Of a stretch of DNA of 64,000 bases, positions 1 to 64,000 are shown in pieces. This DNA comes from Candidatus Latescibacterota bacterium (GTDB taxonomy: Bacteria; Latescibacterota; UBA2968; GCA-2709665): contig OZ244937.1 in assembly GCA_965222075.1 (NCBI GenBank), forward strand, positions 3,360,001 through 3,424,000, read 5' to 3'. A program made the position numbers and the translations under genes. The notes under the pieces were generated by a model that was not told where the DNA came from, made no database searches, and saw nothing but the letters and a program-made list of their open reading frames with translations. Every line of letters starts with the position of its first letter. Position 1 is the first letter of the stretch.

Positions 1-340
1 TGGGATACGCGTCGGCCGGCAGGATGTTCAGGGTCGCCATATCCTCAAAAAAAACTTCTGTATACTTCTCCGTAAGCGTTTCAAGCGCCGTCCCCTCATC
101 GCGAACCTTCCGGATAATATTGTCTTCCACATCGGTAATATTCATCACATGATGGACCTGATAGCCACGGTAAGTCAGGTAACGCTTGATCAAATCGAAG
201 ACAATAAACGTCTTGAAATTCCCGATATGGGCAACATCGTGAACCGTTGGGCCGCAGCTGTAGAACCGGACCTTCCCCGGCTCGATCTCCTTGAATTCCT
301 CCTTACGCCGGGTCAGTGTGTTGTAAAAACGAACGGCCAT
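1..340 (-). CDS. cysS: Cysteinyl-tRNA synthetase, N-terminal part (runs off the window edge)
   Basis: Manual translation from ATG at 340: MAVRFYNTLTRRKEEFKEIEPGKVRFYSCGPTVHDVAHIGNFKTF...MNITDVEDNII, with CGPTV and HIGN (HIGH) motifs. Confidence 0.9.
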   Translation of the reverse strand, partial: MAVRFYNTLTRRKEEFKEIEPGKVRFYSCGPTVHDVAHIGNFKTFIVFDLIKRYLTYRGYQVHHVMNITDVEDNIIRKVRDEGTALETLTEKYTEVFFEDMATLNILPADAYP

Positions 341-350
341 TAAAAATCCT

Positions 351-1451
351 TCAGGATTCAGGCTCATACGACGTCTTCAACTTCTGTTCTCTCTCAAACC
401 GTTCCAGGGCAAGCTGAATCAGCCGGTCGATCAGTTCCGTGTAGGAAATCCCGCTCGCTTCCCACATCTTGGGATACATGCTAATCCGGGTAAACCCCGG
501 GATCGTATTGATCTCGTTCACCAGAACCTCCCCCTCACCCCGCAAAAAGAAGTCTACCCGGGCCATCCCCTCGCAGCAGAGCACCCGGAAAGACCGGACC
601 GCAAGGTCCTGGACCTCTCGGACAGTTGCCTCCGGCAGCTCGGCGGGTATCTTCAACAGCGCCCCGTTCTCGTCTAAATACTTGGCCTCGTACGAATAGA
701 ATTCATGCTGGGACACAACCTCGCCGGGCACCGAAGCGATCGGATGCTCATTCCCCAGAACGGAACACTCAATCTCCCGTCCCTCGATGAACTCCTCGAT
801 CAGGACCTTGGAATCGTAATGGAAACCCTCCTCGATCGCCCCTGCAAAATCACCACTGTCGTTGACCTTGCTCACCCCCACCGAAGACCCCAGGTTGGCC
901 GGTTTTACAAAAAAGGGAATCCCCAGATGCTTCACCACCTCGTCAAAATCGATCTCAGACGTCCTGAACTTCTCAACCGCCAGAAACAGAGGCGTCGGGA
1001 TGCCGGCGTCCCGGAACAGCCGCTTCATCACATCCTTGTCCATCGCCACGGCCGACCCCAGCACGCTGGCCCCCACAAACGGCACATCGGCCAGCTTCAA
1101 CAGCCCCTGGACAGTGCCGTCCTCGCCAAAGGGTCCGTGGAGCACCGGAAAGATGACATCTACCGGCTCTAAGGGCTGGTTGTCCGAGCTCCGAACCAGA
1201 TGCCCTGCGCCGGATTCCCGGGGCACCAGCGTCACGGAATCCCCTCTGTCCCCCTTTGTGATCTGAGAAGGGTTGGCCTCTAAGAGCGGTGCATCGTTCA
1301 AAGACCACTGTCCCGTCTTATCAATCCCAATCAGCACCATCTCATACTTCTCTTTGTCGATCGCCTCCACCACATTCACCGCCGACTGGAGCGAAACCTC
1401 GTGCTCTGCCGACTTGCCGCCAAAGAGAATGCCGACCCGTTTCTTTTTCAT
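351..1451 (-). CDS. ddlA: D-alanine--D-alanine ligase
   Basis: FGGKSAEHEVSLQSA, LHGPFGEDGTVQG, KPANLGSSVG, NEINTIPGFT motifs. Confidence 0.97.
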   Translation of the reverse strand: MKKKRVGILFGGKSAEHEVSLQSAVNVVEAIDKEKYEMVLIGIDKTGQWSLNDAPLLEANPSQITKGDRGDSVTLVPRESGAGHLVRSSDNQPLEPVDVIFPVLHGPFGEDGTVQGLLKLADVPFVGASVLGSAVAMDKDVMKRLFRDAGIPTPLFLAVEKFRTSEIDFDEVVKHLGIPFFVKPANLGSSVGVSKVNDSGDFAGAIEEGFHYDSKVLIEEFIEGREIECSVLGNEHPIASVPGEVVSQHEFYSYEAKYLDENGALLKIPAELPEATVREVQDLAVRSFRVLCCEGMARVDFFLRGEGEVLVNEINTIPGFTRISMYPKMWEASGISYTELIDRLIQLALERFEREQKLKTSYEPES

Positions 1452-1490
1452 CGCACATCCGCCGTCTTCTGGTAAAAATCAAGCGCGTGC

Positions 1491-2186
1491 TCAGGCCCGT
1501 TTGTCAACACTGTCCGGCGCCTCTTCCGGAGGGTCAGACGCCTGGGCCCGCTCCTGGTTTTTTTTTCGACGCCAGCGCCAGAAGCCCACGCCGCCCACCA
1601 CCATCAGAACCAGAATAATCCAGTTATAAGCCCGCAGCACCTCAACCACCAGCCGCCAGTTTTCGCCCACCATCAGGCCGAAATAGACCAGCAGGCTGTT
1701 CCAGAGAAATGTGCCCAGGAGCACGTAAGCCAGCATCCGGAGGGGATGCATCCGGCTCAGACCGGCCACTACGCCTACAAACGTGCGTACCGTGGGCAAA
1801 AACCGGTTGAAAATCACAACGCGGTCCCCGTACCGGGAAAACCATCGCTCCGCCTTGTTCAGATTCGCGTCCGAGAAGATCCGGGATTCCCACTTGAGAA
1901 AAAGCTCGCGTCCCTTCAGGTAGGCCACACCGTAGACCAGCAAACACCCCAGGGTGCTGCCCGCCCACATCCACAAATACGCCGGTACCACGCGAATAAT
2001 GCCGACCCCGGCCAGGTAAGCCCCAAACACAATCAGCGTATCCCCTGGAATGGGCGGCACCACATTCTCCATAAAGGCGCCTAAGAATAAAAAAAAATAG
2101 ATGCGTCCCGGAGGCTGCCCGTTCAGAAAAACCAGAAACTGCTCCCAGAACTCACCCAGGTATTCCAAGAGAATTGTCCTCAGCAA
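1491..2186 (-). CDS. DedA family membrane protein
   Basis: ENVVPPIPGD, WFSRYG, RFLPTVRTF motifs and hydrophobic segments; start uncertain. Confidence 0.9.
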   Translation of the reverse strand: MLRTILLEYLGEFWEQFLVFLNGQPPGRIYFFLFLGAFMENVVPPIPGDTLIVFGAYLAGVGIIRVVPAYLWMWAGSTLGCLLVYGVAYLKGRELFLKWESRIFSDANLNKAERWFSRYGDRVVIFNRFLPTVRTFVGVVAGLSRMHPLRMLAYVLLGTFLWNSLLVYFGLMVGENWRLVVEVLRAYNWIILVLMVVGGVGFWRWRRKKNQERAQASDPPEEAPDSVDKRA

Positions 2187-2214
2187 AGAAAGGAGTCAGA
2201 AAATTTCCCGATAT

Positions 2215-3414
2215 TCAGCCGTTCTGCGCGCCCCTTGCGTCTCTGCGGTGAACAATCAGCGCCACCGCCTGTGCCGCCATTCCCTCTCCGGTCCCTACAA
2301 ACCCCAGCCCCTCCGTCGTCGTGGCCTTCACCGACACCCGATCCGCCGAAATCCCAAGCGCACCGGCCATGCGGGACTTCATCTGCGGAATATAGGGCGC
2401 CAGTTTCGGACGCTGGGCCATCACCGTCGCATCCACATTGAGGATCTCTGCACCTGCCTCTTTCACCCAGTCCGCCACCCGTTGCAGCAAAACCAGGCTG
2501 GAAACCCCTGCATACGCCGGATCGGTATCCGGAAAATGCTGGCCGATGTCACCTGCGCCCAGGCCGCCCAAGATCGCGTCCCCAACCGCGTGGGACAGCA
2601 CATCCGCATCGGAGTGTCCAAGCAGCCCCCGGTCAAACCGAACCTCCACGCCGCCCAGGATCAGGAGACGGCCCTCCGCCAGCCGATGGACATCGTAGCC
2701 CTGTCCGATGCGAAGAGCCGGTGCCGGCGCCTCTCCCCGTCTCCTTAAAATATCCTCGGCGACCTCGAGATCCTCCGGCGTCGTAATCTTTACATTGTCC
2801 CGGCGACCTTCCACCACCCTCACCGGCGCGTTCAACCGTTCCACAAGGGCCGTATCGTCCGTTCCCACATATCCGGACCGTGCAGCTTCCCTGTGCGCAC
2901 GCCGGATCAGGTCGGCCTGAAAAGCCTGAGGCGTCTGCACGCTCCACAGGCGGGACCTGTCCAGAGTTTTCAAGACCCGTTCACCCTCAATCTCTTTGAC
3001 CGTATCGGTCACCGGCGTCCCCAGAACCGCCGCCCCCGTCTCGCGCGCCTCTCCCACAACAGCGTCGATCTGCTCGGGCAGAACCAGAGGCCTCGCAGCG
3101 TCGTGGACCGCAATCACCTCGGCCTCGTCCCCCACCGCCTTTAGGCCCTCGGCCACCGAATCCTGACGCTCCACACCCCCGGGCGCCACCGCAGAAACCT
3201 TCCGCCCCCCCCAGGTCTTCACAAACGCTTTGCACCGATCTACCTGTTCGGGCGGAGCCACAAGCACGATACGGTCGATACTCCCGGCCTGCTCAAAGGC
3301 CTCCAGGGTATGGGCCAGAATAGGCTTGCCGGCCAGATCCATAAACTGCTTGGGCCGACCGGTGCCCATCCGGCGGCCGGACCCGGCGGCAAGGACAATG
3401 GCGTAAGAAGTCAT
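2215..3414 (-). CDS. ispDF: Bifunctional IspD/IspF (MEP pathway)
   Basis: LAAGSGRRMG..PKQF, VHDAARP, QTPQAF (IspD) followed by RIGQGYDVHRL, GHSDADV, KATTTEGLGF (IspF); start set at MTSYAIV. Confidence 0.96.
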   Translation of the reverse strand: MTSYAIVLAAGSGRRMGTGRPKQFMDLAGKPILAHTLEAFEQAGSIDRIVLVAPPEQVDRCKAFVKTWGGRKVSAVAPGGVERQDSVAEGLKAVGDEAEVIAVHDAARPLVLPEQIDAVVGEARETGAAVLGTPVTDTVKEIEGERVLKTLDRSRLWSVQTPQAFQADLIRRAHREAARSGYVGTDDTALVERLNAPVRVVEGRRDNVKITTPEDLEVAEDILRRRGEAPAPALRIGQGYDVHRLAEGRLLILGGVEVRFDRGLLGHSDADVLSHAVGDAILGGLGAGDIGQHFPDTDPAYAGVSSLVLLQRVADWVKEAGAEILNVDATVMAQRPKLAPYIPQMKSRMAGALGISADRVSVKATTTEGLGFVGTGEGMAAQAVALIVHRRDARGAQNG

Positions 3415-3430
3415 TAGGAAGGGAGCCAGT

Positions 3431-3500
3431 GCGGAGTGCGGATCACCACCCTGGAATAAAAGCTTCTCAATCCGAAATCCCAAATCCGCATCCCGAAATC
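3431..3500. repeat. Intergenic AATCCGCA/AATCCCAA-type repeat element, second copy at 32081-32131
   Basis: ggaataaaagcttctcaatcc..caaatccgcatcccgaaat here vs ggaataaaggcttttcaatcccaaatccgcaacccgaaat at about 32092. Confidence 0.6.
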
Positions 3501-3503
3501 TTT

Positions 3504-4355
3504 CTACCCCAGCCGATAGAAAGCAATTGCGTTATCGTGGAACACCTTTCTCATCTCGTCCTCAGAGCATCCCTCAAGCGCCCAGGCCAGCGTTTCCACC
3601 CACACCGGGTACTCGCAGGCCAGACGCGCCACCGGCCAATCGCCCCCGAACATGATCCGGTCAAAACCGAAACAGTCCACAACGTGGTCGATGTACGGCC
3701 TGAGGTCCTCGCGGGTCCAGTTTGCATGGTCGGCCTCCGTCACCATCCCGGACACCTTGCACCAGACATTGGGCATCCCGGCTAAGTGCGCGACCTCCTG
3801 CTTCCAGGGCGCCGTCACCCGGTTCTTGATATCCGGTTTCCCGATGTGGTCCAGGATAAACCGCACGTTTGGACATTGCCGGACCATTTCAATCGTATTT
3901 GCTAAGTGAACGTGGTGAATGCAGATGTCAAAACACAGATCGTATTCCTCAAGCAACCGCACCCCCCTGACAAAGTCGGGCTGGAGACAGAATTCCACAT
4001 CCTCAGACTGGATAATCCGCCGGACGCCCTTAACCAGCCTGTTCTGCGACAGCACATCTAAGGCCTCACGGGCGCCCTCACCCTTCTCCAGCGGCGCCCA
4101 GGGCACCATCCCCTGAATCCTCGGATCTTGCTGAACGAGGGACGTCACCCATTCGGCCTCTTCGATAAACTGCGAAAACTCACAATCGCACTGGAGAAAA
4201 ACGATGCGTTCCACGTCCACCGGCCCACAGAACCTCGTATAATCTTCCGGGAGATAAGCCCTGTTCAACAGCGGCGTATCGTCCAGCCACGGATACCGGA
4301 GATTGCCCGGGTCCCACAGGTGCACGTGGGTATCGACAATTGGGAAATCAATCAT
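3504..4355 (-). CDS. Amidohydrolase family protein (L-fuconolactonase-like)
   Basis: IVDTHVHLWD, LDHIGKP, CKVSGMVTEAD, FGGDWPV; start set at MIDFPIV, overlapping the queA stop. Confidence 0.9.
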   Translation of the reverse strand: MIDFPIVDTHVHLWDPGNLRYPWLDDTPLLNRAYLPEDYTRFCGPVDVERIVFLQCDCEFSQFIEEAEWVTSLVQQDPRIQGMVPWAPLEKGEGAREALDVLSQNRLVKGVRRIIQSEDVEFCLQPDFVRGVRLLEEYDLCFDICIHHVHLANTIEMVRQCPNVRFILDHIGKPDIKNRVTAPWKQEVAHLAGMPNVWCKVSGMVTEADHANWTREDLRPYIDHVVDCFGFDRIMFGGDWPVARLACEYPVWVETLAWALEGCSEDEMRKVFHDNAIAFYRLG

Positions 4356-5407
4356 GGAATTGAACCATCCCTGAAGTGAAAAACGAGCATCGCATCCCCA
4401 TAACTGTAGAATCGGTAGCCTTGTCGGACCGCCTCCCGGTAGGCCTCCAGAACGAACGGCCGGCCGGCAAAAGCCGAAACAAGCATCAACAGTGTTGACC
4501 TGGGGAGGTGGAAATTGGTAATCAGCACATCTGCCAGCCGGAACGAATAGGGCGGGTAAATAAAGAGCCGGGTCCACCCCGACCGGGGGCGGAGGGCCCA
4601 GCCGTCCCCATCCTGCACGGCCGCCGATTCTAAGGCGCGCACCGACGTCGTCCCCACAGCCACAACGCGTCCTCCCCGCTGCCGACACCGATTGACCCTA
4701 TCGGCAGCGTCGGCACCCACGTTGAAAAATTCCGCATCCATCTCGTGGCGCGCTTCCTCCAGGACCGGTTTGAACGTACCGGGTCCCACGTGGAGCAGCA
4801 CCGGTGCGATCTCCACCCCCACAGCGCGCACCCGATTCAGCAGCTCCGGCGTAAAATGGAGTCCGGCCGTAGGCGCAGCCACCGCCCCTGGGGTTCGGGC
4901 ATACACCGCCTGATAGCGTTCCCGGTCCTCCGGCAGGTCCTCCCTGCGAATATAGGGCGGAAGCGGGATGCGCCCCCTCCGCTCCAGAACCTCCTCCACC
5001 GACGCGCTCCCCCGAAACCGGAGCAGCCGGCGGCCCGAGTCGCAGACCGCCTCCACAACCGCCGTTAGATCCTCTTCCGGAAAAGCCACCTCCGCGCCCA
5101 CCCGCAGGCGCCGTCCGGGACGAGCTAAGGCCTCCCAGACCTCCCCTTCCCGTCTAAGCAGCAGGAACTCCACTGCCCCCCCGCTGCCGGGCCGATACCC
5201 CTTCAGACGCGCTGGAAAAACCCGGGTCTCGTTGATCACCAGGCAATCCCCCGGCTCCAGGAAATCGGGCAGATCCCTGAACAGCGCATGCCGGATGCCC
5301 CGATCCTCCGGGTCCAGAACCATCAGCCGGGACCCGTCACGTTCGGCCACGGGGCGCTGCGCAATCAGGTCTTCCGGGAGGTCATAATCGTAATCGGAAA
5401 GTGTCAC
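4352..5407 (-). CDS. queA: SAM:tRNA ribosyltransferase-isomerase
   Basis: YDYDLPEDLIAQ, AAPTAGLHFT, VGTTSVRALE, TNFHLPRSTL, YRFYSYGDAM. Confidence 0.97.
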   Translation of the reverse strand: MTLSDYDYDLPEDLIAQRPVAERDGSRLMVLDPEDRGIRHALFRDLPDFLEPGDCLVINETRVFPARLKGYRPGSGGAVEFLLLRREGEVWEALARPGRRLRVGAEVAFPEEDLTAVVEAVCDSGRRLLRFRGSASVEEVLERRGRIPLPPYIRREDLPEDRERYQAVYARTPGAVAAPTAGLHFTPELLNRVRAVGVEIAPVLLHVGPGTFKPVLEEARHEMDAEFFNVGADAADRVNRCRQRGGRVVAVGTTSVRALESAAVQDGDGWALRPRSGWTRLFIYPPYSFRLADVLITNFHLPRSTLLMLVSAFAGRPFVLEAYREAVRQGYRFYSYGDAMLVFHFRDGSIP

Positions 5408-5502
5408 AACGGAAGATCAACTCCCGGCGAACCGCCGTCGTACGGGCACGGCATGCCATACCCCATCTATCTGTCGGCCACCTGAGCCCGGAACTTTTAC
5501 CG

Positions 5503-5727
5503 CTATCGCCGGGAGATAATGTTCAAAATAATCGTCAGAAGAACGCTCACCACAATACAGGTCACCACCGGAAAGTAAAAATTGAACCCCTTCCGCTGAA
5601 TGAAAATGTCTCCAGGCAGGCGCCCCAGAAAAGGAATCTTATCCCCAAACATGAAGAGGAGGCCGACCACAAACAGCGCCGTGCCTCCTATCACCAGAAT
5701 TTTTCCCAAACCGGAGAAGTCGGCCAT
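5503..5727 (-). CDS. DUF2905-type small membrane protein
   Basis: LGRLPGDIFIQRKGFNFYFPVVTCIVVS signature; usual neighbour of queA. Confidence 0.85.
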   Translation of the reverse strand: MADFSGLGKILVIGGTALFVVGLLFMFGDKIPFLGRLPGDIFIQRKGFNFYFPVVTCIVVSVLLTIILNIISRR

Positions 5728-5876
5728 AGCCAAAGGCCTTCCATACCAAGCGACAAACCCCCTGAAAAAGGGGCCAAAAAACTTACACAATTCTCAAAAA
5801 CGTGTCAAGGGTACAGGTCTTTGGGGTAAGCGGTGCAGCGCGGGGAGGCGTAATCCCGTTTTCACAATTCACGAAC

Positions 5877-6647
5877 TCACCGTCCCATCCAGCCCCCGTC
5901 CACGGTGAGGATCGCGCCGTGGACATAATCGGCGGCATCGGAACTCAGAAACAGGACCGCGCCCTTCAAATCGTCCGGCGCGCCCCAGCGGCCGGCCGGA
6001 ATCCGCACCAGGATCTGCTCGCTGCGCGCCGCATCGGCCCGAAGCGCCGCATTGTTGTCCGTGGCGATATAGCCCGGGGCGATGGCGTTCACGTTCACCC
6101 CCCTGCCGGCCCATTCGTTGGCCAGCGCCCTCGTCAGCTGCCCGATGCCCCCCTTGCTCGCCGCGTAGCCCGGAACCGTGATCCCACCCTGGAAGCTAAG
6201 CACCGAAGCGGTGAAGATAATCTTGCCCTTCCCGCGGGCAAGCATCGCCTTCCCAAACTCCCGGGCGAGGACGAACTGGGCGTTCAGGTTGACTTCGATC
6301 ACCCTGTCCCAGTAGTCGTCCGGGTGTTCGGCCGCCGGGCTGCGCAGGATGGTCCCGGCATTGTTGACCAGAATATCGACCTGAGGAACATCCTTCTTCA
6401 CCTGCCCGATAAAATGGTAAAGCGCCTTGCGGTCTGAAAAATCGCAAGCATATCCCTTAAACGTTCGCCCCAATGCGAACACATCCCGTTCTACATCGCT
6501 ACCGGAGGGCTCCAGCGAAGCGCTCACTCCGACAATATCGGCGCCTCCTTCGGCCAAAGCCTGGGCAAAGCCTCGGCCGATGCCGCGCCTGCAGCCGGTA
6601 ACCAGCGCCACCTTGCCGTCCAGCCTGAACAGCTCCGGAATGCCCAT
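5877..6647 (-). CDS. kduD: SDR, 2-dehydro-3-deoxy-D-gluconate 5-dehydrogenase-like
   Basis: TGCRRGIG, NNAG, SFQGGITVPGYAASKGG, NVNAIAPGYIATDN. Confidence 0.88.
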   Translation of the reverse strand: MGIPELFRLDGKVALVTGCRRGIGRGFAQALAEGGADIVGVSASLEPSGSDVERDVFALGRTFKGYACDFSDRKALYHFIGQVKKDVPQVDILVNNAGTILRSPAAEHPDDYWDRVIEVNLNAQFVLAREFGKAMLARGKGKIIFTASVLSFQGGITVPGYAASKGGIGQLTRALANEWAGRGVNVNAIAPGYIATDNNAALRADAARSEQILVRIPAGRWGAPDDLKGAVLFLSSDAADYVHGAILTVDGGWMGR

Positions 6648-6672
6648 AAAACCCTCCGCCGTCCGCTGTACC

Positions 6673-7707
6673 CTAAGGCGTAAACACCACCTTCAACGCT
6701 TCCATATTCTCGGCCGCCGCAAAACCTACCTCCCACTCTTTCAGCGGAAGTCGGTGGGTAATAATCGGCTCAACGTCAATCTTCCCCTCGGCGATCATCC
6801 AGATCGTTTTGTCCCAGCTCGCGTACTCGGTGGACATATTGAAGAACAGGGTCACAACCTTGGTCATCGCCGCGTCCCAGTCCAGCTCCACGGGCCGCTT
6901 GCCGGTCAGGCCGATCGCGCAGATTCGCCCCCACTTGCACACTAAGTCCACCGCCTGGGCAATCGCCGGAGGGGCCCCCGAACATTCGATCACCAGGTCC
7001 GCCCCTTTGCCGTCGGTCAGTTCCAGGCACTTTTTTACCGGGTCGGTTTCGGCAAAATTAATCACGTGGTCGATACCCAGCTCCCGCGCCGTGGCCAAGC
7101 GCAGCTCCTCGTCTGGAGGCGCGCCTACCATCATGACCTCCCTGGCCCCCGCCACTCTGGCAACCTGGGCCGCCAGCAGACCGATCGGACCCGGCCCCAG
7201 CACCACCACGAAATCGCCCACCTCAATCGCCTTCCGATCGACAATATCCGTAACCGTATTTGCAGCCGGTTCAACCAGCGCCGCGTGTTCAAAGGACATC
7301 GTATCGGGAATCCGGTGCAGGAGATTGGTGGGATATTTCAGGTATTTCGTAAACGCCCCATCGATCCCCCAGCCGGGGGACCGTTTCTCCAGACAGTTCT
7401 GGATATGACCCCTCCGGCAAAGGAAACACTTGCCGCAGTGCAGCGTATGCGGCTCTCCCACAACCCGATCTCCCACCTTCCAGTCCTGAATATTTTTTCC
7501 GGTCTCGACAATCTCGCCGGAAAATTCATGCCCTAAGATAACCGGCGGCCAGTAGGGAAATGTATCGTGTTTCACATGAACATCCGTACCACAAATTCCT
7601 GCCGCCTTGACCTCTATAAGGACCTCGTCGTCCGTAATCGCAGGCTCGGGCACATCCTGCAATTCCAGAAACCCCTTGCCCTTTTCTGTCTTGACAACCG
7701 CTAACAT
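6673..7707 (-). CDS. Zn-dependent alcohol/polyol dehydrogenase (MDR family)
   Basis: GICGTD, GHEFSG, CGKCFLC..C, GPGPIG. Confidence 0.92.
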   Translation of the reverse strand: MLAVVKTEKGKGFLELQDVPEPAITDDEVLIEVKAAGICGTDVHVKHDTFPYWPPVILGHEFSGEIVETGKNIQDWKVGDRVVGEPHTLHCGKCFLCRRGHIQNCLEKRSPGWGIDGAFTKYLKYPTNLLHRIPDTMSFEHAALVEPAANTVTDIVDRKAIEVGDFVVVLGPGPIGLLAAQVARVAGAREVMMVGAPPDEELRLATARELGIDHVINFAETDPVKKCLELTDGKGADLVIECSGAPPAIAQAVDLVCKWGRICAIGLTGKRPVELDWDAAMTKVVTLFFNMSTEYASWDKTIWMIAEGKIDVEPIITHRLPLKEWEVGFAAAENMEALKVVFTP

Positions 7708-7820
7708 AGCAAACTCCTTATCGAATCAACGACCACCCGCAGTAGCGGGTGCCCGCCTCCGGCTCACAGGATCGTCTCCTCGCCCTGGTGAATATTGAAT
7801 TTCAATCCCGGCTTTTACCC

Positions 7821-7849
7821 TTGAAATTCAGGCAGGGATCGCGTATAAT
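7821..7849 (+). promoter_or_regulatory. Sigma70-type promoter
   Basis: TTGAAA-17 bp-TATAAT; the -35 overlaps one arm of a 10-bp inverted repeat (7796-7805/7821-7830). Confidence 0.6.
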
Positions 7850-7927
7850 TACTTACAATACAGCAAAAACGCGGAGCCGATCAGCGGCACCGACACCGGT
7901 CGGCTCCTGAAGTAAATGGGCAGAACA

Positions 7928-8071
7928 TCACCCGCAGTCGAGACAGCGGATCTCTCCAAACACCCGGTCCTGCTCCAACGCTTCGTCGATCACGAAATTC
8001 ACCAGACAGCGGGTGGCCCTGGAGGCGTCTTCCAGACCGTATTTCCGGGCCATCTCCTCCAAAAGTACCAT
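7928..8071 (-). CDS. Small hypothetical protein with C-terminal CxxC (possibly 5'-damaged)
   Basis: MVLLEEMARKYGLEDASRATRCLVNFVIDE...EIRCLDCG; lies downstream of a strong minus-strand promoter. Confidence 0.5.
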   Translation of the reverse strand: MVLLEEMARKYGLEDASRATRCLVNFVIDEALEQDRVFGEIRCLDCG

Positions 8072-8114
8072 ACTGATGTAAGCATATACATCTCCCCAAA
8101 ATGACCTGGGGAGT

Positions 8115-8143
8115 ATGATAGTGTATCCTGAAGCTGTTGTCAA
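8115..8143 (-). promoter_or_regulatory. Sigma70-type promoter
   Basis: Minus strand TTGACA-17 bp-TATCAT. Confidence 0.65.
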
Positions 8144-8222
8144 TGCCTGATTAAAGAAAGCCCAAAGTCCAAAGTCGCTCCTGTGGGGACGGGTGGGAGA
8201 CTCAGGACTCGGGACTGTAACG

Positions 8223-11075
8223 ATGTCAATCTTAGACACATTCGTCACGCTCGATCTGGAAACGACCGGCCTCTCCCCCGGAGATTCCGAAATCCTCGAA
8301 ATCGGGGCGGTAAAAGTAGAGGCGGGGAAGATCGCCGACCGGTTCCAGACCTATGTCAAACCCCGGCAGGGCATCCCGGAGGAGGCCGTCCGCCTCACCG
8401 GAATCACTCAAAAAGCGGTGCGCCGGGCGCCCCGGGCCGAAACCGCGCTGGCAAAACTCCGGGACTTCGTCGGAGGCCTGCCCATCCTGGCGCACCAGGG
8501 GCGGTTCGAGGAGCGGTTCCTCTCGGCCTTATCAGCGGTCCCTTTTGACGAAATTCTCCACAGCGTGCGGGACCTCGCCCGCACGGCCCTCCCCCGCCTC
8601 ACCGACCACCGCGCCGAACGCCTGGCAGACTTTTTCAACGTCCAGGCCAACGGCCCGCACAAGGCCCAGATAGACGCCGAACGCCTGGCCGGCGTCTATC
8701 TGGGGACCGTTGAGGTGCTCCGGGACGTCCCGCTGCGCCTCAAGCAGCAGATGCTCCAGCTGCTCCGGGGCACCCGGTCGAACCTCCTTCCCATCCTCGT
8801 GTCCCTCGGCAACGAAGGCATCCAGAAAGAATTCATGTCCCGGATAAAGGGTGGAGGCCCCAACGACGAGGCCTTCTGCTCGATGTTCAACCTGGGCGGT
8901 GAAGAGGCAGCGGCCGTCCAGACCGACCGACCCCTTGATGTGGACGCCATCCGGGGCATGTTCGGCCCCGGAGGCGTCTTCGAGCGGGAAATCCCCGCCT
9001 ACGAATTCAGGGAGGAACAGATCGACATGGCCCGGGCGGTGGCCGACGCCTTCAACAACGCCCGGTTCCTGGCGGTGGAGGCCGGAACCGGCGTGGGGAA
9101 ATCGATCGCCTATCTGGTGCCGGCGGTCCTCCATGCCGTTCAGAACAACGTCAGGGTCGTCGTCTCCACCAACACCAAGAACCTGCAGGAACAGCTCTTC
9201 TTCAAAGACCTGCCCGACTTGGAGGCCATCTTAGACGTCCCCTTCCGCTATGCCCTGCTCAAAGGGCGCAGCAACTACATCTGTCTCAACCGATGGGGCG
9301 CGGCCCTGGCCAACGCAGACGCCCTCTTCACCGAAGAGGAACGGTTCGCTGCGCTGCCCCTCGTCATCTGGGCCGACCAGACCCAAACGGGAGACATCAC
9401 CGAGAATACCGGCTTCAACCTGGCCCGCAACGCCTCCCTCTGGGCCAAAATCTGTTCGGACAGCGGCTTTTGCCGCAGCCAGCGCTGCCGGAACAATGGG
9501 CAATGTTTTGCCAACACCATCCGAAAAGCCGCGTACAAGGCGCATGTGGTGGTGGTCAACCACTCCCTCCTCTTCTCGGATATCTCCTCCCAAAACGGCA
9601 TCCTGGGAGACTACAACCACCTCATCCTGGACGAGGCGCACAACGTCGAAAAGGTCGCCGCCCACTACCTGGGGCGGGAATTGAGCGTCTGGCGGGTCAA
9701 AAACCTGACCGACCACCTCCAAAGCCCCGGCTCTGTCAGCACCGGCACCCTCACCGCGCTCAGGCACTGGATGTCCGTCGCCGACCTCGACACCACGGCC
9801 CTGAAACCCTTCGACATCGGCATCGGATCGGCCATGGAGGCCGCGGAAACCCTCTACCTGAAGGCCCAGTCCTTCTTCGAGGCCCTCACCGACCACATGC
9901 AGCAGCGGGAGGGAAACCGCCGGCAGACATACACCCAGAAGGTGCGCTACCGTCCCGGAGAACCCACCTTCGACGGCCTGGGAGAAACCCTTGTTCCCTT
10001 CGCCGAAGCCGCAGCCGCCCTCAATAAACACCTCCAGGCCCTCTCCGGCTGGCTCCGGGATCTGCCCGAAGACGCCTTCCCCAACCAGGACGAACTCCGC
10101 AGCGAACTGGAGGGCCGGATTGAGGAATGCGCGGAAACCCTGGACGACCTCGACTACCTCACAGCCCCAGGTGACGAGCGGGCCGTCTACTGGATGGAAC
10201 TGCCCGGCCGGGAGGGCAGCATCGACACCCGCCTCTTTGCTGTGCCCTTAAACGTATCTGATATCCTGAACGAAGCGCTCTACGCGGCAATGGACACCAT
10301 CGTCTTCACCTCAGCCACCCTGGGCATCCGGGGGAAACTCGTCTACTTCCTCCGGCGGATGGGCCTGGAGGACATGCCTGAAAGACGGGTGCAGGCGCTC
10401 TGCCTCGGCTCGCCCTTCGACTTTGTGAACCAGGCCCTGGTCTGTGCGCCTAACTTCATGCCATCGCCCAAATCCCCCGGATTCCAGGACGCCGTAGACA
10501 ACCTCTTGCAGGACCTCGCAGTCAACGTCCAGCGGGGCACCCTGGCTCTGTTTACCTCATACAGCATGCTCAACCAGACCTACAGCGCCCTCAAACCCAA
10601 CCTCCAGTCCGAGGGCATCCTCCTGCTGGGGCAGGGCATCGACGGTTCTCGCACGAACATCACCGAGCGATTCAAACGCGAGGGACGGGCCACGCTCCTT
10701 GGCACCGACAGCTTCTGGGAAGGCATCGACGTACCGGGAGACGCGCTGCAAATCCTCGGCATCGTGCGGCTGCCCTTTGCAGTCCCTTCCGAACCCTTGG
10801 TGGCCGCCCAGATGGAAGAACTGGAAAAACAGGGCAAAAACCCTTTCCTGCACTACTCCGTCCCCGAAGCCATCCTCAAGTTCAGGCAGGGCTTCGGGCG
10901 CCTCATCCGGAACAAAACCGACCGGGGAGCGGTCGTGGTCTTGGACAGCCGGGTGCTTTCTACACGCTACGGCCGGGCCTTTCTGGAAGCCCTTCCGGTA
11001 TCCCATCGGGCCTTCCAAACCCAGCCGGAAATGATCGGCACCATCCAGGCCTGGTTTGAAAAGGCCGACAATTGA
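8223..11075 (+). CDS. dinG: DinG family helicase with N-terminal DEDDh (DnaQ-like) exonuclease domain
   Basis: DLETTG; EAGTGVGKS Walker A; DEAH; SATL; FWEGIDVPG; QGFGRLIR; Fe-S Cys cluster. Confidence 0.93.
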   Translation: MSILDTFVTLDLETTGLSPGDSEILEIGAVKVEAGKIADRFQTYVKPRQGIPEEAVRLTGITQKAVRRAPRAETALAKLRDFVGGLPILAHQGRFEERFLSALSAVPFDEILHSVRDLARTALPRLTDHRAERLADFFNVQANGPHKAQIDAERLAGVYLGTVEVLRDVPLRLKQQMLQLLRGTRSNLLPILVSLGNEGIQKEFMSRIKGGGPNDEAFCSMFNLGGEEAAAVQTDRPLDVDAIRGMFGPGGVFEREIPAYEFREEQIDMARAVADAFNNARFLAVEAGTGVGKSIAYLVPAVLHAVQNNVRVVVSTNTKNLQEQLFFKDLPDLEAILDVPFRYALLKGRSNYICLNRWGAALANADALFTEEERFAALPLVIWADQTQTGDITENTGFNLARNASLWAKICSDSGFCRSQRCRNNGQCFANTIRKAAYKAHVVVVNHSLLFSDISSQNGILGDYNHLILDEAHNVEKVAAHYLGRELSVWRVKNLTDHLQSPGSVSTGTLTALRHWMSVADLDTTALKPFDIGIGSAMEAAETLYLKAQSFFEALTDHMQQREGNRRQTYTQKVRYRPGEPTFDGLGETLVPFAEAAAALNKHLQALSGWLRDLPEDAFPNQDELRSELEGRIEECAETLDDLDYLTAPGDERAVYWMELPGREGSIDTRLFAVPLNVSDILNEALYAAMDTIVFTSATLGIRGKLVYFLRRMGLEDMPERRVQALCLGSPFDFVNQALVCAPNFMPSPKSPGFQDAVDNLLQDLAVNVQRGTLALFTSYSMLNQTYSALKPNLQSEGILLLGQGIDGSRTNITERFKREGRATLLGTDSFWEGIDVPGDALQILGIVRLPFAVPSEPLVAAQMEELEKQGKNPFLHYSVPEAILKFRQGFGRLIRNKTDRGAVVVLDSRVLSTRYGRAFLEALPVSHRAFQTQPEMIGTIQAWFEKADN

Positions 11076-12547
11076 CTTTCGGAGTATCTGCGTTGAACAC
11101 CGACGGCGCCACAGCCATCCGGGAACCGCTGAAAAAACTCCTGGCGCGTGTGCCCCAGGCAGACCACCCTCTGGTGGGGCATGCCTATCACCTTGCCAGC
11201 GCCAGCCACGAGGGCCAAAATCGGGATGAAGGCCAGCCTTATATTACCCATCCCATCGCGGTGGCTTTAATCCTCGCCTCGGAACTCGGATTCTCCAGAG
11301 ATGTGGAAATGATGGTGGCTGCGCTGCTCCACGACGCCGTGGAAGACTCGGCGCTGAGCTTAGATGACATCACCCCCACTTTTGGGCCGGTAATCACCGG
11401 CCTGATTACCGGCGTCACCAAGGTGGACGGCGCCTACTCACGCAGCCGTTCCGCCCGCCGCGCAGCCACCCTCCAGAGGCTCTTTACCGCTGCCCGGGAA
11501 GACTCCCGGGTGCTGATCTTGAAACTGGCCGACCGGATGCACAATATGCGCAGCATAGACGGGCTTAAAGATCCAAAGCGCCGCCAGCGGATGGCACAGG
11601 AAACCACCGACGTCTATGCCCCTCTTTCCCACCTGCTTGGCATGGGCCGAATTCACCGAGAACTGGAGGACCGGAGTCTCGAATGCCTGGAACCGGAGAC
11701 GTATGATCAGCTTACCGATGTACTGAGCGCAGGGGCCCCGAAGCCCTTCCTGGATTTCCAGGAAAAAATGAAAGAGACCATCTTAACGCATGGAATCCGA
11801 ACGCGGGTCCGTTTACATACCAAGAGCCTGGCGAGCACCTATCGGAAGATTACCGGATCCAACCTCGCCATCGTGAATATCCACGACCGGTATGCCGTCG
11901 AAATCATCGTATCGAACCGGTATGCCTGCTACCGTACCCTGGGGGTGATCCACGGCCGTTTTGCACCGGTGATGGAATGTTTTAAAGACTTTGTCGCGCT
12001 TCCCAAAAGAAACGGATACCAGGCCCTCCACACGACCGTGCTCGACGGAGGAATGCGATTTGAAATTCACATACAGACCCCTTCTATGCACCGCATAGGA
12101 GAACTGGGCGTCGCCACCTTAAGGGGAGACGCCCTCCAGGTAGAGCGCCGGCGGCGATGGCTTGAAGAACTCGCCGAATGGCACGAGCATGCCGGCCCGT
12201 CGGAACGATTTCTGGATGAGATAAAACGCATCCTCTTTGTACAGGAAATCGCGGTCTTTACCCCCCAGGACGATCCCATTATCCTCCCCGAAGGCGCAAC
12301 CCTGGTCGATTTCGCCTTTGGCGTCCACACCGACCTGGGCCTGCACTGCACCGGAGGCCGGGTCAATGGAAAACCGACGACGCCTTTTTCCGTCTTGAAC
12401 TGGGGAGACACCGTTGAAATCAAGACCTCCAAAACCCAGCGTCCAAAACAACACTGGCTGCGATACGTCAAAACCTACCGTGCCCGCCGCCTCATCCGCC
12501 GCTACCTGAGCCGGTCCAAATCGTCCGGCGGGCTGATGTTCGGCTGA
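11072..12547 (+). CDS. RelA/SpoT homologue (HD + degenerate synthetase + TGS, no ACT)
   Basis: PYITHP, LLHDAVED, KLADRMHNMR, NGYQALHT, GATLVDFAFGVHT. Confidence 0.88.
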   Translation: MTFGVSALNTDGATAIREPLKKLLARVPQADHPLVGHAYHLASASHEGQNRDEGQPYITHPIAVALILASELGFSRDVEMMVAALLHDAVEDSALSLDDITPTFGPVITGLITGVTKVDGAYSRSRSARRAATLQRLFTAAREDSRVLILKLADRMHNMRSIDGLKDPKRRQRMAQETTDVYAPLSHLLGMGRIHRELEDRSLECLEPETYDQLTDVLSAGAPKPFLDFQEKMKETILTHGIRTRVRLHTKSLASTYRKITGSNLAIVNIHDRYAVEIIVSNRYACYRTLGVIHGRFAPVMECFKDFVALPKRNGYQALHTTVLDGGMRFEIHIQTPSMHRIGELGVATLRGDALQVERRRRWLEELAEWHEHAGPSERFLDEIKRILFVQEIAVFTPQDDPIILPEGATLVDFAFGVHTDLGLHCTGGRVNGKPTTPFSVLNWGDTVEIKTSKTQRPKQHWLRYVKTYRARRLIRRYLSRSKSSGGLMFG

Positions 12548-12593
12548 GCGTTCATGTCTCACCCCCAGTGGCCTCTTCCTCCAATCCTCGACC

Positions 12594-13661
12594 ATGCCAA
12601 TACAAAGCTTCACATTAAAAACAGGGCAGCATCTCAACATCAAGCTTCTGGAACCTCCCCTTTCCAGCTATGCCGACAAAGTTGGGTGCTGGACCGATAT
12701 CCGGAACGAACTGCTCGGCGGACAGATGGCGCCGTGGCTTTTCACGCCTTATTTTGTGGGTGAAATTGGCGGTGAAGTCGTGGGCAGTATGAGCTATTAT
12801 ACCCCCACCGACACCCGCGATGTCGGCGTTGTGGAGTTTGTACACACAGCGGAGAAACACAGGCAAAAGGGCATTGCATCGGCTTTGATGGCCCAGCTGA
12901 TCGAAAGATTCAGGGCCGATGGCGGACTCGGGCTCTATCTGTGTACCATCAATCCTCATGCCGGTACCCTGTATGAAAATCACGGCTTCTGGTACCACGT
13001 GGGTGATGGGATGCGATACCTGGCGCCCGACGCTCAGGATTTCGACAGAACCTATCTGGCCTTTTGTGGAAAAGCGCGAATTCGAGACGCCACCTGGGCA
13101 GACCTCCCACGGCTCTCTGTATTGTACAATCATCCCCAACCCGAATGGTACATCAAAGACTATCTCACCCAGAGCTTCCGTCATACGCGATATGAGAGCC
13201 ACTTTGTAAAACTTATGAAAGGAATCGAAAATCAAAAGGGGTCGTTTCTGGTGCTGGAAAATCCTGCACAGCGGGTGGTCGGCGCTGCCGTGCTGAAACG
13301 ATTGGACACCTTTTACGAACAACACGTTGCCATGCTGAGCTTTCGGGTCTGTCCACACTATTTCAACCAGGCCGCCGACCTTTTAAACGCCGCATCAGAA
13401 AAAGCGAAAGAACATTCGATCCAATGGGTCCAGACCTACATCGCCGACTGCGACGACGACCAGAAAGAACTGGTCGGTGCGGCGGGATTCTTTAAAGAGG
13501 CGCGCCTGCGGAACCGACTGAGCAACGGAGGTGAAAAAATCGACCTGCTGGTCTATTCGCTGCCTCTGTCCCATGCCGTCAAGCCGCTACGCAGTCCGGG
13601 CGACTATTATGGCGGCAGACAATCCTGGCAGGAAGAACGCATAGCCTCTAACCGCAGCTGA
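12594..13661 (+). CDS. GNAT N-acetyltransferase (tandem domains)
   Basis: VHTAEKHRQKGIASALM acetyl-CoA motif; second GNAT-like half. Confidence 0.8.
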   Translation: MPIQSFTLKTGQHLNIKLLEPPLSSYADKVGCWTDIRNELLGGQMAPWLFTPYFVGEIGGEVVGSMSYYTPTDTRDVGVVEFVHTAEKHRQKGIASALMAQLIERFRADGGLGLYLCTINPHAGTLYENHGFWYHVGDGMRYLAPDAQDFDRTYLAFCGKARIRDATWADLPRLSVLYNHPQPEWYIKDYLTQSFRHTRYESHFVKLMKGIENQKGSFLVLENPAQRVVGAAVLKRLDTFYEQHVAMLSFRVCPHYFNQAADLLNAASEKAKEHSIQWVQTYIADCDDDQKELVGAAGFFKEARLRNRLSNGGEKIDLLVYSLPLSHAVKPLRSPGDYYGGRQSWQEERIASNRS

Positions 13662-13695
13662 AGATGGACCTTGAGTCGGAAAGAGAGGACCGTTT

Positions 13696-14487
13696 ATGGC
13701 CGACGATCTTTTAATTCTGGACCCCGAACAGAAACAGTTCTTTGACGACAACGGCTACCTCTTAATCAAAGGGCTCTACAACCCGGTCGAAATCGAAGAA
13801 ATGCGCCGGGAGTTTCACGACCTGATAACCCGGACCGAAAACCGTCCCCAGAATATGCGCTACAGCTTCATGGACCCACCCGAAGGATACGAGCCCGATC
13901 CCTTCAATCCCAAAAATGTCGTCGGCATGATGGATCAGACCCTGGGCGGCGACTACTGGTTCGACCAGTTCACGGACCCCCGGGTGGTCCGTGTGATGGT
14001 GGACCTCCTGGGACCCAATATCGACTTTCACAACGGCAAAATCCGCAACAAACCGCCCGGATTCGTCTGCACCCAGAGCTGGCACCAGGATTGGCCTTAC
14101 GAGCGCCACACCCGGCCCGACCTGGCCGCGGCCATCACCTACCTGGACCCCACGGACTTCGAAGCCGGCGCCACCGAGGCCCTGCCCGGCAGCCACCTGA
14201 AAGGAGAGTGGTCCACCCGGGACGATGGCCACACCGTTGCCCACGACTGCGTCCCCGAAGGCCAGGGCGTGGTCCTGTCCGCCGAACCTGGAGATGTGGC
14301 CGTCATCCACGTCCTGGTCGTCCATCGCGCCGGACACAACTTCACGGCACGCGCCCGGCACGCCATTATCAACGAGTACAAAACCGCGGAAGCCATTGAC
14401 CTGTGGAACAACCGCTGTGCCTTTGCCAGCCTGCCCCTGGCCCGGAACCGCAGGCTGCTGATGCCCCGCGTGCAGGCAGCCAGATGA
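13696..14487 (+). CDS. Phytanoyl-CoA dioxygenase (PhyH) family Fe/2OG oxygenase
   Basis: FFDDNGYL, WHQD (HxD), PGSH, HRAGHN. Confidence 0.9.
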   Translation: MADDLLILDPEQKQFFDDNGYLLIKGLYNPVEIEEMRREFHDLITRTENRPQNMRYSFMDPPEGYEPDPFNPKNVVGMMDQTLGGDYWFDQFTDPRVVRVMVDLLGPNIDFHNGKIRNKPPGFVCTQSWHQDWPYERHTRPDLAAAITYLDPTDFEAGATEALPGSHLKGEWSTRDDGHTVAHDCVPEGQGVVLSAEPGDVAVIHVLVVHRAGHNFTARARHAIINEYKTAEAIDLWNNRCAFASLPLARNRRLLMPRVQAAR

Positions 14488-14831
14488 AACCTGCCCTCGT
14501 CCTCGCAGTCTGTCTAACCCTCTTCGGATGTACCCACGAACCGGAACGGTTGCGGGCCGAGATCGCCGCGCAGGAGGAGAAAGTCGCTGCGGCTCAGACA
14601 ACGCACAATCGAGAAGTCGCCCGGTTGAAAACCATGCAGGACAGCCTCCAGATCAAAATTCAGCAAAACATGGCCCTGGGGCTGGACAGAAAGCAGGCCA
14701 CAGAATTAGAACAGGCCCTCCTCAAAAGCCAGAGGACCCTTTTAGAGGCAGCAGGCCAGAACCTGAAGCGCCAGCGGGAGTATCTTGCCCGGCTGAAAGA
14801 ACGCCTTCACACCTTTTCAGGAAGCCCGTAA
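14484..14831 (+). CDS. Hypothetical coiled-coil lipoprotein
   Basis: MKPALVLAVCLTLFG-C lipobox; ATGA overlap with the upstream gene. Confidence 0.7.
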   Translation: MKPALVLAVCLTLFGCTHEPERLRAEIAAQEEKVAAAQTTHNREVARLKTMQDSLQIKIQQNMALGLDRKQATELEQALLKSQRTLLEAAGQNLKRQREYLARLKERLHTFSGSP

Positions 14832-14907
14832 CATACAGGGGCTTCTCCATCCGGGAGCGGATGGTCCTCTTCTGGCACAACCACTTTGCCACCCGGAGGT
14901 AACCCCG

Positions 14908-15441
14908 ATGAAAATCCTGAACAAAGAGATCACCGCTCCGGACGGCCCGGATGTCCTTCAGGCCTACACCGCCTCGGTTCGGGCGCTGGCCGCACACATC
15001 GACCTCAAAGAAATCTGGGAACCCTTTAAAGATGATCCGGAACCCTTCTCAATTTCCGACATCGCCACCCTCTACTGGGAGGGTGAAATCGACGCATCCC
15101 GGTGGATTGCGCTCCACCTGCACCTGGAGGACGCCTGTCCCTATTTTGAAGATCGCGGCAACAACACCTACCGGGCGCAGGAAGAACTAAGACAGCTCGA
15201 CCGTCTGCACTATCGCCATGAACGCTACCTGCTGTTGAAACACCTCTCCGCATCGGCCGGCCGGACCTTCTCCGCAACCGTCCTCCACCTCCGGCGGGAC
15301 GGGGCGCTGGTGGAACTGGTGGACCTCCCTCTAAAAACCGTGGTTCGTCCCTACCGTGAGGTATCGGTGGGAGAGGTCATACGGCTCCGGCTCACCGGGG
15401 TTGACCTGTGGCGCTCAGAAGCCCACCTGGCCGTCCAGTGA
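14908..15441 (+). CDS. RNase II-like protein lacking the RNB catalytic core (internally deleted or minimal)
   Basis: N-part DLKEIWE..IATLYW..PYFE is joined directly to an S1-like C-part RYLLLKHL..VELVDL..GEVIRLRLTGVD. Confidence 0.5.
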   Translation: MKILNKEITAPDGPDVLQAYTASVRALAAHIDLKEIWEPFKDDPEPFSISDIATLYWEGEIDASRWIALHLHLEDACPYFEDRGNNTYRAQEELRQLDRLHYRHERYLLLKHLSASAGRTFSATVLHLRRDGALVELVDLPLKTVVRPYREVSVGEVIRLRLTGVDLWRSEAHLAVQ

Positions 15442-16175
15442 CGGTAAGCGTCACCCCGGGCCGACTGCTCTTTACCTCCGGAATGACCGGCCGCAGTTCC
15501 CAGGGTCCCGTCGTCCCGGGCGGCATGGCCCCCCAGGCGCGTCGGGTCTTCGAACGGCTTCAGGCCATGCTCGAACATGCCGGAGCCGGCTTTCGCCATA
15601 CCATCAAACAGAACGTCTTCACCACCGACCCCGACGCCTACAACGCCGATGGAAGAACAATCGGCAGCGCCGCCTTTGGCGAACACCGCCCGGCATCCAC
15701 AGACCTGGTGGTCCCCTGCCTGGCCGACCCGGCCATGTGCATCGAAGTGGAACTCGTGGCCGACCTCTCCGCTCCCGTGCAGGGCAGGCCCCTCCTGGAA
15801 AAATACAGCGTGGAACCCCACGGCATAGACTACGCCCAGGGGGTCATCGTAAACGGCGGCCGCCTCATCTACACGGCAGGCCAGGTGGCCAACATCCCCA
15901 ACGGCTCGGTCGCCGGCATTGGCGACATGCAGCGGCAGGCCGAGAAAACCTACGAAAACATCGACCATGTGCTGCGCGCCGGGGGCACCACACCGGCGAA
16001 TGTTGTGAAAGAAACGATCTGGGTGCTGGACATGGAAGCCTGGCACCAACAGGGCGCGCCCGTGCGGCAGGCCTTCTACAACGGCGATTTCCCCGCAGCC
16101 ACGCTCCTGGGAATTCAAGGCCTGACGGAGCCCGAAAAATGGGTGGAAATCGAGGTGATTGCGGCAGTAGCGTAA
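15438..16175 (+). CDS. Tandem-domain RidA/YjgF family protein
   Basis: Two repeats ending RPAST..IEVELVA and FPAATL..VEIEVIA; GTG start overlaps the upstream stop. Confidence 0.85.
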   Translation: MTVSVTPGRLLFTSGMTGRSSQGPVVPGGMAPQARRVFERLQAMLEHAGAGFRHTIKQNVFTTDPDAYNADGRTIGSAAFGEHRPASTDLVVPCLADPAMCIEVELVADLSAPVQGRPLLEKYSVEPHGIDYAQGVIVNGGRLIYTAGQVANIPNGSVAGIGDMQRQAEKTYENIDHVLRAGGTTPANVVKETIWVLDMEAWHQQGAPVRQAFYNGDFPAATLLGIQGLTEPEKWVEIEVIAAVA

Positions 16176-16190
16176 GCGGAAGACATCCCC

Positions 16191-16523
16191 CTAATACCGG
16201 TGCACGTAGTGCCCCCGCTCCGGAAACCAGATCATATCGATCCCCGCAGAAAACGCCACGCCCAGGACATAGCCGACCAGCAGGCCCACAAACAGCGGCC
16301 TCGACTTCCGGTAAAACCCCGGCCCGCCCACCTTCAGCATCACCAGCTTGATCAACCAGGCCACAAAGATCGTAAATGCGGTCCGCCGGGCCAGATAGGA
16401 CCCCGAAATCGCCAGCCCCAGCCCCAGCAGGACCGACCGAACCGTAACCCCGGCACGCTTCTGGACGTCAACATACGCCTCTCCGGTATCTTCTGTCCGA
16501 GTCTTTTGAGCGTCAAGTGCCAC
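16191..16523 (-). pseudogene. Internally deleted DUF6785/DUF6784-type membrane protein
   Basis: N-terminal GVTVRSVLLGL fused to C-terminal GLAISGSY..AWLIKLVMLKVGG..YRKSRPLFVGLLVG; only 110 aa. Confidence 0.55.
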
Positions 16524-16586
16524 AGCAATCCCTTCTCCCTGCTTCTCGTGTCGCCGCTATCATTTTCATAAAGCCGTAATTCCGCC

Positions 16587-16955
16587 CTACGCCCTCTCAA
16601 ACAACTGCAACCTCACCTCGTTGGGCCCTTCAAAGAACGCCAGTCGTATCCCGCCCACACCGGCATCAAACGGTTCTACTGCCATCTCCACCCCCTTATC
16701 CTTCAACGCCTCAGCGCCGGCGTCCACGCTATCGACCTTGAAGGAGATATGGTGGAAACCCTCTTCCGCCTGCATCGTCTTCTTCGGCATCAGTTCCAGA
16801 ATCATATCCCCGGCCTTTAAAAACACGAAATCCTCATCATCTTCATTGGGGAACCGCTCGATTACCTCCAGCCCCAGGGTCCGGGTATAGAATTCGACCG
16901 ACCCTTCAACGTCATCGGTCACCAGCGCAATTTTATGAATGCGATTGATCATCAC
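16587..16955 (-). CDS. VOC/glyoxalase family protein
   Basis: HKIALVTDDVE..FYTRTLGL, HHISFKV, AFFEGPN. Confidence 0.88.
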   Translation of the reverse strand: MMINRIHKIALVTDDVEGSVEFYTRTLGLEVIERFPNEDDEDFVFLKAGDMILELMPKKTMQAEEGFHHISFKVDSVDAGAEALKDKGVEMAVEPFDAGVGGIRLAFFEGPNEVRLQLFERA

Positions 16956-17034
16956 CAGCCTCCTTTATCCACTGCTTGTCTTCTACCGTTTTAAAATTCT
17001 GATACCTGTTCATCTGTGGTTCCGCCTTCCGCTT

Positions 17035-18396
17035 TTACTTAAAAACCTCCCGAATAACGTTCAAATTCTCTTCCTTCTCCGGGTCCAGCGTAAACAAAGC
17101 CCCATCGCATTTCTGTTCAACAACCGCTGAACAGAGCTGTCGAACCACCTCCGGTTCTGCCCCGGCGGAAACCGGTGGATAAAGGGGACGATTCCCGCTT
17201 GATAGCGCCTTCAACTTCCCTACCTCCCGCGAATACATCTCGACCACCGGCAGGGGCCCCTTCCGAATCTCTGCCACCGAAAGCGGCAGTCCGAAATCCT
17301 CATACCCGAACAGCCGATAGATCAACCTCAGGGCTTCCCCTTCCTCCAGGCCCTGGACGGTCCGGCACAGGGCCGGTGCCCACTCGGTCGCCAGATTGGT
17401 CACCGTGGTCGCCCAGCCGACCACGCCTCCAAACGAACTCCCGCCGGTCAGATAATCCGCTCCCCGTTCCCACTCCGAGTAGACGTGCCCACCTAAGAGC
17501 GCGATGGAAGGGGGAAACACATCGCTCCCGAACACCACTTCCGGACCGGCGGCCTCCCGCACGGCCTCCCGGAATTCCTGCATTCGCTCCGCCAGCAGCA
17601 CCGCACGAAATCGGAACCAGTCCAGGATCGTGTGATCCCCGTCAAGCCAGGACAGAAAATCCCAGAAGCTCAGACAGGCCTCTGCGGCGCCGAGCGCCTG
17701 CTCCCGGATCAGGCCGTTGAGGCGTTCGCGCACCCTCAGCAGTCCCTCTTTCATTCGGACAAAATCGTACCCCAGCCTGTCGGCCTCCCCCTGGCATGCT
17801 TCACACCCGCACGCGAACAGGCTGGACAGGTTGGCCGGCGCAGGGTACCGGGCGTGGTCCACGTCGAACCCGTCGATATCGTACCGCTCGACCACATCCA
17901 CCAGACAGTCACGCGCCCACTCATTGATCTCCCTGCGGCTGGGACACAGGCCGATTCCCCACTGCCTGTAGCGCATATCCAGCGGCCTGCCTTCAACATC
18001 CACCATCGCGTATTCCGGATATACATCGCCCCCGTAGCTCCACAGCCCAATATGTCCCCAGACCTCTATCCCTGCCTTCCGGCAGGCCTCGATCACCCGC
18101 AGCAGGGGCGTATCGTCGAACCCGCTCACGGTGCCGGCAACGGCCGGATAGATCCCCTCCTTTGCCTTCGGCCACCTGTCTTCACGCGAGCGCCAGTCCT
18201 CAAACGGCCCCCGCCGGGCAATCTCCTCCGAAGCTTGGAACCCCGATGTGTGGCAGATCGAACTCTCCGGCATAATCGTCGTAAGCCCGATCTCATCTTT
18301 GAGTTTTTTTAACGCATCCGGACGTTCGGCCACGTATTCCGTACTGCAGAACCAGATGAAACGTTGTGGATGTTCAGGCATGTATGGCCTCACCAC
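17035..18396 (-). CDS. Putative glycoside-hydrolase-like TIM-barrel protein
   Basis: LCPSRREI..VVERYDIDGFDVDHARYP, ACGCEAC. Confidence 0.6.
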   Translation of the reverse strand: MVRPYMPEHPQRFIWFCSTEYVAERPDALKKLKDEIGLTTIMPESSICHTSGFQASEEIARRGPFEDWRSREDRWPKAKEGIYPAVAGTVSGFDDTPLLRVIEACRKAGIEVWGHIGLWSYGGDVYPEYAMVDVEGRPLDMRYRQWGIGLCPSRREINEWARDCLVDVVERYDIDGFDVDHARYPAPANLSSLFACGCEACQGEADRLGYDFVRMKEGLLRVRERLNGLIREQALGAAEACLSFWDFLSWLDGDHTILDWFRFRAVLLAERMQEFREAVREAAGPEVVFGSDVFPPSIALLGGHVYSEWERGADYLTGGSSFGGVVGWATTVTNLATEWAPALCRTVQGLEEGEALRLIYRLFGYEDFGLPLSVAEIRKGPLPVVEMYSREVGKLKALSSGNRPLYPPVSAGAEPEVVRQLCSAVVEQKCDGALFTLDPEKEENLNVIREVFK

Positions 18397-18446
18397 ATCT
18401 GTACACAGGTCGTCGGGGGCCCGCAGACGTCTCTCCCCGGACCCTG

Positions 18447-19232
18447 TTATCGATATTCCGCCATCAGCCGTCTCAAATATCTGATTTCGTGTTCAGCGGT
18501 TTCATACGGCGGGTGGTGGCTTCCGTGTTCGATGGAGATATAGCCGTCAAAACCTCCGGACCTCAACACCCGGATAAAGGCGGAAAAGTCCACATCGCCT
18601 GAGTCCAGGAATGTCAGGTTGGGCCAGGCGCCGACCCAGTTGTGGGCGTGGAGGTGAACGACATGCTCCCCCAATTTTTCGGCCGTGTAGAAGACCGATT
18701 CTCCGATCAGGGGCGTCTGAAGGTTCACACTCAGGTTGTCCATCCCCACATCATTCAGCAGCCTGAGCGTGGTGGCGGTGGTATCGGTCAGGTTAGGGCC
18801 GTGGTGGATGACCTGGTGGGTTTCCAGGGGAAAAGAGACGCCGTGGGGAGCGCCCATCTCACAGATCTTTTGCAGTCCCCTCACGCAGGCATCCCACTGC
18901 TCCGGTGTGGCGTCGGCACTGCCCACGTTGCCGGTGTAGGTTCTGATGAAGGCACAACCCAACTCGACTGCATAACCAGTGAAGGTCTCCGCGTCCCGGA
19001 TGCTCTTGTCCCAGGTTTCCAAGCTTGTGGTAAAATCGAAGTAGGGACAGATCTGAACGATTTCCAGGTCGTGTTCATCGGTGATGGCTTTGACCCACCC
19101 CAAATCCGCCTCTTTCAAATACTGCTCCCATAACTCCAGCCCATCGTACCCCAGTTCGGCCAGCCTGGGAATCGCTTCCTCGATATCCTCCTGCGTATGG
19201 CCAAATGCATTCGCACAAAACGATGCCTTCAT
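18447..19232 (-). CDS. Sugar phosphate isomerase/epimerase (xylose-isomerase-like TIM barrel)
   Basis: GYDGLEL, LETH, HLHAHN, GFDGYISIEH; start set at MKASF. Confidence 0.88.
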   Translation of the reverse strand: MKASFCANAFGHTQEDIEEAIPRLAELGYDGLELWEQYLKEADLGWVKAITDEHDLEIVQICPYFDFTTSLETWDKSIRDAETFTGYAVELGCAFIRTYTGNVGSADATPEQWDACVRGLQKICEMGAPHGVSFPLETHQVIHHGPNLTDTTATTLRLLNDVGMDNLSVNLQTPLIGESVFYTAEKLGEHVVHLHAHNWVGAWPNLTFLDSGDVDFSAFIRVLRSGGFDGYISIEHGSHHPPYETAEHEIRYLRRLMAEYR

Positions 19233-19471
19233 CGTATCCTCCCGATTCTTATCAAGCAAAGTAGAAAATCCCTGGAAAATTAACAAGCAAAAAATGACGG
19301 CCGTTCAAGCCTTCCGGTCCTGCGCAGGTCGTTGGTTATGGCCATTTGACAGGTCATATAGGCGTTTTCCTTCAAAAAAGTCCTTGACCGCAGAAGGCCT
19401 GTGGTGCATAATCAGGATAGCAGCAGGAGCGGGCAAGGGTATCGAAGAAAAAAAAGCGGGCTAAAAAGACC

Positions 19472-19499
19472 TTGACGTCCCCCCACTTTTTCTTATATT
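19472..19499 (+). promoter_or_regulatory. Putative promoter for the radical SAM gene
   Basis: TTGACG-16 bp-TATATT, same pattern as at 31421 and 36319. Confidence 0.5.
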
Positions 19500-19800
19500 T
19501 TCTATCACTTAAAACTGAAGATAAGTAATCGCGCATATATCTTCTGAGATAATGGAGCCTGCCTCAATGTCAAAGTCAGGTATTCCAACCCATTATTTTA
19601 CAGAAGGATAATTTAAAGAAGGGAGGTAAACCGGTACTTTATAATCTCAATGCCATAGCATCATTTGATCTGTATATTAGAAAATTTCGTTCTCCAAGAC
19701 GCTCCAGTGTATTGCGTGTGATAAGGGAGGGACTGTTGAGAACGGAGGGGAACCTATGTTCATTAATATTAATCAAGGATATTAAAAGGGAGGAGTTTCA

Positions 19801-21744
19801 ATGAGCTATCGAGACCGTCTAATCTCAACAGCTGCTGATATTGCCTGGAAAATCTTTCAAAGCGTCAACACACGTATCCCCGAAGGTCAGCCGTTTCAGC
19901 CTGCATGGGCTCCAGCGCCCCTGTTGAAAAGCTACGAACGCAGCAAGCCCCAGCTTGGGTTTCCCCGTGAGACAGACTCGCTGTGCCCCGACTGCGTCAA
20001 AGAGGTCAGAAATGCGGTCATCGAAGGCCGGCGCGACATCCGCGAACTGGTTGAAGGCCATCCCGGTGAGATCAAGATGCAGATGTTGGAGGAAAACGGG
20101 CAAATCGTCCTGCGCAAGACCTGTCCGATACACGGCATCTACGAAGACATTCAGTCGATCGATCCCGAATTCAGTCAGATCATTGAGAGCCGTTTCCCCG
20201 GCCGCGACTACCGCACCTTTGGCGACGAACACATCCACCACCACGGCACCTCCAGCATCAAGTACGGGCGTGGGGCGGTGCTCACCATCGATCTGACCAA
20301 CCGCTGCAACATGATGTGCAACCCCTGCTTTATGGACGCCAACCAGGTGGGGTATGTGCACGAATTGACCCTCGATGAGGTCAAGCGCATCCTGGATGCG
20401 TCCATCTCATTCAAACCCAGGCGGCAGATGTCGGTTCAGTTCTCCGGCGGTGAACCCACCATCTCCCCGCACTTCTTAGAAGCCTGCCAGTATGCCAAAG
20501 AGGTGGGATACTGGTGCGTGCAGGCGGCAACCAACGGGGTGCGGTTTGCCCAGGATCCCGAATTCGCGTTTGCCGCCAAGGAGGCCGGCCTGGACATGGC
20601 CTACTTGCAGTTCGACGGGGTGACCAACACGGCCAACCAGCACCGCCACATCTCCAACCTCTTCGACGCCAAGCTCCTGGCCATGGAAAGCCTCGCCAGG
20701 GCCGACATCGACATCACACCGGTCACTACGGTGTTAAACACCATCAACAACGACCAGGTGGGTCCCATCCTCCAGTTCTGCATCGACAACAGCGACAAGG
20801 TCGGCTCCATCTCCTTCCAGCCGATCTCGTTTACCGGCCGCGACGAAGACATCAGCAATGAGCTTCGCCACCAGCAGCGCTACACCATCTCCCACCTCGC
20901 CCACGACCTGGAGGAATGGTCAGGAGGGAAGCTGCAGGCCCACCGCGACTGGTATCCGCTGGGTGCGGGCATCCTGTTTACCACCCTGGCCGACCACCTG
21001 CGCGGTCCGGACATCCAGTTTGGGGGTCAGACCTGTTCCTGCCACCCCAACTGCGGCTCTGCCCTCCACATTATGGTCAACGAAAAGACGAAGGCGTGGG
21101 CGGCCATCACTGAGTTCTTCGATCAGGACCAGTTTATGAAAGACATTGAAGTGATGACCGACACTTCGCGCGACCCCAAGCTGATCAAAGTGCAGGCGGC
21201 TCTCTCCCTGCTGCGCAACTTCAATTTGAAGAAGGCACCCCCGGGGTTCAAGCTGGAAGACCTGGGGCGCATCTTCGACCGCAGAGTGGGCGGCTCCATA
21301 AGCGGGGGTGAGCGCCCGGAAGACAGGGAGTGGCGGATTATGTGGGTGGGCGGCATGTGGTTCCAGGACCTGTGGACCTACGACTTTCGCCGCACCGAGA
21401 TGTGTGTGATCCCCTATGCCACCCAGGATGGCGAGATCTCCTTTTGCGCCTACAACACCGGCATCGGCTGGCGTCAGATCATCGAGAACATACACATGAC
21501 CGCCACCACGGCCGAATGGTTCAAGACGGTTGGCCGGCATTCCATATACGCGGGTGACCGGGACATGCCCCTGCCGGATGCGCAGCACACATTGAGGGTG
21601 CGGGAGAACGAGAACGGCGAACTGGAGCTGCCCGTGGTCGATGAGCAGTCCGGCAACAGCAGCTGTGGCTGCTCCTCTACCGACACACAGGAGGAGATTA
21701 AGAAGATTGTCTCCGCGCCGGTAGAAGAGGGCACCATCGCGTAG
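19801..21744 (+). CDS. Radical SAM protein, tetraether lipid synthase (Tes/GDGT-MAS, MJ0619-like) bacterial homologue
   Basis: N-terminal SLCPDC..CPIHG rubredoxin-like site, TNRCNMMCNPCF (CxxxCxxC), FSGGEPT, LQFDG, CSCHPNCG, C-terminal C..ISFCAYN; RBS GGAGGAG. Confidence 0.82.
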   Translation: MSYRDRLISTAADIAWKIFQSVNTRIPEGQPFQPAWAPAPLLKSYERSKPQLGFPRETDSLCPDCVKEVRNAVIEGRRDIRELVEGHPGEIKMQMLEENGQIVLRKTCPIHGIYEDIQSIDPEFSQIIESRFPGRDYRTFGDEHIHHHGTSSIKYGRGAVLTIDLTNRCNMMCNPCFMDANQVGYVHELTLDEVKRILDASISFKPRRQMSVQFSGGEPTISPHFLEACQYAKEVGYWCVQAATNGVRFAQDPEFAFAAKEAGLDMAYLQFDGVTNTANQHRHISNLFDAKLLAMESLARADIDITPVTTVLNTINNDQVGPILQFCIDNSDKVGSISFQPISFTGRDEDISNELRHQQRYTISHLAHDLEEWSGGKLQAHRDWYPLGAGILFTTLADHLRGPDIQFGGQTCSCHPNCGSALHIMVNEKTKAWAAITEFFDQDQFMKDIEVMTDTSRDPKLIKVQAALSLLRNFNLKKAPPGFKLEDLGRIFDRRVGGSISGGERPEDREWRIMWVGGMWFQDLWTYDFRRTEMCVIPYATQDGEISFCAYNTGIGWRQIIENIHMTATTAEWFKTVGRHSIYAGDRDMPLPDAQHTLRVRENENGELELPVVDEQSGNSSCGCSSTDTQEEIKKIVSAPVEEGTIA

Positions 21745-21767
21745 CCGAACCGGGGCCGCCGAGATTT

Positions 21768-21806
21768 AGCATCCGGGTGTGTGAAACCATCCGGATGCTT
21801 TTTTTT
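21768..21806 (+). terminator. Rho-independent terminator
   Basis: agcatccgg...ccggatgct followed by a T run. Confidence 0.8.
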
Positions 21807-21886
21807 CCCTCTTCTCTTTCTACTTTTACATAACCTCTAAAAAGGGCGTTGTCAAGCCAAAACCGGGCGCTGCTTCCAGCTTGCCA

Positions 21887-21915
21887 TTGACAAATTACCT
21901 GCAATTATGTATCAT
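21887..21915 (+). promoter_or_regulatory. Promoter of the tig operon
   Basis: TTGACA-17 bp-TATCAT. Confidence 0.7.
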
Positions 21916-21974
21916 TCCATTTCAGGTCAGCAAAAGCGTCGTATATGTTTTAGCCGAAAGGAACGCCGGGGTTG

Positions 21975-23261
21975 ATGAAGGTCCAGACGACAGAATCCGG
22001 GACCTGGCGCCGGACGCTGGAAGTTGAGGTTCCCGCAGAGGCCGTGGAAGAACGGTTTCAGGCGGCCTATAAAACTTACAGCAAATCGTTAAACCTGCCG
22101 GGCTTTCGGAAGGGCAGGGTTCCGGTCAACATCGTCAAAGCGCGCTTTGGCAAAGCCATCCAGGGTGAAGTCCTGCAGAACCTCCTGGAGGAATTCTACC
22201 GGGAGGCCAGCAAGGCCGAAGGCCTGCATCCCGTCTCCGAAGCCACCATCGAAGAGGTGGACTACGACGAAGGCAAGCCCCTCACGTTCAAGGCCTCGGT
22301 GGACATCAGGCCGGAATTCGCGGTCAAAAACTACAAGGGTCTCAGAGTCACCCGTCCTGTCTTCAAGGTGGAAGAGGCCCACATTGAGGAACAGCTCCAC
22401 TTTCTCCAGAACCAGAACGCTACAGAACAGGTGGTAGACCGGCCCGCTGCCCTTGGAGACGTCCTGGTCGCAGACCTCCAGGAGCTCGATGTATCAGGCC
22501 TCCCCATCATCGGCAGGAGGCAGGAAGACCGGACCTTCCTGATCGGCGGGCCCAACGCGACCAGTCACGACCTGGACAACCAGCTCGTCGGAGTATCTGC
22601 CGGAGAAGAGCGGCACGTGCGGCTCGTCCACGCGGAGGACCACACCAACCCGGGTCTGGCCGAACAGGAAGTCCGCTTCCAGGTCACCGCCAAAGAGGTC
22701 CGGGAACGCAACCTGCCCGAACTCGACGACGAATTTGCCAAAGACATCGGAGACTTTGAATCCTTGGACGGCCTCAAAACGCGCATCCGCGATGACCTCC
22801 AGGCCCGGGCCGACTACACCTCCCGAAGGCGCCTGGATGAAAACATCATCGACGCCCTCATCCGACAGAACGACTTCGAAATCCCCGACAGCATGGTGGA
22901 AAACTACCTGAACGCCCTGGTCGAAACCTACGAAAAAGAACACGCCGGACACGACCACGACATCGACACCGACGCCGTCCGGCGGGAAAACCGGGAGGGC
23001 GCCCTCCGGAGCGTCAAGCGGTATCTCCTCTTAGAAGGAGTTGCCAAACAGGAGGACATCAAAGTCACCGAGGGTGACACGGAGAAGCACCTCGAAGGCC
23101 TCTCGGAGCGCCACAACGTCGAGGGCCCCCGGCTGCGGCAGATTCTCAGCCGCTCGGGTCAACTCGAACGGATGGAATCCGAACTCCTCGAGCAGAAGAC
23201 CCTCGGCTTCCTCATCGAACAGGGCAAAATTGAAGACGTTGAGGAAGCCGTCGAAGCGTAA
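21975..23261 (+). CDS. tig: Trigger factor
   Basis: PGFRKGRVP ribosome-binding motif, LPELDDEFAK. Confidence 0.96.
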   Translation: MKVQTTESGTWRRTLEVEVPAEAVEERFQAAYKTYSKSLNLPGFRKGRVPVNIVKARFGKAIQGEVLQNLLEEFYREASKAEGLHPVSEATIEEVDYDEGKPLTFKASVDIRPEFAVKNYKGLRVTRPVFKVEEAHIEEQLHFLQNQNATEQVVDRPAALGDVLVADLQELDVSGLPIIGRRQEDRTFLIGGPNATSHDLDNQLVGVSAGEERHVRLVHAEDHTNPGLAEQEVRFQVTAKEVRERNLPELDDEFAKDIGDFESLDGLKTRIRDDLQARADYTSRRRLDENIIDALIRQNDFEIPDSMVENYLNALVETYEKEHAGHDHDIDTDAVRRENREGALRSVKRYLLLEGVAKQEDIKVTEGDTEKHLEGLSERHNVEGPRLRQILSRSGQLERMESELLEQKTLGFLIEQGKIEDVEEAVEA

Positions 23262-23357
23262 CCATCGTTCGCCGTTCGTGAATCGTCGTTTGTACCTCGT
23301 GGTTTGCCTTATACGAGCGACAAGCGGCGATCACCATACTCTGGAGCGTAAAATACT

Positions 23358-23972
23358 ATGGCACTTGTACCAATGGTAGTAGAGCAAACCGGCCGCGGCG
23401 AACGGGCCTACGATATCTTCTCGCGCCTCTTGAAAGACAACATCATCTTTATCGGATTTCCCATCAACGACACCATCGCCAACCTCGTCATCGCGCAAAT
23501 GCTTTTTTGTCATACCGAAACCCCCGACAAGTCCATTAGCCTCTACATCAACTCCCCCGGGGGCAGCATCACCGCCGGGCTGGCCATCTACGACACCATG
23601 CAGTATGTCCCCAACGAAGTGGAAACCGTCTGTTTGGGACAGGCCTTTAGCATGGCGGCAGTACTCCTCGCGGGAGGCACCAAGGGCCAGCGGCGGGCCC
23701 TGCCCAACTCCCGCATCCTGCTGCATCAGCCCATGGGCGGAGCAGGCGGGCAGGCCTCCGATGTGGAACGTCACGCCAAAGAGATCCTGCAGTGGCGCGA
23801 TAAAATCAACGAGATCCTGGCCGAACGAACCGGACAGCCCCTGGATAGAATTGCCAAAGACACAGATCGCGACTTCTTTATGTCCGCCGAAGAGTCCAAA
23901 GCATACGGCCTGATCGACGAAGTCTTTACCTCCGACAAAGGGGAATCCGAAATTCCCGACGACGACACGTAG
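23358..23972 (+). CDS. clpP: Clp protease proteolytic subunit
   Basis: [32 protein letters not shown]. Confidence 0.98.
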
Positions 23973-24008
23973 GGGCGCGGTGCCCGCAACAACAAAACGG
24001 ATATTCCG

Positions 24009-25256
24009 ATGAAAAGACGATCTTCCCGTACAGACCTCAGGTGCTCCTTCTGCGGAAAAAGCCCGGACCACGATCAGGTCGACAAGATCATCAACGGACC
24101 CAACGTGCAAATCTGCAGCGACTGCGTCAGGCTCTGCAACGAGGTCCTCCTCGAAGACGCCAAGCAGAAACCCGTATCCTTCCAAAAGAACCTGCCCAAA
24201 CCCACTGAAATCAAGACCCGCCTGGACGACTACGTCATCGGGCAGGAGGCGGCCAAGCGCACGCTCTCGGTGGCGGTCTACAATCACTACAAGCGCATCC
24301 GCTCCAAGGTCGCCACAGACGACGTGGAACTCGACAAGAGCAACATCCTTCTCCTCGGCCCCACCGGGACCGGAAAGACCCTCCTGGCCCAGACCCTGGC
24401 GCGCATCCTGCAGGTCCCCTTCTCCATTGCCGATGCCACCATCCTCACCGAGGCCGGCTACGTGGGAGAAGACGTGGAAAACATCCTGGTCCGGCTGCTC
24501 CAGGCGGCCGACTACGACGTGGCGCAGGCCGAAATGGGCATCCTCTACTTAGACGAGATCGACAAGGTCTCCCGAAAATCCGCCAACCCGTCCATCACCC
24601 GAGACGTATCGGGCGAGGGGGTGCAGCAGGCCCTGCTGAAAATCCTGGAAGGCACCACGGCCAGCATCCCCCCCAAAGGGGGGCGAAAGCACCCCGAGCA
24701 GCCTCTGGTCCAGATCAACACCAAAAACATCCTCTTCATCTGCGGCGGGGCCTTCAACGGCCTGGAAGACACCATCAGCGCCCGCATCGGCCGAAAAACC
24801 ATTGGCTTTGGATCGCAGACAGAAAAGGGCAAAAAACGGAACACCGGTGAACTCTTTGCCGAGACCGAACCGGAGGACCTCATCAAATACGGCCTGATCC
24901 CCGAACTGGTCGGGCGCCTCCCCGTAAGCTGCGCCCTCGATGACCTGGACGAAGATGTCCTCTTACGCATCCTCACCGAGCCGAAAAATGCCATCACCAA
25001 ACAGTACCGGAAACTCTTTGAAATGGACGGCGTCGACCTGACCTTTGAAGCGGAGGCGCTCCGGCGGGTCGTGGACCTGACCACAAAAAAAGGCACGGGC
25101 GCCCGGGGGCTCCGGTCCGTCCTGGAAGATATCATGATCGACCTGATGTACGATATCCCCTCCAACTCCGACCTGAAAGAGGTCGTTGTAACCGAAGAGA
25201 CGATCCTGAATCGGGTCAGCCCCCGGCTTCAGATCCAAAAGGTGAAAAGCGCCTAG
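24009..25256 (+). CDS. clpX: Clp protease ATP-binding subunit
   Basis: CSFCGK zinc finger, [16 protein letters not shown] loop. Confidence 0.98.
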
Positions 25257-25291
25257 CAGGGAAAATCCCTGCTTCGCCCCAAAACATTGGC

Positions 25292-25322
25292 AACCGGGGT
25301 CGGTGGAAACGCCCCGGTTTTC
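25292..25322 (+). terminator. Hairpin/terminator after clpX
   Basis: aaccggggt...gccccggtttt. Confidence 0.6.
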
Positions 25323-25361
25323 CTGTGTCTGTCCTGAGAATGCGTCATACCGACTTTGAAA

Positions 25362-25949
25362 ATGAAACTCCATTCCGCCGAATTTGTGACCAGCGTCGGG
25401 CACCTGAGCCAGGTCCCGGCGGAAGTCCTTCCCGAAATCGCCTTTGCCAGCCGGTCCAATGTGGGAAAATCCTCCCTGCTCAACCGGCTGCTCAACCGGA
25501 AAAACCTGGCCAAAACCAGCAACGCCCCGGGCAAAACGCGAACCTTGAACTACTACCGGGTCAACAGGACCTTCTACCTGGTCGACCTGCCCGGCTATGG
25601 ATACGCCCGGAGATCCCAGGAAGAACATAGGCGCTGGGCCGGCCTCATCAATGACTATCTGGAAAAACGAGAGTCCCTCCAGGGGGTCGTTCAGCTCCTG
25701 GATGCCCGGCACGACCCGACCGCCCTGGACCTTGACATGCTCCAATGGCTGCTGTATGTTCAAAAGCCATTCCTGGTGGTGGCCACAAAAACGGACAAAC
25801 TCCCCAGCAGCCGGTTAAACACCCGGCTCGGCCGGACCAGAGACATCCTCCTGAGCCTTGGAAAGATCGACCTGCTGCCCTTCTCGGCCAGGTCGGGCCG
25901 GGGCCGGGAGGCGGTCTGGAGATGGATTCAGGAGGCCGTCTATGGATGA
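25362..25949 (+). CDS. engB: Ribosome biogenesis GTPase EngB/YihA
   Basis: RSNVGKSS, PGKTR, DLPGYG, TKTD. Confidence 0.95.
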   Translation: MKLHSAEFVTSVGHLSQVPAEVLPEIAFASRSNVGKSSLLNRLLNRKNLAKTSNAPGKTRTLNYYRVNRTFYLVDLPGYGYARRSQEEHRRWAGLINDYLEKRESLQGVVQLLDARHDPTALDLDMLQWLLYVQKPFLVVATKTDKLPSSRLNTRLGRTRDILLSLGKIDLLPFSARSGRGREAVWRWIQEAVYG

Positions 25950-27042
25950 CTACCACATCGTGGATACCCACAAAATTCCTACCCCGGCCCTTGTGGTCTA
26001 TCGGCATATCGTAGAGGACAACATTCGCCGCATCGGAGAGATACTGGGGGGGTATGGGGGACTTCGAGCCCACATCAAGACCCACAAAATGTCCCGGGTC
26101 GTCCAGATGGAAATGGAAGCCGGCATCGGCAAGTTCAAGTGCGCCACACCCAAAGAGGCCGCCATGCTCGCCGCTACAGGCATCACCGACATTCTCATCG
26201 CCTACCCTGTCGTCGGGGCCGCGATCGAACGGGTCGTCAGCCTCAGGCGGAGTTATCCGCGAATCGATCTGAGGGTCATCGCCGACGACGCAGGCGCCCT
26301 GGTGGCCCTCTCAGGTGCCTGCGCCGCCGCCGGCATCACCCTTGGCGTTATGATCGACCTCAACACCGGCATGGACCGCACGGGTGCCCCTCCGGGAGAG
26401 ACCGCCCTCGCCCTGGCCAAAGCCATCGCCGACCTCCCCGGCCTCACCTTCGACGGCCTCCACGTCTACGACGGACACGTCGGCGTCCCGAACTCCGAAA
26501 TCCGCCGGCAGGCCGCCCTGGAATCGGTCGAAAAAGCCGTGGCAACCCGGCGCCTCATCGAAAAAGAGGGCGTTGGGGTCAAAACCCTGGTCGCCTCGGG
26601 ATCGCCCGGCTTCGAATTCACCGCCGGGGTGCCGGGTGTGGATGAGGTCTCCCCGGGCACCTGGGTCTTCTGGGATAACGGCTATAGCACCATTAACCCC
26701 GGCCAGTTTCGCTTTGCCGCCCTCGTCCTCTCCAGCGTCATCAGCACGCCCGGCCCCGACCTGATCACCCTGGATGCGGGTAGCAAGGCGGTCGCCCCGG
26801 ACACGCCCGAGCCCCATTTCCGGGCGCTGAGCCTGCCCGAAAACGTGGAATTTGTCCTGCGAAACGAAGAGCACCAGGTCCTCCGGCTCCCGCCGGGAAC
26901 GCCCCGTCCGGCCGTAGGCGACCTCTTCTACCTGGTCCCGTACCACATCTGCACCACGGTCAACCTCTACGACGAAGCCTGCATCATCAATGGCAATGGC
27001 GCCTTCGTTGAAACCTGGCCGGTAGATGCACGCGGACACTGA
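25942..27042 (+). CDS. D-threonine aldolase / D-serine dehydratase-like PLP enzyme
   Basis: TPALVV, RAHIKTHK, YDGH, NEEH, PYHICTTVNL. Confidence 0.88.
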   Translation: MDDYHIVDTHKIPTPALVVYRHIVEDNIRRIGEILGGYGGLRAHIKTHKMSRVVQMEMEAGIGKFKCATPKEAAMLAATGITDILIAYPVVGAAIERVVSLRRSYPRIDLRVIADDAGALVALSGACAAAGITLGVMIDLNTGMDRTGAPPGETALALAKAIADLPGLTFDGLHVYDGHVGVPNSEIRRQAALESVEKAVATRRLIEKEGVGVKTLVASGSPGFEFTAGVPGVDEVSPGTWVFWDNGYSTINPGQFRFAALVLSSVISTPGPDLITLDAGSKAVAPDTPEPHFRALSLPENVEFVLRNEEHQVLRLPPGTPRPAVGDLFYLVPYHICTTVNLYDEACIINGNGAFVETWPVDARGH

Positions 27043-27096
27043 GGGAGGAAGGCTGGGTCATTCTTCATTTTGCAATTCCCACACCTCCTTGAAGCC

Positions 27097-28254
27097 ATGT
27101 CCGCTCACAGTGCTCCCCGACAGCGCCTCTTCACCCCCGGTCCCACCCCCATCCCGGCCCGGGTGCAGGCCGCCATGGCAGGCCCCGTCGTCTACCACCG
27201 GGGGCCCGACTTTCCGGTCCTGCTTCGGGGCGTTGCCGCCGACCTGAAAACCGTCTTCCCCACCCCCCACGACCTCCTCCTCCTGGCCTGCTCCGGCACC
27301 GGGGTCATGGAGGCCGCCGTGGCCAACACCCTCACCCGGGGAGACCGGGCGCTCGTCGCTCAGGCCGGCCAGTTCGGGGCGCGGTGGGCCGACCTCTGCG
27401 GGGCCTATGGGGTAGACGTAAACCTGCTCGACTTCCCCTGGGGCACCGCCATTGACCCGGATGCCGTGGCCGATGCTCTCCGGAAAGACCCGTCCATACG
27501 CGCGGTTTTCGCCACCCAGAGCGAGACCGCCACCGGCGTCCTGCACGACATCGAGGCCCTTGGAGCCGTCGTGCGCCAGACCGGCGCCTTATTCATCGTT
27601 GACGGCGTCTCCAGCGTGGGAGCGCACCCCCTCCCCACCGCAAAGTGGGGCGTAGACATGGCCGTAACCGCCTCCCAGAAAGGCCTGATGCTCCCTCCCG
27701 GCCTGGGCATTGTCACCGTTGGGCCCCGCGCCTGGGAAGCGGCGGTGCGGTCCGACCTGCCCAAATACTACTGGAACCTGGGCGCATATCGGGAGGCCCT
27801 GTCGGAGGGCCGGGGTCCGGCTACCCTGCCGATCACCCTCCTCTCCGGCCTCAGGGCCGCCCTTGACATGATTGGGGAGGAGGGCCTGGAAGCCGTCTGG
27901 ACCCGGCACGCCCGGCACGCAGGTGCCGTCCGGTCTGCCGCCAAGGCGCTTGGCCTCTCCTGCTTTGCGCAGCGGCCCTCCAATGCCCTCACCGCCATCG
28001 GGCTGCCCGAAGGGATTGACGGCGTGGCCCTTACAGACTGCCTGCGCACCCGCTGTGGCGTCGTCATCGGCGGCGGCCTGGCCCACCTCCGGGGGCGCAT
28101 CGTGCGCATCTCCACCCTCGGCTATGTGGACGACCTGGATGTCCTCACCGCCGTTGCAGCCCTCGAAATGGGTCTCAAACACCAAAACTGGGCCTTCTCC
28201 CCCGGTTCTGGCGTCGCCGCCGCAGAACAGGCCTTAGCAGCCCGGGAGGAATGA
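27097..28254 (+). CDS. Class V aminotransferase (serine/alanine-glyoxylate type)
   Basis: LFTPGPT, SETATGV, VDGVSS, ASQKGLMLPPG. Confidence 0.92.
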   Translation: MSAHSAPRQRLFTPGPTPIPARVQAAMAGPVVYHRGPDFPVLLRGVAADLKTVFPTPHDLLLLACSGTGVMEAAVANTLTRGDRALVAQAGQFGARWADLCGAYGVDVNLLDFPWGTAIDPDAVADALRKDPSIRAVFATQSETATGVLHDIEALGAVVRQTGALFIVDGVSSVGAHPLPTAKWGVDMAVTASQKGLMLPPGLGIVTVGPRAWEAAVRSDLPKYYWNLGAYREALSEGRGPATLPITLLSGLRAALDMIGEEGLEAVWTRHARHAGAVRSAAKALGLSCFAQRPSNALTAIGLPEGIDGVALTDCLRTRCGVVIGGGLAHLRGRIVRISTLGYVDDLDVLTAVAALEMGLKHQNWAFSPGSGVAAAEQALAAREE

Positions 28255-28391
28255 GGGTTCATAAATCATAGCTCGGCCTGGATGGCCACCCCCCCACCGA
28301 TTTTCGACTTTGACTCGCAACTCACGACTCGGGACCCGCGACTTTTTTTTGCCGCCTCACATTTCACGGCCTCTATCTAAGGAGACAAACA

Positions 28392-29672
28392 ATGTCCGTT
28401 CGGATCGTTCTCGGTGCCCAGTGGGGCGATGAGGGCAAGGCCAAAGTCGTCGACTACCTCACGCGCGATGCCGATATCGTGGTGCGCTACCAGGGTGGGG
28501 CCAATGCGGGCCACACGATCAAGGCGGGCGATCTGGAATTCATCTTCCACCTCATCCCGGCGGGCATCGTCCGCCCGGACAAGACCTGCGTCATCGGAAA
28601 CGGAGTGGTCCTCGATCCCGCGGCCCTATTTCAGGAAATCGACGACCTGAAGGCGCGGGGAATCGCCATCGAAGACCGGCTCTTCATCAGCCCCAATACC
28701 CACCTGGTCTTTCCCTATCACATCTGCCTGGAACAGGCCAGTGAGGAGAAAATCGGGGAGGGCCGCATCGGCACCACCCTGCGGGGCATCGGCCCCGCTT
28801 ACGCGGACAAGATCAACCGGTCCACCGGCATCCGCATCGGCGACCTGCTCGACCCGGACGTCCTCCCGGCAAAAATCCGGGCCAACGTCCGGGAAAAAAA
28901 CGAAATCCTCACCAAACTCTACGGCGGCGACCCCTTAGACGAAATCCCCATCCTGGAAGCATATATCGCCTACGGCGAGCGCATCGCTCCCTTTGTCACC
29001 AACACCTCCGTTTACCTCAACGACGCCATCGAAGCCGGAAAGCGTGTCCTCTTCGAAGGCTCCCAGGGCACCCTCTTAGACATCGATCATGGCACCTACC
29101 CCTACGTTACCTCCTCCAACACCACTGCGGGGGGCGCCTGCACCGGCGCAGGCGTGGGCCCCACGGTAATCGACGAAGTCGTCGGCGTTGCCAAGGCCTA
29201 CACCACCCGGGTGGGCAACGGCCCCTTCCCCACCGAACTCACCGGCGAAACGGGAGATCGCATCCGCGAAATCGGACAGGAATACGGCGCCACGACCGGC
29301 CGGCTCAGGCGCTGCGGCTGGTTCGACGCCGTCATTGTCCGCATGGCCGCCCGGATCAACGGCCTCTCCAGCTTGGCCGTCACCCGGCTTGACATCCTGG
29401 ACGGACTGGAAGAGATCAACATCTGCACGCACTACACCTGCAAAGGCAGCCGGGTCGACCACTTCCCCGTTGACCTCAAGGTCCTGGAAGGCTGCGAGCC
29501 GACCTACGAAACCCTCCCCGGCTGGCAGACTCCCACCAGCGCCATCCGCGCCTGGGACGACCTGCCCGACAACGCCAAATACTATCTCGACCGCATCGTC
29601 GAACTCACCCGCACCCCCATCTCCCTCGTCTCTGTGGGGCCGGATCGGGACGAGACCATCGTGGTTGACTAA
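28392..29672 (+). CDS. purA: Adenylosuccinate synthetase
   Basis: GAQWGDEGKAK, GGANAGHT, GTTLRGIGPAY, TTGRLRRCGWFD. Confidence 0.98.
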   Translation: MSVRIVLGAQWGDEGKAKVVDYLTRDADIVVRYQGGANAGHTIKAGDLEFIFHLIPAGIVRPDKTCVIGNGVVLDPAALFQEIDDLKARGIAIEDRLFISPNTHLVFPYHICLEQASEEKIGEGRIGTTLRGIGPAYADKINRSTGIRIGDLLDPDVLPAKIRANVREKNEILTKLYGGDPLDEIPILEAYIAYGERIAPFVTNTSVYLNDAIEAGKRVLFEGSQGTLLDIDHGTYPYVTSSNTTAGGACTGAGVGPTVIDEVVGVAKAYTTRVGNGPFPTELTGETGDRIREIGQEYGATTGRLRRCGWFDAVIVRMAARINGLSSLAVTRLDILDGLEEINICTHYTCKGSRVDHFPVDLKVLEGCEPTYETLPGWQTPTSAIRAWDDLPDNAKYYLDRIVELTRTPISLVSVGPDRDETIVVD

Positions 29673-29680
29673 CCTGAGAC

Positions 29681-29745
29681 GTAGGGGCAACCCTCGTGGT
29701 TGCCCGGGTAAACGTGGACCGGGCGCCCACAAGGGACGCCCCTAC
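29681..29745. repeat. GTAG-type REP doublet between convergent genes
   Basis: gtaggggcaaccctcgtggttgccc ... gggcgcccacaagggacgcccctac; related half-sites near 23969 and 5440. Confidence 0.75.
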
Positions 29746-31151
29746 GGTTCCGTGCAGGATGATGATCGCGCATACAGCTTCTCCATTTCCGCCTCCACCG
29801 CCAGGATTTCCAAATTTGTATCCCGCCTCTTAATCCGCTCCACCTGCCGGGGGGTGCGCCGCTTTGCAGGCCACCGATCCGCATCCGAGACCCGCAGCAG
29901 CACCCGGCTCACCACCGAGGCCGCCTCCCGCAGGTCGGATAAGCGGATCTTGTCCAGCGTGTCAAACGCGGTGTGGCCGAACCCCCGGCCCATGAAAGCC
30001 GCTTCGACATCTCCCATACTCGCCGTGGGCACGCCTTCTTCGAAGAATGGAAAGTGGTCCGAAAAGGCGGAGGAGCGGTGGCCGTAGGGCATATCATACC
30101 TCATCTGCTCCCGAGCGGTCTCAAAAAAGGCGTCGAGTTCCGGCCAGTGGTGCAGAATGACCCCCTTCCGCCCTTGCCCGCCGGCCGAGTCTAAGTTGAG
30201 CATCAGACGGATCTGGGAGAGCTCCTCAGCGTGGGCGGCCACGTACTCCCTGGCGCCGATCAGGCCGATCTCCTCCGTGCCGAAAGCGATAAACCGGATG
30301 CCGCAGCCCAGCCGATCGGACGCATAGGCCGACAACACGCGGGCGGCCTCCATCACCACCGCCATGCCGGATACCGGATCGTGCGCGCCCTGCGAAATGT
30401 CGTGCCCGTCGTAGTGGCACCCCACAATCGCCCACTCCTCCGGATACCGATTGCCGGGAAGCTCCCCGACCACGTTCCACGACGTGCGGGTGCGCGTCTG
30501 GTTGCGCGTCTTCAGACGGAGCCGGCCCGGCCCTTTCCGCTGCTGCATGCGCAGCAGGAATTCCCCCCACTCCTTGGAGACCGAGATCCCGGGAATCAGC
30601 GCCTCCCGGTTGCGGGCAATGCTGCCCGTAGCAGGCCCTAACCCCTCGTAGTGGTTCATAAAGATAAATCCCACGGCTCCGGCCAGCGCGCTACGGGAAT
30701 ACTTTTCGGAGCGGTGCACATTCCGCCCCAGCCCCTGCGGCGGACGGCTGGTCGCCATCGCGAACTTCCCTCTCAGCGACCGCCCTGCCCGCTCAAAATC
30801 GGCCGGCGCTCCGTCTCCCACAAAGACCAGTTCGGCCTCTAAGGTCGCAGAGGGGCAGTACGGCAGCGCAATGCACGGAATCTCCATCTCCAGCGGTTCT
30901 ACCACCTCAAGCCGGGTCTCTCCCCGCGCCCAGGACGCGTACTGGTACGGCTCCATCCGCGCCTGGAAAAGCCCATATTCCCGGAACTTCTCCCGGAAAA
31001 AGATCGCTGCCTGCCGCTCCCCTGGCGTCCCTCCGAACCGCGACCCGAAATCGTCGCACAGCACCGCCAGATTGTCCATCGGTTCCAAAGAGGTGTGAAT
31101 ATCCCCCAGCATCTGCCGGTCAACCTCCAAATAAGGGTTCTCCACGCTCAC
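29742..31151 (-). CDS. M28 family peptidase with PA domain
   Basis: GCHYDGHD, GAHDPVSG, GTEEIGLIG, SDHFPF, GHTAFDT; GTG start after RBS AAGGAG. Confidence 0.88.
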   Translation of the reverse strand: MSVENPYLEVDRQMLGDIHTSLEPMDNLAVLCDDFGSRFGGTPGERQAAIFFREKFREYGLFQARMEPYQYASWARGETRLEVVEPLEMEIPCIALPYCPSATLEAELVFVGDGAPADFERAGRSLRGKFAMATSRPPQGLGRNVHRSEKYSRSALAGAVGFIFMNHYEGLGPATGSIARNREALIPGISVSKEWGEFLLRMQQRKGPGRLRLKTRNQTRTRTSWNVVGELPGNRYPEEWAIVGCHYDGHDISQGAHDPVSGMAVVMEAARVLSAYASDRLGCGIRFIAFGTEEIGLIGAREYVAAHAEELSQIRLMLNLDSAGGQGRKGVILHHWPELDAFFETAREQMRYDMPYGHRSSAFSDHFPFFEEGVPTASMGDVEAAFMGRGFGHTAFDTLDKIRLSDLREAASVVSRVLLRVSDADRWPAKRRTPRQVERIKRRDTNLEILAVEAEMEKLYARSSSCTEP

Positions 31152-31420
31152 TTCTGTCTCCTTATATGTGTATGATTCGGTCCTCCCGCCTGTCCTATTC
31201 CCTGCCATGTTATAACCTCTTGAACCCCAAAAGTCAAACGGGTACGCCCACCTGTCCGGCTTTTTGTTCCACCCCACCCCAGTCACGAGTCCTCCACCAC
31301 CCCGCCACGTTTCGACTTTGACCCACGACTTGCCACGATCTTCGTCGCATTTTTCTTGCATTCTTCATAACTCTCGGATTTACAGAAAGTTTTTAATATT
31401 CCTCTCGAAAAAGAAAGAGG

Positions 31421-31448
31421 TTGACGGCACGTGAAAGTTTGGTATATT
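31421..31448 (+). promoter_or_regulatory. Promoter
   Basis: TTGACG-16 bp-TATATT with an extended TG. Confidence 0.55.
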
Positions 31449-31498
31449 TCCGGTAGAATTCGCCAGATAACACGCAGTAAGGAACGGAGGAACGAGGG

Positions 31499-32080
31499 AT
31501 GGGCACCGCCGTGCTGGATAAGAACGAAATCCTGTCCAGAATCAAAAAAACCGGAAGTCTGGTCGGCGAGAACCTCTCAGGCATCGACCTCGAAGGCGTT
31601 GACCTCTCCGGCGTTGACCTCTCCCGTGCGGTCTTAGACAACGCCCGGTTAAAGGGCGCCAACCTCGCTGAGGCCAGGCTCCATGAAGCCAGCCTCAAAG
31701 GGGCGGACTTAAGCGGTGCAAACCTGCAGCAGGCCTACCTCGTTGCCGCCGACCTCCTGGGAGCCAACGCAGAGGGGACCAACCTGGAGGGGGCCTTCCT
31801 TTCCGGAGCCGTTCTCGGAGGCGCCAATTTCAGCAACGCCAACCTCAAACGCGCACGGCTGGGGGTGGTTCAGGCCGCCTTTCCCAATCCCTCGGGCCGG
31901 CCGACCAGCTTCCGGAATGCCGACCTGGAAGAGGCCGTTGTGGGCGCCACCGACTTCCTGGGGACCGACCTTCGGGGGGCCAACCTGAAACGGACCTTCC
32001 TCTATGAGGCCAAACTCCGGGGCGCCATTGTGGACAAAGCGCAGTTCGAAGGCGCCATCACCATGGCAGAATCTTATTAA
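31499..32080 (+). CDS. Pentapeptide repeat protein
   Basis: Continuous A(D/N)Lxx repeats. Confidence 0.92.
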   Translation: MGTAVLDKNEILSRIKKTGSLVGENLSGIDLEGVDLSGVDLSRAVLDNARLKGANLAEARLHEASLKGADLSGANLQQAYLVAADLLGANAEGTNLEGAFLSGAVLGGANFSNANLKRARLGVVQAAFPNPSGRPTSFRNADLEEAVVGATDFLGTDLRGANLKRTFLYEAKLRGAIVDKAQFEGAITMAESY

Positions 32081-32139
32081 TTGCGGATTGCGGAATAAAG
32101 GCTTTTCAATCCCAAATCCGCAACCCGAAATTGCTCGAT

Positions 32140-33162
32140 ATGTCCTACACACTGACAGACACCCTCCACAGGCCTCTCAAAGACCTGAGGATCTCCGTCA
32201 CCGACAGGTGCAACTTTCGGTGCCCCTACTGCATGCCTGCTGAAATCTTCGGGGAGAAGTACGAATTCCTCCCCAAAACGGAGATCCTGACCTTCGAGGA
32301 AATCGTCCGGCTGGCGCGTCTCTTTGTCCAGCTCGGAGCCGAAAAAATCAGGGTCACAGGCGGAGAACCCCTCCTGCGTCGGGAGCTTGAAACCCTGATT
32401 GCTCGGCTCGCAGGCATAAAGGGAGTGAAGGACCTCACCCTCACCACCAACGGCTACCTCCTGCCCCAGAATGCCCGCGCCCTCAAAGAGGCCGGCCTGC
32501 ACCGGATCACGGTGAGCGTAGACACCCTGGACGAGGAGACCTTCAAACAGATGAACGGCCGGGGCTACAGCGTGGGCCGGGTGCTCGAGGGCATCCGTAA
32601 AGCGGAGGAAGTTGGCTTTCACCCCATCAAAATCAACGCCGTAGTGCAAAAAGGCACCAACGACCACACCCTCGTCGACCTGGCCGGGTATTTCCACGGC
32701 ACGGGGCACATCCTCCGCTTCATCGAATACATGGACGTGGGCACCCGGAACGCGTGGGAACTGGGCCATGTCGTCCCTGCCGCCGAAATCGTCCAGCGCA
32801 TCCATGCGGTCCTGCCTCTTGAGCCCGTCGAGCCCAATTACATCGGAGAAGTCGCCAGGCGCTACCGCTACTTAGACGGCGGCGGAGAGATCGGAATCAT
32901 CGCCTCGGTCACCCGGCCCTTTTGTGGGGACTGCACCCGGGCCCGGCTCTCTACCGACGGAAAGCTCTACACCTGCCTCTTTGCAGGCCAGGGCACCAGC
33001 CTCAGAGACGCCATGCGGGCCGGGGCGGACGACGGGGAACTCCTGGATCTCATCCAGTCCGTCTGGACGCGCAGGGAGGACCGGTATTCCGAACTTAGAA
33101 CCGCCCAGACGGAAAGGGCCGGCCGGCTCCCCAAAATCGAAATGTACCAGATCGGAGGGTAA
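32140..33162 (+). CDS. moaA: GTP 3',8-cyclase
   Basis: LRISVTDRCNFRCPYCMP, FCGDCTRARL..C, C-terminal IGG. Confidence 0.97.
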   Translation: MSYTLTDTLHRPLKDLRISVTDRCNFRCPYCMPAEIFGEKYEFLPKTEILTFEEIVRLARLFVQLGAEKIRVTGGEPLLRRELETLIARLAGIKGVKDLTLTTNGYLLPQNARALKEAGLHRITVSVDTLDEETFKQMNGRGYSVGRVLEGIRKAEEVGFHPIKINAVVQKGTNDHTLVDLAGYFHGTGHILRFIEYMDVGTRNAWELGHVVPAAEIVQRIHAVLPLEPVEPNYIGEVARRYRYLDGGGEIGIIASVTRPFCGDCTRARLSTDGKLYTCLFAGQGTSLRDAMRAGADDGELLDLIQSVWTRREDRYSELRTAQTERAGRLPKIEMYQIGG

Positions 33163-33210
33163 AGACAGGGGAATAGGGGGTAGAACCTGGAATCTTCTTC
33201 AGAAAATAGC

Positions 33211-33276
33211 TTGACAGACGTCATTTTTCTTTTATTATTAAAAACATATTATTCTTGATCAAGTTACTTAAGAATA
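33211..33276 (+). promoter_or_regulatory. Promoter plus palindromic operator upstream of the reductase gene
   Basis: TTGACA-16 bp-TATTAT, then TATTCTT...AAGAATA inverted repeat (33250-33276). Confidence 0.55.
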
Positions 33277-33310
33277 CACCTCTTCTATCAACCCTCACAG
33301 GGGGTGTCTT

Positions 33311-35569
33311 GTGGGCGAGCCGACGACATGGAAAGAGAAACTGGCCGATCGTATCCCCGACGACCTCGGTCGGGAAGTCGATATTTTCAAGACCCAGATC
33401 GAGCTGAGAAGGCAGGGCAAGCTCGACGAGGTGGTCTTCATGGAAACCCGCCTGCGGCGGGGCATCTACGGGCAGCGTTACGACAACGGGCAGCGTTTTG
33501 ACGGCACGCAGACCCAGACGCTGAACTACCCCTCCGGGGACCTGATCAAAGGTCCGAACACCGTCTGGGACGCCCCGGGGATGCAGCGCATCAAGATCCC
33601 CTTTGGCGGCCTGACCGCAGAACAGATGGACGTCCTGGCCGACCTCTCAGAAGAGTACTCCGACGACATCGCTCACATCACCACCCGCCAGGACATCCAG
33701 CTCCACTACGTCCACATCGACGATACCATCGACCTGATGCGCCGGCTGGCCACAGTTGGCATCACCACTCGCGAGGCCTGCGGAAACTCAGTCCGCAACG
33801 TCACCGCCTGCCCCCTGTCGGGCGTCTGCCAAACCGAGACCTTCGATGTAACGCCCTACGCCAGAGCCTGCGCCGGATTCCTCCTGGGCCATCCGGATGT
33901 CCAGGACTTCGGCCGCAAATTCAAGATCGCCTTCTCCGGCTGCAAGCACGAGGCCTGCGGACTAACCACCATGCACGACATGGGCGCCATTGCCGTCAAA
34001 AAGACCGTCGACGGTAGGGAGGTCCGCGGCTTCGAACTCTACGTGGGCGGGGGACTGGGGGCGGTGCCGCACCAGGCCAAGCGCTTCGACGAATTCCTGC
34101 CCGAAGAGGAACTCCTGCCCACCGCGCAGGCCATAGGTCGGGTATTCGCCCGGCTGGGCGAGAAGAAAAACCGCAACCGCGCCCGGATCAAGTTCCTGGT
34201 GGCCAAACTCGGCATTGAGGAATTTAAACGACTCGTCCTGGAGGAGCGGGAAACGATGCCGGAGGACCCCCGGTGGGTCGCCTTCCTCTCCGACCTGCAC
34301 GCCCACGACGAGGAGCCTCTCAGGATCGCTCAGCCGCTGGACGGCGTCGTCAGGCCCGAAGGATTTGATGAATGGTACCGGACCAATGTCTACCCCCAGC
34401 GCCAGGACGGATACGCAGTCGCCACGGTCACCCTCCCCTTAGGCGACATCACGGCCAATCAGTTTCGCGCCCTGGCCGACATCGCCCGCCGCTTTGTCAA
34501 AGACACCGTTCGCACCACCGTAGAGCAGAACATCCTGCTGCGCTGGGTCAGCGAGGCCGACCTGCCCGAACTCTATGCCGCCCTCAAAGCAATCGGCCTG
34601 CACGAACCGGGCGCGGGCACGATCGTAGACGTCACCGCCTGCCCGGGCACGGACACCTGCAAGCTTGGCATCGCCTCCTCTCGAGGGCTTGCGGGCGAAC
34701 TCCGCACGCGTCTGGCGGAAAAGAGCCTCCAACTTGATCAGGCCGTTGAGAACTTGCGCATCAAAATCAGCGGCTGCTTCAACGCCTGCGGCCAGCACCA
34801 CGCCGCCGACCTCGGTTTCTACGGCATCAGCCGAAAATTCAACGGCTACACCGTCCCCCACTTCCAGGTCGTCTTAGGCGGGCAGTGGACTGAAAATGCC
34901 TCCTCCTACGGGCTGCCCATGGGTGCGATTCCCTCCAAGCGAATCCCGGACGCGGTGGCCCGCATCACCGAAAACTACATCCAGGGCCGGAACAGGGAAG
35001 AGAGCTTCCAGGACTACGTCAAACGCGTCGGCAAAGTGCGGGTTAAAGAACTCTTGAACGACCTCACCGAGGTCCCCGTCTACGACCTCGATTCCTCCTT
35101 CTACAGCGACTGGGGCGATACCCGGGTGTTCACCACCGGAGACATGGGCAAAGGCGAGTGCGCCGGCGAAATCGTCCCGCTGGTCCAGTTTGAACTCACC
35201 GCCTGCGAGCGGGAGGCCTTTGAGGCCCTGGTCCACTTAGACGATGGCAACTACGAAAATGCGGCCAGGACCGCCTGCACCGCCATGCTCCACGCGGCCA
35301 GGGCCCTGATCAAAACCCAGTTTCTGGACATCCCGGAGGAGCCGGACAGGATCATCGAGGAATTCCGCAGGCGTTTCTTAGACACCGAACTCTTCTTCGA
35401 CCCTTTCGCCAAGGACAAGTTTGCCAGATATCTGTTTAAAGCGCACGAGGAAGAGCAGAATGGGGTAGACTACACCCCGGACCTGGCCCACCAGCGGATC
35501 GAGGAGGCCCAGCTCTTCATCGAAGCCACCCACAGCTGCTACGGCCGGATGAACGTAGTCACCGCCTGA
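33311..35569 (+). CDS. Ferredoxin-dependent nitrite/sulfite reductase (siroheme, 4Fe-4S) with C-terminal extension
   Basis: GIYGQR, HITTRQDIQ, RKFKIAFSGC, ACPGTDTCKLG, SGCFNACGQH. Confidence 0.9.
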   Translation: MGEPTTWKEKLADRIPDDLGREVDIFKTQIELRRQGKLDEVVFMETRLRRGIYGQRYDNGQRFDGTQTQTLNYPSGDLIKGPNTVWDAPGMQRIKIPFGGLTAEQMDVLADLSEEYSDDIAHITTRQDIQLHYVHIDDTIDLMRRLATVGITTREACGNSVRNVTACPLSGVCQTETFDVTPYARACAGFLLGHPDVQDFGRKFKIAFSGCKHEACGLTTMHDMGAIAVKKTVDGREVRGFELYVGGGLGAVPHQAKRFDEFLPEEELLPTAQAIGRVFARLGEKKNRNRARIKFLVAKLGIEEFKRLVLEERETMPEDPRWVAFLSDLHAHDEEPLRIAQPLDGVVRPEGFDEWYRTNVYPQRQDGYAVATVTLPLGDITANQFRALADIARRFVKDTVRTTVEQNILLRWVSEADLPELYAALKAIGLHEPGAGTIVDVTACPGTDTCKLGIASSRGLAGELRTRLAEKSLQLDQAVENLRIKISGCFNACGQHHAADLGFYGISRKFNGYTVPHFQVVLGGQWTENASSYGLPMGAIPSKRIPDAVARITENYIQGRNREESFQDYVKRVGKVRVKELLNDLTEVPVYDLDSSFYSDWGDTRVFTTGDMGKGECAGEIVPLVQFELTACEREAFEALVHLDDGNYENAARTACTAMLHAARALIKTQFLDIPEEPDRIIEEFRRRFLDTELFFDPFAKDKFARYLFKAHEEEQNGVDYTPDLAHQRIEEAQLFIEATHSCYGRMNVVTA

Positions 35570-35731
35570 AACGCCGGGCACCGCCCTCCTACGAGGCCAC
35601 TGCACGACGGTCGACCCCAATCGTAATCTCAGGGGCAGCAGGCGTTGGGGGCCTGCACCGCAGGCACCCGGAGCACAGGGCCAGGGCTTGCCACAGGGCC
35701 AAATTTTAAATTTTGAAAATCCATACGCCAC

Positions 35732-36307
35732 ATGGACCTGCACAAAATCAACGTCAAATTCTACCTGCAAGACGGTCAGGACATCGAACCGGAGGCCTGG
35801 TTTCGGACCTTCAGCACCTGGATCCCGGACACCCCGGATGAAGTCCTGGTCGACGTTGCCGATTACAGCCATGTCCACCAGGGCCCCGTCACCCTCCTGG
35901 TGGGGCACGAGGCGAACTACAGCATCGACAATACGGACGGGGAACTCGGCCTGCTCTACAACCGCAAGCAGCCCTTAGATGGCGACCTGTCTGAGCGGCT
36001 CCACACGGTCTTCCGCAACGCCCTGAAGGCCTGCCGCCGCCTCGAAGCCGACCCCACCATCGGCGACAAGCTGAGGTTTCGGGGGAATGCGGCCCTGCTT
36101 GTGCTGAACGACCGACTGCCCAATACAGAAGAGATCCTCACGGCCCTCAGACCCGGCCTGGAAGGCCTTCTGGTGGCCCTCTACGCCGGGGCCAACGTCA
36201 GTTCCCGGCGCAATCCGGACCCAAAACGGCGATTTACCCTGAATATCCAGGCAGAAGGAGACTGGGATACCGCCACCCTCCTGAAAAACCTCGAAGGCCA
36301 TTTTTAG
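35732..36307 (+). CDS. Conserved hypothetical protein
   Basis: Clean ORF with host codon usage; DVADYSHVHQGP..GHEANYS. Confidence 0.75.
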   Translation: MDLHKINVKFYLQDGQDIEPEAWFRTFSTWIPDTPDEVLVDVADYSHVHQGPVTLLVGHEANYSIDNTDGELGLLYNRKQPLDGDLSERLHTVFRNALKACRRLEADPTIGDKLRFRGNAALLVLNDRLPNTEEILTALRPGLEGLLVALYAGANVSSRRNPDPKRRFTLNIQAEGDWDTATLLKNLEGHF

Positions 36308-36318
36308 CATTTTGAACC

Positions 36319-36346
36319 TTGACAAACCACAAGAAAGTACTATATT
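36319..36346 (+). promoter_or_regulatory. Promoter of the ferredoxin gene
   Basis: TTGACA-16 bp-TATATT. Confidence 0.6.
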
Positions 36347-36431
36347 TCGATAGGGATCACATTTTGATGTACCAATCGAAAAAAACTGAGCAAGGACTGA
36401 AAAGCATACCTCAAGGAAAGGGGTGAAAAGA

Positions 36432-36701
36432 ATGACCTACATCATCGCCGAACCGTGCATTGATGTCCTGGATAGGGCCTGTGTGGAGGTCTGCCCGGTA
36501 GACTGCATCTACGAGCCGGACGCGGCAGAAATTACCTTGCCTTCGGAAGAACGCTTGAACATGCTCTACATCCATCCGGAGGAGTGCATCGACTGTGGTG
36601 CTTGCGAGCCCGAATGCCCGGTAGAGGCGATCTTCGTGGATGAAGATACGCCCGAAGAATGGAATGAATATATCGAAATCAACGCAAAAGCTTTCGAATA
36701 A
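36432..36701 (+). CDS. Dicluster ferredoxin (FdxA-like)
   Basis: [18 protein letters not shown] and [16 protein letters not shown]. Confidence 0.95.
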
Positions 36702-36728
36702 GCGCCCTGTCGGGCCGAGTTGAAAAGG

Positions 36729-36766
36729 AAAATGCCAGAGTCAGGTTCTCGGCCCTGGCATTTTTC
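36729..36766. terminator. Bidirectional terminator
   Basis: aaaatgccag...ctggcattttt between convergent genes. Confidence 0.75.
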
Positions 36767-36824
36767 ATTTGAAAAACAGGGCCAATGGTTCGCTCAGCAT
36801 CAGGCAACCAACCGCAGGTAAAAC

Positions 36825-37784
36825 TCAGAATTCACCCTGCAGCTCCTTCAGCAGCCCCTCCCATGCCCCTCGCTCGCGGACAGGGTCAACCAGAGGCTTC
36901 AACCCCTTGCACCACGCCTTCAGCCTCGCATAAAAAGCCAAATCCCGCTCCGCCCGCCCCATCAGCTTCGCCAGCGCCTCTGTATCCCACACCGGGAAGT
37001 ACCCCGGATAGTCTTCGCCCAAAAGCCCGATTGACCCGGAAATCCGCGACGAAAGCACCGGCACCGAACAGGCCAGCGCCTCACACACCGCGTTTGCGCC
37101 CCCCTCCATCACCGACGTCAGCACCAGCAGCCGGCTGCGGGCTAAGATGCGGACCGCCTGCCAACGGGGGTGCTCCCCCACCCAGCGGTAGCGCGGGTTG
37201 GACGCCGCCTCCGCCCGGGCTTGGTCCGCCATCTCCTCGCTGAGCGCCCCGCCCACCTGCACCACTTCAACCCGCGACCCCGGAGGCAGCAGCCGGGCAG
37301 CAGCAGCGGCCCGAAACGGATCCTTCACCTCCCGCAGGTGCCCCAGCACACAAACTTCAAACGCCCCCACCCTGGGGGCAAAACGTCCCGGCGGTCACGT
37401 AAAAGATTGCGTGATCACCCGCGCTTTGGGACGCAAACGCTCCGGCAGCTCGGCGATGCCAGCAGGCTGCAGCAGCACAAATCGAGACGCCATCTCCAGG
37501 GACTCCTGCGCCTGAGGGTCGGTATGGATGTCCCCGTACAGGTCCGTCCCCGTCAATGCCAGGACCAGCGGCAGATCCGGGTGCACGCGGTGAAACCGGT
37601 CGATTGAGGCGTGGCTCCGCCGGGCGTGTAATGCCACCATCATATCGCACCGCTGCCCGCCGTATTCCTCCTCAACGGCAACACGGTGCCCCAGGTCCCG
37701 CAGCATCCTCGTCCAGCGCAGCGCCGTCACCCGGTTGCCTTTCCGGGAGCGGGCCGGCGCCGGTGTAACCAGACAGATTTTCAT
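36825..37784 (-). CDS. senB: Selenoneine pathway selenosugar synthase SenB (GT-B glycosyltransferase), interrupted by an in-frame TGA at 37395-37397
   Basis: GNRVTALRW, ALHARRS, LTGTDLY (5' ORF) and GHLREVKDP, MEGGAN (3' ORF) are in the same frame, separated by TGA plus 8 sense codons. Confidence 0.85.
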
Positions 37785-37787
37785 GGC

Positions 37788-39122
37788 TCAACCCCCGGTG
37801 CCTGCCAGTGCGCATGTCCTGAACCCCGCCCACACATCCCGGCGATCGGGCGTTTGAAAATTGCGGTAGCCGGTGCGAATCAGCCGGGAACGGGTCACCC
37901 AGCAACCGCCCCGGTAGACCTTGCGCGTGCCGAACCAGGGCTCGGAATACTCCACATACGGATCTGTCTCAAATCCCGGAAAAGGCAGAAAGTCGCTGCT
38001 GGTCCACTCCCACACATTGCCGACCATCTGCCGGCAGCCGAAGGGGCTGTCCCCTTCCGGGAACGCCCCCACATCCACACAGCCCATCCCCCGCCAGTCT
38101 AAGTTGGTCCGCTCCGGCGTGGGCGGCGCATCCCCCCACGGAAAGCGCCGCTTCCCCTGGGCAAGCCCCCTGCCGTCCGCTGCGGGCTCTGCCGCCGCTG
38201 CCGCCTCCCACTCCGCCTCCGTCGGCAGCCGGCGGTCGGCCCAGCGGCAGTACGCCTCCGCCTCGTACCAGTTCACGTGGATCACGGGAAGGTGTGGTTC
38301 CAGCGGCCCCCACCGGTCAAAATGCCGCCGCAGCCAGCCCCCGTTCCCATCCCGCTGCCAGTACACCGGGTGTTCCGCACCGTCGGACTCCCGCCACACC
38401 CACCCTGCCTCGCTCCAGAATTCCCGCGTTCTGTATCCCCCATCTTCTGTAAACGCCGCAAACTCGGCCTGGGTCACCGGCGCCCGCGCAATCGAAAACG
38501 GGGCCACCCCCACCACATGGCCCCACTTCTCGTTGTCAAACACAAACGGCTCCTCCCGGGGCGCGCCCAGCACAAACGCGCCCCCTGCAACCTCCACATC
38601 GCCGGGCAGGGGTCCCCCGCCGGCGTCCGCCTGCCCGGGTTCGGCAACCATCGAAAGGCTCGGAGCGGGATACCCTAAGGTCTGCCGGGCGTAGGTCAGG
38701 GCCTCGGTGTGCATGTCCTCGTGCAGGGTCGTGTAAATAATATGATAGACCTCCGCTTCGGAAAGTCCGCCCTGCTCGATCCGTTCCAGCACCCGGTCCC
38801 GCACCTCGCGCATGTAGGCCAGAGTCTCACCTCGGGAGGGAAGCGGCAGGTCCCACCGCGTATCGTGGGCAACAGCGATCGAATCGTAGAGCGCGTCCTC
38901 GTCACCGCGCACCGGTTCCTGCCCACCCGCATGCCGCAGCGCCCACCTGGACTGGAACCACGCGTGGTGCCCCATCTCCCACAGCAGGGGATTGGTAATA
39001 GGGAGCTGTGGCCCCATCAACTGCTCGTCCGTCAGATCGGCAACCAGTTCAAAAGTCCGCTCGCGGGCATCGCGCACCCACCCGGCAAGTTCGGCAGTTG
39101 TAAAATAACTGGAAAGAGCCAT
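37788..39122 (-). CDS. senA: Selenoneine synthase SenA (EgtB-like, DinB + FGE-sulfatase domains)
   Basis: NPLLWEMGH, HEDMHTE iron motif, FDNEK, RLPTEAEWE, GNVWEW, GFRTC; directly upstream of senB. Confidence 0.87.
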   Translation of the reverse strand: MALSSYFTTAELAGWVRDARERTFELVADLTDEQLMGPQLPITNPLLWEMGHHAWFQSRWALRHAGGQEPVRGDEDALYDSIAVAHDTRWDLPLPSRGETLAYMREVRDRVLERIEQGGLSEAEVYHIIYTTLHEDMHTEALTYARQTLGYPAPSLSMVAEPGQADAGGGPLPGDVEVAGGAFVLGAPREEPFVFDNEKWGHVVGVAPFSIARAPVTQAEFAAFTEDGGYRTREFWSEAGWVWRESDGAEHPVYWQRDGNGGWLRRHFDRWGPLEPHLPVIHVNWYEAEAYCRWADRRLPTEAEWEAAAAAEPAADGRGLAQGKRRFPWGDAPPTPERTNLDWRGMGCVDVGAFPEGDSPFGCRQMVGNVWEWTSSDFLPFPGFETDPYVEYSEPWFGTRKVYRGGCWVTRSRLIRTGYRNFQTPDRRDVWAGFRTCALAGTGG

Positions 39123-39230
39123 TGAAAAAAAATCTCCTCTTTAGGGTTGCGCCTGATGTGAATTATCTGTAACTTGGCAGGTTCTGATGCTACATCTGCC
39201 TCACTCTTCAAACATCGAAGAGGTATACCC

Positions 39231-40088
39231 ATGAAAATAATCCTTTTGTCCTGTCTCTTAGTCCTGTCTTCACTGGTGCCTGCGCTCTCCCAGCCCTTTC
39301 GGTTTACGGCGATTCCAGACGAAAACACAGCGCGTCTGAAGGAACGCTTTGACAAAGTTGCGTCCTACCTGTCCGGTAAACTGGGTGTCCAAGTCGAGTA
39401 CGTACCGGTAAAATCCTACAGCGCTTCGGTCGCCGCGTTCAAGAACAACCAGGTGCAGCTGGCCTGGTTTGGCGGCCTCTCCGGGGTCCAGGCCCGCCGC
39501 GTCGTACCCGGCGCCGTGGCCATCGCCCAGGGCGAAGAAGACCTGTTGTTTGTATCCTACTTCATCGCAAATACAAGAACCGGACTGCAGCCTGCAGAAG
39601 GTTTTCCCGAAGGCATCAGGGGACTGACATTCACCTTTGGGTCAAAAGGATCGACTTCGGGTCGGCTTATGCCGGAGTTCTTTATTCGGAAACATTTTAA
39701 TGCTGCCCCAAAAGAGGTCTTCCGGCGCGTGGGGTTCAGCGGCGACCACTCCAAAACCCTTGCCCTGGTACAATCGGGCAGTTATGAAGCGGGGGTTCTC
39801 AACTACAAGGTCTGGGAAAACGAAACCACAGCGGGCAATGTCGACACCAGCAAAGTCCGCATCATCTGGAAAACGCCCCCCTACCCGGACTACAACTGGA
39901 CAATTCGCGGTGATGTGCAGAAGAAATACGGCAAAGGCTTCATACAGAAAGTCCGGAATGCCTTTCTCGGCATGACGGATAGAGACCTGCTCAACGCCTT
40001 CCCGCGCACCCGTTTCATCCCCGCCGACAACGCGACCTACGGGCCAATACTGGAAACCGCAATCGCCGTGGGCATTATCGAAAAATAG
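39231..40088 (+). CDS. PhnD-like ABC substrate-binding protein (putative selenate/selenium transporter type)
   Basis: Signal peptide, FTAIPDE, AWFGGLSGVQAR, FGSKGSTSGRLMP, GFSGDH, YPDYNWT. Confidence 0.85.
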   Translation: MKIILLSCLLVLSSLVPALSQPFRFTAIPDENTARLKERFDKVASYLSGKLGVQVEYVPVKSYSASVAAFKNNQVQLAWFGGLSGVQARRVVPGAVAIAQGEEDLLFVSYFIANTRTGLQPAEGFPEGIRGLTFTFGSKGSTSGRLMPEFFIRKHFNAAPKEVFRRVGFSGDHSKTLALVQSGSYEAGVLNYKVWENETTAGNVDTSKVRIIWKTPPYPDYNWTIRGDVQKKYGKGFIQKVRNAFLGMTDRDLLNAFPRTRFIPADNATYGPILETAIAVGIIEK

Positions 40089-40091
40089 CCT

Positions 40092-40745
40092 ATGTTCGAT
40101 CTGGACAACATCAGTGTCGCCTACAGTGACACGCCGGTGCTGGTGGACATCTCTCTCAACATTCGGGAAGGAGAGAAAATCGTCATCATCGGCGCCAGCG
40201 GGGCCGGCAAATCGACATTGCTCAGGAAGCTTTACGAGATGCAGAAGGAACGGGCGGCGTTCATCCATCAGGATTATGCGCTCGTACCGCAGCTTTCTGC
40301 CTTTCACAATGTGTGCATCGGCCGCCTCGACCGACACAGCACCGCTTACAACCTGTTCAACCTGATCAAACCTCGAAAAGTGGAACTGGCCAGCGTCACG
40401 CCCATACTTGAGTCGCTGGGCATGCCGGAGAAAACCTTCGAACGCGTCAGCAGCCTGTCGGGCGGCCAGCAACAACGGGTCGCCGTCGCACGCGCGGTTT
40501 ACAGGGAAGCCGACGCCCTGATCGGCGATGAGCCTGTGTCTTCCATCGATCCGCACCAGGCAGGTGCGGTACTGAACCTCCTTAAACAGCGGTCAAAAAC
40601 CCTCATCCTGGCGATGCACGACGTACAGCTCGCGCTCGAGCATTTTGACCGCATCGTCGGGCTGCGCCTCGGTCGAATCGTCTTTGACCTGCCAGGTGTA
40701 GAGGTCAACGACAAAATCCTAACCGATCTGTACCGACCTTGCTGA
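40092..40745 (+). CDS. ABC transporter ATP-binding protein (PhnC-like)
   Basis: GASGAGKST, LSGGQQQRVAVAR, DEPVSSID. Confidence 0.93.
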   Translation: MFDLDNISVAYSDTPVLVDISLNIREGEKIVIIGASGAGKSTLLRKLYEMQKERAAFIHQDYALVPQLSAFHNVCIGRLDRHSTAYNLFNLIKPRKVELASVTPILESLGMPEKTFERVSSLSGGQQQRVAVARAVYREADALIGDEPVSSIDPHQAGAVLNLLKQRSKTLILAMHDVQLALEHFDRIVGLRLGRIVFDLPGVEVNDKILTDLYRPC

Positions 40746-42235
40746 GAGTCAGCCTTTACTTCCTTGTCGTTGCATCCGTCTGTCTCTTATTCGCAGATAT
40801 CGAGATCACGACGCTCGATCCCTGGCAGGAGATCCACCGGGTTGTCCTGGGCTGGGTCACGCCGGACCTGCTCGTACTCTACACCCTCAAAGACGCCCTG
40901 CTCAACACCCTCACCTTTGCGTTTTGCGGCATCACCCTCGGGATCCTGTTCGGCGCCTGTTTCGCCTTCCTTTTTCACATCAACCTCGTCAGACTCTTCT
41001 GCGCTTTCATCAGGGCCATCCACGAAATCCTCTGGGCCTTTATCTTCCTGCCCATCGTTGGATTAAACCCGATCTGCGGCGTCCTGGCCATCGGCGTCCC
41101 CTATGCCGGCGTCTTTGCAAAGGTGTATGCGGAGATCCTGCAGGAAGCCGACCAGAATCCCCTGAAAGGCTTACCGCCCGGTACCCGTTCCATCTCCAGG
41201 TTCATCTATGGAATCTTGCCGGTCACTTACACTGATCTCAAAAACTACACCGCCTACCGGTTCGAATGCGCCCTGCGTTCCAGCGCCATACTGGGCTTCA
41301 TTGGACTGCTCACCCTCGGATTTCACCTGGAAACCGCCTTTCGGGAAGGGCTCTATTCAGAAGCGGCCGCCCTGCTTTACATCTTCTACCTGCTCATTGC
41401 CTCCCTCAAATACTGGCTCAGGCCCAGACTCGTCCCCATATACGTCGGACTCTCCTTCGCCCTCATCTCCAAAGAGACATCCCTGTCGTGGGAGAACATC
41501 ACCCGCTTTCTCACCTACGAAATCCTCCCCTGGCCGATGCGGCGGGAGGGCTTTCTGTCCGGCACCTACGAAATCGCGTTTCCAGCCGGACAGGTCTGGG
41601 AATGGGCGGTCGATATATTCACAAGCGAGGGGCTTGTGGGCGTGTGGAATACGGTCATCCTGACCCAGATTGTTCTGGCGGGCACCGGACTGTTTACGCT
41701 CGTGGGCTTCGCGGCCGTCTGCCGGCACTTCTCGCCTCTCGCCTTTGCCAGGATCTCACACTTCCTCCTCATTATCCTGCGCACCACACCCGAATACATC
41801 CTGGCCTATGCCTTTATCCAGCTCTGGGGACCGTCCATGCTCCCCGCGATCGCCGCCATCGTCCTGCACAACGGCGCAATCCTGTCCTACCTGACCGGCC
41901 AGAACGCCGACCTGGTCAACCTCAGGATAGACGCGTCTGAGAAAAAAACCAATCGCTACTTTTTTGAAGTCCTCCCCCGCATCTACGGACAGTTCCTGGC
42001 CTTTCTGTTCTATCGCTGGGAGGTCATGATGCGAGAATCGGCCATTCTGGGAATTCTGGGCATCTACACGCTGGGATTCTTCATCGACAGCGCCATAGCG
42101 GACGACAAGCTGGACAAGGCCATCTTTCTGATCCTCTTCACCGCGCTGATGACCATGGTCATCGACACCATCTCCCAGAAGATACGCAAAAGGCTGCGGA
42201 TCTCTCCGGGTGCGGTCTTAACCATAAGAGAGTGA
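40739..42235 (+). CDS. ABC transporter permease, fused double PhnE-like
   Basis: YRFECALRSSAILG and YRWEVMMRESAILG repeats. Confidence 0.9.
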   Translation: MLRVSLYFLVVASVCLLFADIEITTLDPWQEIHRVVLGWVTPDLLVLYTLKDALLNTLTFAFCGITLGILFGACFAFLFHINLVRLFCAFIRAIHEILWAFIFLPIVGLNPICGVLAIGVPYAGVFAKVYAEILQEADQNPLKGLPPGTRSISRFIYGILPVTYTDLKNYTAYRFECALRSSAILGFIGLLTLGFHLETAFREGLYSEAAALLYIFYLLIASLKYWLRPRLVPIYVGLSFALISKETSLSWENITRFLTYEILPWPMRREGFLSGTYEIAFPAGQVWEWAVDIFTSEGLVGVWNTVILTQIVLAGTGLFTLVGFAAVCRHFSPLAFARISHFLLIILRTTPEYILAYAFIQLWGPSMLPAIAAIVLHNGAILSYLTGQNADLVNLRIDASEKKTNRYFFEVLPRIYGQFLAFLFYRWEVMMRESAILGILGIYTLGFFIDSAIADDKLDKAIFLILFTALMTMVIDTISQKIRKRLRISPGAVLTIRE

Positions 42236-42330
42236 CCCACCCCGTCTTTTGCCCATCGCCCAAATTGCGAGAGGCGCATCGCGATGCGCCCCTGGTAAAA
42301 TTCAACATTTCGGAAACGCTTACCCTGAAA

Positions 42331-43416
42331 CTATTCTTCTGCCCCTCTGCCCGCCATCGACAGCGCCATCTTCCCCCCCACCGTACTCGATACCACCCGC
42401 ATCTGGGGATGCTGGTCCAAAACAACCTGCGCCACCCGCCACACCGCCTGCTTCACCCCCCGCGTCGGCCGGGGGCGGCCCATAGGCGAAAGCTTCACCA
42501 GAACCCCCCCATCCGAATGCGGCAGTACCAGCACCCCAAAATGCTGCGTGAGTTCCCCCTCTTTTACCATCACCTCAATCAGCCGGTGCTCACCCTGCGA
42601 ATTCCGGTAGCCCTCCACCAGCTTCACAACCACCCTCACCCCCCGGTGGGTCTCCTGCCAGGTTTGGGACGCGAAAGCATCCAACAGGCGTGTCCGGTCG
42701 TAAGCCCCTTTCAGAATAACGTTCGGCATTGGCCCCACCTTCTCAATAGCCACACCCCGGCGCAGACAGGCCTCCCGACGCCAGACAAAATAGTGGATCG
42801 GCACACCGGCCGCCATCGCCTTTCGCTCGTACCTGGTCGGCGTGCGGCCCGGAAGATCGTGCACCGACGTCGCCGGGAAGCACGAGCGCAGCAGAGGCTG
42901 GCCTTCAAGCACCTTTCCGATCCAGGCGGCGTAGTCTGCGTGGTCAGTCGCAATCGTCACCTCACTCCCCGGTGCAAGCCGTTGTGCAAGCAGCCTGACA
43001 AACCCGGGCTGAATCAACCGGCGCGAATGGTGCCGCTCCTTGGGCCACGGATCCGAGAAGTGAATAAAGACCTGATCGATACCGTCTGGAGCGAAGAGGC
43101 GCTCTAAGACAAAAGCGGCATTGCCCTGAACCAGGCGCATATTGGTCAAAGCGGCCTGATCCAGTCGCTTGAAAATGCGCTGCATCGATCCCCACGACCG
43201 CTCAATTCCCACAAAATTGGACGCCGGGTGTTGTCCCGCTTGCCCGATTAAAAAACCACCGTTGCCAAACCCAATCTCCACCACAAGCGGCCCGGATCGC
43301 CCAAAAGTCGATCCCCAGGCAATGGGCCAGTCCAGCTCAAGCCAGGGCACCATATACCGCCCGATGGCTTCGCTTAAGGGGCGAGCAGACAGCAACGACT
43401 GTTCCGATTGCATCAA
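42331..43416 (-). CDS. trmB: tRNA (guanine-N7) methyltransferase with C-terminal extension
   Basis: EIGFGNG, FSDPWPKERHHSRRL, ATDHADYA, TRYERK. Confidence 0.92.
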   Translation of the reverse strand: MMQSEQSLLSARPLSEAIGRYMVPWLELDWPIAWGSTFGRSGPLVVEIGFGNGGFLIGQAGQHPASNFVGIERSWGSMQRIFKRLDQAALTNMRLVQGNAAFVLERLFAPDGIDQVFIHFSDPWPKERHHSRRLIQPGFVRLLAQRLAPGSEVTIATDHADYAAWIGKVLEGQPLLRSCFPATSVHDLPGRTPTRYERKAMAAGVPIHYFVWRREACLRRGVAIEKVGPMPNVILKGAYDRTRLLDAFASQTWQETHRGVRVVVKLVEGYRNSQGEHRLIEVMVKEGELTQHFGVLVLPHSDGGVLVKLSPMGRPRPTRGVKQAVWRVAQVVLDQHPQMRVVSSTVGGKMALSMAGRGAEE

Positions 43417-43484
43417 GATTTCCCTTCAAAACACCCCGGGTTTGGACCATCTAACATAGCGTATCTCCCCCGCCCTGTCAACAC

Positions 43485-44093
43485 TTATGGCGCCAGCCGC
43501 TCCATCCGCCAGTTCCCACCCTCAACCCGGCGGTAGTGCAGCCGGTCGTTCAGCCGGTCGGGACGGCTCTGGAAGAACTCGATCGTCGTTGGAAAAACCC
43601 GGTATCCCCCCCAGAAGGACGGCCTGGGAACCTCCCGGCCCCGGTACTCTTCCGCCAGCGCCTCAAAGCGTCTCTCCAGCGCCCCCCGATCGGGAATCGC
43701 GCGGCTCTGCGCGGAGGCCCAGGCCCCCAGTTGGCTCCCCCGGTGGCGGTTCCGGAAGTAGGCGTCGGCCTCCGCATCCGGCACCTTCTCCACCTGCCCC
43801 TCAATGCGAACCTGGCGTTCCAAAGGGCTCCACCAGAAGACGAGCGCCGCCCGGGGATTCTCGGCCAGCTCCGCTCCCTTTCGACTCTCTAAATTGGTGT
43901 AAAACAGGAACCCCCGTTCATCCACTTCCTTCAACAGCACCACCCGCGCCGACGGCGCCCCGTCCACCGTCGTCGTCGCCAAAGTCATCCCCTCCGGAAG
44001 GACCGGCACCGCCTCACGCGCCTCTTCAAACCACCGTTTAAACAGCCGGATCGGATCCGGTCCCGCCTCGTCTTCCAGCAACGTCCTTTCCAT
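43485..44093 (-). CDS. pdxH: Pyridoxine/pyridoxamine 5'-phosphate oxidase
   Basis: SARVVLLK, FYTNLESRKG, RQVRIEG, WGGYR, RLAP. Confidence 0.96.
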   Translation of the reverse strand: MERTLLEDEAGPDPIRLFKRWFEEAREAVPVLPEGMTLATTTVDGAPSARVVLLKEVDERGFLFYTNLESRKGAELAENPRAALVFWWSPLERQVRIEGQVEKVPDAEADAYFRNRHRGSQLGAWASAQSRAIPDRGALERRFEALAEEYRGREVPRPSFWGGYRVFPTTIEFFQSRPDRLNDRLHYRRVEGGNWRMERLAP

Positions 44094-44105
44094 AACGCCT
44101 CCATT

Positions 44106-44990
44106 TTATGCTTTCTCATACAGTGTAATGCTCACCTGCGTCCCCAAAAAAGGCGCCGAGGGGGGCAGCACGTAGGTCCGCTTCCCCCGAAAGTAGACCC
44201 GCGTGTCCCCCGACCGGATGTGCAGGCTGCCCCGGTACTGCTGACAGATCTGGTTCACAATATAAAGCCCCAGCCCACGTGCAGCGTCCCGGGAAAATTC
44301 CTTCCGCACCGCGTTGGCAATCGCCTGTGCATGCGTCCAACCCGACACGTCAAACCGTTCGGCTAAGCTCTCTCGGATGCCGATGCCCAGGTCGCACACC
44401 CCGATAATCGCAAACTTCCTCCCCAGCTTCTGGTTCAGATACCGCTGTGCCACCAGCACCCCCCGGTCTCCACTGTGATCCAGAATATTGTGACACAGTT
44501 CGGCCACCACATTCTTGAAATCCGTAATCTCCCGCACCGTATACCGCAGCTCCTCGCTCAAGATCGCGCTCACCCGGGCCTCGATCACCCCCAGCACCGA
44601 CTCGATATCCGCCCGCTGCTCAATCCCCATTACCTCTAACAAACTCTCATTGTGCACCGGGGGGCGCCCCGTCTGCGGCATCCGCTCCAGGGTCACGTAC
44701 GCCTTTAAGGCCTCAAACACCCGCATCCGGGTCAGATAGCTCTCGATGCTCGCATCCGCAGGCAGCCTGCAGAAAATATCCCAGTACCGGCCGCCCAGAT
44801 AGCGTCCCAGCAGGCAGAGCATCCCCATCCCGTAGGGGTCCACAAACCCCAGCTCGGACAGGTCCAGCACAATATTGTCCTCGGACCGCCGTTCCATAAA
44901 CGCGTTCAGGTCGGCCAGCACCTCATCACAGGAAACCGCCGAGAGGTTGTCCTGACGAATCGAAAACGTATTGTCGAACACATCGGCCAA
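44106..44990 (-). CDS. STAS-like + HATPase (anti-sigma/kinase-like) protein
   Basis: LDLSELGFVDP; ELCHNILDHS, DLGIGI, RGLGL GHKL boxes. Confidence 0.8.
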   Translation of the reverse strand: MADVFDNTFSIRQDNLSAVSCDEVLADLNAFMERRSEDNIVLDLSELGFVDPYGMGMLCLLGRYLGGRYWDIFCRLPADASIESYLTRMRVFEALKAYVTLERMPQTGRPPVHNESLLEVMGIEQRADIESVLGVIEARVSAILSEELRYTVREITDFKNVVAELCHNILDHSGDRGVLVAQRYLNQKLGRKFAIIGVCDLGIGIRESLAERFDVSGWTHAQAIANAVRKEFSRDAARGLGLYIVNQICQQYRGSLHIRSGDTRVYFRGKRTYVLPPSAPFLGTQVSITLYEKA

Positions 44991-45076
44991 TGCCGTGTGC
45001 TCCCCTTATTGAGAACAACCTTTCGGTAGATGGCCCTGTCGCTCAGTCCCGGGCGGTCTCCGTCATCCGCCCCCCA

Positions 45077-45149
45077 TCACTCCCCCCTTGAGGGGGAGTC
45101 GCAGAAGCCGAGCCGGTCCCCTGAGCTTGTCGAAGGGCAGGCGACGGCT
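45077..45149. repeat. Palindromic dispersed repeat (second copy inverted at 53552-53603) with a nested 22-bp REP
   Basis: tcactccccccttgagggggagtcgcagaagccgagccg[gtcccctgagcttgtcgaaggg]caggcgacggct. Confidence 0.8.
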
Positions 45150-45781
45150 GATGCGGTGGGGGGTGCTTGTGGTGACTACTGCCATCGCAACAACACAGAC
45201 CCACAACCCCTTCCAGCCCTTCCCATGCCTTCGGCGAGGCCTTTTTCTTGCACGCCCAAGAAAAAGGCCCAAAAAGAAAGGCGCCTGCCTGCGCGGCGCA
45301 CCGCGCTGCAGGCAGGCCGCTCAAACGCCGCGGGGGCTGCTTTTCCGCGAATTGCCCCTCTGGTCGATACCTGAGTTTGTGCCCTGCGAGCGCTGGGGAA
45401 TTCACAAGGCGAAGGCGCTGGACGGAACCGCGCGGAAAAGCCCCTTCACCCCCCACCGAACGCGCAGGCAGGCGCGAAGACCGGTGGGGGTTTTAAGACA
45501 GCTTCTTAAGGTACAAAAAAACGACCGCCCCTTCAAGGGCGGTCGTGCAGATGCTCAATCTTTTTCTGGTGGAGGCAGCCACCGACTTTCGCTTTCCAGC
45601 CTCGTCCCGAATCTTCCACGACTAAATCCCCTAAGTAAAAAGGCTTAGTTGTGCAGTGTCGTCTTGACCGATATAGACACTTTCGCTATATTCCCGGAAG
45701 AAATGGGATATAGGGTGGGTCATCGAATGATACCGGAAGACACGGCGAAAGTCGTGAAGGCACTGCACGTGACGATTCGTA

Positions 45782-46729
45782 TTGACGTGGGGAGAGACGA
45801 CATTGGAGTTTGGCGAACTGAAGGACGTGACGCTACGCGAGGTGTGGGGACATGAAGCACACGATTTCACGCCGTGGTTGTTCGCGAACATGGAGCGGCT
45901 TTCGAAGGCGATTGGCCTTTCGATGGAACCGGAGGGCACGGAAGTCGCAGTCGAGCAATTCTCGGCGGATATCGTCGCCCGAAACCCCGCAGATGGCAGC
46001 CTTGTGCTCATCGAAAACCAGTTGGAAGGCTCCGACCACACGCATCTGGGTCAGATTCTTACCTATCTTGCCGGCATGCAGGCGCAGACCGTCATCTGGA
46101 TCGCGCGCGACTTTGATGAGTCGCACCGGTCGGCCATCCGCTGGCTGAACGACCACACAGTAGAACCTTTCGCATTCTTTGCAGTGCGCGTGCGGATTGT
46201 GCGGATTGCCGACTCACCGCTGGTACCGCTGTTCGAGGTTCTGGAGCGTCCCAGCGCGTGGGACCGGAGCGTACGCGCGACCGTTGAGAGTGACACGAGT
46301 GAGCTGACCCAATTCCGACGTGAGTTCTGGACCCACTACGCGAAGCAGTACCCGAATGACGGCGTTTCGGTCGGGTACGAGGCGAGTTCGTTCTGGGTGT
46401 GGATCGAATCAGCGGAACTGAACCTGTCCCTGTACCTGGCGCAGCGCTCCGTGGGCGTATGGGTGCGAGGGAAGAGGGGCGAACCGGCGGAAGCGGTGTG
46501 GGAACGCATCCAGACCTGGGAGCAAAGGCTGCGGGATGAACTTGGGGTGGAGATTGGCGAAGGAACCTCATGGGGCAGTTTCGCCAATAGCCACTACCCC
46601 GCCGATACGAAGGATCGCAGCAATTGGCCCGCCATGGCCGACTGGCTTCACAACAAGATCGCCGATTATCGCCGAGTTCTGGAGAGCACTCCCGCGCCGC
46701 CACCATCGAATGATCCGTCCGACGCATAG
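45782..46729 (+). CDS. PD-(D/E)xK endonuclease-like + DUF4268 protein
   Basis: EAHDFTPWL, ADIVA, IENQLE..DHTHLGQILTY, REFWT; start uncertain. Confidence 0.8.
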   Translation: MTWGETTLEFGELKDVTLREVWGHEAHDFTPWLFANMERLSKAIGLSMEPEGTEVAVEQFSADIVARNPADGSLVLIENQLEGSDHTHLGQILTYLAGMQAQTVIWIARDFDESHRSAIRWLNDHTVEPFAFFAVRVRIVRIADSPLVPLFEVLERPSAWDRSVRATVESDTSELTQFRREFWTHYAKQYPNDGVSVGYEASSFWVWIESAELNLSLYLAQRSVGVWVRGKRGEPAEAVWERIQTWEQRLRDELGVEIGEGTSWGSFANSHYPADTKDRSNWPAMADWLHNKIADYRRVLESTPAPPPSNDPSDA

Positions 46730-46783
46730 CGCGCGGGGACGCGTACCTGCCAACTCGCGTTGCCGGCAGCATATACCGCGAGC

Positions 46784-46900
46784 GTGGGAAGGCGCACCGT
46801 TGTAACGAGGTTGAAGAATCAGCGGCAGCGGCGATCCCTTCAGCCTGTAGAGGCCGTGAATCTGACGCCAGGTCAGCTTCTGTGTGAAACGGCCACACAT
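46784..46900 (-). pseudogene. SOS-response-associated peptidase (SRAP) N-terminal fragment
   Basis: MCGRFTQ..PRYNGAP, then sequence diverges. Confidence 0.7.
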
Positions 46901-46984
46901 CGTCGGGTGCTCTCTGCGTCCTCCGTCTTAGGTTCCTTGTCCTGTCCCCTTCACTCAAAACATCCAAGGGCGCAAAACGGACGT

Positions 46985-47063
46985 CGACTGGTTCCTCAAG
47001 CAGCACTTTCGGAGGAAGATGATCACGCGTATCAGCACGAGCGCCGCAATAAATGCATGACAT
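46985..47063 (-). pseudogene. HNH nuclease N-terminal fragment
   Basis: MSCIYCGARADTRDHLPPKVLL. Confidence 0.55.
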
Positions 47064-47176
47064 GGACGACACATCGCCGAGACGTTCATCAAGAAACAAA
47101 GGTTGGTGACAGGGGTCCACTATTTCTTCAGCGGCAGCATCCGACCTGATTTAAAGAAAAGAAGCTAACTGCCAAC

Positions 47177-47304
47177 TAACAGTAGTTCGTTGGAATCGGT
47201 TTTGGGTGTGATTTCACATCCTTCAACGGCTGATTTTGTCCTATTTTTAAAGATTTAGCAGGATGCCGTAAGGAAGAATTCCTCATGTCAACAAACTACT
47301 GTTA
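47177..47304. mobile_element. MITE-like element with 16-bp terminal inverted repeats
   Basis: taacagtagttcgttg ... caacaaactactgtta (1 mismatch). Confidence 0.65.
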
Positions 47305-47322
47305 AGTAGTCAGGCAGAAGTA

Positions 47323-47442
47323 AAAGACTACGCTTGCGCCTTCGACAGCATCTTCTCCAAACGCAGCCAGCGTGAGAGTTTTCGCCGTTACCTGGAGGGG
47401 CTCTTGCTGGGTTGTGAGCGAAACAAGACCCTCATCGGCCTG
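47323..47442 (+). mobile_element. IS701-family transposase N-terminal remnant
   Basis: DYACAFDSIFSKRSQRESFRRYLEGLLLGCERNKTL. Confidence 0.7.
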
Positions 47443-47603
47443 CCTGCCTGCGCCTGCCTCCTCGGCCGCTGAAGAGCTGTCGTCTCAGGTGACGGAGATG
47501 CATCGTTAGTGGGGAGTTTTCGGCTGAGTCAGGTGCTGAGCGCTCCCGCGCGGCGTTGGAGTGGAACGTGCCTCTCGCATCTAAACACGAAAGGAGATAA
47601 ACA

Positions 47604-48323
47604 GTGACGAAGACCGTCGTAGTTGCGGGGGTCGGTGCCGGCTTAGGCGCCGCACTGGTGCGCAAATTCGCACGGGAGGGGTATCAGGTGGGGATGATGG
47701 CCCGTTCGACCGAATTCATGCAGTCGCTGGCCGACGAGATGGAAGCACAGGGGCATCGAGCGTTGCCGGTGTCCACCGATCTGACCGACCCGGAGCAGGT
47801 CGCGGGCGGTTTTGCCCGGGTTAAAGGGGAGCTGGGGCCGGTGGACGTGTTGATCAACCACGCGGGCAACGCCGCGTGGAAGGACTTCATGGAACTGACT
47901 CTGGAGGATCTGGAGCAGGCGTGGCGGATTTGCGTCGGCGGGTCATTTCTGTGCAGCCAGGCCGTCGTCGGCGACATGGTAGAGCGCGGGGCCGGATCGA
48001 TCCTGTTTACCGGGGCGACGTCGAGTATCCGCGGCCGTGCCGACGGCCTGGCCTTCAGTAGCGCCAAGTTCGCCGTGCGGGGCTTGGCTGAATCGCTGGC
48101 CAGGAAATTCTGGCCCCAGGGCATCCATGTCGCCCACATCATCATCGACGGTTGGCTGGCGACCGAAGCAGTGCGCAAGCAGAATCCGGACGCTGGGGAT
48201 ACGCCGATGCTCGACGTCGACCATGTGGCAGCCTCCTATTGGGCGCTGACCGAACAGGAGCGTGGGGGCTGGTCCTTCGAGATCGAGATGCGGGCCTACA
48301 ACGAGGAGGAATTCTTCGGGTAG
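47604..48323 (+). CDS. Short-chain dehydrogenase/reductase
   Basis: GVGAGLG, NHAG, TGATSSIRG, FSSAKFAVRGLA, HVAHIIIDG. Confidence 0.9.
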   Translation: MTKTVVVAGVGAGLGAALVRKFAREGYQVGMMARSTEFMQSLADEMEAQGHRALPVSTDLTDPEQVAGGFARVKGELGPVDVLINHAGNAAWKDFMELTLEDLEQAWRICVGGSFLCSQAVVGDMVERGAGSILFTGATSSIRGRADGLAFSSAKFAVRGLAESLARKFWPQGIHVAHIIIDGWLATEAVRKQNPDAGDTPMLDVDHVAASYWALTEQERGGWSFEIEMRAYNEEEFFG

Positions 48324-48461
48324 CAATTCAAGAAGCCGTCTTATTTTGCCTTCCGGTCAGGCGAACCCGAACGTGACCTGTTGCAAAACAGCCGGGACCT
48401 GCCCGGCTGGGCGGTACCGCTCGCGCGCAGCATCACAAGTGACCAAGCCGTTGCTGTATGA

Positions 48462-48599
48462 GCGGAACGTCTCTATCCAAGGCCATCGGGCTCATCGGCG
48501 GTCCTCAGAAGGCATTGCACCGACCACCTCCACCAGTTCCGCCACCACTGCCACCTCACCCTCGTCGGCGTGCGTCAGGACGATGGGCTCGAACTCGGG
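48462..48599. repeat. 138-bp direct repeat, second copy at 57532-57669
   Basis: ggccatcgggctcatc..cctcagaaggcattgcaccgaccacctccaccagttccgccac..gtgcgtcaggacgatgggctcgaactcggg in both copies. Confidence 0.9.
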
Positions 48600-48613
48600 A
48601 TTGATCGGCTTCA

Positions 48614-48852
48614 ACGTGATCTCCGTGTGCCGCCAGGGCAAGCACCGGAAGGATCGTTACACGATGCTCTGCACGGTCGCACAGAAGACGGTTCAAGACG
48701 ACAGGCGCCAATATCAACCCCGAATATGGCTGTTCCCGGGCGCCAGGCCGGGTGACCGGGCGGTCGGTACAGAAAGCGTTTGACCGGACTTGCAAAAAAG
48801 CCAATATTAACAAGCGGATATCGACACATACGCTGCGGCGCTCCTTTACCAC
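48614..48852 (+). pseudogene. Tyrosine recombinase/integrase fragment (frameshifted)
   Basis: [22 protein letters not shown], then SVQKAFDRTCKKANINKRISTHTLRRSFTT. Confidence 0.8.
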
Positions 48853-48933
48853 CCCTTTAAAATACACCTTGAAATTCCTGTCTATTCTGGCGATGTTTTC
48901 AAAAATGTTCTTATCACTGACAGGAGGTAGAAA

Positions 48934-49077
48934 GTGAAATTTTTTGTGGATTTATCGGAAAATGAGGCGCAACGTCTTGAAGCGACAGCCAAGCGACTGG
49001 GCGTTCGCCCGGAGGAACTTGCAAAGGCTGCCTTAAGTAACCTTTTAGATTATCCTGAAGAAGATGACGAACCCTAA
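48934..49077 (+). CDS. Small ribbon-helix-helix/antitoxin-like protein (probably truncated)
   Basis: RBS AGGAGG; MKFFVDLSENEAQRLEATAKRLGVRPEELAKAALSNLL. Confidence 0.55.
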   Translation: MKFFVDLSENEAQRLEATAKRLGVRPEELAKAALSNLLDYPEEDDEP

Positions 49078-49096
49078 ATGGCCACGATTAAGCCTG

Positions 49097-49786
49097 ATGC
49101 TTGAGCAGCTATCCAATCGAGTCTATCGATGGGTCGAAGTGCACGGGGAGGCCCGAGGAGAGCCCTATCGATGGAACAGTTATGCGGTGCATATACCAGA
49201 ACGTGAGGCCCTCGCTTTGATTGATCCTCTCGAGATGGCCGAGGGTGAAGCTTTGGCCCTGGAGAGAATCTGCCGGCCGTCTCACATTATTCTGACTTGC
49301 GAGTATCATCTCAGAGAAGGCGAACAATACCGAAAGCGTTGGGGCTCGACTCTGTTGGCAAATGATGTTGAGCGGGAGAGGTACACCACAGCTCTGGACG
49401 GCTGGTTCAGCGATGGGGACACGCTTCTGGAGACGATCAGATGCGTCCTCGTCCCAGGAGGGTTCTATCCGGAGACGGCACTGCTCGTGCAAGGAGATCC
49501 AGCGGTGCTCATCATCGGCGATATTCTCTCAGGAGCGCGATGTGATGCTGGCATTTCGGATGGCGAGCTTGGTATCGCGTTCCCCGAGTACGTTCCTGAT
49601 CTAAGTTCGATTCGAAGGTCCCTGGAAAGGCTGAACGGCCTGGAGTTCGACGTACTCTGTTTCGGACATGGTGAACCAGTCCGACAACAGCCAAGAAAGA
49701 AGCTCCTGGAGTTGTGGGAGTCGGATGAAGTTTGGTCCAGGCTTGAGGAATTGAAGGAAGAGCGAGGGCCGAAGGAGGCAGAGTAA
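49097..49786 (+). CDS. Metallo-beta-lactamase-fold protein (probable gene cassette)
   Basis: LIDP, ILTCEYHLR, IIGD, LCFGHGEP; atypical codon usage. Confidence 0.7.
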   Translation: MLEQLSNRVYRWVEVHGEARGEPYRWNSYAVHIPEREALALIDPLEMAEGEALALERICRPSHIILTCEYHLREGEQYRKRWGSTLLANDVERERYTTALDGWFSDGDTLLETIRCVLVPGGFYPETALLVQGDPAVLIIGDILSGARCDAGISDGELGIAFPEYVPDLSSIRRSLERLNGLEFDVLCFGHGEPVRQQPRKKLLELWESDEVWSRLEELKEERGPKEAE

Positions 49787-49829
49787 ATTTGTCCGCCCAT
49801 TGTATTCCGTTTTGGCGGGAGTGGAGAGG

Positions 49830-49861
49830 CCCCAACGCCGTATAACGCGGGAACGTTGGGC
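49830..49861 (+). other. Truncated attC-like site
   Basis: CCCCAAC...GAAC-GTTGGGC; only 32 bp. Confidence 0.55.
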
Positions 49862-49886
49862 GTAATTGGTAGACTTTTGTGGGACT

Positions 49887-50288
49887 ATGCGCATCCGAGA
49901 ATTTGAGTCATCTGATGCTGAGTGTCTTGTCGAGATCCTGCGACTGAATGGCCAATATTCGAGCGCAGAGGTCGAAGGTCCAGCCGCTATGGAGCGATTC
50001 GCTCAATGCGATGTAGCCCTGTTCCTTGTCGCCGAGGAAGGAGGTCGACCGAAGGGGCTCCTTCGTGCAGTCTATGACGGCTCGAGAGCTATGGTGCACC
50101 TTCTCTCAGTGCATCCCGAATATCATCGTAAGGGAGTCGGTTCAGATCTACTTGTTGCTGCTCAGTCAGAGCTACGGCGTCGTGGCGCTCCTTCACTCAG
50201 TGTGACTGTAACAGAGGAGAGTGCAGATTTCTGGGAGAAACACGGTTTCAGTCGGTTACCGGTATTTCTGATGCTCAAGAAATTCTGA
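49887..50288 (+). CDS. GNAT acetyltransferase (gene cassette)
   Basis: LSVHPEYHRKGVGSDLL, FWEKHGF. Confidence 0.88.
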   Translation: MRIREFESSDAECLVEILRLNGQYSSAEVEGPAAMERFAQCDVALFLVAEEGGRPKGLLRAVYDGSRAMVHLLSVHPEYHRKGVGSDLLVAAQSELRRRGAPSLSVTVTEESADFWEKHGFSRLPVFLMLKKF

Positions 50289-50310
50289 CCATACTGAGTC
50301 TACCAACACC

Positions 50311-50621
50311 GCCCAACAGCACGTTTTGCGCTGCGGCGCTTTCGCGCCTTGGCCTTCGGCAACCCCTCGACACCCTTCGACAGGCTCAGGGTTCAGACTC
50401 AGGGTGCAAGGGTGCAAGCTCAATGATGGTTCGTTGAGCTTGTCGAAACGAACGCATACTCAGGGTGCATACTCAATGATGGTTCGTTGAGCTTGTCGAA
50501 ACGAACGCATACTCAGGGTGCATACTCAATGATGGTTCGTTGAGCTTGTCGAAACGAACGCATACTCAGGGTGCAGGCTCAGCGGCCGAGCTCGGGTTCG
50601 TAAGTGGCGAGAACGTTAAGC
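50311..50621 (+). other. attC-like site expanded by inserted repeats
   Basis: R'' GCCCAAC just after the GNAT stop; R' GTTAAGC at 50615. Confidence 0.65.
50419..50575. repeat. 53-bp tandem repeat x3
   Basis: Unit ctcaatgatggttcgttgagcttgtcgaaacgaacgcatactcagggtgcata starting at 50419, 50472 and 50525. Confidence 0.95.
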
Positions 50622-50714
50622 GACAGCGGCAGAAGTCGATGCGTTATCTCTTGTCGTGCTATTGAATACTGCATGTCCCTTTGTCAGGTATGCCATATTG
50701 GGAGCACTCTGATT

Positions 50715-51161
50715 ATGGTTGAAATCTCCGTACGACTTGCCACCGATACCGACATGGACTGGTGCAGATATACACTAACACTCGACTCCAACTACCCAAC
50801 TCATCAGCTCTCCGGTCTGAGTGAGTTGATCGTAGCTGAATTAGATGGCCAATTGGTAGGCGTGTTACACCTTGCGTATTTATGGCCAGGTCAACAAGGA
50901 GGCACCCCTTATATCAGTGGAATCATCGTGATCAAGGAATATCAACGCAGAGGTGTTGGAAAGGCTCTTTTAGGATTTCTGGAGCGTCTTTTGAAAGAAC
51001 GAGATCAGAGGGTTCTGCTAAGCTCGTGTGTTATCAACGAGCATGAACCTCAAACCTGGCATAGGCATGTGGGCTTCAAGAGCTGTGGGAATCTGGAGGG
51101 AATTCCCTTTGATGATGAATTGGGAGAGGTGTTCTTCTACAAACGACTGGATCAGCAGTAA
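50715..51161 (+). CDS. GNAT acetyltransferase (probable gene cassette)
   Basis: VIKEYQRRGVGKALL, WHRHVGF; low GC. Confidence 0.85.
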   Translation: MVEISVRLATDTDMDWCRYTLTLDSNYPTHQLSGLSELIVAELDGQLVGVLHLAYLWPGQQGGTPYISGIIVIKEYQRRGVGKALLGFLERLLKERDQRVLLSSCVINEHEPQTWHRHVGFKSCGNLEGIPFDDELGEVFFYKRLDQQ

Positions 51162-51220
51162 AGTGACAGTGTGCGTCGTCCGTCTTGCCACATCGACGCC
51201 ATACCAACGAAAGGAATCAC

Positions 51221-52291
51221 ATGAAGGAATCCGATCCATTTGAAAAAGGCCTCGCAGCCGGTGAGGCAGCGGCTTCTGCCGCCGGAGGCGCATCACAAAC
51301 ATCGGCGAACGGCGGGCGTATGTATGCGCGCACACAGAGTTTTGGGTCAACCGATGCCGAGTTGCGCTTTTTGCAGCGCTGTGGCGTGCGCCACAAGGCC
51401 GCCACCTTTCCGTTCCACCCCGACCGCGGCTGGGATCTCGACGAGTTGGTCCGGGAAAGAGAGCGCCACGAAGCCTTCGGGCTGACACTGGATATGAGCG
51501 CGCTACCCATATATGAGAGATTTCCCAACATCATCTATTTTGGCAAGAGCCCGGAGCGTGACCGGGAAATCGACCTCGTATGCGAAATGATCCGGACCGC
51601 TTCGCGCGCCGGCATCGATTCTCTGCGCTACAACACTTGCGTCCTGTCCATCGACCGTACGGAACCGGAAGAAGGTCGCGGCGGCTACTACCACACTGCG
51701 TTCCGCCTGGACAAAATTCCGGCAGAAGAACAGGCCAGGCTGACTGAGGCCGGGCGAGTCACGGCAGACATGCGCTGGGAACGAATTGAGTATCTGCTCG
51801 AACGCATGATTCCGGTGGCAGAAGAATTCAAGGTTCGAATGGGCAATTCCCAGGAAGACCCTGCCACACCCCCCGGTTATAGGGGCGTCGACAAAGTCCT
51901 CAATGACTTTGAGGGCATGAAGCGTTTCATCGAGATTCAGCGCAGTCCGTATCACGGCTGGAACTTCTGCGTCGGCTCCATCGCTGAAGGGCTCGAAGAT
52001 CCCGCCAATGAAATCTACCCCTTCATAGAATACTTTGGCAATCGCAATACCATCTTCCTGGTTCACTATCGTAACCTCCTCGGGGGGCGCTACAGCTTCC
52101 GCGAGACTCTGCCCGATGAAGGAGATATGGACTTCCACCGGGTATTAAAGGCACTCAAGGACACAGGCTACTGTTACGGCATCGATCCTGACCATGTCCC
52201 GCGCACCGACGACGATCCGAAGGGCTACTATCAGTCCTATGCTTACTGCTTCGGCTACATCAATGCCATGATCCAGGCGGTCTACGCTTAA
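51221..52291 (+). CDS. Mannonate dehydratase (UxuA)-like protein
   Basis: RDREID, PVAEEFKVRM, NFCVGS, VHYRN, DEGDMD, PDHVP, AYCFGYI. Confidence 0.82.
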   Translation: MKESDPFEKGLAAGEAAASAAGGASQTSANGGRMYARTQSFGSTDAELRFLQRCGVRHKAATFPFHPDRGWDLDELVRERERHEAFGLTLDMSALPIYERFPNIIYFGKSPERDREIDLVCEMIRTASRAGIDSLRYNTCVLSIDRTEPEEGRGGYYHTAFRLDKIPAEEQARLTEAGRVTADMRWERIEYLLERMIPVAEEFKVRMGNSQEDPATPPGYRGVDKVLNDFEGMKRFIEIQRSPYHGWNFCVGSIAEGLEDPANEIYPFIEYFGNRNTIFLVHYRNLLGGRYSFRETLPDEGDMDFHRVLKALKDTGYCYGIDPDHVPRTDDDPKGYYQSYAYCFGYINAMIQAVYA

Positions 52292-52319
52292 TCCATACGC
52301 AGGAGGTAATGGTTCGGAT

Positions 52320-52434
52320 ATGAAGAACCCCACTTCACATGTCATCACGCTACACGCTGTTGTTCGTCAGCGGCCTCGCTCAACCCGATTATCTGGTCGA
52401 GATTGAAGCCGTAGCATTCCTCCCATTCTCGTAG
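52320..52434 (+). pseudogene. RidA-family C-terminal fragment
   Basis: SGLAQPDYLVEIEAVAFLPFS*. Confidence 0.5.
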
Positions 52435-52513
52435 AAGCCCGGTCCGGGCTTCTACGAGGCGCCCAAAGATCATGGAATTCATAAGCGATTAAAGGGATTG
52501 GTGGATTAAGGAT

Positions 52514-53461
52514 ATGGGCACTTTAGCGATTGCTCCCTGGAAAGACGGAGATATGCAACCGGTGATGGATCTCTGGCAGCGGGTGTTTGCAGACCGGAAA
52601 TATGATTTCCGGATGGATGAAGCGGGGTTTCGGCAACGGGTGCTGGCACATCCGGATTTTGACCCGGAGGGGGCGCTGATTGCAAGGGTGGAAGGCAGGG
52701 TTGTGGGGTTTGTTCTGGCGGTGGCGCCCGGGCGTGGAGAGACGGGCTATCTGAGTGTGCTGATGGTGGATACGGATTTTCGGCAAAAAGGGGTTGGGGG
52801 TATGCTCATGGATGCCGCGGAGGGATTTCTGGCAGGTTGCGGAAATACGGAGATTCGGATCGGTTACAAAGGTAATCCGGTCTCATTTGCAACTGGTGTC
52901 GATGTGAAGACGCCGGCCTATACATTCTTCTTGAATCGGGGGTTCCGCAACCGCGGGTCGGTGAGTCTGTTTATGGAAACGACGTTTGCCGAGTTTAAAC
53001 TTCGGGAGGAGATAGAAGGTTTTATTGAAAATAACCGATCTCGAGGCATCCTGTTCGGGCTGTGCGAAGCAGGACATCGGGAGGCGTTATGTGCGTTTAT
53101 GGAGGCTTTGTTCCCGGGTGGTTGGGAGGCTTCTGTAAAAGGATGTTTGGATGGAGGCCCGCCATATCCCGTGATAATTGCGACGGACGGACCGGCGGTG
53201 GTGGGTTTTGCCGGGCCGATCCGGGTGGGCGCGGATGGTAGCGGCGGTTTTACGGGGATCGGGACACATCCGGATTACCGACGGGGCAAGATCGGAACCG
53301 TGCTGTTCAATCTGATGTGTGCGGAGTTCAAAAAACGGGGTATGGTACGCAATACGCTCCATACGGGACTGAATAATCCGGCGCAGGAGATCTATTTCGG
53401 CGCAGGATACAGGGTGCGACATCTGGTGGATTATCACCTGGTGAAACGGTTGGGGAAATAA
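52514..53461 (+). CDS. Tandem GNAT acetyltransferase
   Basis: VDTDFRQKGVGG and THPDYRRGKIGT motifs. Confidence 0.88.
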   Translation: MGTLAIAPWKDGDMQPVMDLWQRVFADRKYDFRMDEAGFRQRVLAHPDFDPEGALIARVEGRVVGFVLAVAPGRGETGYLSVLMVDTDFRQKGVGGMLMDAAEGFLAGCGNTEIRIGYKGNPVSFATGVDVKTPAYTFFLNRGFRNRGSVSLFMETTFAEFKLREEIEGFIENNRSRGILFGLCEAGHREALCAFMEALFPGGWEASVKGCLDGGPPYPVIIATDGPAVVGFAGPIRVGADGSGGFTGIGTHPDYRRGKIGTVLFNLMCAEFKKRGMVRNTLHTGLNNPAQEIYFGAGYRVRHLVDYHLVKRLGK

Positions 53462-53814
53462 GGTTTCACACAGAGGTGTTGTTTTGGTTGAGACATTGGA
53501 GGATATAAGCGTTCTGCCTTCTGGGGCGCTTTTTCGACGTAAATCCTTATTAGCCGTCGCCTGTCGGCTCGGCTTCTGCGACTCCCCCTCCAGGGGGGAG
53601 TGATTGGACCGTCGAAGGGGGCCCTACCTGCCTGCCGCGCGGGGCCTGGCGCAGGCAGGTCTGGCTGGCATGGACGGCAGCATCGCCGACCTCCTGAGTG
53701 ATTCCGTGTGATTCTGCGACGTTTTTCCTTATGTGGACTTCTGAAACTGAGCAATAGTAGATTTCTTACCGCGCACGGCAACGGGAAACTGTCCGAACCC
53801 CATCGAGAATTGAA

Positions 53815-54966
53815 ATGACCAGGGATGTGTTAATCGTCGGTATCGTTTTGCTATTTGGGCTTCCGGCGGGCGCGGTATCAAAGCCAGGGATTCATCCGGC
53901 CCTGGCGGCATTCATAGCCGGTCAATACGCCGAGGCCGAGAGCAACCTTCAGAAAATGCTGCGGCAGGCGGAGACCGACCGGGCACAAATATACTATCTG
54001 CTGGGCCGTATCAATGCCTGGGAGTGGGATATCAAGGCGGCATTCGATTGGTTTGAGAAGGCCGTTGAGGCCGATCCCGCAAATGCCGACTACCGATATC
54101 GGTTGGGAATGATGTATGGCGCCAAAGCACAAGGTGCCATTATTTTCAGGAAACCGGGATACGCCCGGCGCGCGCGCAAGGCGTTTGAGAACGCGGTCCG
54201 GTTGAACCCCGGTCACCTCGCCGCGCGAACCAAGCTGGTGGAGTACCACCTGTACGCGCCGGGGATTCTGAGTGGCAACAAGAAGAAAGCCCGTGAACAG
54301 GCCGACGAGATCAAGTCTCGCAATCCGACGGAAGGCCATCTCGTGTGGGGCCTGATCCATGCCAGGGAAAAGGCGCAGGATAGCGTTGAAATCGCCTATC
54401 TTGCGGCGGTCGAGTCCGCGTCCGACGACCCGCGTCCGGTTCTCTGGCTGGCGTCTCTCTACGGCCGGACCGAACGGCGTCTCGAGGCAATTCAGGTCTT
54501 AGAGACCTATCTACAGTCCTTTCCCGATGAGGGCGTGGTCCTGCGTAAATTGAGCGCCCTTTATCGTCAGGAGAAAGCGTATGAAAAAGCATCTGAAGCC
54601 GCCCAGCGGAGCCTGAAAGTGGCCATAGATTCTCTTTCAACTCTGAAGGCCGACTCAAACGCATCCGTTCAGTCCTTCGAGAACGCGCTGACCATCCATT
54701 CCAACCGGATCAATGCCCTCTATGAAATCGGTAGATTTTCCGCCACGACCGGGATGAACTTAGATCGGGGTCTTGAGTCGTTGAACGCCTTTCTCAGCCT
54801 GGTTCCGGAGCGGTGGCGTGCGCATAGGGCACGGGGGTACTACAGGCTTGGTGGCATCTATGTCCATCTCGGGGATCGAGACCTGGCACGCAATGCCTAC
54901 AGAAAGGTTCTGCACTTGAACAAGAAGCATAAAGGCGCGCAAAAAGCGCTCAAGGACCTGGAGTAA
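53815..54966 (+). CDS. Secreted TPR repeat protein
   Basis: Signal peptide; repeated YYLLG..A..FEKAVEADP TPR units. Confidence 0.85.
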   Translation: MTRDVLIVGIVLLFGLPAGAVSKPGIHPALAAFIAGQYAEAESNLQKMLRQAETDRAQIYYLLGRINAWEWDIKAAFDWFEKAVEADPANADYRYRLGMMYGAKAQGAIIFRKPGYARRARKAFENAVRLNPGHLAARTKLVEYHLYAPGILSGNKKKAREQADEIKSRNPTEGHLVWGLIHAREKAQDSVEIAYLAAVESASDDPRPVLWLASLYGRTERRLEAIQVLETYLQSFPDEGVVLRKLSALYRQEKAYEKASEAAQRSLKVAIDSLSTLKADSNASVQSFENALTIHSNRINALYEIGRFSATTGMNLDRGLESLNAFLSLVPERWRAHRARGYYRLGGIYVHLGDRDLARNAYRKVLHLNKKHKGAQKALKDLE

Positions 54967-55038
54967 GCTTTGAAGCTGGCCGGTGCATAGCGGGCAAATC
55001 AGAAGCGCGTTTCCACGATACCGGACGCGCAGAAGTCG

Positions 55039-55086
55039 AACTTCCCTGGTAACTTCCCTGGTAACTTCCCCGGTAACTTCCCCGGT
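55039..55086. repeat. 12-bp tandem repeat x4 (encodes VTGEVTGEVTREVTREV on the minus strand, a Fic-type linker remnant)
   Basis: aacttccc(t/c)ggt x4. Confidence 0.85.
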
Positions 55087-55094
55087 GACGGGCT

Positions 55095-55536
55095 CTACCA
55101 CCGGTTGCCCGACGGACATCCGAAACTGTTCTTCAAGGGAGGGACATCGCTTTCCAAAGCCTTCGGTCTCATTCGACGGTTCTCGGAAGATATCGATCTC
55201 GTCGTCCATCGCGACGACCTGGGGTTCGCAGGTGACCGCGACCCGACCGTTGCGGGCCATCTGTCGAACAAGAAGCGGGCCGACCTGCTCCGCAGGTTGG
55301 GTATCGAAGCCGTGCCCCATGGATTTCGATCCAGCTTCGATGGTTGGGCGTCCGAGAGAACCGATGCATCTCGCGAAGTCATTGACCTGGCGCTCGCCCA
55401 CGTAGAAGCAAACAAGAAGCGGGCCGCCTACGCCCGTTCGGATCTGTTCGAGCGGCGGCGGCGGTTGATGGAGCAGTGGGCGGAGTTTTTGGCCAGCGCG
55501 AGTTGCGAATCGAAGGTCGCGCCGACCCACCGATGA
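55095..55536 (+). pseudogene. Chimeric remnant: AbiEii nucleotidyltransferase N-part fused to phage integrase C-terminus
   Basis: FKGGTSLSKAFGLIRRFSEDIDL, then PHGFRSSF..LAHVE..AAYARSDLFERRRRLMEQWA. Confidence 0.8.
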
Positions 55537-55759
55537 ATCCAATTGTCCCATAGACTGGCCGGGGACACGGAAGAGTTTCCGCGGCTCGGCGCAGCTCTAC
55601 CGCCGCCAAAGCGTCGCCGAACGCCCCAACGAGGATACTGATCCTCCCACTCCCGGACGGCGTTAGACTGTCCGTTGATTCGGGAAAGCTGTGTGACAAC
55701 CCGGCTCCGGCTGTCAGGGCATACTGTCCAATGACCTTTTGAGTTGTACACTTCACGCT

Positions 55760-56434
55760 ATGAGTCACTCCGTCCGTAGCCATCTTCGCCTTGAGATCGA
55801 TGCCTACGACGAAGCCATCCGACGGTTCATCCCGGGCTACGAGGAAGGATTGGCCCGGGCTGCCCGTGAAATCGCTGCTGTCCGCCCCACCCTGGTGCTG
55901 GACCTCGGCGCGGGAACGGGGGCACTTTCCAAGGCGATGCTGGAACATGAAGGCGTGGGTGCCGTTGAAGCGATCGACGTGGATGCGGAGATGCTAGACC
56001 GGGCGCGCATCCGGCTAGAGCGATTCGGAGCTCGCGCGCGTTTACGTGAGTGTTCCTTCGATGCTCCGCTCCCGGAATGTGACGCCGTGGCAGCTTCCTT
56101 GGCCCTGCATCACGTGCCCGAGATGGAGCGCAAGCGTGCATTGTACAAGCGCATTTTTCAGGCGCTCCGTCCCGGCGGGCTGTTCGTGAACGCTGACCTG
56201 ACCATGAGCGCCGACCCAATGGTTCGGGAGCAATGCTACCGCATATGGGCCGCCCATTTGGTTTCCTGCGGCATCGAGGAATGGCGTGCCTATGAGCACT
56301 TCGACAAGTGGGCGGACGAAGACACCTACTTCCCGCTCGACGACGAACTTGCCGCCTTGCGCGAAGCTGGGTTTCACGCCGAATGCGCGTGGCGAGACCA
56401 ACCGAACACCCTCCTTGTAGGAAGCAAGGAATAA
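55760..56434 (+). CDS. Class I SAM-dependent methyltransferase
   Basis: VLDLGAGTG, IDVDAEML, SLALHHV, LRPGGLFVNAD. Confidence 0.9.
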   Translation: MSHSVRSHLRLEIDAYDEAIRRFIPGYEEGLARAAREIAAVRPTLVLDLGAGTGALSKAMLEHEGVGAVEAIDVDAEMLDRARIRLERFGARARLRECSFDAPLPECDAVAASLALHHVPEMERKRALYKRIFQALRPGGLFVNADLTMSADPMVREQCYRIWAAHLVSCGIEEWRAYEHFDKWADEDTYFPLDDELAALREAGFHAECAWRDQPNTLLVGSKE

Positions 56435-56557
56435 GGTTTCAGCGTACGAGCCAGCGTCATCGGTTCGAGAGCCTTCCCGTAGGGATGAATTAGACGGGAG
56501 TGACCCCCCGCGGGCGTGCAGGGTGCGTGTGAAAACCCGCCCCATGCCACGCCCGCA

Positions 56558-56683
56558 CTAGTGCATCGCGGTGTAAATCTTTACACATGACAGCACTGCG
56601 GCTAATCTACTTGAGTCCCACGTTTTGGCGGAACTACATGGCGATCAGGGAAATGGGTAATAACTTTCGCCACGATGCACTAG
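56558..56683. mobile_element. MITE / IS630-like remnant
   Basis: Terminal inverted repeats ctagtgcatcg(c)gg ... cc(a)cgatgcactag. Confidence 0.65.
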
Positions 56684-57320
56684 CAGCCTGTTCCACACGC
56701 CTAAGGCGTGTTGGTTCGGAATGCTCATGCTCTTCAAGACTGTTGAAGAATCCTACGCGGTGCCTCCATCACCCGGAGTTGCCACTTTTTCATCTGATCA
56801 TCGACGTACATTTGTGTGGTCTCAATATCCATGTCCGATTGGAGTTTCTCAAGGTGCTCTCGCATATATTCAACGGATCTCATATTGGATCTCTTTAGCC
56901 TAAAGACAGTGCTGCCGGATAGCAACATCGGCCCGCACGGTCCTCTTGGATAAACTCAGCCGAATCTCCAGACAGTATCTCGTCCCCGAATATTTCAGTC
57001 TGGAGCGCCGCAAACCGGTCTATGGCTTCGCACTCTCCACTCCCTGAGCCCCGTTTTTGGCCAGTTCCTTGTCGATGGCGGTCTGGCAGTACTGGCGCAC
57101 GCTTATGCCCTTGAGCGCAACGACCGACATTCTGCCCACCTACCTTCGCGTCCTGTGAATCCAGTTCCGCTTTCTTCTCAACGAGCCGTTTCACGAGCAA
57201 TGGGAGCGGCACCCGTTTGCCATTTTCCAGTTGGATCACGGTGCTGGGCTTAGGCTACCTTTGAAACGTCGTCCAACCGCAATGCGGAACTCGGTCTTGT
57301 TTGATCTCGATTTCTGCCAC

Positions 57321-57475
57321 TTATTGCGATTCCTGGATTTGCCTCAGGTATTCGCACCCCGCCGACGTCAGACGATAGCGCTGGTTCCTGCTGCGTGGTT
57401 TGTCCGGGATGGTCATTTCGATCAGACGAGCCTGAAGAGCGGGCAATAGATACGCCTTGCGAAAGTGGTCCTCGT
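57321..57475 (-). pseudogene. Fic-protein C-terminal winged-helix fragment
   Basis: HFRKAYLLPAL..LIEMTIPDKPRSRNQRYRLT. Confidence 0.7.
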
Positions 57476-57570
57476 GCTCGACGCGCTCTACCACCGGCTG
57501 CCCGACGGGCATCCGGGATTGCTCTTCAAGGGCGGAACGTCCCTCTCCAGGGCCATCGGGCTCATCAACG
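57465..57570 (+). pseudogene. AbiEii fragment (second copy)
   Basis: VLDALYHRLPDGHPGLLFKGGTSLSRA. Confidence 0.7.
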
Positions 57571-57671
57571 GCCCTCAGAAGGCATTGCACCGACCACCTC
57601 CACCAGTTCCGCCACGACTTCCACCTCACCCTCGTCGTCGTGCGTCAGGACGATGGGCTCGAACTCGGGGT

Positions 57672-57762
57672 CGAAGCCGTCTCCGGCAACGGAGGCGTAA
57701 CCATTCGCCAGAAGATGCGCTTCAATGACGGTCTCAAAGGCGGCCTCGTTGGTCCAGTTCAT
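57672..57762 (-). pseudogene. hsdR: Type I restriction subunit HsdR N-terminal fragment
   Basis: NEAAFETVIEAHLLANGY; position at the end of the hsdM-hsdS operon. Confidence 0.6.
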
Positions 57763-58010
57763 GGAGCGTCCTCGGACTTCCAGCCTGGGACATTCGCGAC
57801 CATAAAAGTACCCATGTCAGTCAATACAGCGTACGCAACCTGTTCAGCAACGCCCTGGCGTGTGGACAGGTGGCTTCGACGCAGGCAGGTCGCCGAGTCC
57901 AGCACGATCGAAGAAAGTCTTCCATCCCTGGCGAAAACGAAGGACAACGCCTTCGCACGATGACTGCGTTTGTCACCACCGCCTTCGATGTACAGCTTGG
58001 CGGTTACCAT
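57759..58010 (-). pseudogene. DUF4276-like partner of the AAA ATPase, scrambled after the N-terminus
   Basis: MVTAKLYIEGGGD overlapping the ATPase stop. Confidence 0.55.
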
Positions 58011-59302
58011 CGATTTCCGCCCAGTTCTCCCGATGTCCAGAGATCGCCGAGGGTGTAGTCTTTCAACCACTTCGCCAGCCGATCCTTGTCGAGACGGCGC
58101 ATCTCGGTCTGCCCGTCGCGCTGTTCGCAGACGACGACGCTCTCCGGGTGATCGGTCAACGCATCGACAAGCACGTCCGAGTGGGTCGTAACAACCAGTT
58201 GACTCCGCGCGGACGCTTCGACCAACAAATCGCTCAACGCAGGCAGCAGATCCGGGTGCAGCCCCAACTCCGGCTCCTCAATACAGACGAGGGACGGCGG
58301 TTCGGGATGCAACAAGATCGCCAACAGGCTCAGGTAGCGAAGCGTCCCGTCCGAAAGGCGGCTTGCCGGAATCTGGCGGCCGCCCCGCTCCTCGAGGAAA
58401 AGCGCAACGCCCCCGCCTGCCGCCACCGGACAGTTGATGTCCACGATACCGTCATAGAGCGCCTGCAACGCCGCGACGAGCTTCCTTTTTTCGTCCCCCA
58501 GGAACTGTGACAACACGAGCGCCAAGTTTGTCCCGCCTTCGACCAGAAAGTCGGTGCGGTCGTGAGCGCTCGGGTTGCGACGCAATGCCGCCGAAGGACC
58601 GAATGCCCAATCCCGGAACAGACGAATGTCCTGGTAACCTTCCTGCAGACAGTTCAGCGCGGGATAGCGTTGCGCGTCGCGGACCTCCGACAGCACGGAT
58701 CGTCCGGGATTGGACCTCGGTTGGGAGACACTTGTTCTGAGCGTATCAGACACCGTGACGTTGTCCGAGGAGCTGACTTCCAGGTTTGAATCCGTGCGGG
58801 CGCCCGGGTCTTCCTGCGACGCCTCATCCGCGTCCCGGCAAGTGGGTGCCAAGGCTCGATCCGCTCCTGCTTCCGGCATGGATGGGCCGTCGAAAACGTG
58901 GTTTTCTCCACAAAGATGGTAGGAGACGCCGGGACCCTGCTGCGAAGAATTTCCTTCAAGGTATTCGATCCTTTCGTCGATTACTCTGAAGTGTTCTCCG
59001 TAATTGGCGAAAACCATCTGATGACGAACCGAAAGTCCGTCCTTTGGATCGTGAACAATGGCCTCTACACCCGCTTCGCCCGGCGTCCCTTCGCCCTTCC
59101 AGAGCCACGCCCACACGCCGTCTCTCCGAATCGCTTCGTCGAGTTCACGTGGCGCATGTTGGAGTAGCGCGAGCACTTCCAGCAAGTTGGACTTTCCGGA
59201 ACCGTTCGGACCGATGAGGACGTTCAGGGGCTCCATCGGCAGATTGACCCCGTTTGGCCCAAACGACAATAACCCCGAAATCTTCAGTTTATGAATCAGC
59301 AT
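58004..59302 (-). CDS. AAA_21/ABC-type ATPase
   Basis: GPNGSGKSN, LSDGTLRYL, IEEPELGLHP, TTHSD. Confidence 0.9.
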   Translation of the reverse strand: MLIHKLKISGLLSFGPNGVNLPMEPLNVLIGPNGSGKSNLLEVLALLQHAPRELDEAIRRDGVWAWLWKGEGTPGEAGVEAIVHDPKDGLSVRHQMVFANYGEHFRVIDERIEYLEGNSSQQGPGVSYHLCGENHVFDGPSMPEAGADRALAPTCRDADEASQEDPGARTDSNLEVSSSDNVTVSDTLRTSVSQPRSNPGRSVLSEVRDAQRYPALNCLQEGYQDIRLFRDWAFGPSAALRRNPSAHDRTDFLVEGGTNLALVLSQFLGDEKRKLVAALQALYDGIVDINCPVAAGGGVALFLEERGGRQIPASRLSDGTLRYLSLLAILLHPEPPSLVCIEEPELGLHPDLLPALSDLLVEASARSQLVVTTHSDVLVDALTDHPESVVVCEQRDGQTEMRRLDKDRLAKWLKDYTLGDLWTSGELGGNRW

Positions 59303-59354
59303 TCCGGCTCCTCAATTGAAGAAGTCCTTCCTCAACTTTGTTCGTCACCTCTGT

Positions 59355-59594
59355 TTACGGCGTGATCTTCGCAATCACCACATCGCCATCGAAGAACTGC
59401 GAGTAACCCGCCTTGAGATTCTCAATTGGACGAATCGCGGACAGATCAAGCTGTCCTTGCTCCCCGATGGCCTCCATCGGCAAGAAAGACGCCTCAGAGA
59501 CGTGAGCCAGCCGTGCGCGTCTGCTGTCGGAAGAATTTCGCGACGTGAGATAACGAAGGCGTTTGATCGGCCACTGTTTGGATAAGGCGGTCAT
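59355..59594 (-). pseudogene. hsdS: Type I R-M specificity subunit fragment
   Basis: WPIKRLRY..SFLPMEAI..GYSQFFDGDVVIAKITP, then stop. Confidence 0.75.
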
Positions 59595-59702
59595 TCCGTC
59601 ATCTCCTGCAGCAGCACAAACCTCTTACGCTTTTTCATATACCCATCAACCGGAGATCAGGTGTCGTCGAGACCGCTGGTTGTATGCTTCGTTCGTACGC
59701 CA

Positions 59703-60080
59703 TCAGGCAGGGTCCATACGATACTGCCAGCCACGAAGCATCGCCGCACGCGTCAAGTATTTCGCCTTCGTCTTGATTTCCGCGTTAGAATAGTCGCTGA
59801 AGTCAATCACGACATGCTCCGGAAACGGTTCAGGATCAGGCGTTACAGGCAACTCCTGTTGTCGGCACTCTACTACGGTTAAGGCTATGACACCAGCCGA
59901 TGTCAGTTTCAACCGTTGGGTGTAGTGGCGATAGGCCTCCTGAGCCGTCATCTGATCTCCGTCGTAGACGGACAGTTTCTTTTGGTCCTTTGCCGTCGGC
60001 TTGAACGCCTGGGAGGTGACTCTTCCTTCGCGAATCCAGTGTGGGTTAACTTGTCGGAGAAGCAGGGTGTCGGAGGTCAT
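59703..60080 (-). CDS. Hypothetical protein, possible ADP-ribosyltransferase-like fold
   Basis: LLRQV..SQAF..LSVY..PEHVVIDF; ATGA-coupled to the upstream gene. Confidence 0.7.
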   Translation of the reverse strand: MTSDTLLLRQVNPHWIREGRVTSQAFKPTAKDQKKLSVYDGDQMTAQEAYRHYTQRLKLTSAGVIALTVVECRQQELPVTPDPEPFPEHVVIDFSDYSNAEIKTKAKYLTRAAMLRGWQYRMDPA

Positions 60081-61204
60081 ACGTCGCCCGCAGTCATGTC
60101 CTTGATCTGGGCGACCAGCCACCTCCAATCCTCGCCATCGTCACAATTCAACGTGCGCTCGGAAGCGTCATCGGACACCATGTTGAGCACGTGCCATTCA
60201 CCGGAATGGGTTTCGAGGTTCACATCAAACGTGACCTCGTTCGGGTCGAAGGACCACTCAGCTTGAACGCCTCCAGTCTCCGTTGGGTAGAGGTACGGCA
60301 GGGGTGCCTCATCGGGGAAGTGCCGGTCGAAGGCGTCGTGCAGCCAATCGAGGCCCGCGCTGGGTGGCGCTATCCCTTCCCCTTCGAGCCAGCCGTCCTG
60401 CAATAGCCGCAGTTCGTCGAGTTGTGCGCCGAAATCCAGGGGGTCGAGAATGCTCAGATGTTCAATCGAATCGAAGCCAATAAGCTGATCGCCGCGGCTG
60501 AAGCGACCGATGCCCTGAAATAGCGCGCGCATGCCGTTCTGGTATCCATTGAATACTTCGAGGATAGTGTCGAGGTGCTGTGACGCAATCGGAGCTTTGA
60601 CCTTGCGGCCGTCTATCAACTGAATCTCGAAGGTCATGTCGTCCTGATCAGCCTCGGGCACTGTACCTCGAATCGAAATTTCCTCGGTCAGTTCCTTCAC
60701 TTTGGGCGACGCAAGAACCAGTCGCCGCCGTACATCCTTGGTGAGCTTCGCTGTGGTTTTTCGGTCCGGACTATCGAATTCGACCACTTCACCCTCCTTC
60801 AGGCTTCGCCCCAACTTGTCGAAGTAGCTTAGCGTCCTCTCCGGCAAATGCGATTCGATGGGCTGTCCGTTTTCCGCTGCACTAATAGCTTCGATGATCG
60901 CATCGCGCGCGTATCCGGAATAGTTTTGGCTGACTGTCGGGAGCAAGGTCGGTGGTTCCGGGGCAAGTCGGATATCCAGAGTGGCGCTGCCAGGATCGAT
61001 CGCCGCGAGCATCAGGTGGATGTTTCTCGTGAAGCCACGGGGTGACCGCTGACGGTTGGGGTGATCCGCGAGGAACTTGGACTTGGCGACTTCAACGACC
61101 ATTTCTTCCAGCACTGCAACATCTCTCAAGAATTCCAGCGGGATGGAGTGGTCGTCGTAGCGCTTCCCAACGAGACGCAGGCGCATGAAAGGCTGTGCAC
61201 TCAT
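60077..61204 (-). CDS. Hypothetical protein embedded in the type I R-M operon
   Basis: Intact 375-aa ORF, ATGA-coupled to hsdM; LDELRLLQDGWLEGEG..P..YLYPTETGGVQAEW C-domain. Confidence 0.78.
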   Translation of the reverse strand: MSAQPFMRLRLVGKRYDDHSIPLEFLRDVAVLEEMVVEVAKSKFLADHPNRQRSPRGFTRNIHLMLAAIDPGSATLDIRLAPEPPTLLPTVSQNYSGYARDAIIEAISAAENGQPIESHLPERTLSYFDKLGRSLKEGEVVEFDSPDRKTTAKLTKDVRRRLVLASPKVKELTEEISIRGTVPEADQDDMTFEIQLIDGRKVKAPIASQHLDTILEVFNGYQNGMRALFQGIGRFSRGDQLIGFDSIEHLSILDPLDFGAQLDELRLLQDGWLEGEGIAPPSAGLDWLHDAFDRHFPDEAPLPYLYPTETGGVQAEWSFDPNEVTFDVNLETHSGEWHVLNMVSDDASERTLNCDDGEDWRWLVAQIKDMTAGDV

Positions 61205-61923
61205 GACGTCACCTCCCTCAACAGCCGCAAGATCGTTTTCTCAGCCTTCTTCAGATCCGCGTCAATCTCTTCCAGCGGGCGCGGCGGCGTATACTTGTAG
61301 AAGTGCCGGTTGAAGTTGATCTCGTAGCCGACTTTGTCCTTGCTGCGGTCCATCCAGGCGTCGGGGACGTGGGGTAGCACCTCACGCTCGAAGTAGGCGT
61401 CGACATCCACGGCGAGCGGCACGTTCTCGAAATCGCGCAGCCCGGTGTCAGGCTCGTAGCCTTTCTCCCGGCCATCCTTCCTGACCGGCTCGGCCTCCGG
61501 ACCCTTTTTAGTGAAGACATCTCTGAAGAGCTTCTGTTCCGCCTTTTTCCAGCGCGACTGCCGCCCATGCAGAAGATCGACAATATGCTCCCACGTCGCG
61601 TTCCAGTCGCGCAGAGGCTCGCGTCCCAACGCCTTGTCTATGGCCTGAACGTCGTCGAGCAGGTACGGGCAGGCGTCGAGAAAGCGAGCCTTGTCTTCTA
61701 TGGTCATCCGGTAGCGCAGGCGCAGGGGGCGCTCCACGGTAACGCGCGTGTAGCCGAAATCGGCGCTATCGAAGACCCTGGAGCGCTCGCCATCCTCGAA
61801 GCAGCCGTAAAGCCGCACGATCTCCTCAATCTGGCTCGCTGTAATGTGCCGCCGCTTGTCACCAAGGCTGCGCCTGCTCTCCTCGCTGCCCCCGGCCGTC
61901 CAGAAGTCGCGGGCGTCGAGAAG
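61201..61923 (-). pseudogene. hsdM: Type I R-M methyltransferase C-terminal part, 5' end lost at an IS3 remnant
   Basis: RRSLGDKR, FGYTRVTVERPL, LRDFENVPL, YFEREVLPHVPDAW, VGYEINFNRHFY. Confidence 0.88.
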
Positions 61924-61924
61924 T

Positions 61925-62250
61925 GGAGTTACCCCGGGTTTTGTGGACGGTTTTAAGCTTGGGTGTCAAGCCCATGCCTGGTGTTTTTCCTCGTAGGTTG
62001 TGGGTGAGTCGTACCCCAAAGCTGAACGTCTGCGATGTGGATTATACTACCCCTCGATATACGCGAAGAGTGCCTGGAGAGCGACCCGCTCGTACCAACG
62101 CCACCATCTGCTGCCTGTCTGCGTGCCACGCACAGGCAGGCCGAAACTCCGGCGGATAGAGAGGATGCGTCTGAGACGTGATGAACCTCCTTTCTCCTCT
62201 CAAGATAACAAGAAAAGATGGGTGTCCACCAAATCATCGGGGCAAGTCCA
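61925..62250 (-). mobile_element. Internally deleted IS3-family element
   Basis: Inverted ends tggagttaccccggg..gtggac / gtccacc..cggggcaagtcca; orfA start (HPLYPPEFR) and orfB end (FAYIEG*YNPHRRRSALGYDSP). Confidence 0.8.
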
Positions 62251-62252
62251 TT

Positions 62253-62870
62253 TCAACTTACCCAGTCCTCGATGAACCCGACATACTCAGGCACAGGCAT
62301 CATTTGTAGATCTTTGTCCCTAAAGCCCTCGGCCTCTCTCTTCTGGTAGAAATCCGCCATAAACTCGTTGAACTCATCCCAAATCACGGTCCCGCCAGGC
62401 AGACCTCCGATGCCCACCTCAACAAACCAGTTCCTCACTTGATGGACGATTTCCTCAGGCTCATTCTGGTGTCGCTTAATGTCGGAGTTCGACAGATCAG
62501 ACAAGGCCTTTTGGTAATCGTACTGTTCAGTTTCCAAGATCAAACACCGCTTTTGACTCCGTAGGCCGCAAGAGAAAACCCTACAGCCGATGTCGAGACC
62601 CAGTTCGAAGGGCATGTTCATCCTGTGAATTTCGCCCTCGAATGACGCCCGCATCCTCGACAGATCATGCACACTGTATTTTGACTCACCTATCAATTTA
62701 CAGATTCGATTGATCCTCGCAATCCCAGAGTCAAAAGTCTCCGAAGCAATCCTCACCGTCAGGCCTGCTCGAACCACACTGAATAGCAGAGGTCTTAAGA
62801 GAGGGGTATACTCGTCATCGAAGGGGCAGTTGATGAAGACGTTGGTATGGAATTCTCCTCCGTTGTTCAC
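62253..62870 (-). CDS. Hypothetical protein, TIR/nucleoside-deoxyribosyltransferase-like fold
   Basis: VFINCPFD..RINRICKLI..SVHDLSR..NMPFELGLD..SDL. Confidence 0.7.
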   Translation of the reverse strand: MNNGGEFHTNVFINCPFDDEYTPLLRPLLFSVVRAGLTVRIASETFDSGIARINRICKLIGESKYSVHDLSRMRASFEGEIHRMNMPFELGLDIGCRVFSCGLRSQKRCLILETEQYDYQKALSDLSNSDIKRHQNEPEEIVHQVRNWFVEVGIGGLPGGTVIWDEFNEFMADFYQKREAEGFRDKDLQMMPVPEYVGFIEDWVS

Positions 62871-63082
62871 TTAGCCCGTTTCCATTTTTGTATGGATCCA
62901 TCTCGTTTGTGAATGACGACATCCCTACCTTTTGAAATCTTGCTTGCGCTTCTTTCGGCATCGGACTTAGTGCTGTAGATCTTTGAAGCTTTGGAATTCC
63001 CTTCCTTCTTGACTGCCCAACCATCTTTTCTTGAGATGACATGCACTCTTTTGCCACTGGTTGCTTGTGAATTTTTTGCCAT
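62867..63082 (-). CDS. DUF2188 family protein
   Basis: HVISRKDGWAVKKEG..ASK..T..A..VVIHKRDGSIQ. Confidence 0.88.
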   Translation of the reverse strand: MAKNSQATSGKRVHVISRKDGWAVKKEGNSKASKIYSTKSDAERSASKISKGRDVVIHKRDGSIQKWKRAK

Positions 63083-63202
63083 GACAGGTCCTTTCTCTCC
63101 CTCGCAGGTGCTTATCTAAACGTTTGGTGTGAGTTATTTTCAGTGTCACCATTCAATCAATTCAGCAAAAGCCAACCGAGACCTCCCTAACTGTTCATTG
63201 AA

Positions 63203-63300
63203 TCAGATACAGAAGTTGTGAAGCGCCATCTTCGCAGCCAGCCGGACGTGGAAGCCAGAGAGATGGTGAGGCCGTTCTTTCACCAATCGGAAAGTATTGT
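63203..63300 (-). mobile_element. IS982-like transposase C-terminal remnant
   Basis: TFRLVKERPHHLSGFHVRLAAKMALHNFCI. Confidence 0.6.
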
Positions 63301-63390
63301 GAAGTGGAGTTATCCCGGTTTGGTGGCCGTTTAGAAGAGAGGAAGTCCGTCGTGCCGCAGGCATCCTCCACATGGACGCCTCCCGGCGCG
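63301..63390. mobile_element. Second IS3-type end
   Basis: gaagtggagttatcccggtttggtgg resembles gaagtggagttaccccgggttttgtgg at 61920. Confidence 0.6.
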
Positions 63391-63394
63391 ATTC

Positions 63395-63620
63395 TTGGCC
63401 TGCCCTGAGTCCGCGCGAGGCGGCAGAGAACAGGCGCAGCGGCGTCGTGCTGATGACTTCCCGGATGGTGGGGAAATCGTCATTTGGCCAGTGTTTCTCT
63501 CGAGAAATGCGCCATGACCGAGTCGCGGGGCTTTTCCCAGTTTTCAATGTATTCCCGCATGGCCTCTTCCAGCACCGCCTCGACCCTCCTTCCGGGCAAT
63601 CTCCCGCATTGTACCCAACA
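63395..63620 (-). pseudogene. Degraded antitoxin/Doc-like pair remnant
   Basis: VLEEAMREYIENWEKPRDSVMAHF followed by DFPTIREVI. Confidence 0.35.
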
Positions 63621-64000
63621 ACTCCGGCGAGACCTGGCTGGAGAATTTCTCTCGTGACACAGCCATCACGTATACGCCTCTCTATTACGTTCCATTATCG
63701 GATGATGAAGTCAGTGTGTCAAGAAATATCTTGATGGAAATGGGCAGAAAGCGTCACGGGTCACCGCGAGGCAGCAAAGCGGTCGCACAGGAGCGTCCGA
63801 AATCGTTTATCACGCCCGGATCGCTATGTGCAACTCCCGAACTGCGCGATCAGGAAGCGCTGGCCGGCGGCCCTGTTCAGCCTGGCGTCGAGCGCATCGC
63901 CGTCGAGCCTGTCACCCCAGCGATCGTGCTCAGCCAGGACTCTGCCCTCGAAGGGTGACGCCAGTTGACTGACTATGTTGCGACTTTTTCTCGGGCTTCC

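Follow-up and report, generated by a model that had tools for sequence, protein, structure and literature searches.

The senB gene of this locus is split by a single in-frame UGA, which raises the question of whether that codon ends translation, marks a damaged gene or encodes an amino acid. Minus-strand translation of positions 36825-37784 of the window (the whole 64,000-nucleotide stretch of contig OZ244937.1 that was analysed) contains one internal stop, TGA at 37397..37395, in agreement with the first-pass annotation, and gene callers annotate two ORFs here. On comparative sequence evidence, we consider it highly probable that this UGA, at codon 130, is a real selenocysteine (Sec) codon with its own SECIS hairpin, placing Sec in the hinge loop of the selenosugar synthase SenB. 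Both the actual insertion of Sec at this codon and the part that selenium would play in the protein are inferred. The features of the gene are as follows.

36825..37784, minus strand: senB, selenosugar synthase, 319 codons including the proposed Sec130, with its own stop TGA at 36827..36825
37395..37397, minus strand: proposed selenocysteine codon, the in-frame UGA at codon 130, in the context QSFT-U-PPG
37398..37784, minus strand: codons 1-129, N-terminal Rossmann domain with the selenophosphate pocket (N17, T20, H53, R56, T78, T80) and Q126, by alignment to Variovorax paradoxus SenB
36828..37394, minus strand: codons 131-319, remainder of the hinge loop and C-terminal domain (C145, H149, R151, K154, E227-GGAN, E235)
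37350..37352, minus strand: codon 145, TGT, the Cys of FEVCVLGH
37363..37379, minus strand: SECIS-like hairpin GCCCCCA-GGG-UGGGGGC, with a 7-bp stem and a GGG loop

With the TGA read through, senB matches the NCBIfam model TIGR04348 (SenB) at 398.7 bits, compared with a cut-off of 300, over model positions 1-309 of 310; the separate pieces score 167.9 and 222 bits. The read-through product is colinear with the model and shows no frameshift, bearing out the earlier observation that both halves are otherwise undamaged. PDB SenB chains (8jjq and 8fbx) match the window's protein with E values of about 2e-57, and an AF2 model with a mean pLDDT of 94.4 places residue 130 at a coil position in the hinge loop, at the domain boundary. 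Like the SenB of V. paradoxus (PDB 8FBX, 8JJQ and 8JJN; RsSenB, 8K5U), the protein belongs to TIGR04348, has the GT-B fold and is encoded next to senA. In PMC10891094, mutagenesis of the V. paradoxus enzyme marks N20, T23, K158, E231 and E239 as important, alongside the further residues H58, R61, T83, T85 and R155 of the pocket and Q131, with roles covering selenophosphate binding, sugar binding and Se-P cleavage. Taken in sequence order, N20, T23, H58, R61, T83, T85, Q131, R155, K158, E231 and E239 of V. paradoxus correspond to N17, T20, H53, R56, T78, T80, Q126, R151, K154, E227 and E235 here, all of them identical, and the functional SenB residues are mostly invariant in a 36-sequence alignment (A2).

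The genes next to senB are listed below; the stop codon of senA lies 3 nt ahead of the senB start codon.

37788..39122, minus strand: senA, selenoneine synthase (NF041186, 502.9 bits, cut-off 420)
39174..42235, plus strand: divergent putative selenate ABC transporter (TIGR04553, 368.7 bits, cut-off 250; PhnC-like and PhnE-like matches)
39174-40088, plus strand: binding protein of the transporter
40092-40745, plus strand: ATPase of the transporter
40739-42235, plus strand: permease of the transporter

Both senA and senB terminate on TGA, so TGA still serves as a stop codon here. No senC is present beside senB or elsewhere in the window, and one selD is found elsewhere in the genome. One sponge metatranscriptome contig spans 37518-37840 only, ending short of the UGA; an RNA library can hold DNA.

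Related senB genes, which the first-pass annotation had suggested comparing, conserve the TGA, carry Cys in nested relatives and show covariation in the hairpin. In a survey of 168 genomes of the phylum, 31 carried senB, and TGA at codon 130 was found in 10 distinct sequences, from 8 of these 31 genomes and from two metagenome contigs. The eight genomes belong to six genera in three families (4/4 senB-bearing genomes in family f1, 3/4 in f2 and 1/1 in f4), and a ninth genome of the phylum has a TGA elsewhere in senB. A 5.8-billion-protein collection yielded short N-terminal fragments of SenB, and the best 120 of these include 16 clusters (at 90% identity) whose last residue is exactly 129. Codon 130 is TGC (Cys) in genome G049 (L025; L103 from another collection) and in metagenome contig L186. 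An IQ-TREE phylogeny of 48 rows hand-picked from 171 unites the 10 Sec rows and the 2 Cys rows in a single clade (SH-aLRT 96.8), within which the Cys rows are nested, while a FastTree phylogeny of all 171 rows sets the sequence of G058 (L028/L065) apart from the remaining site-130 rows. A single origin of the site-130 TGA would be the simpler reading of the two trees. The ten TGA sequences then represent one retained evolutionary event and not ten, so that p-values calculated across them overstate the case. Outside the Sec/Cys clade, column 130 holds P, A, R, K and other residues and is not a conserved Cys.

Among the TGA-bearing genes, dN/dS is 0.10-0.30 downstream of the TGA (codons 131-319) and 0.07-0.22 upstream of it (codons 1-129); dS mostly exceeds 1. 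Judged from these ratios, the half of senB downstream of the TGA is translated and under purifying selection. It also retains the catalytic residues R151, K154, E227 and E235. No conserved in-frame restart codon (ATG, GTG or TTG) follows the TGA in these sequences; the first such codon varies from +9 to +23 codons, lying at +23 in L023 and L028, past strand C-beta-1 and Arg151, and L032 has no in-frame start within 59 codons of the TGA.

The hairpin was measured at 15 nt from UGA to stem and 22 nt from UGA to loop, the latter being the distance given previously. Taken from the window by itself, it is no more than would be expected by chance, as the 66-nt stretch folds no better than its shuffles (z = -0.94, with 43/200 shuffles equally stable); its significance comes from comparative evidence in the relatives. 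The bacterial SECIS consensus of the bSECISearch model, as quoted in the Fig. 2 legend of PMC13188914, has an apical loop of 3-9 nt, an upper stem of 4-16 bp, a G at the first or second position of the loop, usually with G or U next to it on the 3' side, a UGA-to-apical-loop distance of 16-37 nt and an MFE of at most -7.5 kcal/mol. Hairpins in 10/10 TGA-bearing senB sequences satisfy all of these constraints, with loops of 3-5 nt (GGG, GGG, AGGA, AGGAA, CGGGC, AGGC, AGGC, GGA, AGGAA and AGGAG), stems of 6-7 bp, UGA-to-loop spacings of 18-22 nt and MFEs of -7.7 to -14.3 kcal/mol. In alignment A1, 85.7% of cells pair in register, compared with 45.7-60% in slid registers, and four of the seven pairs vary on both sides. 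The covariation score of 0.308 compares with 0.188 in shuffles and was matched by 0/500 of them, and the C-G to U-A changes sit at third codon positions and are synonymous. In addition, the mean fold energy of the stretch from +10 to +45 is -12.2 kcal/mol in 9 Sec sequences versus -7.7 kcal/mol in 139 non-Sec sequences (Mann-Whitney p = 4.5e-4). Pro (CCN) and Gly/Arg (GGN/AGG) codons for a P-R-x-G peptide make up the hairpin, and the DNA is rich in G+C, so conservation of the protein could account for some of the conservation of the hairpin. An Rfam scan of 36700-37900 returned a chance lncRNA match alone (E = 0.38) and no Rfam family for the hairpin. Like bacterial SECIS elements of the E. 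coli fdhF type, the hairpin lies inside the coding region, just 3' of the UGA, and has a small G-bearing apical loop. The two differ in that loop, which is of the GGUC type in fdhF and is GGG or AGGA-like in senB, where binding by SelB is predicted.

The machinery for Sec insertion, another point that the first-pass annotation had singled out, is complete in its listed parts: the genome carries selA (566.7 bits), selB (368.6 bits), tRNA-Sec (74.5 bits) and selD. Its single selD has a TGA at the canonical CGG-U-ASK site and would thus encode a Sec-containing SelD, and selA is present in 9/9 TGA-senB genomes of the phylum. The original claim that the UGA is a Sec codon served by a SECIS element therefore gains support from the same codon in ten sequences, the nested Cys, the covariation, the purifying selection and the Sec machinery. 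In the proposed mechanism, a ribosome arriving at the UGA would meet the hairpin 15 nt downstream, which would work as a bacterial SECIS element, with a G/C stem of 6-7 bp and a small loop starting with or holding GG, 18-22 nt past the UGA. The hairpin would recruit SelB with Sec-tRNA(Sec), leading to insertion of Sec. The product would be the complete selenosugar synthase of 319 residues, with Sec130 in the flexible hinge loop that joins its two Rossmann domains, four residues past the Gln whose counterpart in the solved enzyme touches the UDP-GlcNAc sugar. When Sec-tRNA(Sec) is absent, translation would stop after 129 residues, and the resulting fragment, which has the selenophosphate pocket but neither the domain that binds the UDP-sugar nor the catalytic Lys, should be inactive. 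Such termination would mechanically tie the output of active SenB to the supply of Sec-tRNA.

Codon 130 is one of three senB codons at which TGA was found, each in a different organism group: 130 here, 145 in a Poribacteria-titled phylum and 171 in an Acidobacteria-titled class. Sites 145 and 171 are both within the C-terminal domain. Cys145 is invariant in this SenB subfamily (74/80 and 78/81 rows), and it is this position that holds TGA in the Poribacteria-titled lineage. Residue 171 is the start of strand C-beta-2 in the AF2 model, and the Rossmann topology would place it well away from the active site. In sister sequences residue 130 is Ala and residue 171 mostly Arg, so Sec at these two sites would be no simple replacement of an old catalytic Cys. 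Loss of Sec at sites 130 and 171 has left Cys, although the change from TGA to TGY takes only one step. The hairpins that follow site 145 are encoded by a conserved RPVKDP peptide and are present in Cys forms too, and those after site 171, as judged by eye, are short 5-bp stems alone.

Three other explanations of the UGA at codon 130 dispense with Sec. The gene could be broken by a recent nonsense mutation, as a pseudogene, or the TGA could be an assembly error; a single base change turns CGA into TGA, and Arg codons do occur at column 130 in some homologues. The same TGA is, however, present in contigs covering 37395-37397 from three runs, each belonging to a different study (X3 among them possibly being the data from which the window was derived), as well as in ten sequences with saturated synonymous divergence. 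With the low downstream dN/dS and the colinear, frameshift-free HMM match added, the chance of a broken gene or artefact is close to nil, and the fallback offered in the first-pass annotation, a CGA to TGA nonsense change or a sequencing error, gives way before three agreeing studies and ten relatives that conserve the TGA. A split gene would instead make the TGA a true stop, with the two Rossmann domains produced as separate polypeptides that assemble; Alg13/Alg14 is a split GT-B enzyme of this kind. Such an arrangement accords with a TGA at the domain boundary, with purifying selection on both halves and with the two annotated ORFs, but the downstream half has no conserved in-frame start, the nested relatives with a Cys codon encode a fused protein, the covarying hairpin would have no role, and the recurrent TGA sites 145 and 171 fall inside the C-terminal domain. 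We regard a split gene as highly improbable.

The remaining explanation is a leaky stop, that is, low-level readthrough of the UGA by a near-cognate tRNA such as tRNA-Trp, with no involvement of SelB or selenium. The UGA is followed by CC in 10/10 sequences, and UGA-C is a weak, leaky termination context in E. coli, so a degree of Sec-independent readthrough is possible. This C, however, is there because of a conserved Pro codon that non-Sec homologues also have. Trp is absent from column 130 in the column counts of two 80-locus sets and 29 phylum rows, although Cys does occur at the site. The spacing and loop fit the SECIS model in 10/10 sequences, and the Sec machinery is present in every TGA-bearing genome examined, which leaves a leaky stop very unlikely. 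The reading of codon 130 as a selenocysteine codon is the one that we carry forward.

Given such a codon, it can be asked whether Sec would serve the chemistry of SenB or its regulation. In the regulatory reading of the first-pass annotation, Sec would be inserted and have little chemical role, the codon being kept so that full-length SenB needs charged Sec-tRNA(Sec); selenophosphate would go to selenoproteins first, and selenoneine would be made only with plentiful selenium. We think this possible, although at a rather low probability. Equally tentative is its wider form, that the Sec codon is a selenium gauge that arose at codons 130, 145 and 171, regulatory and largely position-independent, and so breaking the rule that Sec arises from a redox Cys. 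This wider form builds on selenophosphate being common to the synthesis of Sec-tRNA and selenoneine, on a UGA that precedes the catalytic C-terminal domain and on two sites that are not ancestral Cys positions. Regulation is favoured by the variable hinge-loop coil position of site 130 (P, A, R or K in other SenBs), by the recurrence of TGA at three codons in three organism groups, by the Ala and mostly Arg residues of the sister sequences, by the inferred distance of site 171 from the active site, and by the presence of one selD for both pathways with no senC adjoining senB. The V. paradoxus enzyme, in addition, is active although none of the three sites holds Cys or Sec there (as read from the alignment, they correspond to about A135, V149 and a D at the 171 equivalent). 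Against it, TGA at site 145 replaces an invariant Cys, a classical chemical exchange of Cys and Sec, and the loss of Sec at 130 and 171 gave Cys. The hinge loop also lies next to the Gln that binds the sugar in the active-site cleft, and it has been proposed to become ordered when substrate binds, so a chemical role is possible. Nor does senC adjacency separate Sec from other forms: a selD-like gene neighbours senB at 1/14 site-130 loci, 0/3 Cys loci, 5/6 site-145 loci, 0/6 site-171 loci and 19/161 other loci. The idea that Sec-bearing senB loci lack a selD paralogue as neighbour was set aside on these counts, which show no clear pattern; the flanks available also vary in length from one locus set to another.

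SenB shares with known prokaryotic selenoprotein families a UGA with a SECIS element, Cys-containing homologues and a patchy phyletic distribution. SelD, a selenoprotein that is likewise an enzyme of selenium metabolism with Sec or Cys on a flexible loop, differs in that its Sec/Cys is a conserved catalytic residue, whereas site 130 of SenB is variable across the family. Table 1 of PMC13188914 (2026) includes no glycosyltransferase, SenB or TIGR04348 among its 119 prokaryotic selenoprotein families, and SenB as a selenoprotein was not found in the SenB structure and pathway literature searched. Most families in that table have redox motifs of the CxxU or UxxC type, in contrast to the T-U-P-P-G context seen here. 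Among the TGA-bearing senB sequences, L030 and L031 alone carry C-x-U. In placing Sec130 at a site that is not a conserved Cys, SenB would be unlike nearly all known selenoproteins.

The closest relatives of this SenB in the 5.8-billion-protein collection are present only as fragments of 129, 144 or 170 residues, named 'hypothetical protein' or 'partial', and the best full-length match there is only 74% identical. Fragment clusters that end at residues 144 and 170 number 22 and 28. With annotation limited to such fragments, selenoneine potential is probably under-counted in Latescibacterota-, Poribacteria- and Acidobacteria-titled groups. Neither site 130 nor site 171 is an old Cys position, and the two could show whether selection ever favours Sec on non-catalytic grounds. 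If Sec is inserted, SenB would be a new selenoprotein family, and the selenoproteins would gain a glycosyltransferase. Selenium would then be part of the very enzyme that supplies it for the antioxidant selenoneine, and the Sec-tRNA and selenoneine pathways would be joined within one gene.

Read through a single in-frame stop codon, senB of the window encodes a product that matches TIGR04348 at 398.7 bits (cut-off 300), colinearly over model positions 1-309 of 310. The stop lies in the context ..CAA TCT TTT ACG TGA CCG CCG GGA.. and is followed by a hairpin:

39122..37788, minus strand, senA (NF041186, 502.9 bits), with senB directly after it
37784..36825, minus strand, senB, selenosugar synthase (319-residue read-through product, TIGR04348 match)
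37397..37395, minus strand, in-frame TGA at codon 130, sole internal stop of the senB frame
37379..37363, minus strand, SECIS-like hairpin (stem GCCCCCA/UGGGGGC, loop GGG, UGA-to-loop distance 22 nt)
36423-36701, plus strand, FdxA-type ferredoxin
33311-35569, plus strand, NirA-family sulfite/nitrite reductase-like gene (266.9 bits, under the 523-bit cut-off)

The positions that the first-pass annotation had given for senB, its TGA and the hairpin proved correct against the sequence and the TIGR04348 match, as did its 22-nt distance and GCCCCCA-GGG-TGGGGGC stem. Reassignment of TGA is ruled out because senA and senB both terminate on TGA. The annotation had also allowed for a CGA-to-TGA nonsense change or a sequencing error, which is contradicted by ten relatives and by contigs from three runs, each of a different study (one run possibly being the window's own source) that cover 37395-37397 with TGA unchanged and no difference listed at the codon. 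The NirA-like and ferredoxin genes follow senB immediately on its downstream side, on the opposite strand, and might serve this pathway by reducing sulfite or selenite. A terminator-like hairpin with a T run (36740-36759, plus strand) separates senB from the ferredoxin gene, which converges on it; terminator-like sites in the scan, this one included, were no more numerous than in shuffled sequences.

Among 168 sampled genomes of the phylum, 31 carried senB at E <= 1e-60. A single internal TGA was present in nine of these 31 genes, in eight of them at codon 130 (site 130), comprising all four senB genes of family f1, three of the four of f2 and the only one of f4, across six genera. The fourth f2 genome (G049) encodes Cys (TGC) at this site, and the remaining 21 genes, all from f3, encode Pro, Ala or Val. 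A scan of 80 genome-contig loci returned four with the site-130 TGA and one with Cys, all titled Candidatus Latescibacterota, which were not recounted because their site flanks are identical to those of loci from the sampled genomes. A further 80 metagenome-contig loci contributed three new sequences, L143 and L152 with TGA and L186 with Cys, for a total of ten distinct site-130 TGA sequences. Alignment of relatives, proposed earlier as a check, therefore finds TGA kept at the same codon (n = 10) with Cys in G049 and L186; no homologue among the phylum rows and the two 80-locus sets has Trp at this site.

The same stop is visible in protein records. When about 5.8 billion proteins were searched with the N-terminal piece (129 residues), 795 short relatives appeared at E <= 1e-10, and the best 120 of these included 16 clusters (90% identity) exactly 129 residues long, ending in QSFT, QSFN, QSAG or QAFT. 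With the read-through SenB as query, no full-length record exceeded 74% identity, while 129-residue fragments reached 83-100%, so the whole clade is annotated as truncated genes; in their sources the records are called "hypothetical protein" or "TIGR04348 family glycosyltransferase, partial". In two relatives with the site-130 TGA (L030, L031) the sequence is QSC-T-U-P, giving a C-x-U motif, and the hairpin is bulged, at 18-nt spacing. Elsewhere in senB, one lineage (L060/L102, genome G109) has a TGA at about codon 165 (..TAGATW-TGA-LPGSS.., ARLLP in others), which may reflect a broken gene or have another cause; another genome of its genus has no TGA in senB. A single contig (L140) carries TGA at codon 4, where many homologues have Cys4 (LRI-U-IVTPAP).

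The hairpin was evaluated on the ten TGA-bearing sequences, which aligned without trouble, using the window stem as the structure. Standard pairs filled 85.7% of cells, versus 45.7-60% with the register slid by 1-3 columns, and RNAalifold recovered the same helix. Covariation, which the first-pass annotation had proposed as a check on the hairpin, was found: four of the seven pairs change on both sides, with a score of 0.308 that none of 500 shuffles attained (0.188 in shuffles). In L032 and L152, C-G pairs become U-A at third positions of Ala/Thr, Pro and Gly codons, changes that the protein does not impose. In the bacterial SECIS model of PMC13188914 (Fig. 2 legend), a 3-9 nt loop with G in its first two positions caps a 4-16 bp stem, with a UGA-to-loop distance of 16-37 nt and MFE <= -7.5 kcal/mol. 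All four constraints hold in 10 of 10 sequences, which have 6-7 bp stems, 18-22 nt spacing, MFE of -7.7 to -14.3 kcal/mol and loops of GGG, AGGA, AGGAA, CGGGC, AGGC, GGA or AGGAG. Taken alone, the 66-nt window stretch folded no better than its shuffles (z = -0.94). The mean fold of the same stretch was -12.2 kcal/mol in nine Sec sequences (L032, missed by the search pattern, was left out) versus -7.7 in 139 non-Sec homologues (Mann-Whitney p = 4.5e-4; 7.5e-5 after G+C correction), p-values that are overstated because the sequences are related.

The window's genome (G000), one contig of 5.36 Mb, contains selA (566.7 bits), selB (368.6 bits) and tRNA-Sec (74.5 bits), as well as a selD with a TGA at the canonical CGG-U-ASK position, so that the selA, selB, selC and selD genes presupposed by the original proposal are all present. 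Three of them cluster outside the window:

G000:C1:3959749-3962940, selD, tRNA-Sec and selB (L009, L033, L037)

As the only clear selD in the genome, this gene must serve both Sec synthesis and SenB with selenophosphate. An FdhA-like (formate dehydrogenase alpha-like) gene at G000:C1:1196506-1197228 (L223), with a 921-aa open frame and one in-frame TGA, is likely a further selenoprotein. Across the phylum, selA occurs in 131 of 168 genomes, including all nine with a TGA in senB; because it is so common, its presence there is a necessary condition and no correlation. Divergent from senA, a putative selenate ABC transporter (39174-42235, plus strand; TIGR04553 binding protein at 368.7 bits, then ATPase, then PhnE-like permease) places a putative selenium uptake system next to the sen genes.

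Both sides of the UGA appear to be maintained as protein. Among TGA-bearing genes, dN/dS ranged over 0.07-0.22 before the TGA (codons 1-129) and 0.10-0.30 after it (codons 131-319; Nei-Gojobori, 11 pairs, with dS mostly >1 and saturated in several). The selenophosphate pocket and the sugar-contacting Gln (N17, T20, H53, R56, T78, T80, Q126) are encoded upstream, and R151, the catalytic K154, E227 and E235 downstream; in the available text of PMC10891094, mutagenesis shows that the matching V. paradoxus residues matter. On this distribution, neither half should function alone. A separate start for the downstream half finds no support: the first in-frame ATG/GTG/TTG varies from +9 to +23 codons after the TGA, L023 and L028 have theirs only past strand C-beta-1 and R151, and L032 has none in the 59 codons after the TGA. 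A 323-base sponge metatranscriptome contig (37518-37840, one difference) matches the last part of senA and the first part of senB, a weak hint that the junction is transcribed, and stops short of the UGA.

In a quick IQ-TREE analysis (LG+G4) of 48 rows hand-picked out of the 171 distinct SenB ones, the ten Sec and two Cys rows formed one clade (SH-aLRT 96.8), with sister sequences carrying Ala at site 130; FastTree on all 171 rows placed one site-130 row apart from the others. In the simplest history, the UGA would have arisen once, in an ancestor shared by the f1, f2 and f4 genes, and then persisted through saturating synonymous divergence, with one exchange to Cys.

In an AlphaFold2 model (36-sequence alignment, mean pLDDT 94.4), residue 130 belongs to a coil (124-141) that joins the last strand of the N-domain to strand 142-147. 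This coil corresponds to the V. paradoxus hinge loop, residues 131-146 in the text available for PMC11237966, which the accessible part of PMC10702425 describes as unstructured without substrate, with ordering upon UDP-GlcNAc binding proposed. Q126, four residues before Sec130, corresponds to Gln131, reported to bind the sugar (PMC10891094 and PMC11237966, portions consulted). Together these features would give the Sec a position on a mobile loop bordering the catalytic cleft. The earlier remark that the UGA falls in a linker and at no known Cys position agrees with the hinge-loop coil and with Ala in the sister sequences.

TGA codons also occur at two other senB sites, in other organisms:

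Site 145 (window equivalent 37352..37350, minus strand), TGA loci: L100, L108, L112, L121, L211, L218, L224, L226, L227, L229, L233, L236, L246
Site 171 (window equivalent codon 171, Arg), TGA loci: L073, L081, L146, L147, L155, L166, L255, L260, L261

At site 145, the Cys of FEVCVLGH, 74 of 80 and 78 of 81 rows have Cys, and the TGA is seen among loci with the title Candidatus Poribacteria. Of 176 genomes from that phylum, 45 carry senB, ten of the 45 with one TGA, at site 145 in all eight examined (G232 and G233 left out). The TGA forms are interspersed with Cys forms, and hairpins after site 145 are also present in Cys forms, so no SECIS is demonstrated there. At site 171, 62 of 80 and 60 of 81 rows carry Arg; the TGA (context LLPxSS-U-IRVVHVG) is seen in four metagenome contigs and among loci bearing an Acidobacteria or Solibacteraceae title, Cys is found in one relative (L274), and inspection by eye showed only short hairpins. 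In a sample of 401 genomes of the Acidobacteria-titled class, 43 carry senB (41 of 399 without the unpublished genomes G597 and G733, on which no conclusion depends), three of the 43 with TGA. The best 120 fragments include 22 clusters ending at residue 144 (plus four with the same ending and other lengths) and 28 ending at 170, and selA was present in 5 of 5 genomes tested across the two sites.

No link between SenB and selenocysteine insertion was found in the literature searched; the portions consulted of the SenB structure papers and the Kayrouz preprint mention Sec as background only. Table 1 of PMC13188914 (a 2026 review; 119 prokaryotic selenoprotein families) lists no glycosyltransferase, the deep-Sep text and three supplements do not mention SenB, and queries pairing "selenosugar synthase" with selenoprotein terms, or selenoneine with SECIS, returned nothing relevant in the literature searched. 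The core of the first-pass reading stands: in a Sec-decoding organism, this senB has a genuine in-frame UGA that is conserved and accompanied by a SECIS-like hairpin. Decoding of the site-130 UGA through this SECIS-like signal is strongly supported by the comparative evidence, and SenB very probably represents a new selenoprotein family.

If the UGA is decoded as Sec, active SenB would mechanically be tied to Sec-tRNA(Sec), producible solely when it is available. That this coupling is itself the selected function, as the first-pass annotation proposed, is an interesting and plausible regulatory reading, favored by the variability of positions 130 and 171, the three alternative TGA sites, the activity of the Variovorax enzyme with neither Cys nor Sec at any of them, and the single selD serving both pathways; as a pure gate, we consider it rather unlikely. 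A selenol could instead act on the hinge loop, possibly by retaining the air-sensitive selenosugar or passing it on, or by pairing with Cys145, and gate and chemistry may also operate together. The invariant Cys at site 145, Cys as the replacement wherever Sec was lost, the hinge loop beside the sugar site and the C-x-U motif of L030 and L031 favor such chemistry, but an obligatory Sec130-Cys145 pair is contradicted by L032, which carries Sec130 with Thr at 145. The three sites bear on this interpretation, as site 145 would be a classical Cys-to-Sec exchange and sites 130 and 171 would have gained Sec away from an old Cys.
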